IMG/VR virus record: IMGVR_UViG_3300034073_004910
Coordinates: 1-64,000 of that record
Direction: 5' to 3' (one strand)
Length of the DNA stretch: 64,000 bases
Origin: a virus
Part shown: positions 1-64,000 of the stretch, piece after piece
Numbering within the stretch: position 1 is the first letter of the stretch
How the letters are laid out: each line of letters begins with the position of its first letter
The notes under the pieces: generated by a model
The model's database searches: none
The model's input: the letters and a program-made list of their open reading frames with translations, nothing else
Told to the model about the DNA's origin: nothing
Program-made: the position numbers and the translations under genes

Positions 1-991
1 ACCCGCCATGAGCTAATACTCGATGAATTTCGCTCATAATTTTTTGTTTATCGTAAAGATGTTCAATAATGTGCGAGGCGTTAAGTACTCCGACACTGTT
101 GTCTTCTAGTGGAATTCCTTCGTTTAAATTTGCGATTATATCTGCATCCTGCTGATCAATTGTTAGACACCCCGGTTTTGCACTAATTCCTCCGCCTATA
201 TCAACTACCAACAGATTTTTATTTTGAGCATCTTTTACTGCCAAATCCCAGGCATATTTGTAAAATAACTCTACTGTTGTTTTTTGAATTTGTTGATTTC
301 GTTCTAGCCAGGTGTTGTTTCCAGTAATGCGATAAATATACAAAACTTCATCAATATAATGCATTTTTGTACGTAGATAAGTTCGAATCAACAGCTCATG
401 ATCGTCACAAATTGAAAGCTCAGAATTGTGACCTCCGATTTCTTGATAGACGCTTTTACGCCAGCTTCGAACATGATCAGGTGCGTACCAAATTAATCGC
501 ATCGAATGGCTACTTGGTGGAAAAGAGTTCATTGCATATAAACTCTGCCCTTTCCAGTCAAGCATGGTATAAGTCCAACCATGTGCCGGATTAAAAGGAA
601 CAAATTTATTTTGCATGTGAAGTACGGCATTTTTACTATAAACAAACCCTACTTCTTCATTTTGATACGCTTCGTTTAGCTTTTGCAAGCAATTCGGTGT
701 AATCAGATCATCATGATCAACTTCCACCAAAATATCGCCGGAACCTTCAGAAAAAGCAAAATTTTTAATTGCTCCTACTCGATTCTCATTACCAGCAAGA
801 ATAAAGATGCTCACTTTAGAGTTTTGTCGAATAATTTCTGGAATATCCTCTAAAGTACAGTTTCCATTTACATATAGAACCCACTCCCAGTTCGTATAAG
901 TCTGTGCTAAAATACTTTCATATAATTCTAGCAAAAAAGGAATATTTTTGGAATCATGCTCTGGAGTAATAATACTAAATTTATAATTCAT
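1..991 (-). CDS. Glycosyltransferase family 2 fused to a class I SAM-dependent methyltransferase (3' end runs off the window)
   Basis: Translated by hand (not in the ORF track). Starts MNYKFSIITPEHD..LYESILAQTYTNWEWVL with a GT-A DxD motif (VEVDHDD). The C-terminal part reads VVDIGGG..IPLEDNSVGVLNASHIIEHL..EIHRVLAHGG, typical of Methyltransf_11-like domains. Confidence 0.8.
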   Translation of the reverse strand, partial: MNYKFSIITPEHDSKNIPFLLELYESILAQTYTNWEWVLYVNGNCTLEDIPEIIRQNSKVSIFILAGNENRVGAIKNFAFSEGSGDILVEVDHDDLITPNCLQKLNEAYQNEEVGFVYSKNAVLHMQNKFVPFNPAHGWTYTMLDWKGQSLYAMNSFPPSSHSMRLIWYAPDHVRSWRKSVYQEIGGHNSELSICDDHELLIRTYLRTKMHYIDEVLYIYRITGNNTWLERNQQIQKTTVELFYKYAWDLAVKDAQNKNLLVVDIGGGISAKPGCLTIDQQDADIIANLNEGIPLEDNSVGVLNASHIIEHLYDKQKIMSEIHRVLAHGG

Positions 992-993
992 AA

Positions 994-1566
994 TTAATCA
1001 AAAAAGAAAAGATGAGTAAGACGACCTGTTGAAAGTGAGTCCCCAAAATAGGGGCCAGCCGAGTGAATGCACTGTGCGCTCATAATAATTAAACGATTGT
1101 AAACGTTTCCTACGCTATCTACGGTTTCAAACTTTGTAGAGTCATAAAATCCTCCAGAAAAAGTTTTTTTCATGATTTCTGAATCGTCCGTGCTTTCTCG
1201 AACTCCAGTGGTTCGAGAGGAGTAAAATCTAGTTCCGCTTTCAAAAGGCGCATTTGGAGTTAAATAAATAATTGCTGCCCACTTTTGAAAGTCACAATGG
1301 TAGACTTGAAAGTCTTCAGCAGTCATAAGCTGAAAAACGCCGTTTGCTTGGTAGTTCCAGTTTGTTATTGGCTCTCCTAGTATTTTTTCAAACTCGGTTT
1401 TTATACTATCTGGGCGGAAAACTTCAGTACTTCGTAGTCCTTTATAGTACCGGATATCGCTTTTGTACTGTTGTTGAAGAGCAGTATTTCGAATTTCATT
1501 CGGGTACTCATAGAAGTTGTCTACAACGAAAAGTCTTTTTCTCATTTTTGTACTTGCATTGAACAT
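994..1566 (-). CDS. 2OG-Fe(II) oxygenase-like protein (DUF6445-like)
   Basis: VVDNFY..P; HxD (YHCD); WAAIIYLTP..SGTRFY; YNRLI...HSA. Start moved to the Met next to the upstream stop. Confidence 0.65.
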   Translation of the reverse strand: MFNASTKMRKRLFVVDNFYEYPNEIRNTALQQQYKSDIRYYKGLRSTEVFRPDSIKTEFEKILGEPITNWNYQANGVFQLMTAEDFQVYHCDFQKWAAIIYLTPNAPFESGTRFYSSRTTGVRESTDDSEIMKKTFSGGFYDSTKFETVDSVGNVYNRLIIMSAQCIHSAGPYFGDSLSTGRLTHLFFFD

Positions 1567-1567
1567 T

Positions 1568-1978
1568 TCAATATTTCTCCGTATAAAATTGAAAGTCTCC
1601 AATTTTCTCAACATAGTTTTTACTAGGAAAAGCGTCCCATTTATGACTATGAAAATAAAGCGTATCTCCTGGAAGTGAAACCACCTGCATAGGGTGTATT
1701 CTCAATATAAGTCGAGCAATACTACGAGACTGATCCCAGCTTTTTGCTTCCTTTGGATCGTCCGGTCGGCCATCACAATACCACTTAAACTGGCATTTAT
1801 TTTTTAAAGGAAAGTTAAATATGTGCGGTCCGTCTTGGACGACCGCACATACTGTGTTTGGGAAATTTTCGTGGTCTGTTCGATTCATTACTACTTGCGC
1901 GATTGCAATCTGTGTTTCCACAGGCTGATTTCGAGCTTCCCAATAAACTGTCAGTGCCAAGCAAATTTCCGCAAACAT
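1568..1978 (-). CDS. SleB/CwlJ-like cell wall hydrolase (Hydrolase_2)
   Basis: CLALTVYWEARNQ..AQVVMNR...FPNTVCAVV..CQFKWYCDG motif. Confidence 0.85.
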   Translation of the reverse strand: MFAEICLALTVYWEARNQPVETQIAIAQVVMNRTDHENFPNTVCAVVQDGPHIFNFPLKNKCQFKWYCDGRPDDPKEAKSWDQSRSIARLILRIHPMQVVSLPGDTLYFHSHKWDAFPSKNYVEKIGDFQFYTEKY

Positions 1979-2937
1979 TACTTAAAGATATCTTGCCAAT
2001 TGCCTGTAGTACTTGCTCGAGCGTATTCGGTCGAGCGATTTTCAAAGAAATTGGTATGCTCTACAGCGTTTAACATAAAGTCCAGCCAAGGAAGCGGGTT
2101 TTCTCGGCTATGAAAGATTTTTTTCATGCCAAGACCAAGCAGTCTTCGATCTGCAATATATCGAATATACTCTTTCACTTCATTCGCCGTAAGTTCTGGA
2201 ACTTTACAGTTTTCAAATACTGTATCAATAAATGCATCCTCTAGCTCTACGACTCGCTCTGCCGCACAGTAGATTTCGTACTTAAGCTTATCGTTCCAAA
2301 TCTCTGGGTACTCTCGAACAAACTCTCTAAACAGTCGGCTAAGCCCTTCCACATGAAGCGTTTCGTCTCGAACAGACCATGTAATAATCTGTCCCATACC
2401 TTTCATTAGATTGTGGCGAGGATAGTTCAACAAAATTGCAAAACTACTAAAAAGCTGAACACCCTCTGTAAATCCGCTGTAAACTGCCATAGTCTTGGCA
2501 ATATTCATCGGATCGTCCATACTGAAGTTTGAAAGATACTCATGCTTGTCTGCCATCGCTTTGATGTTTGCAAACATTTGAAATTCGCTTTCATCAAACT
2601 CAAGCGTATCCACTAGCAATGCATAAGCTTCTTGGTGCACAGCTTCCATTGCAGCAAAAGATGCAAGCATCATTCTTACCTCCGGCTTTTTGAAGGTCGG
2701 AAGGTAGTGCTTAGCATAACCACAGCATACATCTACGTCAGCCTGAGTAAAAAAGCGAAAAATTTGAGACAACAGCTTTTTATTGTCTGGATCAAGCTTT
2801 GTACGAAAATCTTTAAGATCATCGGCCAGCGGAACCTCGTCCGGAAGCCAGTGCATGTGTTGTTGAGTTTTATAATACTCAAATGCCCAGGGGTATTCAA
2901 ACGGCTTATAATAATTTCTTTCTTCAAGTAGACTCAT
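1978..2937 (-). CDS. nrdB: Ribonucleotide reductase class Ia beta subunit
   Basis: YKPFEYPWA, FFTQADVDV, EAVHQEAY, WSVRDETLH, NFFE di-iron motifs. Confidence 0.95.
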   Translation of the reverse strand: MSLLEERNYYKPFEYPWAFEYYKTQQHMHWLPDEVPLADDLKDFRTKLDPDNKKLLSQIFRFFTQADVDVCCGYAKHYLPTFKKPEVRMMLASFAAMEAVHQEAYALLVDTLEFDESEFQMFANIKAMADKHEYLSNFSMDDPMNIAKTMAVYSGFTEGVQLFSSFAILLNYPRHNLMKGMGQIITWSVRDETLHVEGLSRLFREFVREYPEIWNDKLKYEIYCAAERVVELEDAFIDTVFENCKVPELTANEVKEYIRYIADRRLLGLGMKKIFHSRENPLPWLDFMLNAVEHTNFFENRSTEYARASTTGNWQDIFK

Positions 2938-3002
2938 ATTTTTCTCCTACTACTAAATAGTTGCCAAAGTATAAGATTTGGCACCTGTGTATTTTATTAA
3001 TT

Positions 3003-3623
3003 TTATTTATCTAGTTTTTCCAGTTTTATTATTGAGTGCATTTTACTGCCTAGATTATTTCTACTCATATATTTTAGGGTTCCATAAGGAATATTCTTTT
3101 TTATGGATATTTCTTTCATATATAAAAAATCTTCTGTAGTGCCGTTTGTGTAGTGCACTCGCACTGGGCTAGCAGTATGATTTTTCCAAGGCTCTTTAGT
3201 CATTGGATTATTTTGCCTCATTCTTATAGAAAGTTGTTCTCTTTCTTCCTGAGGGGTTTCACGTGCTGTTAACTCACCAGAAGCAAACTTTTTTTTGCGT
3301 GTTTCTGCCATTTTTATTCGAGAATCAGCATTAAACATAGGATTAATGCTTAACATTCTGGCACGGTGGTGCTCTTTGTCCCCGTGCTGTATAAGCATCA
3401 TTCTATACGCGTAAAGTATTTTTATGTTTTCTGGAAATATTTTAACCAATAAATGATGAGCTAATAAATGTTCTCTATAGGTTAATTTTACTAAATTAAA
3501 GCTCTCATTTTCCCCGCCCATACATCTGGGAATTATATGGTGAATTTCATACCCATTTTCTCGTGCAAGGTTTCTTGAACTGCGAGAGTCTACTAGCGAT
3601 ATGTAGATATTAGTATAATTCAT
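3003..3623 (-). CDS. Free-standing HNH homing endonuclease (MobE-like position)
   Basis: YEIHHIIPRCMGG...NLVKLTYREHLLAH; AT-rich; sits between nrdA and nrdB with its own promoter-like sequence at ~3645-3673. Confidence 0.85.
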   Translation of the reverse strand: MNYTNIYISLVDSRSSRNLARENGYEIHHIIPRCMGGENESFNLVKLTYREHLLAHHLLVKIFPENIKILYAYRMMLIQHGDKEHHRARMLSINPMFNADSRIKMAETRKKKFASGELTARETPQEEREQLSIRMRQNNPMTKEPWKNHTASPVRVHYTNGTTEDFLYMKEISIKKNIPYGTLKYMSRNNLGSKMHSIIKLEKLDK

Positions 3624-3688
3624 ATTAAAATCCTCCTATAGAATTATAATACCAAAATTAACCCTCGCAGTCAAGAATTATTTTTTAC

Positions 3689-5464
3689 CTACCCTTCACA
3701 TGCTATACAATTTCCTTCGTCAAGACTATCAAAAATCATTTGCCTTAATGCTTCATCCGATACAGTTTCAGCGCGCTTGTATGCTTCGCTGCGGCAGTAA
3801 TACAGTGTTTTAACTCCGCGTTTCCAAGCCATCATATGTACTGCATGTAGCTCTTGTTTCGATACGTTTGCAGGAAAAAACAAATTCAACGATTGAGACT
3901 GGCAAATAAATTCTTGTCGATCTCCTGCCAAATCCACTACCCATCGCTGATCAATTTCAACTGCTGTTTTGAACACGCTCTTGGTGTACTCGTCGAGAAA
4001 ATCCAAATGCTGAACGCTACCATTATTGGTTACGATTGATTTCCAAACTTCGTCCGTATTTTGTCCAAGCTCTTCGAGAATAAACTCGAGATATTCGTTT
4101 TTAAGTAACGAGGTGCCTGACTTAGTTTTCTGACTAAACGCATTAGCCCGATAAGGCTCAATAGAAGGACTAGTATTACCGCAAATAATGCTGCTACTAG
4201 CGTTAGGAGCAATAGCGAGCAAATGAGCATTACGCATCCCCGAAGATTCTCCGTCGGGACAAGGTCCTCGAGATACTGCAAGACGTTTAGACTCCTCCAC
4301 GGCTTTGGCCTTGATATGACGGAACATACGAAGGTTGATAGACTTTGCCATTGCGCTTTCAAATGGAATATTATGTCTTTGTAAGTAAGCATGAAAACCC
4401 ATTCCTCCTAATCCAATGCTGCGCTCTCTCATTGCGCTGTATTTTGCTCTTGCCAACTGCGGCGGGGCCTGTTCAATAAAGTAAGTCAACACGTTGTCCA
4501 ACATTCGCACTAAATCTGCAATAAAGTGCGGATGATCTTTCCACTCGTCAAATTCTTCCAAATTTACACTTGAAAGACAGCAAACTGCTGTACGCTCGGC
4601 GTTCGTCGGAAGCGTAATTTCACTACACAAATTTGAGTGATGTACACGCAATCCAAGCTTCTTTTGAAATTCTGGCAGTGCATCGTTTACCGTATCTTCA
4701 AACATGATGTACGGCTCGCCAGTCTCAACTCGATTTTGAATGAGCTTGACCCAAAGTGCTTTTGCAGATACAATCTTTTTAACTTCGTTGCTGTGAGGAT
4801 CAATCAATGCCCAGTTATCATCGTAGCCTGGAGTGAGCGTTGCATTTTCAATAATTTGCATGAAACTGTTAGGAATTACAACTGCATGATGCAAATTTGT
4901 AGATTTGCGGTTAATATCTCCACCTGTCGGTTTTCGCATATCAAGAAACTCTTCAATTTCAGGATGCGACATATGAAGGTATGCAGCATAGCTACCACGA
5001 CGAGTAACACCTTGAGAAAATGCCAGCATTTCGGCATCTACGACTTTCATAAACGGAATGACTCCAGTCGACTCGCTGCCGTTTGACGTTTTTGAGCCTA
5101 CGCTTCGCACCGACGACCAATTTCCGCCGACCCCGCCACCGACTGAAGACAGCCACGCGTTCTCGGTATAATGTTCTGTGATACCTTCTCGGCTATCAGG
5201 CACATGATTTAAAAAACAAGAGATTGGCAGTCCTCGAGAGCTGCCTCCATTTGACAATATTGGAGTACTATACATAAACCACAGTTTAGATGCATAGTCA
5301 TACAATCGTTGCGCGTGCTCTTCGTCATCTGCAAACGACATTGCAGCTCGAGCAAAAGCTTCTTGAGGGCCTTTTTCGTTCGGAAGAAGATAACGATCTT
5401 CTAACGTCTTTTTTCCAAATTCTGAAAGTAGTCGGTCCCGCCCATTATTAATCTGTAGTGGCAT
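3689..5464 (-). CDS. nrdA: Ribonucleotide reductase class Ia alpha subunit
   Basis: STPILSN, ISCFL, SNLCSEI (catalytic Cys), IAPNASSS, KTLYYCR, C-terminal CIACEG. Confidence 0.95.
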   Translation of the reverse strand: MPLQINNGRDRLLSEFGKKTLEDRYLLPNEKGPQEAFARAAMSFADDEEHAQRLYDYASKLWFMYSTPILSNGGSSRGLPISCFLNHVPDSREGITEHYTENAWLSSVGGGVGGNWSSVRSVGSKTSNGSESTGVIPFMKVVDAEMLAFSQGVTRRGSYAAYLHMSHPEIEEFLDMRKPTGGDINRKSTNLHHAVVIPNSFMQIIENATLTPGYDDNWALIDPHSNEVKKIVSAKALWVKLIQNRVETGEPYIMFEDTVNDALPEFQKKLGLRVHHSNLCSEITLPTNAERTAVCCLSSVNLEEFDEWKDHPHFIADLVRMLDNVLTYFIEQAPPQLARAKYSAMRERSIGLGGMGFHAYLQRHNIPFESAMAKSINLRMFRHIKAKAVEESKRLAVSRGPCPDGESSGMRNAHLLAIAPNASSSIICGNTSPSIEPYRANAFSQKTKSGTSLLKNEYLEFILEELGQNTDEVWKSIVTNNGSVQHLDFLDEYTKSVFKTAVEIDQRWVVDLAGDRQEFICQSQSLNLFFPANVSKQELHAVHMMAWKRGVKTLYYCRSEAYKRAETVSDEALRQMIFDSLDEGNCIACEG

Positions 5465-6296
5465 TCATGTACTCCATAACTATGTTGTCGATATTCGACA
5501 CATTTTCCGTACCTATGGCTTCATCACAAAAGGTGAGTAAATCCATTAGGTTAAGATTTAATAAAATTCTATCCGCATGTTCATTTAATGATTGAATATA
5601 CTTGTATTTGCTTGAAATAGGGCAAGCATCATATAAATCTAGTGCCGAGCCATACTGTTCAATCAATCCAGAAGCTCGCTTCGGGCCTACGCCCGGAATT
5701 CCAAGAATATTATCGCCAGGGTCGCCTACGAGAGCTTTCCAAGACACATAATTTTCAATAGAAACATCATAAGGCCACTGTGAGGTTGATACTTCCTTAC
5801 GCGTGACATATGAAAATCTTGATACCTTATCAGAGATTAAACAATCCCAGTCTTTATCTGAAGAAATCAACCAAATATGGTCGATTTCATACTTGTTTGC
5901 TGTTTTGACTAGGTAGCCGGCAATATCGTCGGCCTCTACACCTTTATATCGAAGTACTGGATACTTTGTGAAATATTGGAGAGTACGCTCATACTCTTCG
6001 AAAAATTTCTCAAAAGCTTCTTTTTCTTCTTGAGTTTGCTGCTCTACTTTATCTTTGCGATTTTGCTTATACTCTGGGTACATTTCTTTTCGAAAGGAAC
6101 TACTGCCCCAGTCTGCCGCAATAATCACTTTTGAACAATCATAAGAACGCGCAAGAGATTCTACGGTTCTTACATATTCTTCTTTAAAGTCAGTTCGTCC
6201 TTGATGCTTCCATCTAAACGCTAGGTTCATTGAGTCAACAATCATTAGATTGTTGCCGCTCGGGCCGTTCATAAGAGTAGAGAAATTAGTTGCCAT
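5448..6296 (-). CDS. T5 D15-like flap endonuclease / 5'-3' exonuclease
   Basis: NLMIVDSMNLAFRW, GVEADD, LISSDKDWD, GDPGDNILGIPGVGPKRA. Confidence 0.9.
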   Translation of the reverse strand: MATNFSTLMNGPSGNNLMIVDSMNLAFRWKHQGRTDFKEEYVRTVESLARSYDCSKVIIAADWGSSSFRKEMYPEYKQNRKDKVEQQTQEEKEAFEKFFEEYERTLQYFTKYPVLRYKGVEADDIAGYLVKTANKYEIDHIWLISSDKDWDCLISDKVSRFSYVTRKEVSTSQWPYDVSIENYVSWKALVGDPGDNILGIPGVGPKRASGLIEQYGSALDLYDACPISSKYKYIQSLNEHADRILLNLNLMDLLTFCDEAIGTENVSNIDNIVMEYMNATTD

Positions 6297-6729
6297 TTAA
6301 AAATACCGGTTTTTCCATCGTTAGCCAATCTTCACTGAGCATAGTATAGCACAATAGGCTATTGATGTAAAGATAATTATTTACGTTACTTGGTTTTTGC
6401 CGAGTCGCTACAAAGATTTTGGAACGATTATACTTAAAAAATAACAAAGGTTCTTGCTTTTGATTTTCTGCTTGTAATACTATCTTCTCCCACCAGCGTA
6501 TTAAATTATTACTTTTATTAGTAAGAATTTTATCAGTCAAAGCTGATTCTTCATAAAATTTAACTTCTATACAGAAACAGTTATTACGATTGGGAACATA
6601 CAAATCACCTTTTAAGTATGAAAGAGCTCCTGACGAAGGAACTCTTTCAAAAGGCAGCCCAGTATGATTTCGCAATAAATCTCTAACTAAATATTCTCCT
6701 CTATTACCTTTATCTCTCGAATCTACCAT
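6286..6729 (-). CDS. T5 D14-like Holliday junction resolvase (PD-D/ExK)
   Basis: VDSRDKGNRGEY..RVPSSGA..KGDLY..IEVKFY; T5 synteny. Confidence 0.85.
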   Translation of the reverse strand: MVDSRDKGNRGEYLVRDLLRNHTGLPFERVPSSGALSYLKGDLYVPNRNNCFCIEVKFYEESALTDKILTNKSNNLIRWWEKIVLQAENQKQEPLLFFKYNRSKIFVATRQKPSNVNNYLYINSLLCYTMLSEDWLTMEKPVFLNGN

Positions 6730-6733
6730 GCTA

Positions 6734-8542
6734 TTAGTTTTCTAAGAACGAAATATTGTTCTTCTTGATGACATCCACTTTATTTAATAGTGGGTGCGTC
6801 CATCCGTGTGATACCAAATAAGTGTTTAAATCTTCTTCTTTAATTAGAACCTCTACTAACTTTTCTCGCCCTTGTTCGTCCAGTACATTGATAACTTCGT
6901 CTAAAAACAAAATATTTATTTTTGTCTTCGAAATACTACTCATCAACTTACGAATGGCTAGCAGAGTAGCAGTATTTACTCGAGCAAGCTCACCGCTAGA
7001 CAAAGCTAAAATATCTACGACATTTCCGTTGTCTGTTATTTCTACATTTAGCTTATCATTGTTGACTACAAATTCGATTGTAAACCGTCCGTCAGCAAGC
7101 TCAGCTAGATAGCTATTTGTAATCTCTTCTAGTTCTTTTACAAGATTTTCGATCTTGTACGCTAGCAATCCATTGGTAGAAAATGCTTTTTTCAGTACTT
7201 CAAGATTACCTAACTTACTCGCAACTTTTTCCAGTTTTGTACAAGCTTTTTCTAGATCTTCTTTAAACTTATTAGTCTGTTCTGTAATAATCTGAATTCG
7301 AGTGTTATGTTTTTCTGCTTCTTGATTTTTAGCTGCAACTACTCGAATATTTTTATTTATACTTTCAATTTCTTCTGTAAGCTCATTCAGCCTCTTTGTA
7401 AGATCGTCGGCATGTACAAACTCACTAGGAAGAGTCCTATCAACAGAACGAAGAAGATCTTCAAATTCTTTTTGTTTTCGTTGTTTTTCTTCGTACTTTT
7501 TATTGTTAAGCTCAATACTAGCAATCTCTTTCTTAATAGCTTGAATTTTATTGTTCGCACTTTCTATGATTTCTTTGCTAGCATTTATAAGCTCTAGATT
7601 TTTGCTTTCATTAATATTTTGAGCACAAGTAGGGCAGACTCCATGTAAACTTTCCATTTTAGTAATTACTTTTTGAGCTGCACTAAGATTTGCTGTAGCT
7701 TGGCCTAGCTCTTTTTGTTGCTCTTGGGCATTTTTGATTTCATATGCATCAATTGAATTAATCTTATTAATATCAATTTTTGCAAGTAAATCTTTAACTT
7801 CGTTATTTCGCTTAATTCTTTTGTTCGTACTAGAAATATTATTTAATTCTAACTTTAGTTTTTCACTTTCGCTTTCTAACTCCTTTGGAACATCCGGCAA
7901 AGAAAGAGTCGGTAAAATCTCTACATCATTTTCTAGCTTATTTTTGTTAAGCCAGTTAGTAATTGTATCTATACTTCCTTCGAGTTGCGTAGCTTCTGTA
8001 CTTAGCTCTTTTACTGCATTTTTGAATACATCAAAGTATGCTACATAATCCTCCAGCCCGAGAAGATCAATTAAAAACTTTTTACGAACAGTGTCTGTAG
8101 CTGTAAGAAACTGCAAGCTATTATTAGTGTTCTGATATACCAGTTGAGTAAAGGTTTTAAAATCAATTCCTAGAATTTCTTCTTGAATCGTTTTGAAAGT
8201 ATTTGTAGCCGTATGGCTTGAAATATCTTCTCCGTTCTTAACCAGCTTTACTTTGATGCTTGCGCCTTTTCTAGCAATATCAATAGAATAAATACTATCA
8301 TCTTTAGTCAATTCTAAAAATATTTTATACTGATCTCCTGAATAACGATTTGGCAAATCTGCCTTTTTAATACCTTTAGAGTTTTTATTGTATAAAGCTT
8401 CTTCAATAATAAGCGGAATTGACGACTTGCCTACTCCATTTGTACCTACGATTTGTGTTAGTGTATGTTCATCTAACTCTAATATGTTTTTTTCTCCGTA
8501 GGAGAAGCAGTTATCCCAAATTAACTTTTTTAGTGTAATCAT
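6734..8542 (-). CDS. T5 D13-like SbcC/Rad50 recombination ATPase
   Basis: Walker A GTNGVGKS, coiled coil with CPTC zinc hook, LSSGE signature, LFLDE. Confidence 0.92.
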   Translation of the reverse strand: MITLKKLIWDNCFSYGEKNILELDEHTLTQIVGTNGVGKSSIPLIIEEALYNKNSKGIKKADLPNRYSGDQYKIFLELTKDDSIYSIDIARKGASIKVKLVKNGEDISSHTATNTFKTIQEEILGIDFKTFTQLVYQNTNNSLQFLTATDTVRKKFLIDLLGLEDYVAYFDVFKNAVKELSTEATQLEGSIDTITNWLNKNKLENDVEILPTLSLPDVPKELESESEKLKLELNNISSTNKRIKRNNEVKDLLAKIDINKINSIDAYEIKNAQEQQKELGQATANLSAAQKVITKMESLHGVCPTCAQNINESKNLELINASKEIIESANNKIQAIKKEIASIELNNKKYEEKQRKQKEFEDLLRSVDRTLPSEFVHADDLTKRLNELTEEIESINKNIRVVAAKNQEAEKHNTRIQIITEQTNKFKEDLEKACTKLEKVASKLGNLEVLKKAFSTNGLLAYKIENLVKELEEITNSYLAELADGRFTIEFVVNNDKLNVEITDNGNVVDILALSSGELARVNTATLLAIRKLMSSISKTKINILFLDEVINVLDEQGREKLVEVLIKEEDLNTYLVSHGWTHPLLNKVDVIKKNNISFLEN

Positions 8543-9464
8543 TAAAAACGCTCACAATGCTGGCTATGTTATCTGAAGGAATTTCTAAAATATAGGATAA
8601 ATACTCTACTAGCTCTTCCTCAACACTCATATTTTTATTTAGATATAGCGATGTTTCTCGCTGTCGTTTTACTACTTTTTTATCTAATAGTTCGGTAGCT
8701 TTAACAGAAGAGAGCTGAGACAGATCTCCTTCCAGCTCATAAATCGTATGATCATATTCTGTAGAAACCATATCTTTAGGATTAGACACGGTAACTCGCA
8801 ATAATTGTGGCAATGAAAATCTTACCCAAGACCAGTCAAAGTCTTCTTCTATAATTAGCGCCCCAGTTTCTACTTTACTTCTGTGAAAAGAAGTTGTCAT
8901 GGGAGATCCTGGATAGACTATATTTTGCTGAGAGTTTGAATGAGAATGTAAATCTCCAGCAAATACAATTGGAAAGTCTGCTAATTTTTCTAAATCAATC
9001 TCTGGTTTTACATGAGGCGGAATCTCGCCACGAACATGAGTAAATAAAGGGAGACTTTTATCTATTTTACTTTCCCAGTCTTTCCCATGCAGTTCACAGT
9101 ATGGTAATATACTAAAAGTTTTATCACTGTAAATTTTATCAATAATTTTAACATTTGAATTGATAGCGCTTGTGACATTTTTTAAAGAGCTAAAAAAGGT
9201 TTTTCCTTTCTTTGTGGCTTCGTGATTGCCGTCATAAATGTAGGTAGGTACTGACACTCCTTTGATAAACTCAAAGTATAAATTTAACTCTTCTAGGGTC
9301 GGCAGCCTATCGAATAGGTCTCCTCCAATAATATGAAGATCTACTTCTTTTTCTAGTTCTGCTACTTGTCCGAAAAACTCTAAGTATCTTTTAATTGCCC
9401 AGGCAGTTGGAACATTTTTCTGCCCTAGTTTAATATGCCAATCGGCTGTAAATAATATTCTCAT
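8511..9464 (-). CDS. T5 D12-like SbcD/Mre11 nuclease
   Basis: ILFTADWHIKLGQ, GGDLFD, GNHEAT, GDLH metallophosphoesterase motifs. Confidence 0.92.
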   Translation of the reverse strand: MRILFTADWHIKLGQKNVPTAWAIKRYLEFFGQVAELEKEVDLHIIGGDLFDRLPTLEELNLYFEFIKGVSVPTYIYDGNHEATKKGKTFFSSLKNVTSAINSNVKIIDKIYSDKTFSILPYCELHGKDWESKIDKSLPLFTHVRGEIPPHVKPEIDLEKLADFPIVFAGDLHSHSNSQQNIVYPGSPMTTSFHRSKVETGALIIEEDFDWSWVRFSLPQLLRVTVSNPKDMVSTEYDHTIYELEGDLSQLSSVKATELLDKKVVKRQRETSLYLNKNMSVEEELVEYLSYILEIPSDNIASIVSVFNDYTKKVNLG

Positions 9465-9517
9465 CTAAAGTGTTGTCCATAAAAGCTGGTTTTAATTTTA
9501 TAACCTTAATATTAGGC

Positions 9518-10183
9518 TTATTTAATCCACCTGCCTGGCTCAAAATAGTTAAACCATACGCTAACATCAGGCATTAAAACGACACTTTGTGTATTTTCAC
9601 GAATAGCAGTTAAAATGAACATGCCATCTCCAGCATGTTCTAATGGAAATTTATATTTTTTAGAGTTCAATAATTTTCCTGAAATTGTTATTTGCTCTAG
9701 CCCAATGGAGCCAATTTTCAGATTATCTACTGATGCTGTGAGTCTTGTTGGCGGGTGCCTTCTTCCCGCTTCCGCATCTGTTGGAATTGCATCCCCCCTA
9801 TCCATAGACGTTATTATAATGTCAAAGTCAATGCCTTTGTCTTTTTTGATATGGTTTAAATTAGTAGTTATTTTTTTAAAATAATCTGGCTCAACTGCAT
9901 CATCGTCGTTTAAAAAACAATACATTTCACCATTATTAATTTCCATCGTATCTAATAGCCAGTTCATCGCAGCATTACATCTTTCCCAGAAATACATATG
10001 TTTGTTATTTTTCATAATATAATGATGAATCCAGTTTTTTTCGTACTTCTTGAATTCGTCATTATGTGGGAAGGTGTCATCAGTTACCACATGCCAGTTT
10101 ACATTTTTTGGTTCAAGAATACTGATCATCTTTTCAATATTCTCGACTCTATTTAATGGAGTTATCACGTTATAAATCATCAT
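9518..10183 (-). CDS. Putative GT-A (family 2-like) glycosyltransferase
   Basis: YNVITP..R, CFLNDDD, AGDGMF; lies in the sugar island. Confidence 0.6.
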   Translation of the reverse strand: MMIYNVITPLNRVENIEKMISILEPKNVNWHVVTDDTFPHNDEFKKYEKNWIHHYIMKNNKHMYFWERCNAAMNWLLDTMEINNGEMYCFLNDDDAVEPDYFKKITTNLNHIKKDKGIDFDIIITSMDRGDAIPTDAEAGRRHPPTRLTASVDNLKIGSIGLEQITISGKLLNSKKYKFPLEHAGDGMFILTAIRENTQSVVLMPDVSVWFNYFEPGRWIK

Positions 10184-10191
10184 TCCACTCT

Positions 10192-10833
10192 CTATATAAA
10201 TAAATAATTATACCAAAGCTTATGTTCTGGACCATCGCTTCTCATTTTGTTTATTGTTTCGTTGTCAACCACGCCAGGGTTGACCCACCAGTCCTCAAAA
10301 TAAATTCCTGGGGCTTCTTCTATATTTGACACAAGAAGGGTGTATCCTTTACTTTGTAAGAATTCTCTACTTTTTTCTCTATACTCTGGACCACAGATGT
10401 AGCAATCATGCTCATAAGTTATAACTGCAAATTTATGTGTGTCGAAAGGTAGATTATATAATGCATTTAATGTTGCATCTCCATCTAAGTCAAGACTAAC
10501 ATAATCGATAAGAGTTTCAGCTATTCCTCCGCGAACCAACAGATCTGCATAATTTACTTTTGTTCCGTCAACAAATTCTATGTGATGACTTCTATTGTTT
10601 TTATGGTCATTAAAAAATCCTGGGTTAAGTTCAACTGCAACCCCTTTCCAATCAAATTGTTTTTCAAGAATATATGTATTACTAGTAATCTTGTAGGGGC
10701 CTGCACCAATTTCAATGTATGTGCCGTTTCTTTTGCCCTTTAACACAGAAAGAACGAAAAGATCTTGTCCTGCCTGAGAGCAGTTTTCTAAAACCAACTC
10801 TGAATTATAAAAAGGAAATTTTAGGTTATTCAT
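10192..10833 (-). CDS. FkbM-like methyltransferase
   Basis: SQAGQDLFV..GTYIEIGAG..SNTYILE...WKGVAVE..IDYVSLD..ITYEHD..FEDWWV. Confidence 0.75.
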   Translation of the reverse strand: MNNLKFPFYNSELVLENCSQAGQDLFVLSVLKGKRNGTYIEIGAGPYKITSNTYILEKQFDWKGVAVELNPGFFNDHKNNRSHHIEFVDGTKVNYADLLVRGGIAETLIDYVSLDLDGDATLNALYNLPFDTHKFAVITYEHDCYICGPEYREKSREFLQSKGYTLLVSNIEEAPGIYFEDWWVNPGVVDNETINKMRSDGPEHKLWYNYLFI

Positions 10834-10841
10834 ATATTTTC

Positions 10842-11825
10842 TTAATTTGATAAAATTTTTTCAATAGCAAAGCTCCAGTCTTTTATAAAGCTTTGTCTAC
10901 TATATTTTTCATATAATGGCTTTAGTGGGTCAAATCCATTTTGTATTATTTCTTTCAATGTGTGAGGCTCATTAATTATTACACTAGGGCTACACTCAAA
11001 AAAATCTTTAAAGTAATTACTTCTTGTTACTGCAATTGGCCTTTTTGCCGCTAGTGCATATTCTGTTGAACTCGCCAAAGCTGAGTCTTGAATACTGTCA
11101 CAAAAATAACAATTAATAGTATTTTGACTTAACCAATTTACCATGTCTTGTGGCTCTAGTAAATCATGGCTGTATTCAACACTAATGCCGGGCTTTTTTA
11201 TGATGCTTTCGATCTCGCGTTTTCTTTGTGCAGTTTCTTGCCCGTATCTATCTAAGAACCAACTCTGTGGCATATGCAATCTAAAAACACATTCATCAAA
11301 CTCTCTATTGATTGTGTCCGCCAACTTTGCAATACCCTTATACGGTAAAGCAAATCCGTGAAATCCAATTATTGGAAGGTCACTTTTAACGTGTGGTACT
11401 GTAGGCTCTGGCGCTAATAGTCTAGTAGAAATAAAAACTCTTTCATTTCCTACTAAAGCTGGGTTACAAACAAGATAATATTGAAACCCTCCATTATGCA
11501 GCTCTGGAGAAAAGTTGTTAATTATGTTTTGATTTGCGCACGTATCTACACAGATATTAACATGCTTTATTTGTGGAAAAATGTGCTTTATGACCGGATT
11601 TTCCATCCAACCACTAGCGATTCTATTCCACATATAAAACACAATTTTTGGAGAAAGCTCACTAATTTTGTTAATAGTTTCTTCTAAAGAATCTGTGTAC
11701 AAGACATTAAAGTCACAATTTGGCAAATCTATCAATGCACTTGCCCAGTGTTTTCCATATAAGCCAACACCACATGCTTCCTTTTCGCCAAGGGTTGGTG
11801 TAACCATTAATACTCGTGGTTTCAT
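10842..11825 (-). CDS. Putative GT-B glycosyltransferase
   Basis: CGVGLYG N-terminus, GFHGFALPYKG, SSTEYALAAKRPIAVT. Confidence 0.6.
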   Translation of the reverse strand: MKPRVLMVTPTLGEKEACGVGLYGKHWASALIDLPNCDFNVLYTDSLEETINKISELSPKIVFYMWNRIASGWMENPVIKHIFPQIKHVNICVDTCANQNIINNFSPELHNGGFQYYLVCNPALVGNERVFISTRLLAPEPTVPHVKSDLPIIGFHGFALPYKGIAKLADTINREFDECVFRLHMPQSWFLDRYGQETAQRKREIESIIKKPGISVEYSHDLLEPQDMVNWLSQNTINCYFCDSIQDSALASSTEYALAAKRPIAVTRSNYFKDFFECSPSVIINEPHTLKEIIQNGFDPLKPLYEKYSRQSFIKDWSFAIEKILSN

Positions 11826-11826
11826 G

Positions 11827-13056
11827 TTACCCTCCTATAATTTCAAACCTAGGGCAAGGAACAACGAGTTTTCCACCATTACGCAAAAAGTTATTTTCTC
11901 TTTGAACAAAATCATCAATGAAATGCCAAGGTAATACTAGTAGATAATCTGGGTTGGCTGCGCGCATTTCTTCTTCGCTTACTATAGGAATGTTCGTTCC
12001 GATAGTAAGCAACCCAAATTTATAAGGGCTTCGCTCGGCAATCGCTGGAAGAAGATCTGAGGTAATTCCAAATAGCTGCAAAAGAGTGTTTCCTTTTGTG
12101 CTTGCTCCATAGCCATACACAACTTTGTTATCTTGTTTAGCTTGTTCTAAGAATGATATTACCTTTTCTTTTAAATCAAAAATATTTTCGCCAAATTTTT
12201 TCCAAAGATCAAGATTACGAATATTCCAATCTTTTAATTCATACTCTAATAGTGAAGCAACTCTGAACTCACAAACATCTCGAACTTGTTTTGTTGCAAA
12301 AGACTTTTCATTGCTTATTGCTTTCTGAAAATAAACTCTGAAGCTCCCGCCATTGGTATCATTCAGGCTACAGTCCCTGAGAACAAATCCATGCTTCTCA
12401 AATAAAGATTTGATACTTGTTAGGTCGTAATAATAAACATGCTCATGGCAGATGTTATCAAATGCAAGCTGTTTTAGCATCAATGGTGTATAGCTCATTT
12501 GAGCTACAAATACCCCATCATCTTCAAGAATATCATAAACATCTTCAATAAACTTGTGAGGATTTTCTAAGTCGTAGAACATCGCAATACAAGTTATCAC
12601 TTTTGTTTTCTTGTTTGCTATGTTATAATAGGTTTCTTTTGAAAAAAAGTCTTGTTTGACAGTTGCGTACCTGCTGCTCTCAGTAAAGTAGCTGTCGTCT
12701 GCCGGGTCAATTCCAAATTTTTGAATTTCTTTTGGGATAAACTGAAACATTGTTCCGTCATTGCAGGCAATATCTAACCACGCATCATTTGGTTTCAATT
12801 TAACTCTGTCGCAAATTTCAGCGACTATATTTTTTAATTGCATTACCATGCTGTCATTAATTCCAGAGCGATACCAATACTGACCATACATTTTATCTAG
12901 AGGCGCAACGCCGTCGAGTCGAACCGCGCCTATAGCTTCATCTAAATATAGGTCTAGGCTCCAGGGCTTAGTTTCCCTCATTTGTTGCTCTGGTTTCAAA
13001 AAATCGCTAACGTAATGATCTCCAAGTTCTAGTACTTTCTTCATATTGCCCTTCAT
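11827..13056 (-). CDS. NDP-hexose C-methyltransferase (class I SAM MTase with C-terminal Methyltransf_14-like domain)
   Basis: YWYRSG, LDIACNDGT, FDNICHEHVYYY, NGGSFR, YGYGASTKGNTLL, PDYLLVLPWHF. Confidence 0.85.
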   Translation of the reverse strand: MKGNMKKVLELGDHYVSDFLKPEQQMRETKPWSLDLYLDEAIGAVRLDGVAPLDKMYGQYWYRSGINDSMVMQLKNIVAEICDRVKLKPNDAWLDIACNDGTMFQFIPKEIQKFGIDPADDSYFTESSRYATVKQDFFSKETYYNIANKKTKVITCIAMFYDLENPHKFIEDVYDILEDDGVFVAQMSYTPLMLKQLAFDNICHEHVYYYDLTSIKSLFEKHGFVLRDCSLNDTNGGSFRVYFQKAISNEKSFATKQVRDVCEFRVASLLEYELKDWNIRNLDLWKKFGENIFDLKEKVISFLEQAKQDNKVVYGYGASTKGNTLLQLFGITSDLLPAIAERSPYKFGLLTIGTNIPIVSEEEMRAANPDYLLVLPWHFIDDFVQRENNFLRNGGKLVVPCPRFEIIGG

Positions 13057-14111
13057 TGATTACAGTTATTAAATTCAAATACTGCTAGTTTTAGGTCGTT
13101 GTTTATCATGTCTTCAACTAGCCCTTCAAATGTATAGTCTGGTTGCCACCCCAGTTCTTTTCTTGCTAATGAACTATCGCCAAATAAAAGGTCTACCTCT
13201 GATGTATTTGCTGGCGCAGGTCGATAGAACGTTTTGTTTATTGTTACGATCTTTCTGTTGCTCAAAATATCAACACCGACTTCGTCCACGCCAGATCCGT
13301 TCCATTCAATTCTCATTCCTAATAATTTTGCAGATATCTCAATAAATTCACGAACAGAATGAGTTTCGTTCATGCTGATGACATAATCTTTAGGCGCATC
13401 TTTTTGTAAAATTAACCACATCGCCTTAACGTAGTCTTTAGCATGGCCCCAATCTCTTTTTGAATCAATGTTTCCTAACTCAAGAGCGGGGTACGATGGA
13501 TCTACTTTCATTCTTGTTAAATGTCTAGATATTTTTCTTGTAACAAAAGCTTCTCCTCTTCTTGGGCTCTCATGATTAAATAATATTCCAGAACAAGCAA
13601 AAAGATCATAGCTTTCTCTATAATTTACCGTTATCCAGTGTGCAAATAGTTTGCTGCATCCATATGGCGATCTTGGGTAAAAGGGTGTAGTTTCTTTTTG
13701 AGGACTTTCTATAGCTCTACCAAAAAGTTCGCTAGTAGATGCCTGATAAAATTTAATTTCTTTGGTTGATTTTAAATTTCTAATTACGTCTAAAATTCTT
13801 AGAGTTCCGAGAGCATCAACATCTGCGGTATACTCGGGGAGATCAAAGCTAACAGCAACGTGGCTTTGTGCTGCTAAATTATAAATTTCATCTGGTTTAG
13901 TTTTTTCAATAATATTTCTAATATTAGTTGAGTCGGTTAAATCTCCATAATGAACTGTTATCTTATCTTTTATCTTGTTGAGATTCGGGTGGTCAATATA
14001 ACTACTGTTTCGCCTAATTAACCCCTCAACTTTGTAGTCTTTATCGATTAAAAATTCAGCTAAGTAGCTGCCGTCCTGGCCTGATATTCCAGTAATAAGT
14101 GCTTTTTTCAT
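13053..14111 (-). CDS. gmd: GDP-mannose 4,6-dehydratase
   Basis: ALITGISGQDGSYLAE, YNLAAQSHV, FYQASTSELFG, PRSPYG, LFNHESPRRG, RDWGHAKDYV. Confidence 0.95.
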   Translation of the reverse strand: MKKALITGISGQDGSYLAEFLIDKDYKVEGLIRRNSSYIDHPNLNKIKDKITVHYGDLTDSTNIRNIIEKTKPDEIYNLAAQSHVAVSFDLPEYTADVDALGTLRILDVIRNLKSTKEIKFYQASTSELFGRAIESPQKETTPFYPRSPYGCSKLFAHWITVNYRESYDLFACSGILFNHESPRRGEAFVTRKISRHLTRMKVDPSYPALELGNIDSKRDWGHAKDYVKAMWLILQKDAPKDYVISMNETHSVREFIEISAKLLGMRIEWNGSGVDEVGVDILSNRKIVTINKTFYRPAPANTSEVDLLFGDSSLARKELGWQPDYTFEGLVEDMINNDLKLAVFEFNNCNQ

Positions 14112-14148
14112 TGTCGACTATCCATATTATTTAACAAAAATTGAACTT

Positions 14149-14889
14149 TTAGTCAATAACTTTTACACCGTTAGGGGCGATGCATCCTTCTATTCCTACC
14201 TCTGAAAGTTCAATCAATTTATCCGCCGGTATAAACTTACTCATAGAGTGCTCGTTATCTATGTAGCCCCCAGAATTAATTGTTTTTAACATATTATTTA
14301 TAATTGTTTTATACAGCTCCGCGGTTTCTGGGAGTAATGTACTATCAAAACACCATAAGCGAGTTTGTAGCTGGCTGGTTACCCCGGTTATTTGGAAAGG
14401 AATCCAACTAGGTTGTCTAGTTTTAAATATATATTTTTTTTCTGTGCTGGGGTTATCAAAATTATTTATTATAAATTTACTTGTAAGTTTATACCTTCCA
14501 CTAATTTTAAATACTCTAGAACTATTTGCAACTATCGAATGTAAATTTTTATTATTAATTAAAGCATATAAAGCATTAAAAATACCTATAGCTTCCATCA
14601 TATTCTTACCTACGTCATAATTCTGAACGCTATCATGAAAATATTTTATGTTAGCATCATTGCTATTATCTATATAATAGTCAACAGAGTTTAAAAGCGT
14701 AGACAAGGCAGAGCTATTATCAGCATGTATATCAGTTTTACTATTATCTACTAAAACAATCACACTACCTGGGATAGAAGTTTTTATGCTTCTAATTGTG
14801 TCTATTGTTTGTAGTATACGCTCTTTGGGCGAGTAGATGCCATAGTTGGTATATATAGCAGAGGTAACTAAAACCACATACTTTTTCAT
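14149..14889 (-). CDS. Hypothetical protein of the sugar island (possible glycosyltransferase-like)
   Basis: VLVTSAI..ERILQT..VLVDNS..RVFKISGRY; AT-rich ORF in operon context. Confidence 0.5.
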   Translation of the reverse strand: MKKYVVLVTSAIYTNYGIYSPKERILQTIDTIRSIKTSIPGSVIVLVDNSKTDIHADNSSALSTLLNSVDYYIDNSNDANIKYFHDSVQNYDVGKNMMEAIGIFNALYALINNKNLHSIVANSSRVFKISGRYKLTSKFIINNFDNPSTEKKYIFKTRQPSWIPFQITGVTSQLQTRLWCFDSTLLPETAELYKTIINNMLKTINSGGYIDNEHSMSKFIPADKLIELSEVGIEGCIAPNGVKVID

Positions 14890-14923
14890 ACTAAAACACT
14901 GATTAATATCTTTATTTTCTTTT

Positions 14924-15952
14924 TCAACAACGTAACCAGCGCTCATTATTTAGTGTCCACTCAACAACTTCATTAATTCGTTCTTTTAAACTAATACGAG
15001 GTTCCCAGCCCAGCCTTCGCATATAATCTCCACTAAGAGAATAGCGTAGATCATGCCCAGGTCGAGAGCTGTGAAAGTCTACCATTTCATATTTAAGAGG
15101 CTTGCCTTGTGCGTCTGCAATAAGCTGGGCGAGCTGTAGATTGTTAATCTCTTCTTTACCTACTAAGTTAAACTTAGGGCACTTTGCTCCGCCGCAGTCT
15201 GCTTCAAATACTTTAGTTTTAGTACTTAGTAAAAAGTACAGCGCATCGGCAACATCAGCTGCATGAATGTAATGCCTGCTTCCAGGAATTGTTTTAGTTG
15301 AATCGCTGTGAATAGTTACTTTTTCGCCATCGTTAACTTTTCGTATACACATAGGAATATACTTTTCAGGATGTTGGCGCTGCCCAAATACATTCATTGT
15401 ATGTGTAATATAAATTGGCAATTTGTAAGTATTCTCAAAGGCTACTGCTAACTCTTCCCCACCAGCTTTTGTCGCAGAGTAAGGATTTGAGCTGTTGTAT
15501 CTATCTCGTTCTCCGTAATTAATTCCGTTAGGAGCGGGGCCAAAAACTTCATCAGTAGAAAAGTAAACAAATCGTTCTAGATTTGCTACTTTGCGCGCAT
15601 ACTGCAAAATATGCCCAGTGCCTACAACGTTATCAAAAACAAATTCCATAGGAGCTTCAATGCTTCTATCGACATGACTACCCGCGGCTAAATGTAAAAT
15701 ATAGTCAACTTTTCCTAGATCTTTCTCGAGCATAGGATTAATTTCTGCTCTGAGATCGTGAAATATTACTTTAACTCTTTTGCGAATATTAGGCTCAAAT
15801 TCAGCCACCATATCAGAGAGTCTATTTAGATTACCAGAAAAATCCAGCCGATCTAAGCTAACAATATTCCAATCAGTATTTTTTAAAAGATAATAAATTA
15901 CATGATGCGCTACAAAACCCGCGCCTCCTGTAACTAAAACAGTTTTTGACAT
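14924..15952 (-). CDS. rfbB: dTDP-glucose 4,6-dehydratase (RmlB/RfbB-like SDR)
   Basis: VLVTGGAGF, HLAAGSHVDRSI, STDEVFG, PYSATKA, RPGHDLRY. Confidence 0.9.
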   Translation of the reverse strand: MSKTVLVTGGAGFVAHHVIYYLLKNTDWNIVSLDRLDFSGNLNRLSDMVAEFEPNIRKRVKVIFHDLRAEINPMLEKDLGKVDYILHLAAGSHVDRSIEAPMEFVFDNVVGTGHILQYARKVANLERFVYFSTDEVFGPAPNGINYGERDRYNSSNPYSATKAGGEELAVAFENTYKLPIYITHTMNVFGQRQHPEKYIPMCIRKVNDGEKVTIHSDSTKTIPGSRHYIHAADVADALYFLLSTKTKVFEADCGGAKCPKFNLVGKEEINNLQLAQLIADAQGKPLKYEMVDFHSSRPGHDLRYSLSGDYMRRLGWEPRISLKERINEVVEWTLNNERWLRC

Positions 15953-15970
15953 GCACTCGCTCCGAGTCTA

Positions 15971-16321
15971 TTATACTTTTTTAACGTACAATTTAAGGTT
16001 ATTTTCTTTTGCAAGCTCTATTAAATGAGCTGTTCCTTTGCTTTTTCCGTCCCATACTACGATGACAGCTTCGGCTTTTTTTAAAATCTCTGAGTATCTT
16101 TCTTTTCCGGAAATCTTGTCATACTCAATTTCTTCGTTCCAAAAAGGAACGACGAGGTCACAGGGAATTCGATTCAAATTTGCATATGATACTGCAAATT
16201 CGTCGGCTCCCTGAGCCCCGCCAGAAATGATTTTTGTAACAGCCCACGGGGCTTCAGCAATCGCTGAAGCCACATGAGAGTAGCGATTAATCGTTCGTGA
16301 TCCCGCTACAACTGTTCTCAT
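15971..16321 (-). CDS. SLOG-family (YspA/DUF2493-like) nucleotide-binding protein
   Basis: VVAGSR..IISGGAQGAD..WDGKSKGT. Confidence 0.75.
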   Translation of the reverse strand: MRTVVAGSRTINRYSHVASAIAEAPWAVTKIISGGAQGADEFAVSYANLNRIPCDLVVPFWNEEIEYDKISGKERYSEILKKAEAVIVVWDGKSKGTAHLIELAKENNLKLYVKKV

Positions 16322-16965
16322 TAGAGATCAAGTTCACTTTCTACTTCTTCTGGAATTTCATCAGATGCCGACTCTCCCGAGCCTCCTCGACGAATTCGCT
16401 CGAGCAGCTCTTTCTGTGCGTCAGGAGTCGGGCGAGGAAGAACGTCGTCCATCGACTTAAGATTTTCAATCAATGCACGTTCGCTATCTGTAAGAGCACG
16501 CTTTTTGCACTTCAGAGCCTGAAGCTGGTACTCTACGTTATAAGCCTGTGCGCCAGTCTTAACGCGCTTGAAATAAATATCCCAGCCTTCATCGGGGTCG
16601 CTCGGGTCGCCCAAATCTTCCGCAGCAACAAGAATTTGCTCAAGCAACTTCTTTTTGAGATTGATCACTTTCACTTTGTTGTCGCTGGGATCAATAACCT
16701 GGCAGGCATACGCCCAGTTACACTTCAGATCCGGGTAAGCATCACGAACCCAATCTTTCTCGCGGTTCGTAAACTTTTCAAGCTGACGATCAAACGCAAG
16801 GCACTCCATCGGAATATCTTTGTTGTTTTCGCCTTTGATCCAATACACATATCGAGGAAGCAAATCGCCGACAAGGCGAACTACATTATCCCCGTTTTTA
16901 TAAATGTACTGGTCAACTTTCTCTTTTACTGCGCCGCCTTTCGTCTGATTAAACTTAATTGCCAT
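16321..16965 (-). CDS. T5 D11-like ssDNA-binding protein
   Basis: VRLVGDLLPRYVYW..MECLAFDR..LGDPSDPDEGWDIYFKR; acidic tail; T5 synteny. Confidence 0.8.
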   Translation of the reverse strand: MAIKFNQTKGGAVKEKVDQYIYKNGDNVVRLVGDLLPRYVYWIKGENNKDIPMECLAFDRQLEKFTNREKDWVRDAYPDLKCNWAYACQVIDPSDNKVKVINLKKKLLEQILVAAEDLGDPSDPDEGWDIYFKRVKTGAQAYNVEYQLQALKCKKRALTDSERALIENLKSMDDVLPRPTPDAQKELLERIRRGGSGESASDEIPEEVESELDL

Positions 16966-17347
16966 TTTTAGCCTCCTCAAAAGAAAAATAAATTTCTTCG
17001 TTTTTTATCTTTAGTAGCCTGTTGTTTTCGATAGCCTTTACGTTTACAAGATGTATCGGTAAAGTTTTAGTTCGAAAAAGAGCGTAGTCAGGATAACTTC
17101 TTTTTGCTGCAAGAAGTATATATTGAGCTACTTCTTTTCGAGTGTATTTCCACTGTTTATCCAGAAAAGCCTCCGGGTTGAGTAGAAATGAGTCTCCAAA
17201 CCAGTTTATAGTTTGGTATTTTAAACATTTGACGTCTCCCTTTGATTTCGGAATGGGTCTGTAGGTGATATATCTTAAAATATCAATCATTGCTACAGTC
17301 GAGCCACCGCTAAATCGTATAAGTTTTGACTTGTCAAACAGTATCAT
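16955..17347 (-). CDS. Conserved T5-like hypothetical protein
   Basis: Position between D10 and D11; GDSFLLNP..RSY.DY motif. Confidence 0.6.
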   Translation of the reverse strand: MILFDKSKLIRFSGGSTVAMIDILRYITYRPIPKSKGDVKCLKYQTINWFGDSFLLNPEAFLDKQWKYTRKEVAQYILLAAKRSYPDYALFRTKTLPIHLVNVKAIENNRLLKIKNEEIYFSFEEAKNGN

Positions 17348-17389
17348 ATATTATATAGAAAAAGTACTAAGTTGTCAAGAATTATTTTT

Positions 17390-18673
17390 TTATAGCATAT
17401 TGATGCTATAGCCTTCTTTAACATAATGTGCCATTCGAGACTGCGCTTGTCTTACTGCTGTTCGGCCTTTAAGATGTATATCGACAATTGTGGGCTGTAG
17501 TTTATTAGGAGAAAGGCGTACAATTCGACCAATTAACTGAGTTAGAAGAGGCGTATTGTTCACTGGTGTTCCTAAAACAAGACAACTTAGCTCATTGATT
17601 GAAATACCTTCCGAAAAGATAGATTGTGTACCAAATAGAATTTCTTTTTTACCTGAAGAAATTTCTTGTGAAGCTTTTATTCTAGCTTCACGCGTTAGGT
17701 CGCCCGTAACACTTACAGCAGATTCGCCGACCAGCTCGGCGCAGCTCTTCAAAAATCGTACGCGGTCAGAAAGCACCAAAACTCGATGTCCTTTTGCGGC
17801 GTAGGCCGCCGCTATCATAGCTACTGTATGTTGATATTGCTCGTTAAAGGCGAGATCGTTCACTCGGTTTGCCCACGGAATGTTTGCTCCGTCCATAAAA
17901 CGTATTTCGCTTTCTATAATATCAACTTTTGGTACCATGTAGTTTTCTTTCGGCGGCTGATAGACTCTTTCGCTGAAATAATCTCTAAAAACTACGTGCT
18001 TTCCGTCTTTTCTTTCAATCGTCCCAGACAGGCCAATTTTATAGCGTGCAAAATTTTTATCAATAATTCGAGAAAAAGTCGGGCTGCTTACATGGTGCAT
18101 TTCATCTAGTATAAGTGTTCCGAATTCTCTTGAAATATCGTTAATTTTTTTGTACAGCGTTTGAACGTTTCCTACTACAATGGGACCGTCCATGTTAAAC
18201 TGTCCGCTGCCGATGATTCCGGGCTTAAAACCGTAAATTTTATACACTTCGTCAGCCCACTGATCACGAAGATTTGTAGTATGAGTAACTACTAGCGTTT
18301 TTTGACCGAGTTTTCCCGCTATGGCTAACGCCGTAAATGTTTTACCCCAGCTTACTGATGCATTAATAATGCAACTATCGTCTACTAGATCGTAAATTTC
18401 TTTCTGACTGGGGTATAATTCAAATTTTCGCTCTGGAAATTCTACGGGGTTCAGAACTCGTTTATCTGTCACTTCATAGCCTTCGGGAATAAGGTCCATT
18501 CGCCCAGAAGGTAGAGTTACTAGATTGTCTTTAATAAGCCCCATGTTTTTAATCACAAGAGGCGCTTCGGTTGCGTTATACGAAGGGATCAAATAAGTTA
18601 ACTCAGAGTCTAATTTTTCAAAAAGCTCTGAGTTAACCTGAATGTATATTCTGTTTGATAGTACTGCTTTCAC
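17390..18673 (-). CDS. T5 D10-like SF2 DNA helicase
   Basis: MKAVLSNRIY, SWGKT, LILDEMHH, GLSGT, QLIGRIVR. Confidence 0.9.
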   Translation of the reverse strand: MKAVLSNRIYIQVNSELFEKLDSELTYLIPSYNATEAPLVIKNMGLIKDNLVTLPSGRMDLIPEGYEVTDKRVLNPVEFPERKFELYPSQKEIYDLVDDSCIINASVSWGKTFTALAIAGKLGQKTLVVTHTTNLRDQWADEVYKIYGFKPGIIGSGQFNMDGPIVVGNVQTLYKKINDISREFGTLILDEMHHVSSPTFSRIIDKNFARYKIGLSGTIERKDGKHVVFRDYFSERVYQPPKENYMVPKVDIIESEIRFMDGANIPWANRVNDLAFNEQYQHTVAMIAAAYAAKGHRVLVLSDRVRFLKSCAELVGESAVSVTGDLTREARIKASQEISSGKKEILFGTQSIFSEGISINELSCLVLGTPVNNTPLLTQLIGRIVRLSPNKLQPTIVDIHLKGRTAVRQAQSRMAHYVKEGYSINML

Positions 18674-19338
18674 CGATATTTAAGAAACATGTGTTTTTGA
18701 ATTAAATAGTCCCTAACAAAATCACTTCGAACAATATCTTCTACGTCAAGCTCAATAAAATCAAAACGATCCATTGTTTTAATAATGCTAACAAAATCTG
18801 CCAGTCCGTTTACTTTCAAATCTGACTGATAAAAGTCGCCGCACATCAAAATTCTACAGTTTTTGCCCACTCGCGTAATGATAGAGTCTAGCTCGTGAAA
18901 ACTCATGTTTTGAGTTTCATCTACTATAATAACTGTATCATTAAGAGTTAATCCTCGCAAATAAGAGGTTGTCATAAACTCGACAATTCCTTTATTTTTT
19001 AGAATTTCGTAAGCATCTCCGCGACCAAAAAGCTCATTACAAATATTGTGATAAGGAGTTTCGTAGATTTTTGACTTTTCTTTCTCTGATCCAGGTAAAA
19101 AGCCTATATCTCGTGTTGGAACAGCACTACGAATAAGAGTCACTCCGCCGTACTGGTCTTTCAATATATCGTCGAAGGCGAGATAGAGTGATATAAAGGT
19201 TTTTCCTGTACCTGCTGATCCGCACAGAACAAGATTATTTAAACTATCAAAAGCTTTTCTTTGATTATAAGTAAGTGGTTCAACTTCTTCCAACTGTAGA
19301 TTATTATCAATTAATGATCGTCTTTTGGGTTTTGCCAT
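18670..19338 (-). CDS. phoH: PhoH family ATPase
   Basis: GSAGTGKT, IGFLPG, YLRGLTL, VDETQN, GDFYQSDL, DIVRS. Confidence 0.9.
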   Translation of the reverse strand: MAKPKRRSLIDNNLQLEEVEPLTYNQRKAFDSLNNLVLCGSAGTGKTFISLYLAFDDILKDQYGGVTLIRSAVPTRDIGFLPGSEKEKSKIYETPYHNICNELFGRGDAYEILKNKGIVEFMTTSYLRGLTLNDTVIIVDETQNMSFHELDSIITRVGKNCRILMCGDFYQSDLKVNGLADFVSIIKTMDRFDFIELDVEDIVRSDFVRDYLIQKHMFLKYR

Positions 19339-19838
19339 TAAATTAACCTTCTTTTCTCGGGTTGTTTTTCTTCTGAAAAACTTAATACTTCCCATGGAAA
19401 CCTATCAAAAAAGATGATATTTGCCCAGAAATACCCCGCTGGTGGCGGTCTAGGTAGGATGAATACCTTAGACAAGCCTTTAACTTTAAGAGTAGAATAG
19501 TGGTCTTTATGCTCCACTCTATCTATTCTATACGACCGTATTTTACATGATTTTGTTTTTCTATATGTAAAAGCTTTTCCATTACTGTCTATAAAGTGCT
19601 TATACCCAGCACGAATCATAGAGAGAAAATCAAAGGCGCAGTCTCTAAGAGGGTAAAGTTCTTTAGAATTTACTCTAAGCCTTCTGACCCCCAAAGAGCT
19701 GCCTTCTACACTTTTATCGTCCACTATCTTATCTTCACAGTACAATATATTTTTATAAAATCTAAGCTCGTCTGAGCGAAGTTTAAATACTGGAAATCTA
19801 ACTTTTTTGATAGTGTCTTTCGTTACTTCAGGCAACAT
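19338..19838 (-). CDS. Conserved T5-like hypothetical protein downstream of the polymerase
   Basis: FPVFKLR..VDDK...LGVRRL..FIDSNGK; T5 synteny. Confidence 0.6.
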   Translation of the reverse strand: MLPEVTKDTIKKVRFPVFKLRSDELRFYKNILYCEDKIVDDKSVEGSSLGVRRLRVNSKELYPLRDCAFDFLSMIRAGYKHFIDSNGKAFTYRKTKSCKIRSYRIDRVEHKDHYSTLKVKGLSKVFILPRPPPAGYFWANIIFFDRFPWEVLSFSEEKQPEKRRLI

Positions 19839-22110
19839 TATAAACAATCGGATAAGCCTTTTCCAGCTTACCGAAAGAATAATCTTCCCCAATGTCAAAG
19901 CTGACGCCGATAGGAGCACCAGGAATTGACAATCCACGATCGCGCTGAATACAAGTCTGTACGATTGACTTATATTCTTCGACTTCCTCGTTAGGCACTT
20001 CAGCCAAAATCGAGTCATGTACTAGCGCGAAGATTTTTGCTTTCATTTTTTTACTTTTTAGTTCTTCGTGAGCCTCGAAAGCCCCGATGAGATTAATATC
20101 CGATGCTGGAGACTGTACCATAAAGTTAAGGCCAGAGCGAATTTCGTGCTCTACAATTCCATCGTTGTCAGAGCGTACATTCGGCAGTCTACGCTTACGC
20201 CCGAAGTGTGAGTAAATAAAAGCATTTGCTCGAATAAAATCTCGAGTACTGTCGATCCAATTCTTCAGACCATAGAAAGCATGAAAATACTCGTCAATAA
20301 TCTGAGAAGCTTCTTTCAACGTAATATTACCACCATCTTTTTGTACTTGTGACCAGATCTTGCGAGGGCCTGCTCCATACATAATACCGAAAGTAATGGC
20401 TTTGGCATACTGACGTTCTTGCTTGTATAGATTTTCTACTTCTTCCACAGGGCACGGCAGCTTAAACACTCGCTTAGCAATCGACGAGTGAAAGTTTCCT
20501 CCAGAGACAAAAACATCTTGAAGAGCGTTATCTTTTGCCAATACCGCAGCTACGTACACTTCGGCAGTTACAAGGTCCATAGAAACGATTTGATTTCCGG
20601 GGTTTGCCAGAATACAACCTTTTACTAGAGGATTATCTCTAGGGAACTGCTGTGCGTTAAGCTTACCGCTGGACGAAAGCCGACCAGAGGTAGTAACGTG
20701 TAGATTAAATCCAGTACGAATACGAGAATCCTTATCAAGCTGCGGCAAAATTTTATCAATGTAAGTGTTTTTAATTTTGCCCATTTTTCTAATCTTAAGC
20801 ACTAGCTCTGGAATCGGATGCTGCAAGCTCAGCTCTTTCAGAACTTCCGAGTCTGTAGAGTCTGCACCTTTTTCCGTTTTTTTGCCTGTAGGTGTAAGGC
20901 CCACATAATCAAACAAAAGTTCGCGAAGCTGCATAGTACTATTAGGATTAAACTCTCCATTGTGTGTATCCATGAAAGCCTGAACTGCATCATAATTTTG
21001 AAGCTGCTCTACGGCTTCATAAATTTCTGTTTGCAAAGTTTCTTGAGCAAGCAACAATCGTTTACGAGAAAAAGGAATGCCTGCATCTTGCATTTCGATA
21101 ACAAAAGCAGTAGCGGGGATCAAAATGTTGTAATAAACATTTTTAAACTTAGTGTTTTTGTTAATCAAAGCATTAAACTTTTTGTGCAAAATATAAGTTA
21201 CTAGCGCATCCATAGAAGCATAGACTTTGATAACGTCAAACGGAATCATGCCGAAGTGAAACTGATCTTTCAACACTCCGTTCTTTTTACGATAATCTTC
21301 CATCCAATCGTACATTGGCTTTTCGTAGTCTCCATAAGGAGTGTACTTGAGAGCTAACTGCTTCAAGCCGTGAGTACCAACCGTCTCATCAAGCACATAG
21401 TGCTGAAGCATAGTATCTTCGAACTTCGGAAACTTGAATCCGAACTGATAAGTAAAGTAGCCTATATCGAACTTAGCGTTATGAAAAACAACCGTTTTAG
21501 TATTGAACAGATGTTGAAGCCGTTGTTCGATCACTTCATCAATCACATCTGTACTTATGTATACGCCTTTTTCTCCGTCATAGCACATAGAGATGCCAAG
21601 CATATGGCCGTTGCGCGGGTAAAGATTGGTAGTCTCGGAGTCCAGAGCAATGAAGGTAGACGGATGAGCAATTGCTTCTTCAATATAAGCAAGAGCTTCG
21701 TCTCGATCTTCGATGCCTCGAGTAATCGAATCATCAACAGCAACTGCTTTAGTTTGTCCGCTAATAATACTAATGATATTGTCTCGAGACTCAAGCCATA
21801 TTTTCTCAACTTCTGGCTTGAATGCCAGCATTGCCGGATTGATTACAGGCAAAAATTTAGTATCAACTACTCGACCACTATACTCGGTTACAGATTTGAG
21901 ATTTGCTAGATACTTACAAGCTTCCGAGCCTACAAGAATAACCCATTCGTATTTATCAGCGTCAAGCTCAAGATCTACATTTTTCTTGAGAACTTTGGCT
22001 ACAGCAGGATCTGAGCACAAACTAAATTGCTCAAATTCAAATGCGTTATTGAAAAGGCGAGCGTAATTATTTCGGCTTGCTTTTGCTTCTACAATCGCTA
22101 CATTAGCCAT
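19828..22110 (-). CDS. DNA polymerase, family A (T5-like)
   Basis: 3'-5' exonuclease LDSET, FHNAKFD; SGRLSSS; motif A DLVTAE; motif B RQYAKAITFGIMYG; motif C VHDS. Confidence 0.95.
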   Translation of the reverse strand: MANVAIVEAKASRNNYARLFNNAFEFEQFSLCSDPAVAKVLKKNVDLELDADKYEWVILVGSEACKYLANLKSVTEYSGRVVDTKFLPVINPAMLAFKPEVEKIWLESRDNIISIISGQTKAVAVDDSITRGIEDRDEALAYIEEAIAHPSTFIALDSETTNLYPRNGHMLGISMCYDGEKGVYISTDVIDEVIEQRLQHLFNTKTVVFHNAKFDIGYFTYQFGFKFPKFEDTMLQHYVLDETVGTHGLKQLALKYTPYGDYEKPMYDWMEDYRKKNGVLKDQFHFGMIPFDVIKVYASMDALVTYILHKKFNALINKNTKFKNVYYNILIPATAFVIEMQDAGIPFSRKRLLLAQETLQTEIYEAVEQLQNYDAVQAFMDTHNGEFNPNSTMQLRELLFDYVGLTPTGKKTEKGADSTDSEVLKELSLQHPIPELVLKIRKMGKIKNTYIDKILPQLDKDSRIRTGFNLHVTTSGRLSSSGKLNAQQFPRDNPLVKGCILANPGNQIVSMDLVTAEVYVAAVLAKDNALQDVFVSGGNFHSSIAKRVFKLPCPVEEVENLYKQERQYAKAITFGIMYGAGPRKIWSQVQKDGGNITLKEASQIIDEYFHAFYGLKNWIDSTRDFIRANAFIYSHFGRKRRLPNVRSDNDGIVEHEIRSGLNFMVQSPASDINLIGAFEAHEELKSKKMKAKIFALVHDSILAEVPNEEVEEYKSIVQTCIQRDRGLSIPGAPIGVSFDIGEDYSFGKLEKAYPIVYNVA

Positions 22111-22936
22111 AGAGAATCTCCTTCAGTTTTGATACTTGTTCTTTTGTTAACTCGCCGGGGTCTTTGTTGCCTTTTAGAGTTCGTATCGTTGCGTCGATAC
22201 CTACTTTTTCTGCGATTTCTTTTACTTTTTTGGCTCCCTCTGCTCCGGCAGTATCGCTGTCATAGAGAATATCTATTCCAGTTACACCTTGTACTTTCAG
22301 TAGATCAAAGGAGGACTCTTTCACTGTCGTAACGCCAAACGAAGTGACGGCATTTGTTAATCCTTTGTCGTGAAGATTAATCATATCAAAAATGCCTTCT
22401 ACTAGTATCACTCTACCTTGAATTGGCGTTACCGCGGGAAAAATCGGTAGTGATGCTCCGCCTGGATGTATATAGTATTTTTTACCCAAAGTGCCTGTAT
22501 CGTCTCGTCCAATGAAAGCTACTGTTCTACCTGTAATATCTGTAACTGGAAAAACTACTCGATTAATAAATTCTTTTTCTGCGCTTTTAAACGCGCCAAA
22601 CTTTCTATATGTTTCTGGCGAGATGCTACGCCAGTTTCCAATGTAAGCCATTGCGTCTTTTGGTAAGGAATAGCCGATACTTTGCTGTCGAATTTTATTT
22701 ATCTTTCTCTTTACCTTTTCACGCATTAATTCTAACCTATTTGGGGTGTGATTGTAAAGAAAAAAAATATTTCCCCTGAAGCCACATGACATACACTGAA
22801 ATATACCAAGTACTTTATCTATTCTCATACTTGGGTTCGAGTCATCGTGCTCGGGGTTCAAACACTTTACCAAATAGTCTTTGCCGCTGACGGTAAAAGC
22901 AATCTTTTTTGAATTAAGCAGTTCTTCTACATTCAT
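22103..22936 (-). CDS. DNA primase
   Basis: Zn-binding CLNPEHDDSNPS..CMSC; TOPRIM VEGIFD, DSDTAG, KDPGE. Confidence 0.9.
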   Translation of the reverse strand: MNVEELLNSKKIAFTVSGKDYLVKCLNPEHDDSNPSMRIDKVLGIFQCMSCGFRGNIFFLYNHTPNRLELMREKVKRKINKIRQQSIGYSLPKDAMAYIGNWRSISPETYRKFGAFKSAEKEFINRVVFPVTDITGRTVAFIGRDDTGTLGKKYYIHPGGASLPIFPAVTPIQGRVILVEGIFDMINLHDKGLTNAVTSFGVTTVKESSFDLLKVQGVTGIDILYDSDTAGAEGAKKVKEIAEKVGIDATIRTLKGNKDPGELTKEQVSKLKEILYG

Positions 22937-24285
22937 TCGTCATCATACACGGACTCGCCCGTGCCTTCTGTTGCTTTTTTATCTGCCGGATTTTTTGCCG
23001 ACTCTGGGCCAATCTTTAAAGTCTTCCAATCTACTGCTGATGTGAAGCCTTTAACTTCTCCGTTTCTCATTTTAACACAATTAAATGTGATACACCCATC
23101 TTCTGGGGCATGAGTATCCAGTGTAAACGCTGCATCTGCGGCGTCGAGAATACCTTTTGCAAAACGAGCCTCTCCAGTTGCATCGATCTGATAGGGTGCA
23201 ATAATAGGAACTTCATACTGCTGAGCCATGCTTTTCAATGCTTTACTAATCTCAATCTGTTCGGTCCAGTCATACTGACCGAACTTAGAATATTGATTAC
23301 CAGTTCGATACTTTACTTGGTTTAGATAGTCTACAATAATTGCTCGAGGACTGATAGATACAACTTTTTTATCAATTTCACTTCTAATTTTAGAAACAGA
23401 CAGCTCTGGATCGTAAACTACATCTAGTTGAACTTGCTTTAGCGGTTTACGAATCAATTGAGAGTGAAACTTATCAAAAGAGTTATGCTCTAGATAGTCA
23501 TCATATGCTTTTTCGCCCTCTTCAAATCTTTTTGCCCACCAGCCTGCAACTCGTCTCCATTCTGCAATAGATAGAGATTTATTTCGAATTGCAGCCATAT
23601 TAACATTTGTAGCAATCGCACAAATTCTTTGAAGAATCGATCTAGAATCCATTTCGATAGTGAAGTAGATTACAGACTTATCTTCTTCAAAGATGTTAGC
23701 TGCAATGTTTGCACAAGTAAGCGATTTACCGGCCCCGCGCCGGCCGCCAATGAGAATCAAATCTCGAGGAGAAAAACGCATCATAGCATCGTAGTCTGCA
23801 TTTAGACTCAGAGGTACGTTCTTAGCTAGCTCTTCTTCAGAATAGAAAAGATCAATGCGTCGCATATCATTTTCTGGCGTCTTGAGATCGACTTTAGACT
23901 CAACGTCCAGAACAATTGCTTGTAGATTTGAAAGGCTTTCTTCAGCATTATCAATAGCTACTGAAGTCTCTAAATACTTCTCGAGCTGAAGCATAATCTC
24001 AGCTTGAGTGTACTCGTTTTTTAGATATTCCAAAAGCTGAGAGCATGGAATATCAATATCTTCCGCTCTTTCAACTACAAAGATTTTTTCAAGAGTTTGA
24101 CGATCACGAACAGAGAGTTTTAGATCATCAAAGCTGGGGAGGGTAGAAAACTCATCTACATGGTTTTCTATTACGGAGTGAATTCTGCTGAATTCTTCAG
24201 GCAAGTAATGCTTTTGCAGACTAGCCCAGGTGTCCACATCACGATCAACAATAATTTTTTTGATGAGAACACTGGCTAAGTTCAA
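22933..24285 (-). CDS. Replicative DnaB-like helicase (T5 D6-like)
   Basis: GGRRGAGKS, YFTIEM, VDYLNQV, PYQIDATGEARFAKGILDAAD. Confidence 0.9.
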   Translation of the reverse strand: MNLASVLIKKIIVDRDVDTWASLQKHYLPEEFSRIHSVIENHVDEFSTLPSFDDLKLSVRDRQTLEKIFVVERAEDIDIPCSQLLEYLKNEYTQAEIMLQLEKYLETSVAIDNAEESLSNLQAIVLDVESKVDLKTPENDMRRIDLFYSEEELAKNVPLSLNADYDAMMRFSPRDLILIGGRRGAGKSLTCANIAANIFEEDKSVIYFTIEMDSRSILQRICAIATNVNMAAIRNKSLSIAEWRRVAGWWAKRFEEGEKAYDDYLEHNSFDKFHSQLIRKPLKQVQLDVVYDPELSVSKIRSEIDKKVVSISPRAIIVDYLNQVKYRTGNQYSKFGQYDWTEQIEISKALKSMAQQYEVPIIAPYQIDATGEARFAKGILDAADAAFTLDTHAPEDGCITFNCVKMRNGEVKGFTSAVDWKTLKIGPESAKNPADKKATEGTGESVYDDE

Positions 24286-24315
24286 TTAACTCTCCTACAT
24301 TTTACAATGCAACAA

Positions 24316-24350
24316 AAAGGAAGCGAGTAAAATAATCTACTCGCTTCCTC
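24316..24350 (-). terminator. Intrinsic terminator downstream of D5
   Basis: AGGAAGCGAGTA...TACTCGCTTCCT stem followed by a T-run on the minus strand. Confidence 0.7.
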
Positions 24351-24369
24351 GTTTAAGAGTCAGACTGAC

Positions 24370-25098
24370 TTAGCCGGCGGCTTTTTCTTTCCGCGAAGCT
24401 CCATCATAGTTCGAGGCTACCAGGCCGCGACGCGTCAGCATCGTCTTAACGCCACGAACCGTCTTACCAAGACGCTCTGCAATATCTTCTACCGACATAC
24501 CGGTAATATCACCGAGCGAATCCATCGGGTCTGCCTGCGGAGGAACGCGATCCCGCTGAGCCGGAATCTTCTGAATCGTACCGATACGCAGAAGCGACAG
24601 AGCCTTACCGCGAACGCTATTAACTTCGCGCTTCAGGGCCTCAGCAATATCTTCCAGATATGCACCGTCGTTTACCAGCTTGATAAAGACTTGCTCTTCG
24701 CTGTCAGAATAGGTCTTAACGGTTTCCGGCTTCGGAGTGGGGCGAACGTGTTCGGTCAGCTCCAGAGAAAGAATTTTTCCCTGAATTTGCTTAGCGGTAA
24801 ACTCGCCATCCCCAAACTGCTCGGCGATCTCTCCGTAGGTGTACGTTCCAGAGTTGGCTTCTACGAACTCTGCCAGCTCTTGTGCTTGTTCATCGCTGAA
24901 CGCTTTGCGAACATTTGCCGAAGCAAGTTCGACTTCAAAACCCAGCTTACGCAGTTTGCTCGCGATCGAGCGTGCCGACGTTTCGAAGTGTTCGGCTGCT
25001 TGGGCTACGGTTGCTTGAGATACCGGATTTTCATCGCCAACAAAAGTTTGCAGATTTTCGGTACGCTCGTCAGTCCATTTCGGAAGTGCTTTACTCAT
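24370..25098 (-). CDS. T5 D5-like DNA-binding protein
   Basis: Repeated HTH units; RSIASKLRKLG, QIQGKILSLELT, RGVKTMLTRRGL. Confidence 0.85.
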   Translation of the reverse strand: MSKALPKWTDERTENLQTFVGDENPVSQATVAQAAEHFETSARSIASKLRKLGFEVELASANVRKAFSDEQAQELAEFVEANSGTYTYGEIAEQFGDGEFTAKQIQGKILSLELTEHVRPTPKPETVKTYSDSEEQVFIKLVNDGAYLEDIAEALKREVNSVRGKALSLLRIGTIQKIPAQRDRVPPQADPMDSLGDITGMSVEDIAERLGKTVRGVKTMLTRRGLVASNYDGASRKEKAAG

Positions 25099-25879
25099 TA
25101 CTATCTCCTAGAAATAATTTCAAATTTGTGATTACAGTTACGCCAGATTCTTTGGCTTTTTTGGTTTTTGCAGACTCTATTCCGCTTTCATTCACTAGAA
25201 TGGTTACGTCTTTTGTAAGACTATCTTTGACTATGTAACCTCGATCTTTCAAAGCTGCCGCTGCTTCTGCTTTAGTTTTGAACGAGGATAGTTTTCCTGA
25301 TATGCAGATTGTTCCCTTAATTACTTCAATTTTTGATTGTTTTTGTACTGAAAAAGAAAAGGGATAATTATCAATATTGTTTTTTGCAATCTGCCACCAG
25401 TTCATCAAATTTTTAGTAGCTATCGGACCAAGCCCAGCTTCTTTACAAGCAGCTTCAGACAATTCATTAATATTTGAAATTACTTTGCAAAGCTTAGCTG
25501 TAGCAGTTTCTCCGATTAGTGGAATACCAAACGCGGGAAGAACACTCTCAAGAGAAGCAGAAGCTGAAGTTTGAATTTCTTCAAACAACTTTCTGCCTAC
25601 AAGATCAGAGCCAAGAGCTTCCACGATAGTCACTAAATCCAGTTCGTAAATTTGTTCAATTGATTGTAAATTTAGTTTTTCTATTGTGGCTGGCCCGAGA
25701 CCCTTAATTTTAAGGCTTTTTGCCCAATGCTCGATACGCTTTGAATTTTTAGCATAGCAATCGGCATTTAAGCAGTACAGCAGATCGTTTTTCCACTCCA
25801 AGATGAAGCCACAACTTGGGCATACCGACGGAGCTTTGATTGCTCTTAGATTTGTGCTGGTCATGGGCTGCTCTCTCAT
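25091..25879 (-). CDS. NAD-dependent DNA ligase subunit B (Zn finger, HhH, BRCT)
   Basis: CPSC..LYC.N..C, IKGLGPATI, BRCT ICISGKL..SAKTKKA. Confidence 0.9.
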   Translation of the reverse strand: MREQPMTSTNLRAIKAPSVCPSCGFILEWKNDLLYCLNADCYAKNSKRIEHWAKSLKIKGLGPATIEKLNLQSIEQIYELDLVTIVEALGSDLVGRKLFEEIQTSASASLESVLPAFGIPLIGETATAKLCKVISNINELSEAACKEAGLGPIATKNLMNWWQIAKNNIDNYPFSFSVQKQSKIEVIKGTICISGKLSSFKTKAEAAAALKDRGYIVKDSLTKDVTILVNESGIESAKTKKAKESGVTVITNLKLFLGDSNE

Positions 25880-26071
25880 CTTGAAGTACTATTATAGGCT
25901 TCTTGGGGTAAAAAGTCAAGATTTATTTTTTTATTGGTACCGGGAGGAAATGACTCCATATATAATTCCGCAAATAGATACAAGCTCCCAGTAGTCCCCG
26001 CACATTTCTTTCAACACAATCGGATACGTACAAAAAACTATTATAGACAATAAAAATGATGACCACAACAC

Positions 26072-27010
26072 TCATGTTACTCTCTGAATTATTCTTGGTA
26101 TGATGTCTCCGCTTCGAATTACTCTTACTTGACAGCCCTCCTCTAGATTCAGTGCTTCGATATATTTCATGTTGTGTAATGTAGCTCGACTAACTGTCGC
26201 TCCGTCAATGTCTACTGGAGTCAGCACAGCTACGGGCGAAACTACTCCCGAACGCCCCACATTCCAAATAACTCTTTCTAGCGTTGTTACTACGCCTTCC
26301 TTTTGAGTCTTTAGAGCGTATGCTCCTCGAGGATGGTGAGCCGTATAGCCTAGTCTCTCAAAGTCCGCATTGTTATTCATTCGAACAACAAATCCGTCAG
26401 TCGGATAAATACTTACATCATTGTGCAAGACTGTATTAAATCCGTACTTAAACAGGTCTGCTAAATCATCTTCGTACTTAACATTTACATATGGAGTAAG
26501 CCCATAAGCATAAAAAGTCAGATTACGAGTTTTAAACTCATCTACAGACTTTAGATTAAGTGCGCCCGCAGCATAATTTCTAGCGTTCTCGATTGTCGCG
26601 GGAGCGACCACTTCGCCAGTAATTTGTACAATACCTTTTAGCGGTATCTGTTTCGGAATCGAAAGAGTACTTACTAGCGAAGTAATATCTTGCCCACGAG
26701 TACCGTCACCTCGAGTAAGAGCAAGCCAGAACTCACCTTCTACATAGAGAAGCGAGACGGCTGCTCCATCGAGTTTAACAGTAGTAACGCCTAGAATCTC
26801 TGCCCAAGGCCGCTCGTCTTCAGGGTACACTTTTTTGAGTGAATACATCTGATAGGCATGAGCGATTCCTTTCGGATGCTTATGCCCTACGGAAGCGTAA
26901 TTATATTGATCGACTAGAGCATCAAACTCTTCGTCGGAGAGAACTGGAGTGCCTTCATAGTACGCTTTAGAAACGTAATCAAGGTACTGTTTAATGCTTT
27001 CTAAGTTCAT
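26072..27010 (-). CDS. NAD-dependent DNA ligase subunit A (adenylation + OB)
   Basis: YYEG.P..SDEEFD, KLDG, LTRGDG, ATLHN, RSGDIIPRI. Confidence 0.92.
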   Translation of the reverse strand: MNLESIKQYLDYVSKAYYEGTPVLSDEEFDALVDQYNYASVGHKHPKGIAHAYQMYSLKKVYPEDERPWAEILGVTTVKLDGAAVSLLYVEGEFWLALTRGDGTRGQDITSLVSTLSIPKQIPLKGIVQITGEVVAPATIENARNYAAGALNLKSVDEFKTRNLTFYAYGLTPYVNVKYEDDLADLFKYGFNTVLHNDVSIYPTDGFVVRMNNNADFERLGYTAHHPRGAYALKTQKEGVVTTLERVIWNVGRSGVVSPVAVLTPVDIDGATVSRATLHNMKYIEALNLEEGCQVRVIRSGDIIPRIIQRVT

Positions 27011-27065
27011 AGCCTGCTTTCCAAATTTTATATATTATACAAAACTTAGAAAGAATAGTCAACAC

Positions 27066-27347
27066 TTATTTTTCGTATATCTCTTGTAGCAATTCTTTGA
27101 AATACTCGTTAATTATTTCTTTGCTTTCCGCAATAGAAAGAATCTCTGCTAGTCCTGCGAATAATTCTTTGCTGTTTTGTAGATCAAGAGCGAAAGAAAT
27201 ACCGGTGCCAGAAGGAAGCCATTCTTCGTCAAAACTTAAGTAGTACTTTCGTAGATGTAGATATTCGATTCCATTAAATTCGTTTACTACTAAACGTATT
27301 TGATGATGCTCTCCGTCCTCAATAATGCGTTGATATATATCAGTCAT
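27066..27347 (-). CDS. PC4/p15-like ssDNA-binding protein
   Basis: IRLVVNEFNGIEYLHLRKYY...W.P..GIS. Confidence 0.75.
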   Translation of the reverse strand: MTDIYQRIIEDGEHHQIRLVVNEFNGIEYLHLRKYYLSFDEEWLPSGTGISFALDLQNSKELFAGLAEILSIAESKEIINEYFKELLQEIYEK

Positions 27348-27603
27348 TGTTGAGAATTGAGCTCAAAGGAGCTACACTAGTTATATTGTCAGGCGTCATA
27401 AGACGATAAGAGTCTGTATCCCAGCAAAACATGAGCACTGTGCTAGAGCTCTCTTTTGCTCGATTGTTTTTGCTTTGAATATACTCATTGTTGAAATCCA
27501 GCGTACAAACATTATACTTAACTTTATTGGAATTTGGGCTTCGATAAGTAATAATGGCGTCGCCATACTCGTTTAATAACTGTTTTAATTCTTCTTTTTT
27601 CAT
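27340..27603 (-). CDS. Conserved T5-like hypothetical protein
   Basis: YNVCTLDF..YI..MFCWDTDSYR; T5 synteny. Confidence 0.6.
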   Translation of the reverse strand: MKKEELKQLLNEYGDAIITYRSPNSNKVKYNVCTLDFNNEYIQSKNNRAKESSSTVLMFCWDTDSYRLMTPDNITSVAPLSSILNND

Positions 27604-27677
27604 TCTACATTCCTTAGAAAGTATTGCAAAACTTATTTAGCAGGGACTTTCTTTGTTAGTTTCTGTAGACGAAAAAA

Positions 27678-27705
27678 GACCGGGAAGGTGTTACCCTTCC
27701 CGGCA
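27678..27705 (-). terminator. Intrinsic terminator downstream of D3
   Basis: CCGGGAAGG...CCTTCCCGG stem with a T-run on the minus strand. Confidence 0.7.
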
Positions 27706-27717
27706 ATTTTAGAAGTA

Positions 27718-28161
27718 TTACGCAGCTTTTGCGCTACCCAACACTTCTGCAAAGTAAAGAGCCGCCTTGCCAGTAAGTTTCTCGATAATCTCGGCATTTG
27801 GCTCGAGGCCAAGATCCCGAATTGCTGCTTCGAGCTGTTCGAAGGCTACGGTCTTGCTAACCTTTGAACTACCTTCTGACTTCGAAGCCTTAGCCCCAGA
27901 CCCCGCTGCGGCTTCCTTCTTAATATATACGCCTGCTTTGGTAAGAATCATTCGAACTCCGTTCGGAGACTCGTCGAGTTCTTCTGCAATGTCCTTCACG
28001 ATCTCCATCGAATTTTCTGGAGTCGGTTCTGCTTCTTCATACATGCGAATTGCTTCTGCCCGTTTTTCGTCATCCCACGCCACTTTTCGTCTCCTTTTGC
28101 CTGTTACACCAATCGTAGAACCCGTTGCTCTAAGTTGAGCTTCGTAAAATCTATCGCCCAT
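27718..28161 (-). CDS. T5 D3-like protein
   Basis: AWDDE...SMEIVKDIAEELDESPNGVRMILTKAGVYIKK..KLTGKAALYFA. Confidence 0.8.
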   Translation of the reverse strand: MGDRFYEAQLRATGSTIGVTGKRRRKVAWDDEKRAEAIRMYEEAEPTPENSMEIVKDIAEELDESPNGVRMILTKAGVYIKKEAAAGSGAKASKSEGSSKVSKTVAFEQLEAAIRDLGLEPNAEIIEKLTGKAALYFAEVLGSAKAA

Positions 28162-28226
28162 GTCTTTTTCTCATTTTGAGAATATATTATAGAGCCTATA
28201 GCAACGAAAGTCAACACTTATTTATA

Positions 28227-28484
28227 TCACTGGTCAAATTTAGTTAATTCTTCGAGAGTTGCTTCACGAATTTTCCGACACCGTTCTTTGCTGAATACAC
28301 ACAGATAGAAGAAGATCGGACTGAACAATGTAGACATGCCTAGTGCAAGCAGGTAATAAATTGTTGCAGCGATAAAACTCGGTCTGCGAAAACTGGTTCG
28401 CATGTAGTCTCGTCGAATCGGATAAAAAATCTCTTTAATTGCAAGAATGTTTGTAGCTACTGCGAACGCGATAAAGTACATCAT
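28227..28484 (-). CDS. Hypothetical membrane protein
   Basis: Two hydrophobic segments; lies between D2 and D3. Confidence 0.5.
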   Translation of the reverse strand: MMYFIAFAVATNILAIKEIFYPIRRDYMRTSFRRPSFIAATIYYLLALGMSTLFSPIFFYLCVFSKERCRKIREATLEELTKFDQ

Positions 28485-29161
28485 ATGTATTTAAAAGACA
28501 CTCCGTATTGTTCCAAATGTTTTAGTTTGCCCAGATCGTACCCAGGCACGTATGCAAAAAATCCGCCAAACTCAACAGAAGGAAAATACGTAGCAGTACT
28601 TTCCATTTTTTCTGTGATATACACTCGATAGCACTTAGAGCCGTATCGTTCCGTGTAAACTGGCTCAGTCATCTCTTTTTCAACTCGACAAGGTGCATGA
28701 TACTTTGCTGACCAAGCGATCTCTCCTATAGCAAACTCTTCTCCGACGCACTCTTCTGGCAGCATAGCAATTTTATGCTTATCGTCTCCAGTTATTTTTT
28801 CAGGAATACCGATTCTAGCTACAACATTTTTTACAAATGCTGGCGAACGGTAGATGCGTTTTGAGATTGCGGCAACATTGTCTCCTTCTAGAAGAGATTC
28901 CGCAATATTGCGTATTTCTTCTGGTTGAGCAGGCTTGCCGCGGCGCTCTTTCTTTCTTTTCGCCGTATTTTCCTGATCTTCTTTCCAGTTTGAAAGAATT
29001 GTATTTAGACGAGTTGTGTTGTACGATATGTTCAATATCTCGCAAGCCTCTTTCTTTGAAATCGGCTTTTCCGAGTTTTCTAACAGTTCGATAACTCGAC
29101 TGATATTAGCATCAGTAAGCTTTTCGCTTGCTTGCTTTTTTACTCGTTTTTGAACTTTCAT
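28481..29161 (-). CDS. T5 D2-like protein
   Basis: KKEACEILNISYNTTRL..IYRSPAFVK..WSAKYHAPC. Confidence 0.8.
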   Translation of the reverse strand: MKVQKRVKKQASEKLTDANISRVIELLENSEKPISKKEACEILNISYNTTRLNTILSNWKEDQENTAKRKKERRGKPAQPEEIRNIAESLLEGDNVAAISKRIYRSPAFVKNVVARIGIPEKITGDDKHKIAMLPEECVGEEFAIGEIAWSAKYHAPCRVEKEMTEPVYTERYGSKCYRVYITEKMESTATYFPSVEFGGFFAYVPGYDLGKLKHLEQYGVSFKYI

Positions 29162-29163
29162 TT

Positions 29164-30318
29164 TTACTCTTGCGTTTCACTTTCCGAAGGTGTGCAACCC
29201 TTAACAAAGCTCTCAGGACAGTTTACATTTGGAAATGACCCTCCAACAGAACGAATAAAAGGAAGTACTCCAGTTTGCCACTGTTGAGTCGGCCCCCCAT
29301 TCCAAGTATTACGTTGCCATGAGATATGTGTAGCTTTCAAATCATACGCTGCCTTATCATAAATTCCCGTAGGCTCGTACTTTTTAAGATCGCTTTCCAC
29401 ATTGAACATGATAGGTACTTTTCCTCGAAAATCTACTTCTCCTGTAGCTCCTACGATTAGAGCTTGAGAGGCGTTTGTACTTGCCGCTGGAGTTGCCAGA
29501 ATAATATCTGGCCCGCCTAGTGCATACTGATAGCGCAACGACTCATTATGCAGTCTTACAAATAAACTCTGACTAGGCCAATAGTTTGTCGATAGCCGAA
29601 CTATAGTTCGCGGCCAAGCAGCTCGTGATGCTTGCATCAATCTTAGATATTGATCTGTGGCTGCTGTAGACGAAAACCCCGGAAGATTAGTAACAGTACC
29701 CCCTAATGCAGTCTCGGCTGTAGCAATTGCTTCAAAGTTTGGGTGTGAATCGTATCGCTCTCCCAATGCTTGATACAGTGCAATTAGCCGATCCATCACA
29801 GCAGGATTCCATACACGAGTCGCAAATCGGGTGCCATCATTGTAGACGGAATAGTCGCCCCCACCATATTCTTCAGTCTGAATATAAGCCGGAGAAGGCT
29901 TCAGTCTTCCTCCAAAAGAACGAGTCCATACTTCTAATATAATTTGCTTGTTTACAGACTCAGCTCTATCTAACAGAGCGTCCAAAGCTAGAAAATCATA
30001 TTCACCCTTTCGAGGCTCTAGTTCGTTCCAATAGTAACGTACCTGAAGACCTCTAATAGAGGGCTCTTCAGCAATTTCATCCAAATATGCAAGACGTTTA
30101 AGCAGCCCCGCTCCATTATCTGAAATTACATAATGCCCAGGATTCCATTTAATGGCCGAAGAAACTTCGCCCGGCTCATCAACCCCGCTACAGCTTGTGC
30201 CTATATCACACAGTGAAGGCGCATCAGGAGTAGAAGCGTATGTTGGCGTGAGTGCGAGCACGCTCGAAATCATCATTGCTAATGCTGTTCGTTTCGCTAA
30301 TAGTTTTGATTCTATCAT
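29164..30318 (-). CDS. Secreted glycoside hydrolase (TIM barrel, GH35/GH42-like clan A)
   Basis: N-terminal signal-like segment; KWNPGHY, WNELEPRKGEYDF, LGERYDSHP, ETA, LGGPD. Confidence 0.6.
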   Translation of the reverse strand: MIESKLLAKRTALAMMISSVLALTPTYASTPDAPSLCDIGTSCSGVDEPGEVSSAIKWNPGHYVISDNGAGLLKRLAYLDEIAEEPSIRGLQVRYYWNELEPRKGEYDFLALDALLDRAESVNKQIILEVWTRSFGGRLKPSPAYIQTEEYGGGDYSVYNDGTRFATRVWNPAVMDRLIALYQALGERYDSHPNFEAIATAETALGGTVTNLPGFSSTAATDQYLRLMQASRAAWPRTIVRLSTNYWPSQSLFVRLHNESLRYQYALGGPDIILATPAASTNASQALIVGATGEVDFRGKVPIMFNVESDLKKYEPTGIYDKAAYDLKATHISWQRNTWNGGPTQQWQTGVLPFIRSVGGSFPNVNCPESFVKGCTPSESETQE

Positions 30319-30504
30319 GATTCTATCCACTCGTATCCGCACTCATAACATTCGTAACCAATATGGTCTAGTTCACCTTTATTATCTTCGTATACGTCAT
30401 CAACAGTTTGAAGTTGTGCATTGCACAGAGGACAATGATACGTTACAAAGTTAATGTGAGTCACTACTCTGGGCTGAGGCAGATTTTTAAGTACAGCTTT
30501 CATA

Positions 30505-31113
30505 TTATCTTCCTGAAATTCTCCTATCGTAACTAGCAAAAGATTCGTCCCACCATTCGGGTTTATTTCTAAACTTCCACTGAGCAAACGTTGCTTTGTC
30601 GAGCATATAAAAATATCTATAAGTTTGAACAGGGTCGTTTGGATTTCTTAGTTCTGGCGGGAAATGTTGGGATAAAGCTAACGCAAATTGCGTTAGCCCC
30701 AAATTGGGCATATTGTTAGGAATATTGAAATTCTTTACAATATGCTCGAGTTCACGAATTTTTCCATATCTATAGGTGTACTCATCACAAAGCTCTGCCG
30801 CATAATTAAAAGTGTAGGCATAGTTTTCATATGACGAGCGCACCCAGATAGTACACGGATGATTATACATAGTAGGCAGATACGGCGACAAAGGCCTCTC
30901 TGGTAAAGGAAGGGGAGCGATTTCTTTCTTCGCTTTATTAAGAATACCAGTTTCTTCTTTGGTAAGAGCACGAGGAACAAAACCTAATAGTTTATCTACC
31001 CATAGAGCTGTGCTCATCATTTGAGCAGCTTCAAGCGGCATTTTCACTACATGCTTATCGACATGATATTCAATACTTTTTTTAAGATCGTGGTCGAGAA
31101 TAAAGATGTTCAC
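30505..31113 (-). CDS. Pyrimidine-dimer DNA glycosylase (DenV-like family)
   Basis: MNIFILD..DKHVVKMPLEAAQM..NHPCTIWVR..EYTYRYGK..YR.FY..K..W..R..PEW. Confidence 0.75.
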   Translation of the reverse strand: MNIFILDHDLKKSIEYHVDKHVVKMPLEAAQMMSTALWVDKLLGFVPRALTKEETGILNKAKKEIAPLPLPERPLSPYLPTMYNHPCTIWVRSSYENYAYTFNYAAELCDEYTYRYGKIRELEHIVKNFNIPNNMPNLGLTQFALALSQHFPPELRNPNDPVQTYRYFYMLDKATFAQWKFRNKPEWWDESFASYDRRISGR

Positions 31114-31313
31114 TAAAGTTCTCTGACATTGAAAGATATATTATATATAATTGACGTAATAAAGTCAAGAAACTTTTTCTAAAATTTGAGGCGTAGCTTT
31201 AAAATTAAATACCTGAGTACGAGTCTACAGCGTTCATCCGAAAGTTCACTTACAGTGAGTTCCTGATTCATAAGCTGCTGTAAAATTTTCTCGTACTCAG
31301 GCTTAATCATTAG

Positions 31314-31493
31314 TTATTCCTTATCATCCATTCCTTCTGTGTCTGAGTAAGCCCCAGATTTACCTCGATGTTGGTTCCAGGTAGAATAACAAACTGCAAC
31401 TGCTTGCTGCTGATCGCGGCCTTCTCTTATAACTTCTGGCACACAGCGGGCAATAAAAGACTCTTCCGTTTCGTTTTTTCTAGGTTTTGGCAT
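31314..31493 (-). CDS. Small conserved phage protein (59 aa)
   Basis: Translated by hand: MPKPRKNETEESFIARCVPEVIREGRDQQQAVAVCYSTW. Confidence 0.6.
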   Translation of the reverse strand: MPKPRKNETEESFIARCVPEVIREGRDQQQAVAVCYSTWNQHRGKSGAYSDTEGMDDKE

Positions 31494-31923
31494 TATTTGA
31501 TCTCATCAACTCTACATAACTAGAGAGTTCTCCTACTAGCTCCTCGATACGATCGAGCAACGAGTCAAAACTTTCATCGTCTTCGTCATCTTCATATGCA
31601 ACTTTATCGTTATTCAATTGCTCTACTTTATTTCGAGCCCAAGACTGCCCAGGATCACCTCCCCATAAAGCCCAGGCAATTCTCCCAGCACTAGGGTACC
31701 CCTGCTCTCCTGGGGAAAATCCTTGGCCTTGCTTATCGACTTCGTGTCGAGAAAAATAAGAATGCATACGCCGAACCGTGCGCGGAGAAAGATTTTCTTT
31801 TCGAATCAATTGATTTGCACGAGTGACTCCTACAATCGTACCACCTCGATTATATTCTTTGCGCCACTCTAAACCCCGCTTGGCTTCGGCTGCCATTGCA
31901 TCTGTAGGAACTAAATCTACCAT
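31480..31923 (-). CDS. Conserved phage hypothetical protein
   Basis: EAKRGLEWR..GGT.VGV.RANQL..LS..TVRRM.SYFSRH..SAGRIAWALWGG. Confidence 0.6.
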   Translation of the reverse strand: MVDLVPTDAMAAEAKRGLEWRKEYNRGGTIVGVTRANQLIRKENLSPRTVRRMHSYFSRHEVDKQGQGFSPGEQGYPSAGRIAWALWGGDPGQSWARNKVEQLNNDKVAYEDDEDDESFDSLLDRIEELVGELSSYVELMRSNNAKT

Positions 31924-31936
31924 TGTTTACTCCATA

Positions 31937-32012
31937 TGGTGCTTCGAGATGGGATTGAACCATCGACCTGACGCTTATAAGACGCCCGCTCTTACCCCTG
32001 AGCTACCGAAGC
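31937..32012 (-). tRNA. tRNA-Ile (UAU)
   Basis: Cloverleaf GCTTCGG..GGCGT-CT-TAT-AA-GCGTC..GGTTCAATCC..encoded CCA. Confidence 0.85.
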
Positions 32013-32016
32013 GAAT

Positions 32017-32093
32017 TGGTGGGCTGTCTGGGATTCGAACCCAGGACACCCTGGTTAAAAGCCAGGTGCTCTAACCAACTGAGCTAACAGCCC
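32017..32093 (-). tRNA. tRNA-Lys (UUU)
   Basis: GGGCTGT..CCTGG-CT-TTT-AA-CCAGG..GGTTCGAATCC..CCA. Confidence 0.95.
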
Positions 32094-32099
32094 TTACGA

Positions 32100-32173
32100 T
32101 GGTGCGGCTTGAGAGAATCGAACTCTCACCTCTAGCTTGGAAGGCTAGGGCACTACCTTTATGCAAAAGCCGC
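32100..32173 (-). tRNA. tRNA-Gly (UCC)
   Basis: GCGGCTT..CTAGC-CT-TCC-AA-GCTAG..GTTCGATTC..CCA. Confidence 0.9.
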
Positions 32174-32544
32174 TAAAGGGGAATTTCTGCTAGCCCAGAT
32201 TCGCGATCTAGGTACTTGTAAGACACGTTGACTGGCTCAAATTCTTCCAGCGCCTGAAACACATCTCTTGGGTCCATAGGACCACAGGTATATACGTCAA
32301 GTTGAATAAGTCCAGGATTCGTTTCATCCCAAACATGAATCGCAATATGACTGGTCTCGATAATCACAACTCCAGTCAATCCACGATTTCCTTCGACATT
32401 TAAATAATGAGAAATAGGACCTTTACAAATTTTCATGCCAATCTTAGAGACTAGCGTAGTCATCCAGTGCTCCAAGTGCTCTGTAGCCGTTGGAGGATTT
32501 AGTACTTCTGCGCGAATGATTAAATGTACGTGTACAAGGTGCAT
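32173..32544 (-). CDS. speD: S-adenosylmethionine decarboxylase proenzyme-like
   Basis: GLTGVVIIETSHIAIHVW..QLDVYTCG (self-cleavage Ser in TSH). Confidence 0.8.
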   Translation of the reverse strand: MHLVHVHLIIRAEVLNPPTATEHLEHWMTTLVSKIGMKICKGPISHYLNVEGNRGLTGVVIIETSHIAIHVWDETNPGLIQLDVYTCGPMDPRDVFQALEEFEPVNVSYKYLDRESGLAEIPL

Positions 32545-32553
32545 ATATTTCTC

Positions 32554-32763
32554 TTAAAAATGTTTTGTCAAAATCTGTAGTTTTTCTTCCCACTCTGCTA
32601 GAATTGCTACTTCCTGATCAATTGTTTTCATAATATCAGGATGCTCGCCAACTCCAACATGATTGTTCAATAGAATTTCAATATTTACTTTATGAAATTC
32701 TATCTCTGCTTCGTACTTTTGTTTGAGAGCCTTTAAAATATTACTGCGATGAGTTATGCTCAT
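32554..32763 (-). CDS. Conserved phage hypothetical protein
   Basis: NIEILLNNHVGVGEHPDI motif. Start set at MSITHR because the longer ORF overlaps the tRNA-Leu 3' exon. Confidence 0.6.
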   Translation of the reverse strand: MSITHRSNILKALKQKYEAEIEFHKVNIEILLNNHVGVGEHPDIMKTIDQEVAILAEWEEKLQILTKHF

Positions 32764-32829
32764 ATAATTCTCTAAAAGTGGTGCGGGTAGCCGGACTCGA
32801 ACCGGCACGCTATAAAAGCGACAGATTTT

Positions 32830-33478
32830 CTTACCACTACGTGTTTCCACGCCATTACTGTTTGTGGTCTGGACTTTGTCTTTACCATAGTGTTTCCACT
32901 TTAGGTACCTCGTGTAAAGTCTCTACACTCGTCTTTCGACTAGCACGGCGTTGCCATGACTAAAGGTTTCACCGTTTTAGCGAGGTCCACTTACTAAGTT
33001 TCCCTAGTAAGGCTCTTATTTGTATAGTGCGTTACAATAACTTCTTGCGAGCTAAAAGTTTCTATATTTTGAGAAGCTTTCCCAGCGCAGCTTCTGCTGC
33101 AAAACGGCCCTTTTTTCCTTTGCTTCTATTATGTTTAGCATCGTGTAGCTTTCTCCCTTCTAGGATAAAACTAGAATGGCACACTTCACATATAAAAGTT
33201 TGAGAGCCTATTCGTTTTGCGTCAAGTTTTGCATGTGCTGAGCGGTCAATAACCGCTAAGTTATCAATATCGTTATTAGTAACGTCTCCGTCAATGTGGT
33301 CTACGGTTTCATTTTTGGTAAACTTTCTACCAATATGGTTTTCCATAATAAACTTAGGATATGAAACAGTTTTCTTTGTTCCATCAAGAAACACAATAAC
33401 TATTCTAGATCTATTATCCTTAGCTATGTAGGGGCCATATATTTTTTTAATATTTTCGTAAACCATACACTATACTAA
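32830..33478 (-). mobile_element. Group I self-splicing intron in the tRNA-Leu anticodon
   Basis: Exon ends in U and intron ends in G; core elements AAACGGTGAAACC (P), GGCAACGCCGTGC (Q), GTGTAGAGACT (R), AAAGACAAAGTCC (S); P1 pairing CUU|UUA with UAAGAG. Confidence 0.9.
33062..33466 (-). CDS. Intron-encoded HNH homing endonuclease (in the P1 loop; may extend to 32994 by -1 frameshift)
   Basis: ETVDHIDGDVTNNDIDNL...H HNH motif; CEVC half zinc finger. Confidence 0.85.
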   Translation of the reverse strand: MVYENIKKIYGPYIAKDNRSRIVIVFLDGTKKTVSYPKFIMENHIGRKFTKNETVDHIDGDVTNNDIDNLAVIDRSAHAKLDAKRIGSQTFICEVCHSSFILEGRKLHDAKHNRSKGKKGRFAAEAALGKLLKI

Positions 33479-33675
33479 AAGTCTGTTGTGTCTACCGATT
33501 CCACCATACCCGCGTATCAATCATACCAATGGCGAAGCACTCCCGCCATAATTACAAAGTTTGTAAGCAGAGTGACTATTACTATCACTGTACGAATCAA
33601 AGCTATAGTGTTTGCTTCTTTGTCCGTACTGCCGCTTTTTTCGCCTAGAGCTTTTGCCCAAAGTCTCCACATATT

Positions 33676-33751
33676 TGGTGCTCCCAGAGAGAATCGAACT
33701 CCCAACCTACTGATTACAAATCAGTTGCTCTACCTGTTGAGCTATGGAAGC
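33676..33751 (-). tRNA. tRNA-Thr (UGU)
   Basis: GCTTCCA..ACTGA-TT-TGT-AA-TCAGT..GTTCGATTC..CCA. Confidence 0.92.
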
Positions 33752-34094
33752 CAAAAATTGCCGAATGCTCTTTTCAAATTTGAAATATAGTATACTTAAA
33801 AAAACTAAAAAAGTCAACATATATTTTAGGATATCTTTTTATTTTTGTAAGGGTTATCTTGATAGAAGGTTTTTTGAATCATCCAATTGCATGGATAGTG
33901 AAACACATCTTTTGTTGCAGTAAAAAGCACTGTTTGATAGTCCAGCTCAAGATAACTGAGCCAGCCTGGTTGAGTTTTTTCAATTTGTTTTTTTGAAAGA
34001 ACATCCAAAATTTTATATGGCTCAGAAACTATACATACGTCTACTCCAATAAATTGAAAGTATACTGGATGCCATGTTATGGTAGCAATTGATC

Positions 34095-34499
34095 CTATTG
34101 GGTGCATAATTGATTATGTACTATGATTGCCTCTTCTGGCGTGGAAACAACAATCGAATCAATATTTTCATAATTGTTTCGAAATGCAACTGCTAGTCTT
34201 TGATTTCCAAATAGACAAAGATATGGTTTTTTGGAGTCGTAAAGCGATAAGCAGTTTTCATCGACCGACTGCTTACCGTGATTGTAGGCTTCTAAAGTAT
34301 TTTCTGTAACTATAATTGGATGTTTCATTCCATTTACTAGTATATCGTTTTCCAACTCATAAAAGTTTGGTTGAATTAGTCTACTTTCATGAGTAACAAA
34401 GTTTGCTATAGAACTTACTGGTAGATTTACTACATAGTATGTAGTTGTAACTATCTCAAGCAAAGGAGTGGCTCGAGTTATTGTAAAGCTATCTTTCAT
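34095..34499 (-). CDS. ParB/Srx-like domain protein
   Basis: LENDILVNGMKHPIIV...GNQRLAVA. Confidence 0.5.
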   Translation of the reverse strand: MKDSFTITRATPLLEIVTTTYYVVNLPVSSIANFVTHESRLIQPNFYELENDILVNGMKHPIIVTENTLEAYNHGKQSVDENCLSLYDSKKPYLCLFGNQRLAVAFRNNYENIDSIVVSTPEEAIIVHNQLCTQ

Positions 34500-34812
34500 G
34501 AATGCTTCGATAGAAGAGTATCACGCTCTGCGATTCTTTGATGTATCGCCGCAATTCCTGCACATTGTGAGACAGGTTTTCGTAGCCTTTTGGCGTAATC
34601 GCAAAAAACGGTTCATTTCCTGCTTTTGCTAAAAACTCGTCTAAATTTTTTTCTGATACGACATAAAATTCTACAGACCGTAATGTAACCGCACTTACGG
34701 GCGCGGCATGAATTATTGGAGTCGGTTCGCAGTAGTTCGGCGCAAGCTCAGGCTTTTGCTGCAAAAGCGAGCATCCGCTTAAAAGTGTTGCACAAATTAT
34801 AAGTTTTTTCAC
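34489..34812 (-). CDS. o-spanin (Rz1-like lipoprotein)
   Basis: Lipobox LLSGC, Pro-rich segment, follows the i-spanin and lysozyme. Confidence 0.65.
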   Translation of the reverse strand: MKKLIICATLLSGCSLLQQKPELAPNYCEPTPIIHAAPVSAVTLRSVEFYVVSEKNLDEFLAKAGNEPFFAITPKGYENLSHNVQELRRYIKESQSVILFYRSIHER

Positions 34813-35222
34813 TTTAAAAGCTCAGTTTGAAATTGCTGAGTTTCAGCCTCTATAGTGTCAAATACTTGCTGCGTCGCCCGATTCACTCGTATTTGTATCA
34901 GATTTGGCTTAGCCGCCGATAATTTTGTTAAATCGTGTTTTTGAAATATTTCTTGTGCTTTAGCTGCTTCTTCTCTAATTTTCACCGTGCGAGCATTTAA
35001 ATTATTGAGCTCTAGTGTTTGAGTATTAATGCTTTGAGAAATTCGTTCAAGTGAAGTCGAAAGTTGTTGAATTTGATAAGTTCGCACTTGTAGTTGTGCT
35101 TGAAGAGTTTTATTTGAATTTGAAAGATTATTTACGAAAATATATAAATATGTAAATAATCCTAGAGTACCAAGAATAAAAACGAGGTTAAGAATTCTTT
35201 TAAATTCCAATAGAAAGTTCAT
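34809..35222 (-). CDS. i-spanin (Rz-like)
   Basis: N-terminal TM helix plus coiled coil, directly downstream of the lysozyme. Confidence 0.65.
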   Translation of the reverse strand: MNFLLEFKRILNLVFILGTLGLFTYLYIFVNNLSNSNKTLQAQLQVRTYQIQQLSTSLERISQSINTQTLELNNLNARTVKIREEAAKAQEIFQKHDLTKLSAAKPNLIQIRVNRATQQVFDTIEAETQQFQTELLK

Positions 35223-35703
35223 GAATTATTCTCATTTTGGCAGTTAGTCTTCGAGCTTGTTCGCCATACTGTGCATACCAAAAACTGGACTCCATTTCTT
35301 TAGCTACATTTGCCCAGTTTTTAGTATAAACAGTTGCGATTAATTCTTTCAAAGAAAGGAAATTATCGCGGCCCAGGAAGAACAGCATATTTATTAATAC
35401 TTCCTGGGCCTCGGCAGGGATGGTTTCCCAGTCTGGAAAGATGATTCTGAAGTCAGAAAATGCAATGGCGAGGTCTTCTTCAAACAACTCGCGACTCTGT
35501 GCTTCAGTAATTGTATCGCCTAATTTTAACGAGCGAATAGGTAAAGGATCTTTCTTAGATATTTTATGACCTATTCCTACGGTCAGAAATCCTTCTGTAT
35601 CGCTGTAAACTCTTAACTTTTTTCCTGCGTCAATCTCAAGTTGACGAATTAGACGTTTTAAATTTACTTGTCCAGCATTATGTCTAGGAAACCACCCCAT
35701 CAC
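35200..35703 (-). CDS. T4-type (GH24) lysozyme homolog lacking the catalytic Glu
   Basis: LEIDAG..VYSDTEGFLTVGIGH aligns to T4L LRIDEG..IYKDTEGYYTIGIGH; S.WY.Q..ARRL C-terminal motif. Confidence 0.8.
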   Translation of the reverse strand: MMGWFPRHNAGQVNLKRLIRQLEIDAGKKLRVYSDTEGFLTVGIGHKISKKDPLPIRSLKLGDTITEAQSRELFEEDLAIAFSDFRIIFPDWETIPAEAQEVLINMLFFLGRDNFLSLKELIATVYTKNWANVAKEMESSFWYAQYGEQARRLTAKMRIIHELSIGI

Positions 35704-35809
35704 TTATATCAGCCGAAAGGAAGCCCAGATGCTAATTCAAAAGCACCTACGCCTACCATCAACCCAAGAAGGGTAATACCGGCTTTTTCAAAAATGTTGG
35801 AAATCGTGT

Positions 35810-36196
35810 TCATGATTGTATCTCAATATAATTGGCGGGGTTAACTGCCCGAGGCTTGAAAGTAATCTTTAATAGCCCGTCTTTAAACGTAGCGTCTGTC
35901 ACTTCAAGATTTTTTGGTACAAAAAAACTGCGCCGGAATGCTTTTCCACTTATACCCTTATGAATATAAGTTTCTGAGCTTAAACTTTTCTCTCCTTCTA
36001 CAAGCAGAATACCGTTGTCAAAATGAATCTTCACTTGTTCTTTTGACCAACCTGGAAGAGCCAAATCTACTCTATAGTTCTGATCTTCAAGCTTTACGAT
36101 ATTAAACCGAGGAAATGCGTCTACGTTCAGATCGCCAAAAAAGTCTGTAAAAAGCTTATCGCCACCCACAAAGAAGTGGTCAAGTAGTTTAGTCAT
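35810..36196 (-). CDS. Small heat shock protein (Hsp20/IbpA-like)
   Basis: FPRFNIVK..YRVDLALPG..YIHKGIS..FRRSF..ATFKDGLLKI. Confidence 0.9.
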   Translation of the reverse strand: MTKLLDHFFVGGDKLFTDFFGDLNVDAFPRFNIVKLEDQNYRVDLALPGWSKEQVKIHFDNGILLVEGEKSLSSETYIHKGISGKAFRRSFFVPKNLEVTDATFKDGLLKITFKPRAVNPANYIEIQS

Positions 36197-36242
36197 AATT
36201 TATCTCCTAAAAAATAAACCCGCCCCTTGACGGAAGCGCCAT

Positions 36243-36275
36243 AAAAAAGCTCACAGTAATACTGTGAGCTTTTTC
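36243..36275. terminator. Bidirectional intrinsic terminator
   Basis: AAAAAAGCTCACAGTA-A-TACTGTGAGCTTTTT. Confidence 0.7.
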
Positions 36276-36284
36276 AAACAAAAC

Positions 36285-36476
36285 CTATTTTTCGCTAATC
36301 GGAGTTTTTGTTACTGCTCGGAGCGCAACAATCAATCCACCAAGAATGCTGCCGACTACAGTTACTTGTTCCGGAGTCAATCCCGACTCGCTAACTGTTT
36401 GCTGAGCCCAGGAAAGAACTACAGTAACTAAACCCAGCCATACAGTTTTCGATTTGAAATAATTAACAAAATTCAT
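36285..36476 (-). CDS. Small two-TM holin-like protein
   Basis: KSKTVW..two TM helices..LRAVTKTPI; upstream of the lysis genes. Confidence 0.55.
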   Translation of the reverse strand: MNFVNYFKSKTVWLGLVTVVLSWAQQTVSESGLTPEQVTVVGSILGGLIVALRAVTKTPISEK

Positions 36477-36689
36477 ACTTTTCTCCTAATTGAATTCCTA
36501 GAATTCAATCTGCTCTTAAAAGAGCTAAGGAACGCAGCTAGAGAATTCTAGCCACATTATCGAACCCATCCTCTTCCTCGTCTTTATCCCACCAGTCCGA
36601 ACTTTCTCGAGTGGAATAAATATCGTTAACACCAGCAAACAAAAGTATAATAACTAAAAATAAATTCACTATTGTTTTCCTAATTAGTG

Positions 36690-37030
36690 GGAGTTTTTCT
36701 GTTGCGAGGAGGTTCCTTTGGGGAACACAAAACTCCCGAAACCCCGAGAAATCATGCTGCTACAGCATATTCCTCATTATAAAAGTCATCGTTTGCTTTT
36801 ATATTTATTTGCTTCTTCGACCGGGAAGTCCCAATCCTAACGGCTTTCGCATTGCCGGATCGTCCGCGTCTTTTTCCTGCTCTGTCGAAACCAGAACACC
36901 CCCATCAAAGTATACTCTGTCGCCGTTTTTGCTACGCTGGTAACGACCAAGACCTCAAAGAATATACTTTGGTGGAGGTGGGCGGAGTCGAACCGCCTTC
37001 CAAAACAGTTCCAATCAACATCATACGATC
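36690..37030 (-). ncRNA. ssrA: Circularly permuted (two-piece) tmRNA; acceptor piece ends in CCA at 36970, coding piece begins at 36903, tag at 36796-36752
   Basis: GGCGGTTCGACTCCGCCCACCTCCACCA precedes GGGGGTGTTCTGGTTTCGAC; G3-U70 Ala identity; tag ANDDFYNEEYAVAA*. Outer ends are approximate. Confidence 0.9.
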
Positions 37031-37155
37031 ATAATTGCTCAGTTTGGATTCGAACCTTGTCCGTGTATTGTCTACCCGCACGTCCCACCGTACTGACCGA
37101 GCAAATTTATTTATTTACTTTACAGTGAGTATTATAGTAAATCTTGAGCTAAAGG

Positions 37156-37416
37156 TCAAGAATTATTTTTGGGGAGGCTAGCGTTTTTATGACTATAAAA
37201 CTCCTCTAAGTGCTCTTTGAAAGTGTTATAAGTTTTGTCAAACTTATAGCTATAGAGAGTTACAAGCGAGAGCATAAAATTGTCGATTTTATCCGTAAAC
37301 TCAGCCGACAGCCCAGCAAATTCTTCGCTATCCAAAACTTCTCGAAAAAGTTTCAGATCGTCAATAATTTGCCAGACTTCCATAAGCTGTTGTTCAAGAT
37401 CAAATTGTTTGCTCAT
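37156..37416 (-). CDS. Hypothetical protein (paralog of the N-terminus of 38091-38555)
   Basis: QFDLEQQLMEVWQIIDDLK vs QFDLEQQIMDCWGIVDDLK. Confidence 0.55.
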   Translation of the reverse strand: MSKQFDLEQQLMEVWQIIDDLKLFREVLDSEEFAGLSAEFTDKIDNFMLSLVTLYSYKFDKTYNTFKEHLEEFYSHKNASLPKNNS

Positions 37417-37601
37417 TTTACTTTCGCCTATTTAAGATTGCTGAAGATGCTCTAGCGTATGTTGAATTACAAGTTGAGTGTAGCGCTGTAGTTCTTCGTC
37501 ATAGCTACAAGACCAGTCAATTCTTTCATTGTTTTGGTTCCACTCTTCAGCTTCCCAAAAAGCAAAACCTGCTTGACGAGCTAAAAACCAAAAAATTTCG
37601 T

Positions 37602-37808
37602 TCACAGTCCAGCACCCTCTTTCAGCATTGCATCAGCAAAAGCATAAGCATCTTTTGCATACGTGCTAAATCCGCCCGCTCGCTCAGAGTCGGCAAGCAT
37701 TCCAGCGAGGGCCTGCCCCGCGAAGTAGTCACGCAGGGACATGCCCGGACAAAAGTTTTTCAAGTCTCTATGGGTCGGGAATGCCGTCCCACCATCATTC
37801 TTCATCAT
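37602..37808 (-). CDS. Conserved phage hypothetical protein (Gp38-like)
   Basis: DGG.AFP..GMSLRDYFAGQAL.G..AY.FADAML motif. Confidence 0.7.
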   Translation of the reverse strand: MMKNDGGTAFPTHRDLKNFCPGMSLRDYFAGQALAGMLADSERAGGFSTYAKDAYAFADAMLKEGAGL

Positions 37809-38090
37809 TTTCTATTTCTCTTTTCGATTTCAGAAACTATTATGACACGCCTCGACCAAAGAGTCAACAACTGTTTTATGTCTGGCCATAATAGTCCAAG
37901 ATGCGGAGAATTGCACGAATAGTTTTTCTAATCTTTTTTAGATCGGTCTCAAGATCAGAAGAAAATACTCCTGCCGGAATATTGCCGTTTTTTCGAGATT
38001 CATACTCTATTTGTAAGTTAGTTAAATTTTGGTGTAAATCTTGGGTAACAATCTCACAAACCATAGGATACGGAAGTTCTATTTGCATTT

Positions 38091-38555
38091 TTAAATCTCC
38101 CAATCAGGCGGACTAGAGCGATTCTTCAAAAATTCTCGTATCTCTTTGGCATAATGTTTAGCAACGGTTTCTGAAACCCCAGCATACTCAAAACGCTCTG
38201 CATAAGACTCCAACATTTCTTCCGGCGTAAGCGGATAAGTTTCAGGCTTATTGATCCCCCTCATTGACTCTATACGGTCTGCTAAAGGTGTTAACGTTTC
38301 TCTGGGAGAAATGTCGGCAAGCTCGTATGGTTCAATCTTGCCAATCTCTTTCAGCATTTTCTCAAAAGTTTGAAATAGCTGATCAAACTTTAGATGATAC
38401 AGCTTACTGATCCCCATCAATATGGTCGGGACTTCATCAGAGTCCTCGAACAAAGTATCAGAACTGTAGATCGACTTAAGATCGTCTACTATTCCCCAGC
38501 AGTCCATAATTTGTTGTTCTAGATCAAATTGAGTTGACATAGGTTTTCCTTTCAA
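38091..38555 (-). CDS. Hypothetical protein
   Basis: ORF in a co-oriented early cluster. Confidence 0.5.
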   Translation of the reverse strand: MKGKPMSTQFDLEQQIMDCWGIVDDLKSIYSSDTLFEDSDEVPTILMGISKLYHLKFDQLFQTFEKMLKEIGKIEPYELADISPRETLTPLADRIESMRGINKPETYPLTPEEMLESYAERFEYAGVSETVAKHYAKEIREFLKNRSSPPDWEI

Positions 38556-38768
38556 AACTATTCTCTTGTAATCTTCTGGCTAAGTATTTTAATAGATCCT
38601 TGTATACGATCAAATCTATTAATCCTCATGCTCTTAAAAGAAGCTCCAACTACTCTAAGACCATAACGCTCGGCTCTCACTAGCTTTTCTGCGGCCATCC
38701 TCGTTGGAGCTTCTACTTCTATCTCTGCTTTTAAGATATACTTATATTTCATCTCAGAGACTCCAGTT

Positions 38769-39242
38769 TTAATCCCAAAGATGTGAGTAATACTTTCCAA
38801 AAAGTCTAAAGCCATTTTGTATGCGATCACAATAGTCGTAATATTCTTTTGGGAGAGTAAACTCTCGTGTTTTAACTCGAAAAGATTCTTCGTCCTCTGC
38901 TTCTACCTCGGGAAAGAACTGATCTTCCCAGCTTTCGTCAATTTTATTATCAAACGCAAAGATCATCTCATCCAGTATCCAGTCCCACCGATCAAAATGA
39001 AATTCATCGATTTCCCATACATCTTCTTTGGGGGAAGCCGAAGTAGATCGTAGGTGCTCTGGTACATCTTCGTCATCGGTATTCGGAGCACCGTGCTTAG
39101 TTGTCTTTAGCTGTTTCAGCATAGGAGAAATTATCAGCGCAAGAGTATGCTCCATATTGTAGGTATCCCACTTATCTATGCGAATCTCTATACTTCTTTC
39201 CTCGTCGTAACTGTCGGGGTAAGGACCAATATTTACATACAT
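38769..39242 (-). CDS. Conserved phage hypothetical protein
   Basis: IDKWDTYNM..TLALII.PMLKQLK..KHGAP..RWDWILDEMIFAF..GFRLFGKYY..LWD. Confidence 0.65.
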   Translation of the reverse strand: MYVNIGPYPDSYDEERSIEIRIDKWDTYNMEHTLALIISPMLKQLKTTKHGAPNTDDEDVPEHLRSTSASPKEDVWEIDEFHFDRWDWILDEMIFAFDNKIDESWEDQFFPEVEAEDEESFRVKTREFTLPKEYYDYCDRIQNGFRLFGKYYSHLWD

Positions 39243-39368
39243 AAGTAGCTCCTAGAGTTAGGCTTCGCTACCCGGCGGCGAATAGCGAAGCCTTTTGAAT
39301 TGTTCAATGACTCTCTAACTTTCGGATATATAATACCGAAAACGAGCTATCAAGTCAAGAACTAAATT

Positions 39369-39716
39369 TTAGAAGTACCGACGAATTTCTGTCTCGACCC
39401 GAGAGCCAATTTCACCTTCGAAGCTGTCAAGCTGAAAGGTTTCTACTTCTCCTCGAATCTCCCAGTTATCCGCGAACGGAATCGAATAGCCAGCCTCCAG
39501 AGCAAGCCCATACTCACCGTCATAAAATGCCGGACCTACTTCGGCATACAGGTACTTTCCCTGAGCGCCAAGGCTTACAGTATTAATCGAGCTATTGTCT
39601 ACATAGTGTTCGTCAACAAAACCGACCTCGTTTCGATACTCGCCATAGAAACGAACCTCTGCCAAAGCAGAGCTTGCAACTGCCAGCAGTCCAGCTGCGA
39701 TAAGATATTTAGTCAT
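39369..39716 (-). CDS. Small exported outer-membrane beta-strand protein
   Basis: Signal peptide ending SALA|E, alternating aromatic beta strands, C-terminal Phe (RRYF). Confidence 0.6.
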   Translation of the reverse strand: MTKYLIAAGLLAVASSALAEVRFYGEYRNEVGFVDEHYVDNSSINTVSLGAQGKYLYAEVGPAFYDGEYGLALEAGYSIPFADNWEIRGEVETFQLDSFEGEIGSRVETEIRRYF

Positions 39717-39725
39717 ACATTCTCC

Positions 39726-40244
39726 TTAAAATTTTGTTAGCATTGAAAGAGCTTCTTCAGTGACTTCTTCTGTTCGGCGGCTCCAGCCCTTTCCAAAAAC
39801 TGGAAAAGTAGAAAGTCGACGATAGTAGTCAAGTCGAAGCGTTTTAAATTCCATAATCGCCACTACAGGATTATGAATGTTTAATGCTGCACTAATGGTA
39901 CGGGGCCCAAGCACGCCATCCTCTTTAGCTTTTACAATTTTTTGTAAAAATCGAACAGCGCGCGAAGGCCCCGCGTTGACACCAAAATCAAATACTATTA
40001 AATCAATACCTACAGGTAATTGATCGCAGGACATGCGGTCCCAGTATTGCTTTCGGTAGATAGGCTCAACATCTTTTATCGTCAAAGCTTTAATGTCTTC
40101 GACCGATACGGTTCGTTTCACCCATCGTTCATAGGTGGCTTTTGTAATGCCAAGATTTGTAGCACCTCCTGGATCTTGGGGATGGTTTACAAAGCCACCT
40201 TCGTGTTTTAGAACAATTTTTAGACAGTGATCAAACGTTTTCAT
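39726..40244 (-). CDS. GH108 N-acetylmuramidase with PG-binding domain (endolysin)
   Basis: HEGGFVNHPQDPGGATNLGIT, FDFGVNAG, DGVLGPRT, FGKGWSRR. Confidence 0.9.
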   Translation of the reverse strand: MKTFDHCLKIVLKHEGGFVNHPQDPGGATNLGITKATYERWVKRTVSVEDIKALTIKDVEPIYRKQYWDRMSCDQLPVGIDLIVFDFGVNAGPSRAVRFLQKIVKAKEDGVLGPRTISAALNIHNPVVAIMEFKTLRLDYYRRLSTFPVFGKGWSRRTEEVTEEALSMLTKF

Positions 40245-40872
40245 TCGTGAAAGCTGCATCAGCCTTTTCAGGCTTCTTGGCAGCATTTGCCAGTGCATGA
40301 TTTAATACTTTTAAGGCCTCGCTAGGCTTATCATTCCACAAAGCTTGAATTGCTTCTAGCATTGCCTCCATATTTTCATCGCACTTACAATTTTTGCACG
40401 CCATCGCTGTGTTTCTCCACCTCCACAAGAATGTTCTCACACAATCTTCGGAGCTCGTCCAATAGAACGTAGTATTTTTGTACATCAATTAATTTTTCAA
40501 TTAATTCATTCGGTAGTCGACTTTTCAGCCGTTCAGCCTCTAGTTCATTTCGTAGCTGCTCGACTTCGCTGGGTAAACCTCGCTTTGGATGAGCTATTTC
40601 TAAAGCAAATCCACACTTGGTACAATGCATAATTTAAACAAACTCTTTTAAACGTCTTACAAGAGCGTCTCTGCCCGCCTTTACTCCCGATGCTCTTTCA
40701 GAAAGATCAAGAGCATTTCGTTGAGAGTCGATAGTAGCTATCGCTTCTCTCCACAATAAAACAGCAAATTCCTCAATATCTGAAGTAGTTATACCGCTTG
40801 CAACGCTAGGAATATCTGAGCTTGTTACAAGCCCCGCTTCGGCTGCCAGTTCAAATATACGATTTGTCATGA

Positions 40873-41706
40873 TTAATTAGGCGGAGCGTTTACTGCTGAC
40901 AGTGCGCTGAGATTTCCTTGGAATCCGTATGTTCCCACATGAGTGAGAGAAATCCAAGGGCAAGCCCAAACTTTTAATCCAATATCAATAATCTTTCGCG
41001 AAAAGTAATAATCTTCGGAAAGATAACGTCGGCTAACCGGATCAATTGCACAGTCAAAGTATGCTACAATATCTCTCTCGCCGTTAAAGTCTGTCGAGTA
41101 TTTGTGATCTGGCGAGTACGAATTTTCTGGGTAGGCAGCTTTAAACTGATCAAACACATGCCGTTGAATAAGCATAAATCCAGTAGCGCCTTCTAAAATT
41201 TGTACCGGCTCAGTAAGTTTAAAGCTTTCTGTGCCAGGAATCAAATTAAAAGCAAATCCTCCTCCAAACTGAGCAAGTTCATCAGGATTTTTAAGTTCAA
41301 TGTTGTCTTGAACCGCCTTTTGAATACGATCCCAGTGAATTTGTTTTTTCGGATACAGCCCACAAAGCACATCATATTCAGACTTTTTATCGGCCAAAGC
41401 CAGCATTCCTAGAATATCCATAGGATTAAAAGAAATGTCAGAGTCGATAAACATCATGTGCGAACAGTCGCTACGCAAAAATCCATCTACTAGATAGTTT
41501 CGTGCTCGCTGAATCAGCGATTCATTATAGTGAAAACTAGCATCCCATTGAAGATCGTATTGGCGACAAACGGTAGAAAACTGAAGCATAGAGTGAACGT
41601 ATGGTCCAGTGCACATACCGCCGTACATAGGTGTAGCAATGAAGAGTTTTCGTTTTCGAAGCTCTTCAATATCAATCGTTATTTTTCTATCCTCTACCTT
41701 GGCCAC
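40873..41706 (-). CDS. GT-A-fold glycosyltransferase-like protein
   Basis: LFIATPMYGG..ESLIQRARN..MFIDSDI..GATGFMLI..YLSEDYYF..LTHVG. Confidence 0.7.
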   Translation of the reverse strand: MAKVEDRKITIDIEELRKRKLFIATPMYGGMCTGPYVHSMLQFSTVCRQYDLQWDASFHYNESLIQRARNYLVDGFLRSDCSHMMFIDSDISFNPMDILGMLALADKKSEYDVLCGLYPKKQIHWDRIQKAVQDNIELKNPDELAQFGGGFAFNLIPGTESFKLTEPVQILEGATGFMLIQRHVFDQFKAAYPENSYSPDHKYSTDFNGERDIVAYFDCAIDPVSRRYLSEDYYFSRKIIDIGLKVWACPWISLTHVGTYGFQGNLSALSAVNAPPN

Positions 41707-41845
41707 GATATTTTTTGTAACTCCTTTTTTGATGTTTAGACATTGTGCTTCGCTTCATCATACTAGGATTACCGCTCGATGAAGTACGCTTCGGCTTGTG
41801 CTTAATCTTTTGTTGTTGTTTCGAAGCCGTTGATCCTTTAGCCAT
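41687..41845 (-). CDS. Small basic protein (52 aa)
   Basis: Translated by hand: MAKGS..KPKRTSSSG..SKHQKRSYKKYRGQGRG. Confidence 0.55.
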   Translation of the reverse strand: MAKGSTASKQQQKIKHKPKRTSSSGNPSMMKRSTMSKHQKRSYKKYRGQGRG

Positions 41846-42012
41846 TTTTTGCCTTTTCTATTGCTTCTAAAAAGTAAATGAACGTGCCATCCGGCTGTTC
41901 TTCTACACGATAGCGAGTTGCCCAGTCGCGCGCTTCCGCTTCTGACGAAAAAAGATCAGAAAGAATGCCGCCACTAGGCAACTGCCAAGACCACGTATTT
42001 TCTAATAATCCT

Positions 42013-42306
42013 TTATTCTTCACCAACTTCACGAGGGTCGTCTCCTGCTAGAAGCGAGAGATAAAAAATTGCTTTTCGAATATCTGCTTCCATATTGTCC
42101 TTAAAAGGAGCGCGCATAAGGTACGCAAGAGCTGAGCAATAGTAATGCGGCTCTATAGACGAAGACATTACATACGACTCTGCATCAATTTTATCGCACA
42201 ACGCTTCCAAAATACTAAGAACATCGGTATCAAAAGTTTCTTCAGAGTTTACGCTCTTTACATTACAAAGCTGATAATGCTGAGGGTGATTAATAAAATC
42301 TTCCAT
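42013..42306 (-). CDS. DUF3310-like protein
   Basis: INHPQHY..YLMRAPFK..DIRKAIFYL. Confidence 0.7.
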   Translation of the reverse strand: MEDFINHPQHYQLCNVKSVNSEETFDTDVLSILEALCDKIDAESYVMSSSIEPHYYCSALAYLMRAPFKDNMEADIRKAIFYLSLLAGDDPREVGEE

Positions 42307-42701
42307 TAGATATCTCCTTTTGCGCGATTTTCAGAATTTTCTACTTGAAATCCGTTTGGATAACGAGCGCTCAACTTATGAATATTTTCATTAATAACCG
42401 ATTGCGGATCGAACTCGAGTGCTCGACAGGCCGAAATCCAATAAAAGAAAATATCTCCAAGTTCGCGCTTCATGTGATAGATATTATCACCTGTCATGGG
42501 CTTGCCTTGAAAGAAGATTTTCTTCACAACTTCTTGAAACTCTCCAGTCTCGCTTCCCAGCCCAATGGCAGAAGTGAGAAGCAGCGGAGCATTGACAGTA
42601 TCATTATGCAACTCTCGAAGGCGATCTGCAAAGGACGTTAGATAAGTACTTTGATCGCTAGTAATACTCGCAATAAACTTTGAATACTGATTAAGATTCA
42701 T
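42306..42701 (-). CDS. MazG-like NTP pyrophosphohydrolase
   Basis: GLGSETGEFQEVVKK..ELGDIFFY..N..KLSARYP. Confidence 0.85.
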   Translation of the reverse strand: MNLNQYSKFIASITSDQSTYLTSFADRLRELHNDTVNAPLLLTSAIGLGSETGEFQEVVKKIFFQGKPMTGDNIYHMKRELGDIFFYWISACRALEFDPQSVINENIHKLSARYPNGFQVENSENRAKGDI

Positions 42702-43347
42702 CTTTTTTTCCGTTCAATAGTTCGAAAAGAATTTGTCCACAAGCCTGAGCAATTTTTTGATGCTCTTTTTGAGTTCCATTTGCGGAGCGCAGTTCTACAT
42801 AATGTAGCCAAGATCGCACTGTACCCGCCATATAAAGACGCGAAGGCGTCATACCTTCTGGAAGAACAGCTCTCGCTTGCTCTTTTGCTATTCCATTTTC
42901 CAGAGCACTATTATACACATCTTGAGCGTGCAATGCAAGTTCTTTTTGTAGCGTTGCCCAAAGTTCGTTCAAATTTTCATTTGTAGATTCAATGGAGTTT
43001 TGTCGATTTTTTGTATCTTGAAGCCTGGTTTCTCGAATTTCCCACTCCGTTGGGACGATTGAGTATCTTTGGCTAAACTCCTGAAAGGAAAAGCTACGAT
43101 GCCGAAGTATTTGACGAGCAATGTCTCGAGTTGTATTAATTTCCATACAAACCCAAGCCATTTCAAATGGACTCCAGTGTCCATGTTTTTGCAAATAATT
43201 TAACAGCTTAGGAGCTGTTTCTGTATTTATTTGATTTTCTGGGTTTGATACTCGAGCAACATACGCAATCAAATCAGATAAAGTTTGCAGACCAAGAGAT
43301 TGTAAGTCTTCGCTAGGAGTGGAGTAAGAAATTAATTTTACATTCAT
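42691..43347 (-). CDS. thyX: Flavin-dependent thymidylate synthase
   Basis: HWSPFE, RQILRHRSFSFQEFSQRY, EQARAVLP, TQKEH. Confidence 0.95.
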   Translation of the reverse strand: MNVKLISYSTPSEDLQSLGLQTLSDLIAYVARVSNPENQINTETAPKLLNYLQKHGHWSPFEMAWVCMEINTTRDIARQILRHRSFSFQEFSQRYSIVPTEWEIRETRLQDTKNRQNSIESTNENLNELWATLQKELALHAQDVYNSALENGIAKEQARAVLPEGMTPSRLYMAGTVRSWLHYVELRSANGTQKEHQKIAQACGQILFELLNGKKDES

Positions 43348-44101
43348 TCTAAAAGCTCTAGCTGTGTTCTCAGCGCCCAGCCATTTTTAGGCCAAGTATT
43401 ATTGTCAATATACCTAAAACAAAAGGAGTCTAACTTAGGTATATATTTTGTAAGCTCAACTACCGCATAGGGTCCACCAAAAAAGCGAACTCGAACTATG
43501 TGTCCTACTTTTAATTTCATAAAGGTTCGAAGTGAGTTGTAGGAGCCCAGCCTTTTTTAATTATACTTCCTGGGCTCATAATTTTAAAGTAAAAGCCATC
43601 TACTTCTACTTCTTCACTTTGAGGAAGATATTTAGTAAGCTGAACTTCTACATAAACGTTCTCTAAAAGACGAATTTTTGCTCGATCTCCGACTTTAAAA
43701 GGGATTGTCATATACTATTTTAGCAGTCAGCATACTAGTATCAGTCTTGAGAATAAGCCAATCCTCTTTGTCTATTGTAAAAGTTACCCAGAGAAGATCG
43801 GGGTCTTTCTTAAAGAGCGATGCCTGTTCGTACACTTCGATCGGAGTCACGCTTTTCAGTTCGCTCCTCTTCCCGTAGCAGATGTTCGTGATACTTTTTG
43901 ACATAAGTTCCTCGTTCTTCTGAGTTCCAGATAAGAGTTCCATATTTCCAGGCTTTTTCTGCTTGTCGACTACACGTTCCGACTTTTCGTCTTTCTAAAA
44001 TTTCATACTGAATACTCATAGTCTCTCCGTAACAAACCAAACAAGTAGGCTAAGCCAAGCGACCCCGCCGACAATGAAAATAAGAGCTGCAAATCGGTCT
44101 T

Positions 44102-44467
44102 TCATAGCACTCTCATTCTGATAATTACACGACTGGGGCGATTGTCATTAATAGTGAGAGAAACTTCATTACTGCGACGAGACTCTTTCAGTTCTGCACT
44201 TGTCGCCGTCAATGTAAAGTAATGAGTGCCAGGAGCAAGATTATTTAATGCAATCGAGCGAGTAGTAGGAGAAATTGTAGTCTTTCGTGTGTACTGACCG
44301 GAAGTAGTTCCTCGATACAATGTATATTTTACAATGTCTCGAGATGGAGTTAAAGTTCGTCCGTCTTCATACTTTGTAGGAGCAACAAATCTTAATACTG
44401 TAGTTGTGTCTGCATAAGCAGCTCCGCCAATAAAAGTCAATAACAAAAGTAGTTTTTTCATAGCCAT
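44102..44467 (-). CDS. Exported fibronectin type III-like protein
   Basis: Signal peptide AAYA|D; YTLYRGTTSGQY..NLAPGTHYFTLTA..ES..SNEV. Confidence 0.7.
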   Translation of the reverse strand: MAMKKLLLLLTFIGGAAYADTTTVLRFVAPTKYEDGRTLTPSRDIVKYTLYRGTTSGQYTRKTTISPTTRSIALNNLAPGTHYFTLTATSAELKESRRSNEVSLTINDNRPSRVIIRMRVL

Positions 44468-44802
44468 TCCGCGAATACGATCTCTCGAGCGGCGGCCGCA
44501 GCCGCTTCTCTACTGTGGGATTTATGTTTATAAAGCCGGTTCAAAAGAGAACCGGCTGTTTCAACTAGTGCAACTTCATCTACTTGAGCTTTTTTCAGAT
44601 CTTGCAATACACTGCAAATGAGTTCTTGTTTTTCAAGGCTGTTCATTCTTTAGCCCTTCGATTTCGTGGCCTACCACTCGTCACTCCCGAAGTATCCGTA
44701 ATCTTCGTCAGTTCCCCAACCTGCGGAGGTCATAGCAGAGTCATGATCTCCATCCATGCTGTCGTCGTAGTACTCTTCTTCTTCAAGCTCTTCTGGTTCC
44801 AT

Positions 44803-45060
44803 TTAACGCCTCATTTTAGCTAGGTCTTTTGCTTGTTCGTTCGAAGTTACTGGAATTGCATTTGACTTGTGCATAGTGCCGATTCCGATAACATATGTAC
44901 CAGTGTACTCCATTCGTGGCTTAAGACTCGTACTTGCAGTCTTAGGAGCTACGCTTGGATAGACCTTGCGATCTTCGTAAAAGGGATTGACTCGTCTCGT
45001 AGTTTTAGCGCGAAGGCGCTCGGCTCGAGAATAAATTGCATACTCATCAATACTTTTCAT
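44803..45060 (-). CDS. Conserved phage hypothetical protein
   Basis: YTG..VIGIGTMHKSNAIPV..AKDLAKMRR. Confidence 0.6.
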   Translation of the reverse strand: MKSIDEYAIYSRAERLRAKTTRRVNPFYEDRKVYPSVAPKTASTSLKPRMEYTGTYVIGIGTMHKSNAIPVTSNEQAKDLAKMRR

Positions 45061-45301
45061 TTTTTACTCTTTTCACTTACAAACTATAGTATAGAATATC
45101 CGAGCGAAAAAGTAAAGTCAAAAAAATTGATTGCCAAGAGCGCCCTTCAAATCAAACCAACGAATGGTTATTTTAGTTTCCTGATGATTGGTTCTGCTTT
45201 AATAAAGGGAACGAACGGCCACACAAACAGTAAAGCTGCAACTACTGTTACTATTATCAGAGGCCATGCAATGGTTAGAATAACTCTGTTTAGAACTTCT
45301 T

Positions 45302-45562
45302 TCATTTCCTTCTGCCTCTTCCAGACTCGACGTTCCCGTAGCCGTAGCCGCTGCTATAGCCGTCGCCATAGCCGCAGCCACCGCCGTAGCTGTAGCCGTA
45401 GCCGTAGCCATCCCCGTTGCCGTTGCCGTAGCCATTACCGTCGCCATAGCTATAGCTATAGCCATTGCCGTCGCCGTAGCCGTAGCCGTAGCCATCGCCA
45501 TCTCCGTAGCCATCGCCGTTGCCGTAGCCGTCACTGTAGCCAATCGGATAAAAGCTATTCAT
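45302..45562 (-). CDS. Gly-Tyr-Asp repeat protein, copy 3
   Basis: MNSFYPIGY-(GYGDG)n-VESGRGRRK. Confidence 0.65.
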   Translation of the reverse strand: MNSFYPIGYSDGYGNGDGYGDGDGYGYGYGDGNGYSYSYGDGNGYGNGNGDGYGYGYSYGGGCGYGDGYSSGYGYGNVESGRGRRK

Positions 45563-45819
45563 TCCCGCCTACTTCTCCTAGACTCGACGGTCCCGTAGCC
45601 GTAGCCGTCGCTGTCGCCGTAGCTGTCGCCGTTGCCGTAGCCGTCGCCGCAGCCCTCGCCGTAGCCCTCGCCGTAGCCGTAGCCCTGGCCGTAGCCGCAT
45701 CCCCAGCCGCATCCCCAGCCGCCGCCGTCGCCGTTGGCGTAGCCGTCGCCGTTGCCGTAGCCGTAGCCCTCGCCGTAGCCGTAGCCCTCGTCGTAGCCAA
45801 CCGGGTAAAAGATATTCAT
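45559..45819 (-). CDS. Gly-Tyr-Asp repeat protein, copy 2
   Basis: MNIFYPVGY-(GYG)n-VESRRSRRE; ATGA coupling. Confidence 0.65.
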   Translation of the reverse strand: MNIFYPVGYDEGYGYGEGYGYGNGDGYANGDGGGWGCGWGCGYGQGYGYGEGYGEGCGDGYGNGDSYGDSDGYGYGTVESRRSRRE

Positions 45820-46058
45820 TTTCTTCTCTGCCTCCCAGACTCAACGGACCCGTAGCCGGAGCCGGAGCCGCGTCCGTAGCCGTAGCCGTTGCCGTAGCCG
45901 TAGCCGCGTCCGTAGCCAGCATCGTCGGCGTAGCCGTCGTCGCCGCCGTAGCCGTTGGCGTAGCCGTCGCCGTTGCCGTAGCCGTAGGCGTTGCCGTAGC
46001 CGTTGCTGTAGCCCTTGCCAACCGGACGAAAAACGACGGCTTGATCCCCCGCCGTCAC
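45816..46058 (-). CDS. Gly-Tyr-Asp repeat protein, copy 1
   Basis: FRPVG-(GYG)n-VESGRQRRK; probable GTG start overlapping the upstream stop. Confidence 0.6.
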   Translation of the reverse strand: MTAGDQAVVFRPVGKGYSNGYGNAYGYGNGDGYANGYGGDDGYADDAGYGRGYGYGNGYGYGRGSGSGYGSVESGRQRRK

Positions 46059-46348
46059 TTGAGCCCCCATCCGTCACGAACGGGCACGCAGAATATCTCC
46101 GCACCCTCCGGCATATCTACGTCGGCAATTGGACGCAGATCGGCGTTCTCGGTCTCGACCATTTTTGCAAATCCAATGGAGTCCCAAGAAAAAACATGAA
46201 TTGCTCTACTTAGGCGAATTCGACCGTTCTCGCGAGTCACATCGCCTGCGAAGATCCAGCCACGGTCAACGACCACGACCGCACGAGTACCAGTCGGACG
46301 ATTGCCAACCGGAGCATACTCAACACCATTGATGATTAAATTTTCCAT
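46055..46348 (-). CDS. DUF6948-like small beta protein
   Basis: IINGVEY.P..RAVVVVDRGWIFAGDV..IRLSRA..W...G. Confidence 0.55.
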   Translation of the reverse strand: MENLIINGVEYAPVGNRPTGTRAVVVVDRGWIFAGDVTRENGRIRLSRAIHVFSWDSIGFAKMVETENADLRPIADVDMPEGAEIFCVPVRDGWGLK

Positions 46349-46414
46349 ATCAATTCCTTCTATGCTTTCCCAATCAACCAATATAGTATAGGCTATTCAG
46401 TCGAAAAAGTAAAG

Positions 46415-46714
46415 TCAAAAAAATTGATTGCCAGGAGCGCCCTTCAAATCAAACCAACGAATGGTTATTGCAGTTTCTTTTTCAAACAACGACACAAGTT
46501 CCAACAGCGTAAGCGGCTCTACACTTGTGAAGCTTTCTGCCCAAATACTAAACTGCGTGTAGTCGTGCTTGTGCATAGTGGGAAGAGGAATTTCGTAGTC
46601 ATTCACTTGGGCTTTACCATAGACATTGATACGCCCGCCAGCCCATTGATCGGTGTTTTTCTGAATCCACTCGTAGTTCACTGGACCCATCCAGCAAGTT
46701 GAGTATCTATACAC
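46415..46714 (-). CDS. Hypothetical protein
   Basis: ORF whose 3' end contains the right-hand 68-bp repeat. Confidence 0.5.
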   Translation of the reverse strand: MYRYSTCWMGPVNYEWIQKNTDQWAGGRINVYGKAQVNDYEIPLPTMHKHDYTQFSIWAESFTSVEPLTLLELVSLFEKETAITIRWFDLKGAPGNQFF

Positions 46715-47367
46715 GACTAAGCTCCTTTCTCAGCTCCAAAATTTCATCACAAAGCCGATCAATGATACTTTCTTGAGCGTCGATCGTATCTGCAAACTCT
46801 TTAAGTTGCAAACTCATTCGAGTTATGGTAGCCAAATGCTCGTCACAAAACTGACAGTCGTACATTTTTTGCCTCAATACTTTGTAGTAGCTCAAGATAT
46901 GCGAATTTTCCCATTTGAAGTACATATTATAAAGTAAAAGAAGGAGTTTGTCAAGAGTTAAAATTATACATGCTAAAAATAACTCTTGACAATATGCTCA
47001 GTATTTTTTATAATATACACTTTGGAGTAATACGCGCATGAGATGGAGCTACAAAGAAAATGTAATACTACAAAAAAATTATGGCAAGTGTTCATCAGAA
47101 GAGCTTTTAAAGCTACTGCCGGGCAAGAGCCTGAACAGTATTTATGCTCAGGTTCACCGACTAAGGAAAAAAGGATGGCGACTATAATACCCTTTCCTGT
47201 GCAGCCTTATACACGCACATCGCGACGAGAAGACTATCTTCAGTATTTTTATTATACAGTAGCGTCACTGGCAAATGAGCTGGACATGGATACGGAGAAT
47301 CTAGAGGAAGACTTTGCCGTATTGTTTGAAAACATAGAAACTTTAGTAAATAAGCATCTGGAAATTT

Positions 47368-47562
47368 ATGATTATACAAGTGAAGAATTTGGATCGAGCG
47401 ATGAAGAAGTTCAAGAGATTATCGAATGAGAAACTTCTAGATTTGAGAAAGTATGAGTACTGGGAAAAGCAAAGTGTTCGAAAGCGACGGCGACTTAACT
47501 CCGCCAAACGACGGGAATATTTACGCCAGCGAAACAGTGAGAGTAACGATACGAAGTATTGA
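47368..47562 (+). CDS. rpsU: Ribosomal protein bS21
   Basis: NLDRAMKKFKR..LLDLRKYEYWEKQSVRKRRRLNSAKRR resembles the S21 ALRRFKR..R.RE.YEKPS.KRKRK..AA.KR pattern. Confidence 0.75.
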   Translation: MIIQVKNLDRAMKKFKRLSNEKLLDLRKYEYWEKQSVRKRRRLNSAKRREYLRQRNSESNDTKY

Positions 47563-47734
47563 AAGCTCTAACTGGGAGCGCCGACCTACCGAAACCAAGA
47601 TCGTTCATGTACTTAGCGGTACACTTACTTTAAATGGAAAACCGGTACATTCAACTGCAACAATTTTGCCAGGTACTTGGCACAGGTTTGCAGGCCCCGC
47701 TGAAATATTAGAAGTAGTTCACTACTCTAAGTGA
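47537..47734 (+). CDS. Small cupin-like protein
   Basis: ETKIVHVLSG..ILPGTWHRF..ILEV. Confidence 0.45.
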   Translation: MRVTIRSIESSNWERRPTETKIVHVLSGTLTLNGKPVHSTATILPGTWHRFAGPAEILEVVHYSK

Positions 47735-47779
47735 GAAAAATAGCGAGCTTAGTCTCGCTATTTTTTTATTTAAAAAATT

Positions 47780-48517
47780 ATGCATAAATATGAAACTGTC
47801 TTTATTTCCGACCTGCATCTTGGCAGCAAAGGCTGCCAGGCGGAGAAACTGAACGAATTTCTAAAAATTGTAGAGTGTAAAAATCTTTTTCTAGTGGGCG
47901 ATATACTTGACGGCTGGAAAGTTGCTCAAAATAAAATGCACTGGAAAAACTCTCATACGAGCGTAATTCGTCATATTCTTCGACTGGCAAAGAATGGTAC
48001 GAAAGTTCATTATGTTGTGGGCAATCACGATGAGTTTCTTCGACCCCTGTTAAAGTATTCCATGACTTTTGGACGAATTGAAATTGCAAACTCTTTTACT
48101 CACGTTGGGCTGAACGGTAAACGATATCTAGTAGTGCATGGAGATTTTTTCGACGGCATTACTCGATTGGCTCCGTGGCTAAGCTTTTTAGGTGATCGAG
48201 CTTATGGAATATTGCTTAGTATAAACTACCGATTTAACTGGATACGCCGTAAGTTTGGTTTTGGATACTGGAGTTTGAGTGCTTGGCTGAAGCATCGAGT
48301 GAAAAGAGCAATTGACTTTTTATTTGAGTTTGAAAACAATATTACTAGCTATGCGAACCGAAAAGGTTATCAAGGAGTAATTTGTGGCCACATTCATACT
48401 GCTAGTATTAAAATGATTAACGATATTGAATACATGAACGACGGAGACTGGGTAGAATCTTGTACTGCACTGGTCGAGACCGAAGAAGGAGAATGGAGAA
48501 TATTATGCTTGTCCTGA
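47780..48517 (+). CDS. LpxH-like UDP-2,3-diacylglucosamine diphosphatase / metallophosphoesterase
   Basis: FISDLHLG, LVGDILDGW, GNHDE, HGDFFD, CGHIH, NDGDWVESCTAL. Confidence 0.85.
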   Translation: MHKYETVFISDLHLGSKGCQAEKLNEFLKIVECKNLFLVGDILDGWKVAQNKMHWKNSHTSVIRHILRLAKNGTKVHYVVGNHDEFLRPLLKYSMTFGRIEIANSFTHVGLNGKRYLVVHGDFFDGITRLAPWLSFLGDRAYGILLSINYRFNWIRRKFGFGYWSLSAWLKHRVKRAIDFLFEFENNITSYANRKGYQGVICGHIHTASIKMINDIEYMNDGDWVESCTALVETEEGEWRILCLS

Positions 48518-49455
48518 TTACTGACGCCTGGCATCCGCAGGTAAATGGAGTTGTTACCACTTACACAAACATACTGAATCATTTGACAATTCCGTATGAA
48601 GTGATTTCACCTCAAAACTTTAAATCAATTTACAATCCTTTTTATCCAGAAATTCGACTGGCTTTACCTTTTGGATTGAAACAAAAATTACTTAGTTACG
48701 AACCCAACACTTCATTTCACATTGCAACTGAAGGACCGCTCGGCTGGAGAGCTCGCAGCATATTGAACAAAGCGGGACGAAGATACAGTACAGCTTTTCA
48801 TACACGCTTTCCTGAGTACTGTAACGTACGCTTTGGAATTCCAGTAAGCTGGGGATATAAATTTATAAATAAATTTCATTCCACTTCCAGTCGAGTATTT
48901 GTACCGTCAAATGAAATTGCAAAAGAGTTTTCGAACCGATCAACTGCTGTAATTTCTCGAGGCTACGATACGGAATATTTTTATGACGATAAGAAAATGG
49001 AAAGAAATAGCATACTGTATGTCGGACGACTGAGCAAAGAGAAAAACATAGAAGCCTTTTGTTCATTGCCGTATGACAATCTCGTAGTAGTTGGCGATGG
49101 CCCCGAGCGCAAAAGACTGGAGCGTAGATATAAAAATGTTCAGTTTGTGGGCTATAAGTTTGGACAAATTCTAGGCAATTATTATCGGCAAGCAAAAGTA
49201 ACAGTATTTCCCAGCAAAACGGATACATTTGGAATCACTTTACTGGAGGCAATGGCGTGCGGAAGCCCCGTGGCGAGTTATAACTGTAACAATACTAAAA
49301 ATATAATTATAAATGAATTGAACGGCTATCGCAATGACAATCTACATTTTGCTGTCAAAAAGTGTTTGACGATGAACAACAAAAGTGTAGCGAAAAGCGT
49401 GACGAAATATAACTGGCCTGAAGTGGCTCAAGAATTTCAGAAATGGCTGGTATAG
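48493..49455 (+). CDS. Glycosyltransferase family 4
   Basis: TDAWHPQVNGVV, HIATEGPLG, HTRFPEY, YVGRLSKEKN, FPSKTDTFGITLLEAMACG. Confidence 0.9.
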   Translation: MENIMLVLITDAWHPQVNGVVTTYTNILNHLTIPYEVISPQNFKSIYNPFYPEIRLALPFGLKQKLLSYEPNTSFHIATEGPLGWRARSILNKAGRRYSTAFHTRFPEYCNVRFGIPVSWGYKFINKFHSTSSRVFVPSNEIAKEFSNRSTAVISRGYDTEYFYDDKKMERNSILYVGRLSKEKNIEAFCSLPYDNLVVVGDGPERKRLERRYKNVQFVGYKFGQILGNYYRQAKVTVFPSKTDTFGITLLEAMACGSPVASYNCNNTKNIIINELNGYRNDNLHFAVKKCLTMNNKSVAKSVTKYNWPEVAQEFQKWLV

Positions 49456-49522
49456 TTCGCACACAGTAAGATTTAATTAACCCCTACTCAAAAATAAAAT
49501 AGTACTTTTTTAACTGAAAGAC

Positions 49523-49727
49523 TTGACTTCTTACAAAAGTCATGATATAATAATAGCATATAATTTATTACAAGCGACATTAACAGTTTCGTGCTAGGGT
49601 CTGGGAACTAGTTTAATTGATTAGTAAGCTGCATGATCACCTCTCGGGAGCCTGAAGCGGGAGAGAGGACAGTGATGCTGTTTACAATCTAATGTTAGTT
49701 GTTTCCATACCCTAGCACGCGGTTTTT
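49523..49727 (+). ncRNA. Candidate ncRNA: sigma70 promoter followed by a ~130-nt rod-like hairpin (49590-49719)
   Basis: TTGACT-17-TATAAT; CGTGCTAGGGT...ACCCTAGCACG with inner paired segments; no ORF. Confidence 0.45.
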
Positions 49728-50012
49728 ACATACCCTAAACGTGATTTCATTCTAAATATACGGTTTACATAATTGAATTTTACGGTTTGTATGGTTGAAT
49801 GAATTGAAATTGCGGTTTGTAAAAACTACAAAGTTCTAATCAATAATAAGTCGTAAAGTTTATTTGATTTATGTAATTACGTACAATATGAAGTCTAATT
49901 GCGTCAATTCGCGATTCTCGGGCGATACCGTTTATTGATTTTTGAATGAGCTGAGGAATTTAATAGCTAATAAGCTTATCTTAAATTTATAGGTAATTTT
50001 TATTAATTGTCT

Positions 50013-50354
50013 CTAGCTTTGGGCCTTTATGCTTGCATGTTTCTCCAGTATTGCTTTTTCCAGCAGTTGAAGTTCCAGCTTAGGAGCTTTTTCTAGTCCT
50101 TGAATACGCTCTGGGTTGAGGTTCAACAACCCCGCCAGGCGTGCAATAATCTCCTTTTTGGTTTCTGGTAGCTCGCCTCGCTTATTGAGATACCGCGTCT
50201 TTTCATACACTCCTTCTCTTGCTAGCTTGCCGATGATGCTTTTTTCGCTCTTGGAATAGCGGTCCGCCAGCTCCTCAATAGCACGCCTCTTGTTCTCACT
50301 CGCCACATAAAACGATACGATCTCATTAGTAATTTCTAGGTTGTAATTGCTCAT
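50013..50354 (-). CDS. T5 A2-like DNA-binding protein (paralog)
   Basis: ELA..KSIIGKLAREGVYEK..K.G..K..LEKAPK; shares the A2 pattern SVRSKL..YQK..LESAK. Confidence 0.55.
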   Translation of the reverse strand: MSNYNLEITNEIVSFYVASENKRRAIEELADRYSKSEKSIIGKLAREGVYEKTRYLNKRGELPETKKEIIARLAGLLNLNPERIQGLEKAPKLELQLLEKAILEKHASIKAQS

Positions 50355-50580
50355 AAACTCAACTCCAATTGATAGGGTTCAGACAGCCGCACGTCGCAGT
50401 TTTTAATCATGGTTGAAAAAATACTGTCGTAGTTGTGAACTTCAACGGCCAGCTCGATGTTGTAGTGATCTATAATTTCTACAAGAGCTGCGATTTTAGT
50501 TTCACTTTCCGCTAATCGAGCCAGATAAGATTCTCTCGAAGTATTAGTGATAGGAAATTGTACGATCATATTTACTCCAA

Positions 50581-50868
50581 TAAAAAACCCCGCAGAAGTT
50601 TCCCTCTGCGGGGTTGTATTCTGAGTAGCTCCCCGCTGCTCTCAGATTGAAAGTTTTACACTTTCTCCCGTACCTACGCTATTCATTCCAGAGTAGCGTC
50701 GCTATTTTATAGTAGCTTAGTAATTCGCTACTTGCAGCAATTCGGTCCTGAAAGGACCAAACCCCGCTGGGGTTTTAAATAGAGCTTAAATCTAACAATT
50801 TAAGATATTTTGCGCTGAAAGCGCACAACCCCGCTGAAGTTTGTGTTAACATGTAACTCAACTTCAGA
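50581..50868 (-). ncRNA. Candidate ~290-nt structured ncRNA with repeated CAGCGGGG motifs
   Basis: TTGACA-17-TATAAT promoter (50903-50875), several hairpins, strong terminator (50581-50615), no ORF. Confidence 0.55.
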
Positions 50869-51680
50869 AAATACATTATAGAGCACTTGAGCTAGAATGT
50901 CAACAACTATTTTTCAATTGCTGCTAACTTCTGGGCTACTTGAACCGCCTCAATGTAAAGTGGATGCCCACGATGTTTAATCGCTTCGTTTCTTAGAAAC
51001 CAGCGAGCATTGAGAGGAGTACCCTCTTGGCGGTTCTCAGGAACACCTAGCTTTTTCATTATGCTTGCAAAAGTCATGTTTCTGATCTCCGCTGTCGAAG
51101 ATCCTCAAGAGCTACGCGAAACATTTCTTTTTCCAGCGTCATGAGCGTGCTTTCGTAAATTACGGCTACGTCAGCTAACGCAGAAAAAAGTTCTGCATCA
51201 GTAAACTCGCCTTGAATTCCACAGTGCTCTTTCATCTCAGAAACTTCCAAAAGAGAGGCAACAACGCAGCCGTTACGATCTTCCCAAGATTGAAGTTCCC
51301 GCCATTTTTGTTTTGCTTTAATATTCATGCCTTAGGACTCCGCACCAAATAATAGGTATTGTTTTCGATGTAACAGCCGTAGTCGTGTTTTACACGAAGA
51401 TAGAAAATTGCATTTTCTGTTCGTCCATGTACGAAAGCTACTGGACCTTTCCAGCATTCTTCAAAGAAGTCATTGCTTTCGCGTACAAAATGACAAATTC
51501 GTAGTTGAAGTAGAGCTGCTGCTCTGCTTTTCCACTCGTACATTGTTGCACTCCTTGAAATACAAAAGTCGCCCCTCTCCCGCGCTTTTGTTGACTTTCC
51601 ACACTTGTTGAAAGTCTTACCGCACTTCTATGCGAGATCAGCGTTGCGCTGCTCGTAAGAAGAGGAAGCTTTGCACTTCC

Positions 51681-52019
51681 TCAGACCTGACCAACTGCCG
51701 CAACTTTAAGCTCTTCGAGCTTACGATACAAGCGAATCAGGTCAATTTTGCTTGCCTTGCCGAAGGATTCTACAGGAAAACCCAGAGTACCTTCGATCAT
51801 GGAGACAAGCATTTCTTTGCGTACCGGGAGCTCCCCAGTCTTGGTGAGACGAGGCTGCTTCCGGTAAACACCTTCACGAGAAAGCTTAGCAATGATCGAC
51901 TTTACAGGTCGATTCATTTCTTCTGCAAGCTCCTGAACCGTCTGAAGATTGGGTTCAGCCGAATAGCGCTCTACCATGTGAGCCACCATTTCGCTCGTGT
52001 AGTTCGTTGCTTCTTTCAT
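51681..52019 (-). CDS. T5 A2-like DNA-binding protein (paralog)
   Basis: ELAEEM..VKSIIAKLSREGVYRK..TKTGE..RK..KASK.DL. Confidence 0.55.
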   Translation of the reverse strand: MKEATNYTSEMVAHMVERYSAEPNLQTVQELAEEMNRPVKSIIAKLSREGVYRKQPRLTKTGELPVRKEMLVSMIEGTLGFPVESFGKASKIDLIRLYRKLEELKVAAVGQV

Positions 52020-53869
52020 TTGCTTTTCCCTCATTTCGAAAAACTATTATACAGGCAATCGAGGTGAAAAATCAAGTACTATTTTTTTAATCCTTGGAGC
52101 TGCTTGCTGAATAAAAATTGGTACTTGCTTTCCCGCCGAATTGAGAAACTATTATGCGCTCACCAAGCAGTAAAGTCAAGAGTCATTTTTCGATTGTAAA
52201 CAAAATGTACAGACCAATGACAAGTGCTGCTAGCATTGCAAAATCCATAAGAAACTGCATTAGGTACTCCCAGTTACAATTGCATTGTGAATGTCTAGAA
52301 AACCTGCTTCTTGTGCAAGACCGTATGCAGAGCGATCAAAACCAAAAACATTATACAGCACATGCCGATAACTGCCTTGATCGACAATTTCACCCTGATG
52401 AATACGTCGAATAACAGCACAAAACAATGCCAGTTGATCTTCTTTCGAAAAAGAATTCCAAAATTCTTCTTGCTTTTGAATTACAGCAGGCCGTCGAGCT
52501 TCGTAGCTTTGTTGAAGTGCATAAAAAAATTCAATGTTTTCCATTAAATAAACTCCCGTCCTCGAAAACTATAGCCTTCTGCGTCGATCCAATCCTGCAC
52601 ACTCATACCAACTTCATTGAGAGAAATATTTTTTATGCCGTCTTCAGAAACATAGTTTGGAGATTTATACGTTTCAACGTAGTTTACAAACCAGGAGTAA
52701 GTAACTCGATCTCCAAACTCATCATAAATTTGTTCGTTCTTAAGAAACTCTTTCCACTCCTGCCACGACTCTAGCTTTTCGTGAGTGTACCCACGAAAAA
52801 TAAACGCATGACCAAATGCCGCAACACCGATATGATAAAGTTCATCAAATCGCTTGCAGCATTTACAGAAGTTGTTCCCTGTGTAATAATTAACTTTCAT
52901 TATTCATTCCCTCTGCAAACGCTTCATAACCTTTTTGCGTCAATACAATCGTCTCATCGAAAGACTGTATCAATTCCTTTCGAACAAGAGAGCTGCAAAC
53001 TCCTGAAAGAGCTCTTCCTTCCAGACCAGAAGGATATTTTGCATCATTGATACAATTCGTCCAGACTTCTGCATTTGCTTCTTCGTAGCAAGTAGGAATT
53101 CCGTAGTTCATGTGATTGAAACAATTCGTTGCAATCGCACGAAGAACTGCAAACTCTTTATTCGTTAGATTCATTTTCTTCGACATTCCACATACGAATA
53201 TAGTTTAGTGCAAATGCGACTTGATTAGCAGGATAACCACTATCCAACAGAAAAATTCTCAGATCTGGATCTTTTTGAGAATTCCAGATCTTAGGAAAAC
53301 CAAATCTCCAGCCTTCTGGTGGGTCTATCCAAACTTTACCGTAATTATACATTTCAGTAATCCTCGTTATCTCGACCGGTCGTACCCCAGGAAACTGGAC
53401 CATATGCAGTCGACTTAATGCTGTTGTAGAGAATCACTCGCCATGCGTCGTAGTATGCTTGAGTCGAATTGTCAAACTCCTCCAAATCGTCTTCGGTAGG
53501 AGGGGGCAGTTCTTCAAAGGCTTCTTCTGCCATGATCACAGCTTGCTCATAACCATAATCTTCTGCATCTTCACGCGAACACGCCGAGATGACAAGCTCG
53601 TAGTCTTTGTTGTAGATTCCATAATTAACGAGGTACCTAGGCATGTATGCTCTCCATTTGTGATTGCAAGCTTTTTCCAAATTCGAAAAGTATTATAGGT
53701 TCATTGGGTCGCAAAGTCAAGAGAGAAATTCGGTTTCCTAAGGATTCGATTGAGCAAAATTTTCGGGGCCCAGCAAATTTTGTCAACTACTTTTTTATAA
53801 TTTGGACAAAATTTTCCCCAAAATTGTATAAAACCGGATTAAATTCCTGCAATTCCACGGACCCCGCTC

Positions 53870-54500
53870 CGGGGGCCGGAAAAAATTGGGGTAATTTGTG
53901 CGGGGTCGGTGCAAGCCGAGTCGGGGTTTGTGCAAATTACTGCAAATTAGTGCACCCGCCCGGGCGGTTGTAAAAAGACTAGCAAAAGCAACTCGGTGGA
54001 GCAAATAAAAAATTTGACTTGACAAATAGGGGGTGCGAAAAGTATAATGGGCGCGCGCAAGTGCAGCGCAATTTGCATTGCTTTTGCACTTGGGCGCGGA
54101 AAATATTGCATTGATTTTGCACTTGCTGGTCGGCGCGCGGGTTCAAGCGGGGTTGGAAAGCAAAACGGGGTTGCTGCAAATTTATTGATAATTAGTGCAA
54201 ATTGGTGCACCCGCCCGGGCACTCGTAAATTTAGTACTTGACATCGCTTTCGCACTTGGGCGCAGGCTCGCTGCAAATTTTTTTCTTCAAAAAAATTTTT
54301 TTAAGTGCAAAAAACTTGACTAAAGTACAAAAATGCAGCAAATTCAGCAGCATACGTAGATTTAGTACTTGCATCGCTTTTGCACTTGGGCGCAGGAGGC
54401 GCCGGGGGTTGAATGGGCAGGTAGCTTGCCGCCGGGGGGTTGAATGGGCAGGTGGGTTGACGAAATCGGGGGCAATGGCAGGTAGCTTGCGCAAACCCCG
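53870..54500. repeat. ORF-poor region of short direct and inverted repeats (putative injection-stop / terminal-repeat boundary)
   Basis: GTGCACCCGCCCGGGC x2, TT(T/C)GCACTTGGGCGC x3, GGGGGTTGAATGGGCAGG x2, many TTGCA/TGCAA; sits where gene density and GC change. Confidence 0.55.
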
Positions 54501-54632
54501 CCCGATGAGCAAGAAACTTGACGAACGCCCCCAGGCGGCAAATGCGAATGAGAATCATTCGCATTTCCGGCGCAATGTTATAACATACCATTGAGCGAGT
54601 AAATGAAGGGGCGCTCGTCGCGCCCCAGTCAT

Positions 54633-54953
54633 CTATCGAGCGATCGCTTCGAGCAACCGTTCGAGTGACACCTTACTTGCCTTTTCCAGCCCATCCAGAC
54701 TGTTAGCGGCCAGACTCAATGCCTGCTCAATTCGGTCTACCGTGACTTCCTTGGAAGCAACCGGCTTTCCATCCTTACGAACCCGTTCGAGTTTTTGGTA
54801 GGGAATTCCTTCCCGAATCGCTTTTGCGATGATGCTTTTGACTTTCGCATCAAACTGCTCTGCCAGCCCTTCTACCTTTTCAAGGTTGAGCGGGGCCGCA
54901 TCGCGCATCGCGGTCAGAAGGGTCGGGTTAAACGTGCTAGCTTTCTCTGCCAT
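54633..54953 (-). CDS. T5 A2-like protein, copy 1
   Basis: LAEQF..KVKSIIAKAIREGIPYQK..RKDG..LDGLEKASK; near-identical to 59067-59387. Confidence 0.6.
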   Translation of the reverse strand: MAEKASTFNPTLLTAMRDAAPLNLEKVEGLAEQFDAKVKSIIAKAIREGIPYQKLERVRKDGKPVASKEVTVDRIEQALSLAANSLDGLEKASKVSLERLLEAIAR

Positions 54954-55324
54954 TTTGGCTTCCTCTTTTGGCTCGCTGGCCTATCCAGCGAATGAGAGAA
55001 TTATACGCCCATCGAGCCGAAAAGGAAAGAACTCTTTTTCATATCGCTGGCCGTTTTCATGCGAAAAAATTCCTTGACAAGCGCAGCGCGCTTGTGATAA
55101 AATCGGCGCGGCTATTGTCAAGTAAGTTGACAATTCGCCCCCAGGCGCCAAATGCGAATGAGAATCAATCGCATTTGGCAAGCAAAAAATAAGGCGTTAT
55201 AACGCCTTATTTTAAATATGCATCCTCGTATGTATCAAATATAAACGCGCATTCTAGCAGAAGATTTATTATTAGCGGGTTTAGGCAAATTAGCCTAAAC
55301 CCTTCTACCAGTTCCATCATATTA

Positions 55325-55996
55325 TTATGCCGCCTTTTGAACAATACGCCACGGATTAGGCGTTATTACATTGTAGGGAACCTTGCGCTTATGCTTGAAA
55401 CATTCTGCAAGAATTTCCGTTTCGATAATAGCGTCCGACAATGCAGTATGATCCTCGATAAAGTCATGATTACCGGAAATAAAACGATAGGCAAACTCTG
55501 CACCAGTCTTAATATTACCCTTAGCAGAAACCCAACCGCTATTCTGAGCGAGTTTAATGTAAGACTTTTTGTTGAGTCTTACTTCGCAAGCAAAACGCCA
55601 GATATCGAGTTCACGAATATCGGACGAAAACAGCGGAGCGGTATTATATTGTTCGCCCATGTTACGCAATACACGTTCATCGAATCCCAGATTATAAGCG
55701 GCTACAGTATCAATCTTATAATCAATCGCAAGATTGCGAATAGTATTAGATACCGTTTCCCATGATTCCATCTTAACAGTACCGTCGTTCAGCATGGGGG
55801 CGTAGTGCGTGAACATCTTGCGAGCGTAGAATGCGCCCATCATTCGTTCCGCATTCGTGAATACTTCGCGCACCAGTGCATTGTACTGGTGAACAATGTT
55901 ACCCTGACGATCAGTAATCGTAAGGCCAACGTCGTAAACGTGACCGTTCAGGTCGCACGTTTCGGTATCGAGAACCATAATCATTTGCTTTGCCAT
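55325..55996 (-). CDS. DEDDh 3'-5' exonuclease
   Basis: VLDTET, AYNLGFD, EDHTALSDA. Confidence 0.8.
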   Translation of the reverse strand: MAKQMIMVLDTETCDLNGHVYDVGLTITDRQGNIVHQYNALVREVFTNAERMMGAFYARKMFTHYAPMLNDGTVKMESWETVSNTIRNLAIDYKIDTVAAYNLGFDERVLRNMGEQYNTAPLFSSDIRELDIWRFACEVRLNKKSYIKLAQNSGWVSAKGNIKTGAEFAYRFISGNHDFIEDHTALSDAIIETEILAECFKHKRKVPYNVITPNPWRIVQKAA

Positions 55997-56052
55997 CTTC
56001 GCGAACCCTTGCTGTGAGTGAGAACCTACTATACTCAACGCCGAACCGGCTG

Positions 56053-56478
56053 TCAACGGTTTTCGTATCGAAAGACAAAAAATTCCTGCATCGCTCGGGC
56101 TTCCATTTCCCAAGGGGCGAGCCAATAGTCTAAATCCGTTTCGTTGGAATAAACCTTGCCTTTATATAAAACCTTATCGTTTGCAATATCTTGCAATTCT
56201 CCTTTTACCCATTGTTTAATATGCGTCATTTCATGCGCTACTAATTCCATTAGTCGCTGTTCTGACAACATAAGTTCTTCATTAATAATAATAAAGAACA
56301 AATCGTCATCGCCCCTAAAACATGCAGCATCCGCAGCACCAGAAACAAAATTTTCTATGCAGTCTGCCGATATATCAACGCCAATGTTTTTTGGCAGCTT
56401 ATAAAAGCTTACGCAATCTTTTGCGATAGCTTTCGCAATAGTATTAAAGCGCTTAAAGCCCAAATCAACCTCGATCAT
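56053..56478 (-). CDS. Zn metallopeptidase-like protein
   Basis: LVAHEMTHIKQ (HExxH), PWEMEA. Confidence 0.7.
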   Translation of the reverse strand: MIEVDLGFKRFNTIAKAIAKDCVSFYKLPKNIGVDISADCIENFVSGAADAACFRGDDDLFFIIINEELMLSEQRLMELVAHEMTHIKQWVKGELQDIANDKVLYKGKVYSNETDLDYWLAPWEMEARAMQEFFVFRYENR

Positions 56479-56606
56479 TTTCGCGTTCCTTCACAACCAA
56501 CACAGATATTATAGTCTAACGGGGGCCAAAAGTAAACATGAGAATTTCGTTTAGAATCAATGACTTAGATCAACCCGACCTTCGAGTTTTTCAATTTCAG
56601 TCATAC

Positions 56607-56792
56607 TTACCACACCAAGCGACGTACTTCCGAATCTAGCATCCATTCTTCAATGTAAACTGTTTCTACCATTTTACATTCATTATCGAGTTCAAGAGCC
56701 CGACATTTCGCTTTTTCGAGGTCAGAATATACTGCTACCGTAACGCGACCGTTCTGCGTACTTTCAAGAACAATACCATACACTACATTCAT
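56607..56792 (-). CDS. Small pre-early protein, paralog family 1/3
   Basis: VY....VYSD..KA..A.EL...VYIEEW..DS. Confidence 0.6.
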   Translation of the reverse strand: MNVVYGIVLESTQNGRVTVAVYSDLEKAKCRALELDNECKMVETVYIEEWMLDSEVRRLVW

Positions 56793-56991
56793 TTTCGCGT
56801 TCCTTCATTCGATGACAAGCATTCTAGCGGGTTTCATGCAGCCAGACTAGTGAAAGATTTTCATGGTGCCATGAGAAAAATTCGCTTGACAAGTATGGGA
56901 TGGGGATGGTATAATTTCGGCGCCATATTGACAAGTAGCTTGTCAATCGCCGAGGCGCCAAATGCGAATGATTCGCATTCGCATTTGCCCG

Positions 56992-57246
56992 TTATTGGTA
57001 AACAATCAACGCCAAAAGCGATGATTGTAAAAAGAACCCTATTCCGTTTGACGTTATATGCAAAAAGTCACGGTTGCCTATTGCGCGAATAAAATAAAGC
57101 GCCAGCCCAGCCCACACCATTAAGACTAATGAAATTTCAGGCAATTTAACATCCTGCCCGTTCAGTATTCCTATCGTAGTGGGAACCGTCGCGCCTTGAA
57201 TAAATAGCATACCGAGCCATCCGCAAAATTCGCAAAGGTTTTTCAT
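56992..57246 (-). CDS. Three-TM membrane protein (SemiSWEET/PQ-loop-like size)
   Basis: GWLGML..ATVPT; three hydrophobic helices. Confidence 0.45.
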   Translation of the reverse strand: MKNLCEFCGWLGMLFIQGATVPTTIGILNGQDVKLPEISLVLMVWAGLALYFIRAIGNRDFLHITSNGIGFFLQSSLLALIVYQ

Positions 57247-57727
57247 TCCTTCACCTTGACTTCAGTAATGCTGCAAGTCAGAAAATGATCTGGAGTCGCT
57301 CCCCAGATATACCCGTTTTCAGAATGCCAAGTTATTGGGTCACCATCTAACATTTTGTGTATCGCTTTTTGCGCGGCCTTCACGCTAACGTAAAGCCCTG
57401 CAATTGCACCGATTTCTTGGATATATACAACCGGATCTATGGTTAGCTTGTAAACGATCATTTTGCGTTCCTTCAGTTGAGAGAAGTATTCTAGCCCAGC
57501 GCGCGCTCGGTGTCAATCATTTTCTTCGGGCTTTTTCCAGTAGACTGCCAAGCGCTTGCAATTGAAGCGAATCGTGATTGATTCGTGCCCGTCGCGAATC
57601 GAAGTGTATCGCTTATAATTGGGACCAATGCTATCAACTTGAAAATCCCTGCCATTTTCCCAGTCTGCCAGCGCCTTAGCGGCTGAAGTGTAATCGCGAC
57701 CATACCCCGGAATTACTGTCATTTTAT

Positions 57728-57922
57728 TTATTCCCTCGACCAAACTGTAACAGAAAATTCGCTATCCATCATCCATTCTTCAATATAAACGCTTTCTCCC
57801 ATTTCGCATTGGCTCAATAATTCTTCAGCGAGTTTCACCGCCTTATTATAATCGGAATAAACTCCGACCGTAGCATAGCTGTTGTCCGAAGGCTCGCCAA
57901 ATACAACAGTGTATACATTCAT
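57728..57922 (-). CDS. Small pre-early protein, paralog family 2/3
   Basis: MNVYTV..VGVYSD..KA..AEEL..VYIEEWMMDS. Confidence 0.6.
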   Translation of the reverse strand: MNVYTVVFGEPSDNSYATVGVYSDYNKAVKLAEELLSQCEMGESVYIEEWMMDSEFSVTVWSRE

Positions 57923-58250
57923 TTTTACATCCCTCTATTCGATGACAAGCATTCTAGCGGGGTTCGTGCGAATAGACTAGTGAAATATTTTCATGATGCC
58001 ATGAGAAAAATTCGCTTGACAAGTAATGGATAGGGGTGATATAATTTTGGCGCCATATTGACAAGTAGCTTGACAATTCGCCCCGAGGCGGCAAATGCGA
58101 ATGATTCTCATTTGCATCGCTGCTCTTGTACCTCGCGCCTAACCAAATGCTTGACAATTGCGCGCTTAACATGCTTACCATGTTTAGCGGAATGCGTTCC
58201 TGCTCGCCCTGCTAAATGCGCGTTTTTAGCTACAAAATTTTGCGCTTTCA

Positions 58251-58697
58251 TTATACGTCCCTCGGGTGTATTGCGTTAATTCCCAGTATTTTAACAGTGT
58301 TTCTTACAGAATCATTATCTTCATAAAATACATTAGAAACGCGGTGAAAGTCTACATTTAATCCTGACAGTAAGTCATATTTTAGAAGTGCATCGGGCCG
58401 ATTATCGTTCTCACCTTCGCGGGACAATACGCGATCAAAGTGTAACCCATGAGTACGCAAAAAGGTAAAGTCTGCCATCTGCAATACTCGCGCAGTACAA
58501 ATTACGACAATATTACCAGCATTCCAAACGTCACGCCAAACGTTAGCGAGCGGTAAAAGTTTATCTTGCATAATCTTTTCGGGCGTAGAATTTGCTCGCC
58601 ATCCGGCAAGGCAAAAGCTACCGTCCGCATTCGCAACAGAACGATGGCTTGAATCTATGACCGTTCCATCTAAATCGAAAATGTTATATCTTGGCAT
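58251..58697 (-). CDS. HAD-family phosphatase (PNKP phosphatase-like)
   Basis: IFDLDGTV, ICTAR, RPD..LK, FYEDN. Confidence 0.8.
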   Translation of the reverse strand: MPRYNIFDLDGTVIDSSHRSVANADGSFCLAGWRANSTPEKIMQDKLLPLANVWRDVWNAGNIVVICTARVLQMADFTFLRTHGLHFDRVLSREGENDNRPDALLKYDLLSGLNVDFHRVSNVFYEDNDSVRNTVKILGINAIHPRDV

Positions 58698-59066
58698 TTT
58701 CTTAAACCCCGTAAACGTGTGCGCTGGCAACAATGATTGCAAAAAGAACGACTCTGCTAAGAGCGGAAGTGAGTACTAATTCTGCGAGCTTTTTCATTCG
58801 TTCCGTTTCCTGATTCAATGGGAGTATTCTACCGGGTCCGAGCAAAAAGTACAAGAACTCTTTTTCATATCGCTGGCCGTTTTCATGCGAAAAAATTCCT
58901 TGACAAAACCCATGCGGTTATCGTAAAATCGGCGCGGCTATTGACAAGTAGCTTGTCAATTCGCCGAGGCGGCAAATGCGAATGATTCTCATTTGCATTT
59001 GCCGAGCAACGTTATAACATACCATTGAGCGGGTAAATGAAGGGGCGCTCATCGCGCCCCGATCAT

Positions 59067-59387
59067 CTATCGAGCAATCGCTTCCAGCAACCGCTCGAGT
59101 GACACCTTACTTGCCTTTTCCAGCCCATCCAGACTGTTAGTGGCCAGATTCAATGCTTGCTCAATTCGGTCTACCGTGACTTCCTTGGAAGCAACTGGCT
59201 TTCCATCCTTGCGAACCCGTTCGAGTTTCTGGTAGGGAATTCCTTCCCGAATCGCTTTTGCGATGATGCTCTTGACTTTCGCATCAAACTGCTCTGCAAG
59301 GCTCTCTACCTTTTCAAGGTTCAGAGGCGCTGCATCGCGCATCGCGGTCAGAAGGGTCGGGTTAAACGTGCTAGCTTTCTCTGCCAT
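59067..59387 (-). CDS. T5 A2-like protein, copy 2
   Basis: 3 aa differences from 54633-54953. Confidence 0.6.
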   Translation of the reverse strand: MAEKASTFNPTLLTAMRDAAPLNLEKVESLAEQFDAKVKSIIAKAIREGIPYQKLERVRKDGKPVASKEVTVDRIEQALNLATNSLDGLEKASKVSLERLLEAIAR

Positions 59388-59596
59388 TTTGGCTTTCTCC
59401 TTTGGCTCGCTGGCCTATCCAGCGAATGAGAGTATTCTACAGGGCCTGAGCAAAAAGTACAAGACCTTTTTTTCATATCGCTGGCCGTTTTCATGCAAAA
59501 AAATTCCTTGACAAGCGCAGCGCGCTTATGATAAAATCGGCGCGCCCATTGTCAAGTAGCTTGACAATTCGCGCCGAGGCTACAAATGCGAAGATT

Positions 59597-59965
59597 TTTC
59601 ACTTGCAAACCAGGCCCAGGCCTGGCATTGAAATTTCACTTGCAAATTCGCCCCAGGCCTGGCATTGAAATTTCACTTGCAAACCAAACCCAGGCCTGGC
59701 ATTGAAATTTCACTTGCAAATTCGCCCCAGGCCTGGCATTGAAATTTCACTTGCAAATTCGCCCCGGGCCTGGCATTGAAATTTCACTTGCATAGGTTTC
59801 TAACTTGCATAGATTTCTAACTTGCATAGATTTCTAACTTGCATGTGCAGGTTTCTTGCCTTTCCCCTCGATGGGCAGGTAGCTTGCAGGTGAGCCCGCC
59901 GATGGGCAGGTAGCTTGCAGGTGAGCCCGCCGATGGGCAGGTAGCTTGCAGGTGAGCCCGCCGAT
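59597..59965. repeat. Stacked tandem repeats: 5x37 bp (59597-59781), 3x17 bp, 3x31 bp
   Basis: TTTCACTTGCAAANNNNNCCCAGGCCTGGCATTGAAA; CTTGCATAGATTTCTAA; CGATGGGCAGGTAGCTTGCAGGTGAGCCCGC. Confidence 0.9.
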
Positions 59966-60208
59966 GCGCAAGAGACTTGCCTTTGCCCGCCCGATGGGCA
60001 GGCAAGTTGACGAATTCCATGAGATGCGCAGAAAACTTGCATTTTCGGCGCGGTTGGCACGTTTCTTGCACATGAGTCAAAGCTGGCATGAATTTTGCAT
60101 GTACTCCACAATTGGCATGATTCTTGCAGATTCGGCGCGGTCCGCAAGATGCTTGCACAATTCCGACAAATGCGAGTAATTCGCATTTGTCGGAATTATA
60201 AGCGATTA

Positions 60209-60553
60209 TTAAGTAGTCGCTTTATGTTCTTCTAGCATACGCGCGAACAATGCGCGCTTATTATTAATAATCGCTTCGGCTTTTATTAGAATATCGAGTT
60301 CTTCTGCCGTTAACTCAATCGGATCAAGTTTCGGCAATCCTTCTGTAGCGTTCTTTTTATTATTGCAGTCATGGCAAAGGCATTGTAACCATTCAGGATC
60401 ATTTAAATCGATACCCATTGCAAGCAACGTTTTGCGTGGATAAACATGATCAATTTCAAGATTAGAACCACTACCGCAAGCTGCGCAGCGATAGTTATAT
60501 GCTGCAAATACTTGCGCGCGCAGTCTCATTTCAACCTTGCTAAACTTTGCCAT
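60209..60553 (-). CDS. HNH endonuclease
   Basis: CAACG...LEIDHVYP..LQCLCHDCNNKK. Confidence 0.85.
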   Translation of the reverse strand: MAKFSKVEMRLRAQVFAAYNYRCAACGSGSNLEIDHVYPRKTLLAMGIDLNDPEWLQCLCHDCNNKKNATEGLPKLDPIELTAEELDILIKAEAIINNKRALFARMLEEHKATT

Positions 60554-60923
60554 CTCGTCTCTCCAGTACCGTTGCTCTATGGTTCCCATTATACAGGCAT
60601 CCTCGAGCATGGCAATAGGCGAGTTAGACCTTTTTTTCATATCGCTGAGCTTTCTTATGCGAAAAAAATCCTTGACACGCTCTGGCGTGGTAAGGTAAAA
60701 TCGGCGCGCCCATTGTGAAGTAGACTGACAATCATTCAGCGGCCTACATGAAAAAAATTCGCTTGACAAGTATAGGATAGGTGAGGTATAATTTTGGCGC
60801 CATATTGGCAAGTAGACTGACAATCATTCACCGGCCTACATAAAAAAATTCGCTTGACACGCTCTGGCGTGGTAGGGTATAATCGGCGCGCCCAAATGAG
60901 AGGTATTCTCATTTGGGTTACCG

Positions 60924-61112
60924 TTACTCCTCGCTTCGCCACACGACCGAGGAGGCATTTGAATTCAACAACCATTCCTCCACAAACACAAGTTCGCCAG
61001 TCTCATGTGCGAGTCGCTCGGCCTCTTGCACGGCAGCCTCGAGCGTGCTATAGATTGCTTCCAGCGAGTCAGCTTCATGATCGACTGCGGTCCCGACTAC
61101 GTATACTTGCAT
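60924..61112 (-). CDS. Small pre-early protein, paralog family 3/3
   Basis: MQVYVV..IYSTLEAA..AERL..VFVEEWLLNS. Confidence 0.55.
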   Translation of the reverse strand: MQVYVVGTAVDHEADSLEAIYSTLEAAVQEAERLAHETGELVFVEEWLLNSNASSVVWRSEE

Positions 61113-61200
61113 TTTCGCGTTCCTCTGTTTCCTGATTCAATGAGAGTATTCTACACGGTCTGCCGAGAGAGTACAAGACTTTTTTGTAACAGAATGTAAC

Positions 61201-61393
61201 GTGCGTCGACTTGTTACCGTGCGTCGACTTGTTACCGTGCGTCGACTTGTTACCAGCCCGGGGCGGTTCCGAGACTGTCAAGTAGCTTGACGCTCAGGCT
61301 ACCCCGCACGTACAACTTTTGGAATTTTTCAAAAATTGAAAATTAAAGCAATCTGCCCAAGCAATTTGCCCAAGTAATTTGCCCAAGCAATTT
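61201..61393. repeat. Short tandem repeats at the putative genome terminus (3x18 bp at 61201-61254; ~4x13 bp at 61346-61393)
   Basis: GTGCGTCGACTTGTTACC x3; AAGCAATTTGCCC-like x~4. Confidence 0.8.
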
Positions 61394-61465
61394 ACTCTTC
61401 AAAAATTTTTACCATCAAAAAAATAATGTTTGACATTTCGTTTCGTAGCAACTATAATAGTCGTC

Positions 61466-61912
61466 ATGAATTTGGTAAAAATTTCTCCTGAAAGTCTTGA
61501 AATTGCAAATGCATATTTGCAAAATGGCAGCATTGCTAGTGTTGCAAAGGCGCTCGCACTTCCAGAAAATGAGGTGACAGAAATTCTCTCTCGCCGAGAA
61601 GTAAAAGCGTATCTAGATTCCATTTATCTAGATCACGGCTATCGAAATAGATTCAAGTTAGCAGAGACTCTCGATCTTCTCATAGACGAAAAACTTCGTG
61701 AAGCAGAAAGTACCGAGATGTACACTAACAAGGACTTAGCCGATCTGTTACACCTAGCTCATAAGATGCGTATGGATGAAATTAAAGCAATGACCGAACT
61801 TGAGAAAGCTCGAGCAACGCCGATTAAAAATCAAACCAACGTTCAGATTAATGAGACTCCATTTGGTGCTGGCAACTACGGCAAGTTAATGGAAAAACTT
61901 TTGCAATCATGA
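61466..61912 (+). CDS. Terminase small subunit (T5-like)
   Basis: ISPE..IANAYLQ..EVK.YLD..GYRNR..AHKMRMDE..NQTNVQ..NY; preceded by TTGACA-17-TATAAT at 61430. Confidence 0.85.
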   Translation: MNLVKISPESLEIANAYLQNGSIASVAKALALPENEVTEILSRREVKAYLDSIYLDHGYRNRFKLAETLDLLIDEKLREAESTEMYTNKDLADLLHLAHKMRMDEIKAMTELEKARATPIKNQTNVQINETPFGAGNYGKLMEKLLQS

Positions 61913-62196
61913 AAGAATTTCTAGCAGAACTCGGCATGAACGCCGGTCTCATTGTCGCGGGTCTGTTTGGCTCGCTTTTAACTTTGCGGGGGGATGCCGC
62001 GAAGAGGCTTGGAAGTGTTATGGTAAGTTTAGGAACAGGAGTAGGGTCCGCAAACTATTTAACTCCAGTAGTTATTGATCTACTGGGCGTTCAAAGTCGA
62101 AATCTCGAGTTTGGAATAGCTTTTATACTAGGCTATTTGGGGCTAAATGGCATTGATTTTCTAGCTCGACGACTTTTTGAGAGCAAAAAACCATGA
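61909..62196 (+). CDS. Holin-like three-TM membrane protein
   Basis: AGLFGSLL..ANYLTP..IAFILGYLG; basic C-terminus. Confidence 0.55.
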   Translation: MKEFLAELGMNAGLIVAGLFGSLLTLRGDAAKRLGSVMVSLGTGVGSANYLTPVVIDLLGVQSRNLEFGIAFILGYLGLNGIDFLARRLFESKKP

Positions 62197-62432
62197 TCGA
62201 AAGCGCACTTTGTCTATCCATGATATTTTTTTACGTTTCATTGCTGAATGATAAAAAAATTTGCTCTTGGTCGAAGCCGAAAGTGTGGATATTGCGTTCA
62301 CTTTTTGCAGGCAGCATTGCTTCCGTAGCTTGGAGTGTATTTTACGAAACAGAATTACCCTATCTATTTCTTACTGCAATTTTTGGTTGGGGCTTTTATT
62401 ACCATCGGTATACGTTAAATGGAAATCAGTAG
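62193..62432 (+). CDS. Small membrane protein
   Basis: Three hydrophobic segments; coupled to flanking genes. Confidence 0.5.
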   Translation: MIESALCLSMIFFYVSLLNDKKICSWSKPKVWILRSLFAGSIASVAWSVFYETELPYLFLTAIFGWGFYYHRYTLNGNQ

Positions 62433-63702
62433 ATCAGATATACAGTGCGAGTACGTTGAAGAATGTAAAACTTTCATTAAACTTCCAATTGTACCGTATC
62501 TTGAACTTCTAAACATAAATCCCATTCCATCTCAAATTGCAATTATCAATGCGATACAGAAATATCGCTTTGTGGTCGCCGCAGTTTCTCGAAGACAGGG
62601 TAAAACTTTCATCGCAAATGTCATCGGACAACTGGTTACACTAGTACCCGGGTGTAATGTGCTCATCATGGCACCCAACTACAATCTTTCTCAAATTTCT
62701 TTTGATCTACAAAGATCGCTGATAGATCATTTCAGCATTGAAGTTGAGCGAGACAACGCGAAAGATCGTGTAATTGAGCTTGTAAATCGTTCTACCATTC
62801 GCATGGGCTCGGTAAATCAAGTCGATTCGGCAGTAGGACGCTCTTACGATCTCATTATTTTTGACGAAGCCGCTCTTGCAGACGGTGAAAATGCTTTTAA
62901 CGTTGCTTTGAGACCTACGCTGGACAAACCGAACGCACGCGCGATCTTTATTTCAACTCCTCGAGGTAAAAATAACTGGTTTAGCCGCTTCTGGGCTCGG
63001 GGTTTCTCGGATGAGTACCCTCAGTGGGCTTCGATTCGCGCAACTTGGAAAGACAATCCTCGAGAAAACAAGGAAAACATTGAAGAAGCGCGTAAAACCA
63101 TGTCAGCCGCAGAGTTTTCGCAGGAATATTTAGCAGACTTCAATGTTTTCGAAGGACAAGTGTGGAGATTTGATGGCGAACATTGTGTTGCCAATCTGGA
63201 TGAGCTTAACATTTCCGGTATGGACATTATTGCAGGGCTGGACTGGGGCTTTCGTGACCCTACAGCCATGTGCATAGTTGCGTATGACTGGGACAAAGAA
63301 ATTTATTATCTACTCGACGAGTACTTACATGCCGAGCGAACTACTGAACAGCACGCTTTTGAAATTCAAAAGCTTTTGGACCGTTGGAATCCAGACTTTA
63401 TTTTTATCGACTCTTCGGCTCAGCAAGTTCGATTTGATCTAGCACAAAATTACAACATTGCAACTACCAATGCGGAAAAAGATGTTTTAAGTGGTATTGG
63501 GCATGTGGCGGGTATTGTAGACAACAATCGTTTAATCGTATCTCGAGATTGTAAAAATACACTTGCTGCTCTAGACGCCTATCAATGGGACGACAATCCA
63601 AATTTGTTGAAGGAAAAGCCGAAGCATAACTATGCTAGTCACATGGCTGACGCGTTGCGATACGCTCTTTATAGTTTTAAAACTTCGTCCACGATATTTT
63701 AG
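62419..63702 (+). CDS. Terminase large subunit (T5-like)
   Basis: SRRQGKT, GRSYDLIIFDEAA, ISTPRG, GLDWGFRDP, SHMADALRY. Confidence 0.95.
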   Translation: MEISRSDIQCEYVEECKTFIKLPIVPYLELLNINPIPSQIAIINAIQKYRFVVAAVSRRQGKTFIANVIGQLVTLVPGCNVLIMAPNYNLSQISFDLQRSLIDHFSIEVERDNAKDRVIELVNRSTIRMGSVNQVDSAVGRSYDLIIFDEAALADGENAFNVALRPTLDKPNARAIFISTPRGKNNWFSRFWARGFSDEYPQWASIRATWKDNPRENKENIEEARKTMSAAEFSQEYLADFNVFEGQVWRFDGEHCVANLDELNISGMDIIAGLDWGFRDPTAMCIVAYDWDKEIYYLLDEYLHAERTTEQHAFEIQKLLDRWNPDFIFIDSSAQQVRFDLAQNYNIATTNAEKDVLSGIGHVAGIVDNNRLIVSRDCKNTLAALDAYQWDDNPNLLKEKPKHNYASHMADALRYALYSFKTSSTIF

Positions 63703-63765
63703 TACATAAAAAAATTTAGTAGTTGACACTTACGCCATCATTCTCTATAATGTGAAAATCGAAAT

Positions 63766-64000
63766 ATGACAAAACCAGTTCGAGATTTAGTAAAATATGT
63801 TCGAGACAAAGCAAAAGCAAGGTACAATCGAGGAAACAAGTGTTTCGTCTGTGAATCATCAGATAATTTAGACTTTCATCACTTCTACAGTCTAACTGAG
63901 TTGTTGAATGTGTGGTTGCGAAAAAATCGCATCACCGTAAAAACAGAAGAAGAAATTTTAAATGTTCGAGATTTATTCATAGAAACGCATACACGAGAAC
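63766..64000 (+). CDS. T5-like nicking HNH endonuclease (partial)
   Basis: RD.VKYVRDKAKARY..CFVC..LDFHHFYSL; follows TerL; promoter at 63723. Confidence 0.75.
   Translation, partial: MTKPVRDLVKYVRDKAKARYNRGNKCFVCESSDNLDFHHFYSLTELLNVWLRKNRITVKTEEEILNVRDLFIETHTRE

What the first reader, a model, noticed from the sequence alone, without database searches (positions are those of the whole stretch)
36690..37030. Phage-encoded circularly permuted two-piece tmRNA
Seen: the T-arm/acceptor 3' half (..GGCGGTTCGACTCCGCCCACCTCCACCA) lies upstream of the 5' half (GGGGGTGTTCTGGTTTCGAC). Between them is a self-complementary intervening segment (AAAGTATATTCT..AGAGTATACTTT). The G3-U70 pair, the P2 pairing AGAGCAG/CTGTTTT and the tag frame ANDDFYNEEYAVAA* are intact. 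Known: permuted ssrA genes occur in Alphaproteobacteria and in some cyanobacterial and betaproteobacterial lineages, and the tag resembles Caulobacter ANDNFAEEFAVAA. Inference: the phage supplies its own ribosome-rescue RNA, relying on host SmpB (none in this window). The gene form also hints at the host group.
Basis: partly seen in the sequence, partly recalled or inferred. Interest (0 to 1): 0.78.

Follow-up and report, generated by a model that had tools for sequence, protein, structure and literature searches.

The report
Phage two-piece tmRNA with extra hairpin
An uncultured T5-like phage carries an intact ribosome-rescue RNA gene (tmRNA) written in swapped, two-piece order; such phage genes are already published, but this one belongs to a virus-only subgroup with an extra hairpin and a lengthened tag, and it does not reveal the host.

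Summary
A circularly permuted tmRNA gene lies on the minus strand at about 36689-37030. ARAGORN reads the tag ANDDFYNEEYAVAA, and Rfam tmRNA_permuted scores 116 bits (cut-off 47). The record is a 94 kb, about 91% complete T5-like phage contig with no SmpB and no integrase.

Related phages keep the gene. Across 38 distinct relatives, 93% of the proposed base pairs hold, 34 of 47 pairs show compensatory changes, and G3-U70 never varies.

Phage two-piece tmRNAs are already published: Buchholz 2022 lists 53 in cultured phages, including phiCbK, HTVC008M and Melnitz. This scan has also met them before on other DNA. The basic claim is therefore not new.

The host inference fails. The T-loop is canonical, whereas 34 of 34 sampled alphaproteobacterial tmRNAs have GGC(A/G)GUN. 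The beta model scores best (85.5 against 50.1 bits).

New here: a ~22-nt hairpin sits upstream of the resume codon. Its exact motif occurs in 69 IMG/VR contigs and in none of 185,579 species genomes. Within this subfamily the tRNA-like and mRNA-like modules are shuffled. This phage's own relatives carry lengthened tags of 12-14 residues; in the four members aligned, the extra length is a shared four-codon insertion. The host remains unresolved.

The parts
37131..37159 (-). Sigma-70-type promoter: TTGACC, 17-nt spacer, TATAAT. It would start the precursor near 37124.
   Evidence: 11 of 12 consensus matches. This is a consensus match only. No comparable promoter was found upstream in relatives L109 and L156.
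37035..37104 (-). 5' leader with a cloverleaf-like fold: a 9-bp closing stem and three hairpins, containing GGUUCGAAUCC. Role unknown.
   Evidence: Free energy -21.5 kcal/mol, z = -2.76, 1 of 200 shuffles folds as well. No Rfam match, tRNA included, at E <= 10.
36970..37030 (-). Acceptor piece core. It holds GAUCG (37026-37030, pairs with the coding piece), P2 strand CUGUUUU (37002-37008), the T-arm (36981-36997, canonical loop UUCGACU), acceptor 3' strand CACCUCC (36974-36980), discriminator A and the encoded CCA (36970-36973).
   Evidence: Rfam alignment. Family covariation: T-arm 100% paired with 5 of 5 pairs compensated; P2 95.9% paired.
36904..36969 (-). Intervening segment, 66 nt. It is a hairpin whose 13-bp closing stem abuts the CCA end and stops 2 nt before G1 of the coding piece. 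It is presumed to be excised.
   Evidence: Fold z = -2.72. In the family, 11 of 12 closing-stem pairs show compensatory changes while the sequence and length (23-122 nt) vary.
36884..36903 (-). 5' end of the coding piece: acceptor 5' strand GGGGGUG (G3 pairs with U70) and the D-loop analogue ending UUUCGAC.
   Evidence: Sequence. G3-U70 is present in 57 of 57 family members where the TLD could be located, with nine compensated acceptor-stem versions. The acceptor stem is 99.2% paired.
36858..36883 (-). P2 strands of the coding piece: AGAGCAG (36877-36883) and CGAUC (36858-36862). They pair with the acceptor piece.
   Evidence: Rfam alignment; covariation.
36841..36857 (-). P3 hairpin, CGGC-AAUGCGAAA-GCCG.
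   Evidence: Predicted fold. 100% paired in the family, with a GC/UA swap in 20 versus 17 sequences.
36808..36841 (-). Extra hairpin motif GUUAG-GAUUGGG-ACUU-CCCGGUC-GAAGAAGCAAA (stem-loop at 36819-36836). It is a ~22-nt insertion relative to cellular permuted tmRNAs, and the motif ends about 11 nt upstream of the resume codon.
   Evidence: The spacing from TCGAC to the resume codon is 87 nt here, against 63-68 nt in 34 alpha and 7 beta cellular tmRNAs and in Melnitz. It is a 20-nt insert against the Rfam consensus. The exact motif occurs in 69 viral contigs and in 0 of 185,579 species genomes. 100% paired, with a GC/AU swap in 21 versus 15 sequences.
36752..36796 (-). Tag reading frame: resume codon GCA, peptide ANDDFYNEEYAVAA, TGA stop.
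   Evidence: ARAGORN. Alignment A2 shows a 12-nt, 4-codon insertion shared with L109, L151 and L156, relative to the 10-codon tags of the rest of the subfamily.
36689..36751 (-). 3' domain. It holds the long stem GGGAGUUUU/AAAAACUCCC, the conserved GCAACAGAA loop, and a possible pseudoknot pairing CGGGG with CCUCG.
   Evidence: Fold gives z = 0.2, no better than shuffles. The family stem has only moderate support, 61-65% paired against 18-46% in slid controls, on a poor alignment. The pseudoknot is my reading of the sequence and was not tested.

Best explanation
This is a working phage copy of ssrA in the circularly permuted, two-piece form.

Shown:
- The gene has every sequence feature that defines a tmRNA.
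- It sits in a lytic T5-like phage genome.
- It is kept in related phages.
- Its helices are maintained by compensatory changes.

Inferred from established tmRNA biology (Keiler 2000; PMC11915505):
1. One precursor is made, probably from the promoter at 37131-37159.
2. Host RNase P cuts just before G36903, and host 3' processing exposes the encoded CCA at 36970. This discards the 66-nt hairpin.
3. The two pieces stay joined through the acceptor stem and P2.
4. Host AlaRS charges the RNA through G3-U70.
5. Host SmpB and EF-Tu deliver it to ribosomes stalled on broken mRNAs.
6. Translation resumes at GCA and appends ANDDFYNEEYAVAA, whose ...AVAA end would send the product to host ClpXP-type proteases.

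Likely benefit to the phage: ribosomes stay free while the phage degrades host mRNA and host ssrA expression falls.

The gene belongs to a virus-only subfamily marked by an extra hairpin just upstream of the resume codon. Its tRNA-like domain is of the canonical (beta-like) type, and its tag was lengthened by four codons within this phage clade.
For: - ARAGORN and Rfam calls.
- Phage identity and completeness.
- No SmpB in this record or in complete relatives. No integrase.
- The gene is present in all four related contigs of 81% completeness or more: G000, G809, G813 and G819.
- G3-U70 in 57 of 57 members, with nine compensated acceptor stems.
- 93.3% pairing, 34 of 47 pairs compensated, 0 of 500 shuffles as high.
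- All 70 members keep an AN(D/E)...A-ending tag frame with a stop codon.
- A strong promoter match.
- Published precedent for phage two-piece tmRNAs (PMC9004378).
Against: - There is no expression, processing, charging or tagging data for this or any member of the subfamily.
- The promoter is only a consensus match and is not conserved in relatives.
- The 3' domain folds no better than shuffled sequence, and its family support is only moderate.
- The extra hairpin lies where frame selection is sensitive, so it could alter function rather than preserve it.
- The host, and therefore the matching SmpB, AlaRS and ClpX, is unknown.
Confidence: 0.8

Rival explanations
1. The RNA is a decoy. It binds host SmpB or stalled ribosomes and blocks the host's own trans-translation rather than performing it, as proposed for the tRNA-like-domain-only RNA of mycobacteriophage DS6A.
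For: The phage has no SmpB of its own. A DS6A-like RNA was reported to inhibit tmRNA (PMC4131195, PMC11915505). The extra hairpin next to the resume codon could in principle disturb frame setting.
Against: A decoy needs no tag frame. Yet the resume codon, an AN(D/E)...AA tag and a stop codon are kept in all 70 subfamily members. The four-codon insertion is in frame.
Confidence: 0.07
2. The RNA does perform trans-translation, but its lengthened, acidic tag gives tagged proteins a different fate from host-tagged ones. For example, it might engage a different adaptor or protease, or evade one.
For: Tags of 12-14 residues are confined to this phage's relatives (window, L109, L156, L103, G809, G813) plus L151. 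The other 65 of the 70 motif-bearing members (69 contigs plus the window) have 9-10-residue tags.
Against: The C-terminal AVAA/ALAA/RLAA endings remain of the ordinary ClpX-recognised kind. Cellular alphaproteobacterial tags also range from 10 to 15 residues. No adaptor gene was looked for or found.
Confidence: 0.1
3. The gene is a non-functional relic: a host ssrA copy or att-site remnant picked up by imprecise excision, or host DNA mis-assembled into a viral contig.
For: ssrA is a common prophage integration site, and fragments occur in prophages (PMC9004378, PMC4383910).
Against: The gene is complete. There is no integrase. The genome looks lytic and T5-like. No cellular genome holds a close copy: only ~30-nt T-arm matches in 802 genomes. 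The gene is conserved with compensatory changes across phages whose terminases are only 54-63% identical.
Confidence: 0.03

Closest known systems
Two-piece ssrA of Methylophilales (OM43) phage Melnitz and the pelagimyophages HTVC008M and Mosig (Buchholz et al. 2022, PMC9004378)
   Same: A phage-encoded, permuted, complete tmRNA. Melnitz also has a 14-residue tag (ANDNYVPVDYALAA) and a similar RF04321 score, 113 against 116 bits.
   Different: Melnitz has the alpha-type T-loop and alpha_tmRNA is its best model (106.7 bits). It has no extra hairpin (about 63-nt spacing) and carries a true glutamine riboswitch directly after the gene (RF01739, 52.8 bits). The window has none of these; no riboswitch appears at E <= 10. 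Melnitz is a T4-like myophage, whereas this phage is T5-like.
Permuted tmRNAs listed for other cultured phages: Caulobacter phiCbK group, Roseobacter DSS3_MAL1, Sphingobium Lacusarx and Synechococcus cyanophages (PMC9004378, Table S1)
   Same: The same kind of element in large lytic phages, several of them siphophages that also carry tRNA sets.
   Different: None resembles this gene at the DNA level in a search of 50,697 GenBank phage records. I did not inspect their structures individually.
Betaproteobacterial two-piece tmRNA (Rfam RF01850; Sharkady and Williams 2004)
   Same: Canonical T-loop, the acceptor CACCUCCACCA/GGGGGUG, and GGUUUCGAC. It is the best lineage-specific model, at 85.5 bits against a cut-off of 84.
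   Different: Cellular examples have 63-67-nt spacing and no extra hairpin, and their tags are 10-11 residues. The score only just passes the cut-off. BLAST finds only ~30-nt matches in 401 genomes of the order.
Alphaproteobacterial two-piece tmRNA (Rfam RF01849; Keiler, Shapiro and Williams 2000)
   Same: Permuted order. Tag length and an acidic ...EE(F/Y)AVAA ending like ANDNFAREEFAVAA of a Methylopilaceae genome.
   Different: The T-loop is GGC(A/G)GUN in 34 of 34 sampled genomes, and the tags begin ANDN. The window has UUCGACU and ANDD. alpha_tmRNA scores only 50.1 bits against a cut-off of 50.
One-piece tmRNAs of mycobacteriophages (Bxz1 group) and Bacillus phage G (PMC4131195)
   Same: Phage-borne ssrA without a phage smpB.
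   Different: They have the standard gene order and infect different host phyla.

Membership tests
tmRNA, permuted form (Rfam RF04321) | Score above the curated cut-off of the covariance model | tested here: met
   116.4 bits against a cut-off of 47, covering the full model 1-213
tmRNA, permuted form (Rfam RF04321) | tRNA-like domain: 7-bp acceptor stem with G3-U70, discriminator A, CCA and a T-arm | tested here: met
   Read from the sequence. Invariant U-G in 38 of 38 sequences, T-arm 100% paired. G3-U70 in 57 of 57 members
tmRNA, permuted form (Rfam RF04321) | The acceptor 3' half lies upstream of the 5' half, with an intervening segment between them | tested here: met
   36970-36997 lies upstream of 36884-36903 on the minus strand, with a 66-nt hairpin between
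tmRNA, permuted form (Rfam RF04321) | A tag reading frame that opens with an Ala resume codon and ends in hydrophobic ..AA plus a stop codon | tested here: met
   GCA...ANDDFYNEEYAVAA-TGA
tmRNA, permuted form (Rfam RF04321) | P2 helices hold the two pieces together | tested here: met
   CUGUUUU/AGAGCAG and GAUCG/CGAUC. In the family, 95.9% and 83.3% paired, with compensatory changes
tmRNA, permuted form (Rfam RF04321) | The precursor is cleaved into two RNAs, is alanylated and acts with SmpB | not testable with these tools
   Needs a Northern blot or RNA-seq and biochemistry. No SmpB gene is in the phage
Alphaproteobacterial tmRNA lineage (RF01849) | Non-canonical T-loop GGC(A/G)GUN | tested here: not met
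   The window has UUCGACU. 34 of 34 sampled alphaproteobacterial genes have GGC(A/G)GTN
Alphaproteobacterial tmRNA lineage (RF01849) | Clear score on the lineage model | tested here: inconclusive
   50.1 bits against a cut-off of 50. True alpha genes score 282 bits (L015) and 107-125 bits for phage alpha-type genes
Betaproteobacterial tmRNA lineage (RF01850) | Canonical T-loop and a score above the cut-off on the lineage model | tested here: met
   Canonical T-loop. 85.5 bits against a cut-off of 84, only marginally above
Betaproteobacterial tmRNA lineage (RF01850) | mRNA-like domain of the usual length (63-67 nt from TCGAC to the resume codon) and a 10-11-residue tag | tested here: not met
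   87 nt, because of the inserted hairpin, and a 14-residue tag
Riboswitch-linked phage tmRNA (Melnitz type) | A glutamine riboswitch (RF01739) at the 3' end of the gene | tested here: not met
   No match at E <= 10 in 36600-37150. The positive control Melnitz scores 52.8 bits

The most novel reading that the evidence does not exclude
The gene belongs to a tmRNA lineage that lives only in viruses.
- It is marked by a ~22-nt hairpin (GAUUGRG...CYCGGUC, flanked by GUUAG and GAAGAAGCAAA) inserted just upstream of the resume codon.
- It circulates among unrelated phages.
- Its tRNA-like domain is exchanged independently of its mRNA-like domain: mRNA-like domains 90-94% identical are joined to tRNA-like domains only 52-66% identical, of alpha or canonical type.
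- In this T5-like clade it gained a four-codon tag insertion.

This would mean that phages maintain and tune their own trans-translation RNA rather than repeatedly borrowing the host's gene. It would also mean that phage tmRNA type cannot be used to infer the host.
Probability: 0.5. Interest if true: 0.6.

Novelty: new variant of a known kind. Interest (0 to 1): 0.42.

Why it matters
The headline claim, that a phage carries a two-piece tmRNA, is already in the literature, so it adds only another example, this time in a T5-like phage.

Three things could matter to tmRNA and phage specialists.

1. A conserved structural insertion lies next to the resume codon, the place where the reading frame is set. 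It is found in about 70 viral contigs but in no cellular genome searched.
2. There is direct evidence that the tRNA-like and mRNA-like halves of phage tmRNAs recombine as modules. This undermines the use of tmRNA type as a host marker, an argument made in the Melnitz host-switch paper.
3. A clade-specific lengthening of the degradation tag gives a simple handle for testing whether phages redirect tagged proteins.

All three can be tested with ordinary reporter assays.

Tried and rejected
- **Alphaproteobacterial origin or host from the tag.** Rejected for the RNA scaffold: T-loop type, model scores and signature searches all disagree.
- **Exact tag search.** Back-translating the tag found nothing in viral or genome collections. 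A looser 14-residue pattern found only one Methylopilaceae genome and one phage-like contig.
- **Close cellular donor.** BLAST of the gene against 401 Burkholderiales-order and 401 alphaproteobacterial genomes gave only ~30-nt T-arm matches.
- **Host hint from the LpxH/PlcP-like gene (47780-48517).** A word-seeded search returned mostly marine Alphaproteobacteria. Matched samples gave equal best matches in both groups, 52-53% against 51-53% identity and 279 bits each. The hint was a seeding artefact.
- **Glutamine riboswitch as in Melnitz.** Absent.
- **Synteny anchor through the neighbouring lysozyme gene.** No relatives found.
- **L008 contig as a related phage.** It has the closest tmRNA by BLAST but no related PolA or TerL.
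- **GenBank phages with this subfamily.** None found using the window and L094 as queries. Short motifs would escape BLAST, so absence is not proven.
- **5' leader as a tRNA.** The fold is cloverleaf-like, but there is no Rfam match.
- **3' pseudoknot.** Only moderate, inconclusive support.
- **Unavailable sources.** Sharkady and Williams 2004 is not held in the library. The supplements of the tmRNA database paper held nothing on phages.

Full report
**Observation**

ARAGORN calls a permuted tmRNA at 36661-37062 on the minus strand, with the tag ANDDFYNEEYAVAA*. Rfam's tmRNA_permuted model (RF04321) matches 36752-37030(-) over its full length at 116.4 bits, against a cut-off of 47.

On the minus strand the order of elements is:
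- T-arm, 36981-36997
- acceptor 3' strand and ACCA, 36970-36980
- a 66-nt intervening segment, 36904-36969
- the 5' half GGGGGTGTTCTGGTTTCGAC, 36884-36903
- the P2 strands and a small hairpin
- the tag frame, 36796-36752
- a 3' domain reaching about 36689

The intervening segment has a 13-bp closing stem with z = -2.7.

**Context**

The window is the first 64 kb of a 94,402-nt IMG/VR virus record that CheckV rates 91% complete. It encodes a large terminase, a family A DNA polymerase, a DnaB-like helicase, ribonucleotide reductase, an SbcC-like nuclease and an NAD-dependent ligase.

The polymerase and terminase are 44-48% identical to those of T5-like phages of Vibrio, Escherichia, Salmonella and Klebsiella. 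This is therefore a distant T5-like lytic phage. No integrase and no SmpB are found in the whole record.

A near-consensus sigma-70-type promoter, TTGACC-17-TATAAT, lies about 65 nt upstream of the gene. Downstream on the same strand lie a 63-residue ORF, an Hsp20-family gene and a phage lysozyme.

**Is the gene maintained?**

Terminase relatives were collected from IMG/VR. The near-complete ones carry a permuted tmRNA:
- G813: 104 kb, 98% complete, TerL 54% identical, tmRNA 118 bits
- G809: 85 kb, TerL 63% identical, tmRNA 92.6 bits

A 106 kb, 100% complete contig (G819, locus L156) shares DnaB, ligase and other genes with the window at 48-60% identity and also has the gene. None of these has SmpB.

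An alignment of 38 distinct family members was scored against the helices proposed for the window's gene.
- 93.3% of cells pair, against 40-45% when partners are slid.
- 34 of 47 pairs show compensatory changes.
- No shuffle out of 500 reaches the observed values.
- The G3-U70 wobble is invariant.
- The T-arm is 100% paired, and 11 of the 12 closing-stem pairs of the excised segment show compensatory changes.

Across 57 members where the tRNA-like domain could be located, the acceptor stem occurs in nine compensated versions, always with G3-U70. This is strong comparative evidence for a functional RNA.

**What is already known**

Buchholz et al. 2022 (PMC9004378) described a two-piece tmRNA in the OM43 phage Melnitz. 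They surveyed 18,146 phage genomes: 402 encode a tmRNA, and 53 of the 133 distinct forms are two-piece, 50 of those from marine or aquatic phages. Their Table S1 lists the Caulobacter phiCbK group, Pelagibacter HTVC008M and Mosig, a Roseobacter phage, Sphingobium phage Lacusarx and several cyanophages. The 2025 tmRNA database holds 79 phage sequences (PMC11915505).

Earlier notes of this scan record the same kind of gene on other viral DNA, and one follow-up judged its case an ordinary member.

**Lineage and host**

The RNA scaffold says otherwise.
- The lineage-specific models give beta_tmRNA 85.5 bits (cut-off 84), alpha_tmRNA 50.1 (cut-off 50) and cyano_tmRNA 50.2 (cut-off 70, tRNA-like domain only).
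- A search for the window's tRNA-like-domain signature found eight viral contigs. All are beta-type by Rfam, at 100-159 bits, with 10-residue tags. Among 185,579 species genomes it found only three Herbaspirillum.
- All 34 sampled alphaproteobacterial tmRNAs have the T-loop GGC(A/G)GTN and never the canonical one. Their tags begin ANDN. The window has TTCGACT and ANDD.
- Permuted genes were found in 116 of 121 sampled Alphaproteobacteria. Only 4 strong and 4 borderline cases turned up among 151 genomes of the GTDB order that holds the former Betaproteobacteria. Each tally includes one unpublished genome, G447 and G033. No sequence from either is used here.

The tag itself does resemble alpha tags in its 14-residue length and its EE(Y/F)AVAA ending; compare ANDNFAREEFAVAA in a Methylopilaceae genome. 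The gene thus combines a beta-like scaffold with an alpha-like tag.

An independent host clue was sought from the phage's LpxH/PlcP-like gene. A word-seeded search returned mostly marine Alphaproteobacteria. Matched samples of 201 genomes from each group gave the same best identity and score, so that clue is void. The host is unresolved.

**A virus-only subfamily with an extra hairpin**

Aligning the window with viral and cellular examples showed a ~22-nt insertion between the P3 hairpin and the resume codon, shared with viral locus L008. It folds as a 7-bp hairpin, GAUUGGG-ACUU-CCCGGUC.

The distance from the D-loop end (TCGAC) to the resume codon is 87-89 nt in the window and L008. It is 63-68 nt in 34 alpha and 7 beta cellular genes, in viral genes without the motif, and in Melnitz. 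Rfam's consensus, built from 296 cellular sequences, shows the same 20-nt insert.

The exact motif GTTAGGATTG-N6-16-GGTCGAAGAAGCAAA occurs in 69 IMG/VR contigs and in none of the 185,579 species genomes. No similar gene turned up in 50,697 GenBank phage records using two full-length queries.

Two caveats apply. The motif's invariance within the set follows from how the set was found. An exact pattern would also miss diverged cellular versions. Within the free positions of the stem, one pair switches between G-C (21 sequences) and A-U (15).

**Module shuffling**

Of the 57 subfamily members whose tRNA-like domain could be located, 37 have canonical T-loops and 19 have alpha-type T-loops.

On a tree of the mRNA-like domain, the T-loop type needs at least 7 changes, and the well-supported branches alone force at least 2. 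Shuffled labels average 9, so the label is barely clustered.

Several pairs have mRNA-like domains 90-94% identical but tRNA-like domains only 52-66% identical, for example L119 against L148 and L090 against L096.

Rfam's lineage models also disagree with T-loop type. L094 has an alpha T-loop but its best model is beta (98.7 bits). L159 has a canonical T-loop but its best model is alpha.

The simplest reading is recombination between phage tmRNA genes, although repeated conversion of the T-loop by point mutation is not excluded. Either way, tmRNA type is a poor guide to the host.

**Lengthened tags**

Most of the subfamily has 10-residue tags of the ANDxx(F/Y)ALAA kind. Tags of 12-14 residues occur in the window's own relatives:

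| Locus | Tag |
|---|---|
| L109 | ANDDIYEQEYALAA |
| L156 | ANDDVYFEDIRLAA |
| L103 | ANDDVYSEDFALAA |
| G809 | ANDNDSFADIRLAA |
| G813 | ANDSIFEVRLAA |
| L151 | ANDNYYTEELRLAA |

In alignment A2 the extra length in the window, L109, L151 and L156 is one homologous 12-nt insertion containing GAGGA.

**Comparison with Melnitz**

Melnitz was fetched as a control. It has an alpha T-loop, its best model is alpha_tmRNA (106.7 bits), and its tag is ANDNYVPVDYALAA. It has no extra hairpin. A genuine glutamine riboswitch sits directly after the gene (RF01739, 52.8 bits). The window has no riboswitch match even at E <= 10.

**Mechanism and rivals**

The best explanation is an ordinary trans-translation RNA supplied by the phage and run on host RNase P, AlaRS, SmpB, EF-Tu and proteases. 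The processing, charging and tagging steps are inferred from established tmRNA biology and are not shown here.

- A decoy role is unlikely, because the tag frame is conserved in all 70 members.
- A relic or att-site remnant is contradicted by completeness, conservation, the lack of an integrase and the lack of any close cellular copy.
- A retargeting role for the long tag remains possible.

**Verdict**

This is a real, intact phage two-piece tmRNA. The phenomenon is already known, the host inference is not supported, and the new content is the virus-only hairpin subfamily, the module shuffling and the clade-specific tag insertion.

Noticed in passing
window 37035-37104 (-): The leader between the promoter and the acceptor piece folds into a cloverleaf-like four-way junction: a 9-bp closing stem and three hairpins, containing GGUUCGAAUCC. 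Free energy is -21.5 kcal/mol, z = -2.76. No Rfam family, tRNA included, matches at E <= 10. No such promoter was found upstream of L109 or L156; their leaders were not folded. It might be a tRNA-like processing signal or a decayed tRNA.
   Followed up: partly
window 35810-36196 (-): An Hsp20/alpha-crystallin family gene lies just downstream of the tmRNA on the same strand, before the lysozyme gene. Two protein-quality-control functions therefore sit side by side.
   Followed up: no
L008, L090-L155 (about 35 loci); window 1568-1978 (-): In many unrelated viral contigs of the hairpin subfamily, a PF07486 cell-wall hydrolase gene lies directly downstream of the tmRNA. Its homolog in the window is far away, at 1568-1978. 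This suggests a tmRNA-lysin module that moves together.
   Followed up: partly
L114, L120, L127, L147, L149: ARAGORN calls 'tRNA-Pyl' (anticodon CTA), that is, amber-suppressor-type tRNAs, within 1-3 kb of the tmRNA in five viral contigs.
   Followed up: no
L016 (JASBTZ010000017.1, labelled a Bacteroidota MAG) 3641-3933 and 4112-5777: A 44 kb contig binned as Bacteroidota carries an alpha-type permuted tmRNA (tag ANDNFVSEEFALAA) next to eight tRNA genes. It is probably phage DNA placed in the wrong bin.
   Followed up: partly
L094, L097, L109, L119, L135, L156 and others: Several subfamily members encode CCT or CCG instead of CCA after the discriminator base, so their 3' end would have to be completed by a CCA-adding enzyme.
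   Followed up: no
L012, L013, L014 (Herbaspirillum): The two-piece tmRNAs of three Herbaspirillum species encode tags ending ...AYGT (for example ANDSQFLAYGT) rather than the usual ...LAA.
   Followed up: no
window 47780-48517 (+): The phage carries an LpxH/PlcP-like metallophosphoesterase that is 51-53% identical to homologs in both Alphaproteobacteria and the Burkholderiales order. It is a widespread bacterial enzyme and gives no host signal.
   Followed up: yes

Follow-up and report, generated by a model that had tools for sequence, protein, structure and literature searches.

Two described systems resemble the locus reported here. PeSLs, found in T4-type phages, are short promoter and stem-loop repeats that lie between the small accessory genes of a hyperplastic early region: the gene before the motif ends at the stem-loop, and the promoter reads codirectionally into the gene after it (PMC2839356, PMC4122927). 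The T5 iss region (bioRxiv 10.1101/866236) carries GCGC, a short hairpin, TCGCC and a AATGCGAATGA-type palindrome as one unit per terminal repeat, without a consensus promoter before the unit. Major nicks in T5 DNA follow the consensus R/GCGCRGG, or NPu/GCGCN (quoted in PMC3517423; T5 annotation).

The window analysed here (the whole 64,000-nt stretch, part of a 94.4-kb viral record) contains a comparable unit at nine sites (Table 1). As with PeSLs, a short promoter and stem-loop recur among the small accessory genes of a hyperplastic early region, and the motif is where indels or swaps between close relatives have their breakpoints. In contrast to PeSLs, the strongest promoter opposes the genes and fires into the hairpins instead of driving the next gene in the same direction, and the unit, which belongs to another phage family, includes an invariant GGCGC and a palindrome of the T5 family. 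With the T5 iss region, the unit shares its elements on the same relative strand, and both adjoin repeat arrays on the inner side of the DNA that enters early. Unlike in T5, the unit is fused to a perfect promoter and is present nine-fold between cassettes.

The promoters also resemble rrn P1-type stringent promoters in their near-consensus hexamers, non-optimal spacer and GC-rich (GCGC) discriminator (the rrn P1 spacer is 16 bp, not 18 bp), and tandem promoters approximately 90 nt apart in relatives recall the rrn P1-P2 tandem. As at lambda pR', a strong promoter (constitutive by sequence) has no ORF behind it. Unlike either of these, the present promoters are oriented against the local genes, and their likeness to promoters under Q-, N- or DksA-type control is limited to sequence.

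Nine promoters in a composite intergenic module

Within the window, TTGACA-N15-20-TAWAAT occurs 15 times, against 0.29 matches expected. Nine of these matches have an 18-bp spacer (N18), all on the + strand, and six have a 17-bp spacer (N17); the corresponding numbers for the whole 94.4-kb record are nine and seven. All nine N18 sites fit the sigma-70-type pattern (TTGACA/TATAAT, 17 +/- 1 bp) and have hexamer scores of 11-12/12 by E. coli rules; a permuted tmRNA suggests that the host is an alphaproteobacterium, and the E. coli promoter rules are therefore borrowed. Each site has an A-tract and, at the predicted start, GGCGC. The A-run, CTTGACA, TAnAAT and the GCG of GGCGC are constant in an alignment of the nine copies. 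Hexamer identity from copy to copy is 100% and 91%, compared to 42-69% for the flanks and 43% for the spacers, which fall into only five lineages. With hexamers so much better conserved than spacers, selection on promoter function looks likely. The promoters are antisense to all flanking ORFs: no plausible + strand ORF lies downstream of any of the nine copies, while the ORFs on the minus strand carry conserved ribosome-binding sites, with family matches for some.

All nine sites belong to one composite intergenic module of approximately 150-200 bp, of which they are paralogous copies. A full copy consists, in order, of a weak-to-moderate leftward cassette promoter, the perfect sigma-70-type promoter, GGCGC, a hairpin (hp1) and a second palindrome (pal2), the last of which falls where the next cassette has its 3' end, downstream of both the promoter and the hairpin. 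The cassette promoter and the opposing consensus promoter stand back-to-back, approximately 45 bp apart. Such pairing with a weaker minus-strand cassette promoter is present in six of the nine copies; those at 54019, 60763 and 60854 have no tightly paired partner. Both an intact hp1 and a pal2 are present in only five of the nine. The hp1 motif (TTGWCAA-N5-TTGWCAA) has five matches against 0.12 expected, and the degenerate versions after 60672 and 60763 do not fold. Six copies of pal2, of the AATGCGAATGA type, make up a single repeat family (D7), to which pal2-like variants can be added (Table 1). By eye, the palindrome core is like the 19-bp Fur consensus at approximately 13/19 positions, a comparison made for a possibly alphaproteobacterial host. 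Because hp1 and pal2 are conserved in both sequence and pairing, protein-binding DNA sites fit them as well as RNA hairpins do.

The initial annotation had described nine repeated promoters with A-tract and GGCGC, antisense to the cassettes and facing no credible ORF, five intact hp1 palindromes with two degenerate versions and a second palindrome in most copies, and this description is borne out. Of the 17-bp promoters that it took to drive genes, the one at 61430 is that of the terminase small subunit (TerS) gene, but the one at 50903 precedes no protein gene and reads into an ORF-less, strongly folded predicted transcript of approximately 290 nt that ends in a terminator.

The module also appears to mark sites of exchange. 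In the relative L005, whose TerS is 99% identical, homology breaks at approximately 61180, inside the cassette-promoter part of the module, and the A2-like cassette is duplicated between modules (repeat family D2). As in PeSLs, a repeated promoter and stem-loop (families D3-D5, D7 and D11) thus lie at variable-gene boundaries with breakpoints at the motif. These comparisons support the module behaving as a recombination joint, as had been proposed when it was first annotated as the unit that shuffles cassettes.

Table 1. Coordinates of the module copies and associated features (positions in the window)
Feature	Position	Strand	Remarks
P54019	54019..54048	+	TTGACA-N18-TATAAT then GGGCGC; reads into repeat array 1
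P55074	55074..55103	+	N18, TAAAAT, then CGGCGC
P56886	56886..56915	+	N18, TG-extended -10, then TTCGGCGC
P58016	58016..58045	+	N18, TG-extended -10
P58900	58900..58929	+	N18
P59508	59508..59537	+	N18; spacer shares 94% identity with the P55074 spacer; reads into repeat array 2
Tandem trio 60672, 60763, 60854	60672..60883	+	All N18, 91-nt spacing; repeat family D5
Cassette promoter TTGTAC-17-TAGAAT	58826..58854	-	Back-to-back with P58900
Equivalent cassette-promoter partners	59434-59462, 61148-61176, 60588-60615, 57488-57516, 56508-56536		
hp1	55114..55134	.	TTGWCAA-N5-TTGWCAA
hp1	56927..56947	.	
hp1	58057..58077	.	One A/A mismatch
hp1	58940..58960	.	
hp1	59548..59568	.	
Decayed hp1, two copies	60712-60732 and 60804-60824	.	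Folding lost
pal2	54540..54566	.	3' end of the transcription unit of the A2-like gene
pal2	55150..55177	.	Query copy that matches T5-like terminal repeats
pal2	56960..56987	.	
pal2	58093..58117	.	Overlaps stop codon of 47-aa gene
pal2	58974..59001	.	
pal2-like variant	60163..60193	.	End of array 2, 3' end of HNH gene
pal2-like variant	60891..60917	.	Directly 3' of P60854; arrangement shared with relatives L023, L032, L083
Bidirectional intrinsic terminator	55184..55213		P55074 RNA would be ~105 nt
106-aa protein, probable distant T5 A2 homologue	54633..54953	-	hhalign
Second copy of 106-aa A2-like protein	59067-59387		Repeat family D2
Repeat array 1	54049..54525	+	Two units (54259, 54389) match T5 major-nick consensus, TTTGCAC context
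Repeat array 2	59597..60160	+	Units of 37, 17 and 31 nt; sigma-54-like GGCA-N6-TTGC motifs

Likeness to the T5 nick unit and conservation in relatives

The module-bearing region is probably the first-injected (terminal-repeat-like) DNA of an uncultured, deep-branching T5-like phage. Its 106-aa protein is probably a distant homologue of A2, the DNA-binding protein of T5, judging from an hhalign comparison (probability 75%, E 2.6e-5). The pal2 query matched 77 phage records, almost all of them T5-like (Demerecviridae), with several matches inside annotated terminal repeats; T5 itself (L001) matches at 9683-9716. By this search, pal2 is similar to the palindromes of T5-like terminal repeats. On the nicked strand at the T5 7.9% nick, GCGC, a hairpin, TCGCC and the AATGCGAATGA palindrome follow one another in the order found in the module, and when the late and replication genes of the two phages are aligned, the GGCGC motif is found on the counterpart of T5's nicked strand. 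At the level of sequence, the GGCGC-hairpin-pal2 half of the module is collinear with the T5 major-nick/injection-stop unit, and pal2 is detectably homologous.

Related contigs carry modules of the same kind. L089 and L090 have 10 and 11 backward copies, respectively, each laid out as a near-consensus promoter, 21-22 nt, an invariant TTTTGGCGC and a hairpin, and every one is antisense to the cassettes and directed to the terminase gene. Hairpin covariation in these relatives is pronounced, with both-side changes at 10/11 base pairs (exceeded by 0/500 shuffles). The closer relatives L085 and L087 retain both GGCGC and the TTGWCAA-N5-TTGWCAA hairpin, and TAWAAT-C-GGCGC promoters are found on the TerS strand in approximately 20 further contigs.

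Spacer length varies among these phages. Same-class promoters in relatives are N17 in 24 cases, N18 in seven and N16 in two, and the orthologues of P60854 are N17; N18 is only enriched (21% vs 5%, p=0.003). As the spacers of relatives are mostly 17 bp, the 18-bp length is not conserved, a finding that the initial annotation had itself named as counting against its proposal, and the idea of this spacer as a defining constraint is corrected. Comparison of these sequences indicates that the module design is common to related uncultured phages and that the invariant 18-bp spacer is confined to this genome. Neither the T5 nick/injection-stop link nor the clade-wide conservation of the design was part of that annotation.

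Candidate functions of the module

Our preferred reading, which we hold tentatively and with somewhat less than even confidence, is that the backward promoters function as part of a PeSL-like module at cassette boundaries and yield non-coding structured transcripts that act in cis. The promoters would be fired by host RNA polymerase. The transcripts, which are predicted to fold strongly, would form hp1 and pal2 at their 5' ends and would meet the end of the neighbouring cassette head-on. Each cassette would thereby be self-contained: upstream read-through would be blocked by the occupied head-on promoter and the hairpins, and the divergent weak cassette promoter would be helped by transcription-generated negative supercoiling, acting on entering DNA that is linear, nicked and unsupercoiled. 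Because the module is repeated at every boundary, it would double as the joint at which homologous recombination reshuffles cassettes, a role that PeSLs have in T4-type phages. Some cassettes have their own intrinsic terminators, so the insulator role would be partly redundant, and the invariance of GGCGC is left unexplained by the cis-insulator model.

GGCGC is central to an alternative that we consider unlikely but worth weighing first, in which the module is a DNA-level unit of the nick/injection-stop type. GGCGC would be a T5-type interruption of the + strand, the hairpin and pal2 would bind a phage protein (e.g. the A2-like protein) or a host protein, and the promoter would mainly dock RNA polymerase or open the DNA at the nick. 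The collinearity, pal2 homology and strand agreement described above argue for such a unit. G/GCGC is carried by nine of nine copies; the full seven-base consensus is matched only at 54259 and 54389, two units of repeat array 1 that share their TTTGCAC context with the T5 7.9% nick. GGCGC stays constant across distant relatives even though its distance from the -10 shifts from 1-3 nt here to 21-22 nt there. The motif is short, however, and genome-wide, full R/GCGCRGG shows no strand bias (4 on +, 5 on -). T5 nick sites do not need a promoter, no such promoters were found in the T5 terminal repeat, and a nick site alone does not explain the clear selection on perfect hexamers.

It is more doubtful that the transcripts are trans-acting small structured RNAs, made in bulk right after entry, for instance as decoys for, or sponges of, a host RNA-binding protein, a nuclease or a defence system. 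Promoters that are very strong by sequence and ORF-less, highly structured predicted transcripts would suit this role, and two strong hairpins are indeed predicted in the transcripts of four to five copies (z -3 to -8), in keeping with the initial proposal of 60-70-nt two-hairpin sRNAs. Discrete sRNAs of that length are not supported, since only one of the nine backward promoters, P55074, is followed by a canonical terminator; hp1 and pal2 are without U-tracts. P55074 alone has the hairpin and U-tract within approximately 50-300 nt of an intrinsically terminated sRNA gene, and its predicted unit is clean. In relatives, the invariant TTTTGGCGC is single-stranded and A/U-rich and precedes the covarying hairpin, which in about half of cases is followed by a T-rich tail. 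On the other hand, the hairpin reads TTGWCAA here but GGGGTGT elsewhere, a complete difference in sequence from one phage lineage to another. Two copies retain a perfect promoter although the hairpin is lost, and a search of Rfam gave no match.

We regard it as improbable that the promoters feed the late block. Under this scheme, a nut- or put-like leader (a linear motif plus hairpin) would make RNA polymerase termination-resistant; the antisense cassettes would be shut off by collision and the late genes entered. In three of three phages checked, every copy is directed to the terminase genes directly downstream, but as the copies are antisense to the cassettes, orientation to the late genes is automatic. 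The succession of strong promoter, linear element (TTTTGGCGC in relatives) and covarying hairpin is that of a nut site, most of the hairpins are not terminators, and the tandem trio is located only 550-750 nt upstream of TerS. Set against these points are the perfect N17 promoter that TerS has of its own, the strong bidirectional terminator predicted to stop the two leftmost copies, and the fact that no N- or Q-like factor was identified.

A further possibility, to which we give slightly less credence again, is that the promoters are nick-gated. GGCGC at the start would be a nick of the T5 type, located in virion DNA on the non-template strand, and either the combination of perfect hexamers, N18 and GC discriminator would need freshly injected DNA, still nicked and unsupercoiled, to open efficiently, or RNA polymerase would dock at each nick. 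The array would act as a timer that paces two-step DNA entry and falls silent after host ligase seals the nicks.

Very improbable is the RNA-polymerase/sigma-70 sink of the initial annotation, sequestering holoenzyme during host shut-off: tight binding and slow or unstable progression are favoured when consensus hexamers are combined with an 18-bp spacer and a GC-rich discriminator, but the one DNA molecule that enters, with its nine sites, could not titrate the thousands of polymerases in a cell, the promoter type persists in relatives that have only one or two copies, and both the fixed antisense orientation and the cassette-boundary position are unexplained.

Implications for T5-like phages

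To our knowledge, the organisation and timing of expression from the first-entering DNA of T5-like phages are still poorly understood, and the same applies to what the T5 nicks and the repeat-rich injection-stop region are for. The present comparison points to a whole uncultured T5-like branch that couples the T5 nick-hairpin-palindrome unit, as recognized by sequence, to perfect host promoters. The coupled promoters always oppose the genes, and the unit is at once an accessory-cassette boundary and an exchange joint. This arrangement opens the hypotheses of head-on insulation, divergent supercoiling coupling and nick-dependent promoter opening, for which the compact module of approximately 150 bp could be used in vitro.

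Setting of the module region

The IMG/VR record is a single contig of 94.4 kb (the window being its first 64 kb) with a 41% GC content and a CheckV completeness of about 91%. Its DNA polymerase and large terminase are 44% and 48% identical, respectively, to those of T5-like phages, which makes this uncultured phage a T5-family relative that branches deeply. The alphaproteobacterial-type tag of its permuted tmRNA suggests an alphaproteobacterial host. Replication and early genes form a leftward block (1-46 kb), and terminase and structural genes a rightward block from 61.4 kb; by analogy with T5, the region between them is where a collapsed terminal repeat would sit. Short minus-strand cassettes in this region encode, among others, a DnaQ-like exonuclease, a PNKP-type HAD phosphatase, two DUF7336 proteins, an HNH endonuclease and two copies of a 106-aa protein, each adjoining a repeat array. 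The 106-aa protein is probably homologous, though remotely, to T5 A2, a DNA-binding protein; the similarity was seen solely by profile-profile comparison (hhalign probability 75%, E 2.6e-5, 79 columns), and BLASTP against T5 A2 produced no alignment. No T5 A1 homologue was found in the whole 94.4-kb record. An Rfam search of 53.5-61.5 kb returned nothing but a spurious miRNA match, and no match to cultured phages was obtained with megablast of the module region.

Features in and near the module region
Feature	Position	Strand	Remarks
Permuted (two-piece type) tmRNA	36661-37062	minus	ARAGORN; tag ANDDFYNEEYAVAA
Candidate non-coding RNA, ~290 nt, ORF-less	50578-50903	minus	perfect N17 promoter 50903-50875; fold z -8.1; intrinsic terminator near 50585
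Array 1 units, TTTGCAC-N4-GCGCAGG	54245-54265 and 54370-54395	+	full nick consensus; TTTGCAC context as at the T5 7.9% nick
Eight of the 11 GGCA-N6-TTGC motifs	54416-54490 and 59874-60127	+	all inside two repeat arrays
106-aa protein, two copies	54633-54953 and 59067-59387	minus	93% identical at the DNA level
Spacer palindromes of P55074 and P59508	55077-55097 and 59511-59531		8-bp arm overlapping the -35
Three 18-nt direct repeats and four 13-nt AATTTGCCCAAGC-type repeats	61195-61410		between last cassette and TerS
Promoter-less hp1 core copy	about 61277-61293		between last cassette and TerS
TerS promoter	61430-61470		perfect N17 consensus

The sigma-54-promoter-like motif GGCA-N6-TTGC occurs 11 times in the window versus 2.1 expected, and three of the eight copies in the arrays differ in intervening sequence. 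Though significant in the window, these motifs were excluded from the module because they are absent from the relatives, which have no such arrays. The repeats and the hp1 core copy ahead of the small terminase subunit gene (TerS) could represent a packaging site or terminal-repeat border. The likely TerS ATG lies only 7 nt past the -10, implying a leaderless mRNA, and the relatives share this arrangement.

The backward promoters and their spacers

Nine promoters with an 18-bp spacer and no ORF had been proposed in the initial annotation, and these were confirmed by a pattern scan and an ORF check. The strict pattern TTGACA-N15-20-TAWAAT is present 15 times in the window versus 0.29 expected: nine sites have an 18-bp spacer (N18), all on the + strand, and the remaining six a 17-bp spacer (N17). 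Over the whole 94.4-kb record, the totals are nine for N18 and seven for N17. No credible + strand ORF was found behind any of the nine backward promoters (P54019, P55074, P56886, P58016, P58900, P59508, P60672, P60763 and P60854). An A-run, CTTGACA, TAnAAT and the GCG of GGCGC are invariant across their alignment. Copy-to-copy identity is 100% and 91% for the two hexamers versus only 43% for the spacers (flanks, 42-69%), from which it follows that selection kept each copy a promoter. Although all nine are present with N18, they represent five spacer lineages rather than nine independent ones, and the full element set is found in only five. Palindromes were observed in some spacers, with an arm of 8 bp in P55074 and P59508 and of 5 bp in P60672 and P60854; they could act as operators within the promoter.

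The invariance claimed for the 18-bp spacer did not extend to related phages. In this genome, N18 is found in 9/9 module promoters versus 0/7 others, with paralogy cutting the nine to five lineages. In the relatives, promoters of the same class are mostly N17 (N17 24, N18 7, N16 2), compared with N17 214, N18 11 and N16 12 for other consensus promoters (Fisher p = 0.003 between the classes), and the orthologues of P60854 in L023, L032 and L083 and of P54019 in L085 are all N17. The class thus tends only mildly toward an 18-bp spacer, which is not a conserved constraint, this lack of conservation being what the annotation itself had named as refuting its claim. The N17 promoter at 50903, previously counted as driving a gene, actually precedes the structured ~290-nt predicted transcript with its own terminator, a candidate phage non-coding RNA that belongs to no Rfam family.

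Anatomy and conservation of the module, and cassette shuffling

In six of the nine copies, the backward promoter is paired back to back with a weaker minus-strand cassette promoter (e.g. TTGTAC-17-TAGAAT), their -35 elements being ~45 bp apart. Downstream of the backward promoter follow GGCGC (about -5 to +1), a hairpin (hp1), a TCGCC-type linker and a second palindrome (pal2), the last at, or overlapping, the 3' end of the next cassette. Hp1 consists of two TTGWCAA heptamers five bases apart and was found five times versus 0.12 expected; two additional copies are decayed and no longer fold. The pal2 repeat family has six members and two more variants. Across IMG/VR, the exact hp1 pattern gave three unrelated matches, about the chance number.

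A search of IMG/VR with TerS and the 106-aa protein yielded 86 loci. The same design recurs, in 10 and 11 copies respectively, in the distant contigs L089 and L090, where a near-consensus promoter is followed by 21-22 nt, an invariant TTTTGGCGC and a 10-12-bp hairpin; all lie in intergenic gaps, antisense to the cassettes and directed toward the terminase gene. Ten of the 11 hairpin pairs are altered on both sides, values reached by 0/500 shuffles, and slid registers fail this covariation test. The closer relatives L085 and L087 retain TTTTCGGCGC and then the TTGWCAA-N5-TTGWCAA hairpin, whose ninth pair shows compensatory changes. On the TerS strand, about twenty more contigs have a TAWAAT-C-GGCGC promoter; behind it come, in some cases, a pal2-like palindrome or paired DnaA boxes and then a second promoter ~90 nt on, a spacing in agreement with that of the three tandem window copies (60672, 60763 and 60854). 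The module of one relative had no match in cultured phages.

Paired DnaA boxes, 2-3 bases apart, were seen directly behind a GGCGC-type backward promoter in L022 (~6560), L028 (~7050), L037 (~5190) and L078 (~1215), echoing those of the T5 injection-stop region.

The proposal that the module is a recombination unit for cassette shuffling is supported by several observations. Collinearity of contig L005 (TerS 99% identical) with the window is confined to the part right of about 61180; its genes on the left are different, and the break falls within the cassette-promoter part of the module. The A2-like cassette is duplicated between modules (repeat family D2). In L085, the exonuclease, 141-aa and phosphatase genes form one block with fewer modules. 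The same shuffling behaviour has been described for the PeSLs of T4-type phages (PMC2839356, PMC4122927).

Relationship to the T5 nick unit and possible function

With pal2 as a query, 77 phage records were matched, almost all of them T5-like phages of Klebsiella, Salmonella, Escherichia and Yersinia; several matches fall inside annotated terminal repeats, and the T5 copy lies at 9683-9716 in the left repeat. The nicked strand at the T5 7.9% major nick has the same order of elements as the module (A-run/GCGC, 7-bp hairpin, GCTCGCC, AATGCGAATGA palindrome), and the module motifs are on the corresponding strand once the late and replication genes are aligned. The T5 major nick consensus is R/GCGCRGG (PMC3517423), given as NPu/GCGCN in the T5 annotation; G/GCGC is present in 9/9 module copies. 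Two units of array 1, which lies behind P54019, have the full consensus in the same context as the 7.9% nick and are thus candidates for true nick sites or for injection-stop equivalents. We conclude that the module shares partial homology with the nick and injection-stop unit of T5. One alternative is a unit acting at the DNA level, by nicking or protein binding. The T5 terminal repeat itself is without consensus backward promoters, which makes the promoter half a peculiarity of the uncultured lineage, and T5 is no model for it.

In the injection-stop regions of the cultured T5-like phages Gostya9 (L095, 400-500) and Sugarland (L094, 395-500), arrays of at least three palindromes closely resembling the Fur-box core (AATGATAATCATT) were seen; DnaA boxes are discussed in a review.

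A second alternative is that the backward promoters give rise to trans-acting RNAs. For the intact copies, the predicted transcript would fold strongly, into two hairpins (z -3 to -8). A canonical terminator is reached solely by P55074, about 105 nt downstream, and all other predicted transcripts would continue antisense into the neighbouring cassette; with a terminator behind one copy only, a set of nine terminated sRNA genes was rejected. The asymmetry between G-U and A-C wobbles, intended to tell RNA from DNA structure, offered too few informative positions, two G-T pairs in the + sense being identified by eye (in pal2 at 58093 and 58974). A third possibility is a nut-like leader through which the promoters would feed the late genes. 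The titrating RNA-polymerase sink suggested initially is unlikely, and we reject it on what we infer from the numbers.

The nine sites are selected, consensus, ORF-less promoters within a repeated boundary module conserved across this phage clade; we found no paper describing such a backward promoter-hairpin design in the published literature, as searchable. The backward promoters would presumably fire, and their structured non-coding transcripts, together with the occupied head-on promoter, would insulate adjacent cassettes from one another. On entering DNA, which is unsupercoiled, divergent firing may also aid the weak cassette promoters.

Follow-up and report, generated by a model that had tools for sequence, protein, structure and literature searches.

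The palindromes analysed here lie between positions 54540 and 60914 of a 64,000-nucleotide window, the whole stretch of viral DNA under study, which belongs to a 94,402-base record. The virus is a distant relative of phage T5, bearing out an earlier reading made from the letters alone (the sequence-only reading), which had called it T5-like. The genes around the palindromes are on the minus strand, and one of them encodes a HAD phosphatase homologous to the T5 pre-early protein Dmp, which suggests, by analogy with T5, that this block is pre-early-like. An HNH gene is also present in the block, which adjoins terS; the T5 terminal repeat comes close to doing so. A search for an A1 homologue in the phage found none. 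The record is linear and lacks repeats at its ends, and a megablast of the palindrome block against cultured phages gave no match. The main features are as follows, with position weight matrix (PWM) scores explained below.

54540..54566: box 1, Fur-type double, 27-bp 12-3-12 palindrome; PWM 21.5 bits at 54547 and 11.2 at 54541; about 40 nt downstream of sigma-54-like repeats
55074..55103, plus strand: strong predicted sigma-70 promoter TTGACA-N18-TAAAAT, toward box 2, opposing the local genes
55150..55176: box 2, Fur-type double; PWM 18.0 and 13.3 bits; 53 nt past the -10 of promoter 55074
56886..56915, plus strand: predicted sigma-70 promoter, 12/12 consensus, toward box 3
56928..56946: second palindrome, TTGACAAG-TAG-CTTGTCAA, between the -10 and box 3
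56960..56986: box 3, Fur-type double; PWM 21.8 bits; 45 nt past the -10 of promoter 56886
58016..58045, plus strand: predicted sigma-70 promoter, 12/12 consensus, toward box 4
58093..58113: box 4, Fur-type; PWM 21.5 bits; 48 nt past the -10 of promoter 58016
58251..58742, minus strand: HAD phosphatase, homologue of T5 pre-early Dmp (38% identity, E 7e-14)
58900..58929, plus strand: predicted sigma-70 promoter, 11/12, toward box 5
58974..59000: box 5, Fur-type double; PWM 21.5 bits; 45 nt past the -10 of promoter 58900
59508..59537, plus strand: predicted sigma-70 promoter, 11/12, toward the truncated copy
59584..59592: truncated copy, left half-site, after promoter 59508 and overrun by a 37-nt tandem array
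59874..60128, plus strand: six sigma-54-type -24/-12 look-alikes in an array ahead of box 6
60159..60197: box 6, Fur-type, core 60168-60188 within a palindrome with 17-bp arms; PWM 17.5 bits; about 40 nt downstream of the last sigma-54-like element
60854..60883, plus strand: predicted sigma-70 promoter, 12/12 consensus, toward box 7
60891..60917: box 7, Fur-type, core 60894-60914; PWM 14.3 bits; starts 11 nt past the -10 of promoter 60854

There are exactly seven matches to the pattern AAATGMGA..TCKCATTT (at 54540, 55150, 56960, 58093, 58974, 60168 and 60894), compared to 0.00 expected from 100 shuffles, and an eighth, truncated copy at 59584 consists of the left half-site AAATGCGAA only, followed by the 37-nt tandem array. 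These copies had been picked out by the sequence-only reading, as had their position in intergenic gaps, and both observations stand; a doubtful 47-aa ORF reaches the copy at 58093 with its stop codon. The motif had been described as absent from the rest of the window, and we could extend this to the whole 94,402-base record, where no further copy was found and where the reversed control pattern gave 0 matches. All copies share the core AATG(C/A)GA(A/G)(T/G)-N-ATTC(G/T)CATT. Five of them are 27-bp 12-3-12 palindromes, each equal to two 19-bp sites spaced 6 bp apart, and those at 60168 and 60894 extend to longer palindromes (60159-60197 and 60891-60917). A bidirectional terminator comes after box 2, at about 55186-55213.

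The palindromes match Fur boxes of the GC-richer TG(C/A)GA..TC(G/T)CA type seen in Caulobacter, as judged with a PWM built only from 12 sites in the published Caulobacter table (Fur-alpha box, PMC2724300). With this matrix, the seven palindromes are the top seven 19-mers of the 94.4-kb genome, box 3 being the best, and their scores (14.3-21.8 bits) fall inside the span of the training sites (13.2-24.2 bits). Ten 19-mers in the genome reach 12 bits or more, compared to 1.2 in shuffled sequences. Paired hits at 54541/54547, 55151/55157 and 56961/56967 correspond to sites 6 bp apart; strong natural Fur operators consist of overlapping units with the same 6-bp offset (PMC2189734), and the double boxes thus have the architecture of such operators.

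An independent indication came from bacteria. Among 145 ORFs flanking 120 bacterial loci that carry the exact 19-mer, a Pfam tally gave 16 Plug domains, 13 TonB receptor barrels and 11 FbpA-like binding proteins, along with ECF sigma factors (4), ZnuA (3), FTR1 (3), FeoB (2), FUR (2) and ferritin (2). In bacteria, the 19-mer is thus found ahead of genes for iron uptake and storage and of fur. Together with the matrix scores, this iron-gene context argues for the likeness to proteobacterial Fur operators that the sequence-only reading had put forward. In some alphaproteobacteria, Mur rather than Fur would read such a motif (PMC1698941). The phage tmRNA matches the Rfam beta_tmRNA family, so the host may be a betaproteobacterium rather than an alphaproteobacterium. 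A BLAST of the tmRNA against about 800 alpha- and betaproteobacterial genomes returned only 30-nt matches, and looking up a PlcP-like gene in the Atlas gave no clue to the host.

A search for a Fur-family gene in the phage found none. The palindromes might be read by a phage protein of another kind, such as an A2-like DNA-binding protein, their likeness to Fur boxes being incidental or serving competition with Fur. A candidate is the 117-aa product of the ORF at 51681-52034, which is conserved in at least nine relatives and matches a phage DNA-binding-protein family and the A2 of Vibrio phage Ceto; the annotation of T5 A2 describes a DNA-binding protein required for DNA transfer. These matches are weak (E 0.002-0.07), however, and an independent, host-derived Fur matrix scores the sites on a par with real Fur sites. 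Moreover, the Fur consensus is held across phages of differing host types, which a phage-specific reader would be unlikely to need. We consider a phage-encoded reader improbable.

The sequence-only reading did not mention that the palindromes are coupled to promoters. A promoter-like element lies on the plus strand upstream of each copy, and the palindromes are putative downstream operators of strong sigma-70 promoters whose direction is opposite to that of the local genes. The repeated unit consists of an AT-rich upstream element, a near-consensus sigma-70 promoter, a GGCGCC motif and the box; it has no ORF of its own and is directed toward the terminase side. In four units and at the truncated copy, it also holds about 35 extra bases with the second palindrome, whose further copies start at 55115, 58058, 58941 and 59549 and differ by A/T flips that preserve the symmetry. 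Four boxes lie 45-53 nt past the -10. The promoter at 60854 is the third of three in tandem (60672, 60763 and 60854) and the only one of them with a box, which would cover about +5 to +23 of the transcript, a layout matching that in relatives. The remaining two boxes follow arrays of sigma-54-like elements rather than a sigma-70 promoter; the window holds seven such -24/-12 look-alikes, compared to 1.1 expected.

The unit is not peculiar to this phage. About 21 uncultured relatives retain the promoter-GGCGCC-box arrangement, with the box 8-13 nt past the -10. Taking this phage together with 21 relatives, there are 45 boxes. A promoter of at least 11/12 fires toward 17 of them from within 80 nt, where about 4% would be expected; 12 of these boxes begin 8-13 nt past the -10 and another 4 begin 45-53 nt past it. 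The core of the box is unchanged in relatives whose terL identity is only 50-70%. As to the conservation in related phage termini that the sequence-only reading had suggested examining, the unit itself is thus kept in the clade, while T5 has its boxes in the terminal repeats only. Blastn matches to 60846-60920 were confined to Demerecviridae, several of them inside annotated DTRs.

All copies can form stable stems (-19 to -26 kcal/mol, z-scores -3.4 to -9.7), extended by variable yet complementary flanks (CC/GG, CAC/GTG, TTCCGAC/GTCGGAA), and a few relatives have a U-run behind the stem. The palindromes could therefore act with no protein reader, as hairpins in DNA (cruciforms) or in RNA, where they would serve the short plus-strand transcripts as 5′ stem-loops, attenuators or terminators. 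We find this very unlikely. The core stays at the Fur consensus in distant relatives, whereas a hairpin requires pairing rather than a fixed sequence. Both strands are also equally stable (mean difference -0.06 kcal/mol; 7 sites vs. 9), and a U-rich tail follows only 3-4 of the 18 promoter-linked boxes of the clade. Of 29 single-axis sites, no more than 16 have complementary bases at the variable C/A and G/T positions; this is a weak test, since several of these sites have a second axis nearly as good (12 of 41 sites, with their true axis 3 nt away, were left out). The sequence-only reading had named terminator hairpins as an alternative; an intrinsic terminator was rejected as a general role, none of the seven boxes being among the 13 terminator-like sites. 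The flanks nevertheless hint at extra selection for a longer palindrome or hairpin: offsets 10-12 are complementary in 20-27 of 41 sites, compared to a background of 7-12, and these pairs include C/G pairs that bacterial Fur sites lack.

Fur-like palindromes behind strong, ORF-less promoters suggest that the phage probably reads host iron status at these sites. Our preferred explanation, which we hold with slightly better than even confidence, is that the palindromes are promoter-coupled operators for a host repressor of the Fur family (Fur or Mur) that would tie the early programme to iron status. In iron-replete cells, Fur-Fe2+ dimers would occupy the boxes, two dimers 6 bp apart on each 27-bp box, and block transcription from these very strong promoters, at either initiation or elongation. 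Under iron scarcity, Fur would leave and the promoters would fire into the convergent pre-early-type genes or yield short RNAs, thereby coupling the early programme to the iron status of the host. What we observe directly is that the boxes share their sequence with Fur sites, are coupled to promoters and are conserved; from this we infer Fur binding, its direction of effect and a benefit to the phage, the last of these being conjecture. It should be noted that the box of five units, at about +45 to +70, is placed where a repressor would be less effective.

The sequence-only reading had favored a different use of Fur, in which the boxes act as a decoy, titrating Fur and de-repressing the host iron regulon to feed the iron enzymes of the phage. 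Near-perfect sites are indeed dense here (6 sites with at most one mismatch in 6.4 kb, compared to 1-4 per genome in five bacterial genomes) and the phage encodes an NrdA-type ribonucleotide reductase. Multicopy Fur boxes are known to titrate Fur in the FURTA assay, whose plasmids resemble this phage in carrying multiple Fur boxes on an extrachromosomal replicon. FURTA titration, however, needs hundreds of copies. An entering genome would bring about 7-15 sites into a cell holding thousands of Fur molecules, and the hundreds of replicated genomes required would arrive late. In addition, T5-type phages degrade host DNA early (10.64898/2026.04.02.716235), so that the phage would profit little from de-repressing host genes; the Dmp homologue suggests, by analogy, that this programme is retained here. 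A decoy would also leave the fixed spacing between box and promoter unexplained, and nothing here points to titration as the selected function. We thus regard it as highly improbable. The control of phage transcription by iron status, which the sequence-only reading had offered as its alternative, fits better, since strong promoters stand at a fixed distance from the boxes both here and in relatives.

Boxes of this kind also occur in T5 itself. In its 121.7-kb genome, every Fur-type 19-mer lies within the terminal repeats; the boxes at 9552-9709 fall within the annotated iss, close to the major nick, and are 0-1 base off the generalised pattern. This is Repeat Region 3, with direct repeat C copies and palindromes palE-palJ, in the paper of Davison (bioRxiv 10.1101/866236), which assigns no reader to the iss repeats and does not contain the word 'iron'; the same paper, in another coordinate set, calculates the shear point of the first-step DNA to fall within this repeat block. 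An enteric T5 relative has 5 boxes within 520 bp at its injection-stop region, and the sole box of Ceto sits in its terminal repeat. The flavor of the box tracks host type: T5 and the enteric relative use GATAAT/GAGAAT half-sites, one perfect AATGATAATCATTATCATT among them, and the clade described here uses GCGAAT/GAGAAT. Scanning viral contigs for a perfect E. coli-type box gave few that are T5-like, about 4 of 120, but did bring up a T5 relative with five boxes in a cluster.

These locations raise the possibility that Fur docks in the pause in DNA entry, the boxes and repeat arrays building a host-protein complex on the entering DNA that stops or paces transfer, as happens at the injection-stop region of T5, with promoter coupling secondary. 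In this phage, however, the boxes are dispersed over 6.4 kb rather than clustered, and their fixed promoter spacing in many relatives points to transcription control; we therefore think such a role quite unlikely here. A broader, tentative proposal, still on the unlikely side, is that T5-type phages share Fur as a conserved host factor, its boxes in the DNA that enters first gating the pre-early programme, or the pause and restart of transfer, by iron status, through the iss cluster in T5 and promoter-coupled units in this clade. Fur boxes are textbook knowledge and the T5 iss repeats were catalogued long ago; in the literature searched, we found neither a link between them nor an experiment connecting Fur to T5 injection. 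If Fur binds, a virulent phage family would read host iron status in its earliest DNA, and there would be a concrete host candidate, testable in E. coli, for explaining the two-step injection of T5, a puzzle for 60 years. The T5 iss repeats would acquire a reader, and a phage entering via an iron-regulated receptor would be linked to the iron regulator.

The arrangement has parallels in several known systems. Like proteobacterial Fur operators, the palindromes are 19-bp 9-1-9 inverted repeats with an identical core and overlapping sites 6 bp apart and, for box 7 and boxes of relatives, a promoter-proximal placement (PMC2724300, PMC2189734). Unlike them, they belong to a virulent phage, follow ORF-less promoters that oppose the local genes and have extra G/C-paired flanks. 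Phage promoters with operators for host iron repressors include stx1, under Fur, and corynephage tox, under DtxR. Each of these is one operator at the toxin gene of a temperate phage, whereas the present phage is virulent and T5-type and has a whole array, at ORF-less promoters of its early block. The T5 iss resembles the present locus in consisting of non-coding DNA of the pre-early block to which the boxes are confined, with repeat arrays nearby, and in its half-sites (AAATGAGAATCATT...). In T5, however, 4-5 boxes form a tight cluster with no obvious promoter, whereas the seven boxes here are spread over 6.4 kb, have promoter-like elements upstream and use GC-richer half-sites. What is new here is this dispersed, GC-type version, with boxes hard-wired at fixed spacing to strong ORF-less promoters, kept in a large uncultured clade and of a flavor that would fit a different host group.

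An exact search for the pattern AAATG(C/A)GA...TC(G/T)CATTT returned the seven palindromes described in the sequence-only reading (boxes 1 to 7), where none would be expected in shuffled sequence. The motif is confined to the same pre-early-like block, being found nowhere else even across the whole 94,402-base record. The truncated copy is a left half-site, broken off by a 37-nt tandem array. Five copies are 27-bp palindromes of 12-3-12 build (hexamers AAATGC GAATGA, a 3-base spacer, then TCATTC GCATTT), while the boxes at 60168 and 60894 have a 21-bp core in common with the other copies and are extended into longer palindromes.

Boxes and elements beside them
54540, 55150, 56960, 58093, 58974, 60168, 60894: boxes 1 to 7
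59584: truncated copy
55115-55133, 56928-56946, 58058-58076, 58941-58959, 59549-59567: second palindrome, TTGACAAG-TAG-CTTGTCAA
55105-55112, 56917-56924, 60885-60892, and in other units: GGCGCC or GGCGCGCC, between -10 and box
59874-60128, plus strand: six exact GGCA-N6-TTGCW
60672-60883, plus strand: three near-consensus promoters in tandem at 91-nt spacing, with a box after the last only

The resemblance to a Fur operator held up. The published consensus of Caulobacter Fur sites, ATTG[C/A]GAA[C/T]-N-[A/G]TTC[T/G]CAAT (PMC2724300), shares its core with the phage palindrome. When a symmetric matrix was made from 12 of the published Caulobacter sites, the palindromes took the first seven places among all 19-mers of the phage genome, with scores of 14.3-21.8 bits compared to 13.2-24.2 bits for the training sites; ten 19-mers reached 12 bits or more, vs. 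1.2 in shuffles. The 27-bp versions contain two matrix matches 6 bp apart, the same spacing as that of sites that overlap in E. coli Fur operators mapped by footprinting (PMC2189734). If up to one mismatch is allowed, the phage has 6 sites in 6.4 kb, vs. 1-4 in each of five bacterial genomes of 0.8-3.5 Mb.

As an independent check we searched for the exact 19-mer AATGMGAATNATTCKCATT in one genome per prokaryote species and found at least 120 loci, mostly in Burkholderiales, but also in SAR86, Pelagibacteraceae and others. Among the matches listed, 145 ORFs start within 350 bp of the 19-mer on either side; they include 16 with a TonB-receptor plug domain, 11 FbpA-like binding proteins, 4 ECF sigma factors, 3 ZnuA, 3 FTR1, and 2 each of FeoB, Fur and ferritin. 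By its annotation this gene set is an iron regulon and, because such genes lie beside the bacterial copies, we take the 19-mer to be a working Fur box in nature. No Fur-family protein was found to be encoded by the phage.

All copies can also fold stably. Their flanks at offsets 10-12 are complementary above background and include C/G pairs absent from bacterial sites, which makes it likely that a longer palindrome has been selected for to some extent. The conserved feature, however, is the core sequence itself, beyond pairing; fold stability is equal on both strands and U-rich tails are rare, all of which argues against a purely structural role. A weaker argument to the same effect is that, of 29 single-axis sites, only 16 are complementary at the C/A vs. 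G/T position. We regard a hairpin function of the palindromes as an unlikely alternative.

Ten plus-strand sigma-70 promoters were found in the block, matching the consensus at 11 or 12 of 12 positions with an 18-nt spacer. They are opposed to the local genes, which have weaker minus-strand promoters of their own. The -10 is 45-53 nt ahead of boxes 2-5 and of the truncated copy, with the second palindrome in between, and box 7 begins 11 nt past the -10. The second palindrome is conserved, its symmetry being retained through A/T flips in most copies; L041, a relative of the phage, has TGTTTCACGTGAAACA after the box in its place. Boxes 1 and 6 are each preceded, at about 40 nt, by an array of sigma-54-type -24/-12 look-alikes; there are six exact GGCA-N6-TTGCW matches, all on the plus strand, vs. 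1.1 expected in the window. Near-copies occur at about 54417 and 54484, in the array before box 1, and a similar element stands beside the box of Vibrio phages Ceto and VPT02, on the opposite strand. The GGCGCC or GGCGCGCC element always lies between -10 and box in the phage, its relatives and Vibrio T5-like phages (viral loci L041, L047, L056, L012, L087, L088 and L246). It may act as a GC-rich discriminator or, perhaps, as a T5-type nick site.

We lean towards an explanation in which Fur-Fe2+ of the host would occupy the boxes and clamp these strong, ORF-less promoters, making their firing dependent on iron. We infer both the direction of the Fur effect and its benefit to the phage. On one coherent reading, the promoters would fire in iron-starved cells into the convergent genes of pre-early type and so restrain an infection that had no chance of completion. 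The main idea of the sequence-only reading, a decoy that titrates host Fur, is unlikely, because there are few boxes per entering genome, host DNA is lost early in T5-type phages (and, by analogy, here), and the spacing of boxes to promoters would be left unexplained.

The promoter-box arrangement recurs in uncultured relatives. A scan of IMG/VR with the 19-mer alone gave 119 loci. About 21 of these are relatives, which have the phosphatase and the 106-aa protein in common with the phage and show 40-70% identity in terS/terL. In their unit an AT-rich element is followed by TTGACAC-N17/18-TATAAT, GGCGCC and, last, the box; the unit is opposed to local ORFs and points toward the terminase wherever the locus includes one. 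Of the 45 boxes in the phage and relatives together, 17 have a promoter of at least 11/12 firing at them within 80 nt, vs. about 4% by chance, with 8-13 nt between promoter and box in 12 of them. The 19-bp core is exactly retained among the relatives, though the intergenic DNA is unalignable.

The phage itself is a distant T5 relative, its TerL being 47.7% identical to that of Klebsiella T5-like phages and its DNA polymerase sharing about 44% identity with the enzymes of T5-like phages of Vibrio, E. coli and Salmonella. From 54.6 to 61.1 kb the genes lie on the minus strand, and no A1 homologue was found in the record. Since the record is linear, with no end repeats found in it, it is by analogy that the box-bearing DNA would enter the host first.

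Genes and RNA
54.6-61.1 kb block, minus strand: exonuclease-like protein
Block, minus strand: HAD phosphatase, homologue of the T5 pre-early Dmp (38% identity, E 7e-14)
Block, minus strand: HNH endonuclease
Block, minus strand: several small ORFs
54633-54953 and 59067-59387, minus strand: two paralogous 106-aa genes
51681-52034, minus strand: 117-aa A2-like ORF, weak matches to a phage DNA-binding-protein family and to A2 of Vibrio phage Ceto
36661-37066, minus strand: circularly permuted, two-piece tmRNA, tag ANDDFYNEEYAVAA

The 106-aa paralogues are part of a duplication, with 93% identity across at least 300 nt, that also takes in their terminator hairpins and the Fur-type boxes downstream; the protein has no family match but is shared by relatives, where it is conserved. 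The tmRNA matches tmRNA_permuted (116 bits) and, barely above cut-off, beta_tmRNA (85.5 bits) in Rfam.

Fur-type boxes also occur in the terminal repeats of T5 and of Vibrio phage Ceto, whose sole box again follows GGCGCGCC. A blastn search with 60846-60920 gave matches in Demerecviridae only, several within annotated terminal repeats. In T5 (NC_005859), all matches to a generalised Fur-type pattern fall within the two terminal repeats; a tight cluster at 9540-9716 holds the only such 19-mers in the genome, and its boxes at 9552, 9656 and 9691 are inside the annotated injection stop signal (iss), about 40 nt from the major nick. Davison, comparing 25 T5-like phages, described the iss repeats as direct repeat C and palindromes palE to palJ, placed the calculated shear point inside this block and proposed DnaA as the stopper; the word 'iron' is absent from that comparison (10.1101/866236). 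No paper linking Fur to T5-type phages was found in the literature searched. With boxes so placed, bound Fur might have a role in the pause of DNA entry, which we nevertheless consider improbable. An enteric T5 relative from IMG/VR likewise has a tight cluster in its injection-stop region (L260, 4880-5423), with five boxes in 520 bp, one a perfect E. coli-type AATGATAATCATTATCATT. At the end of an unrelated viral contig (L280, 10812-11322) the perfect E. coli-type Fur 19-mer recurs at least seven times, mostly at intervals of 89-91 nt.

Conservation of the 117-aa A2-like ORF extends to at least nine related contigs, and a phage A2-like protein could instead read the palindromes, but this seems unlikely to us: half-sites are GATAAT/GAGAAT in the enteric phages vs. 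GCGAAT/GAGAAT in the clade of the phage, a difference that a host reader such as Fur would predict. The block runs directly into terS and terL on the plus strand; in T5, too, it is the terminase genes that the terminal repeat adjoins.
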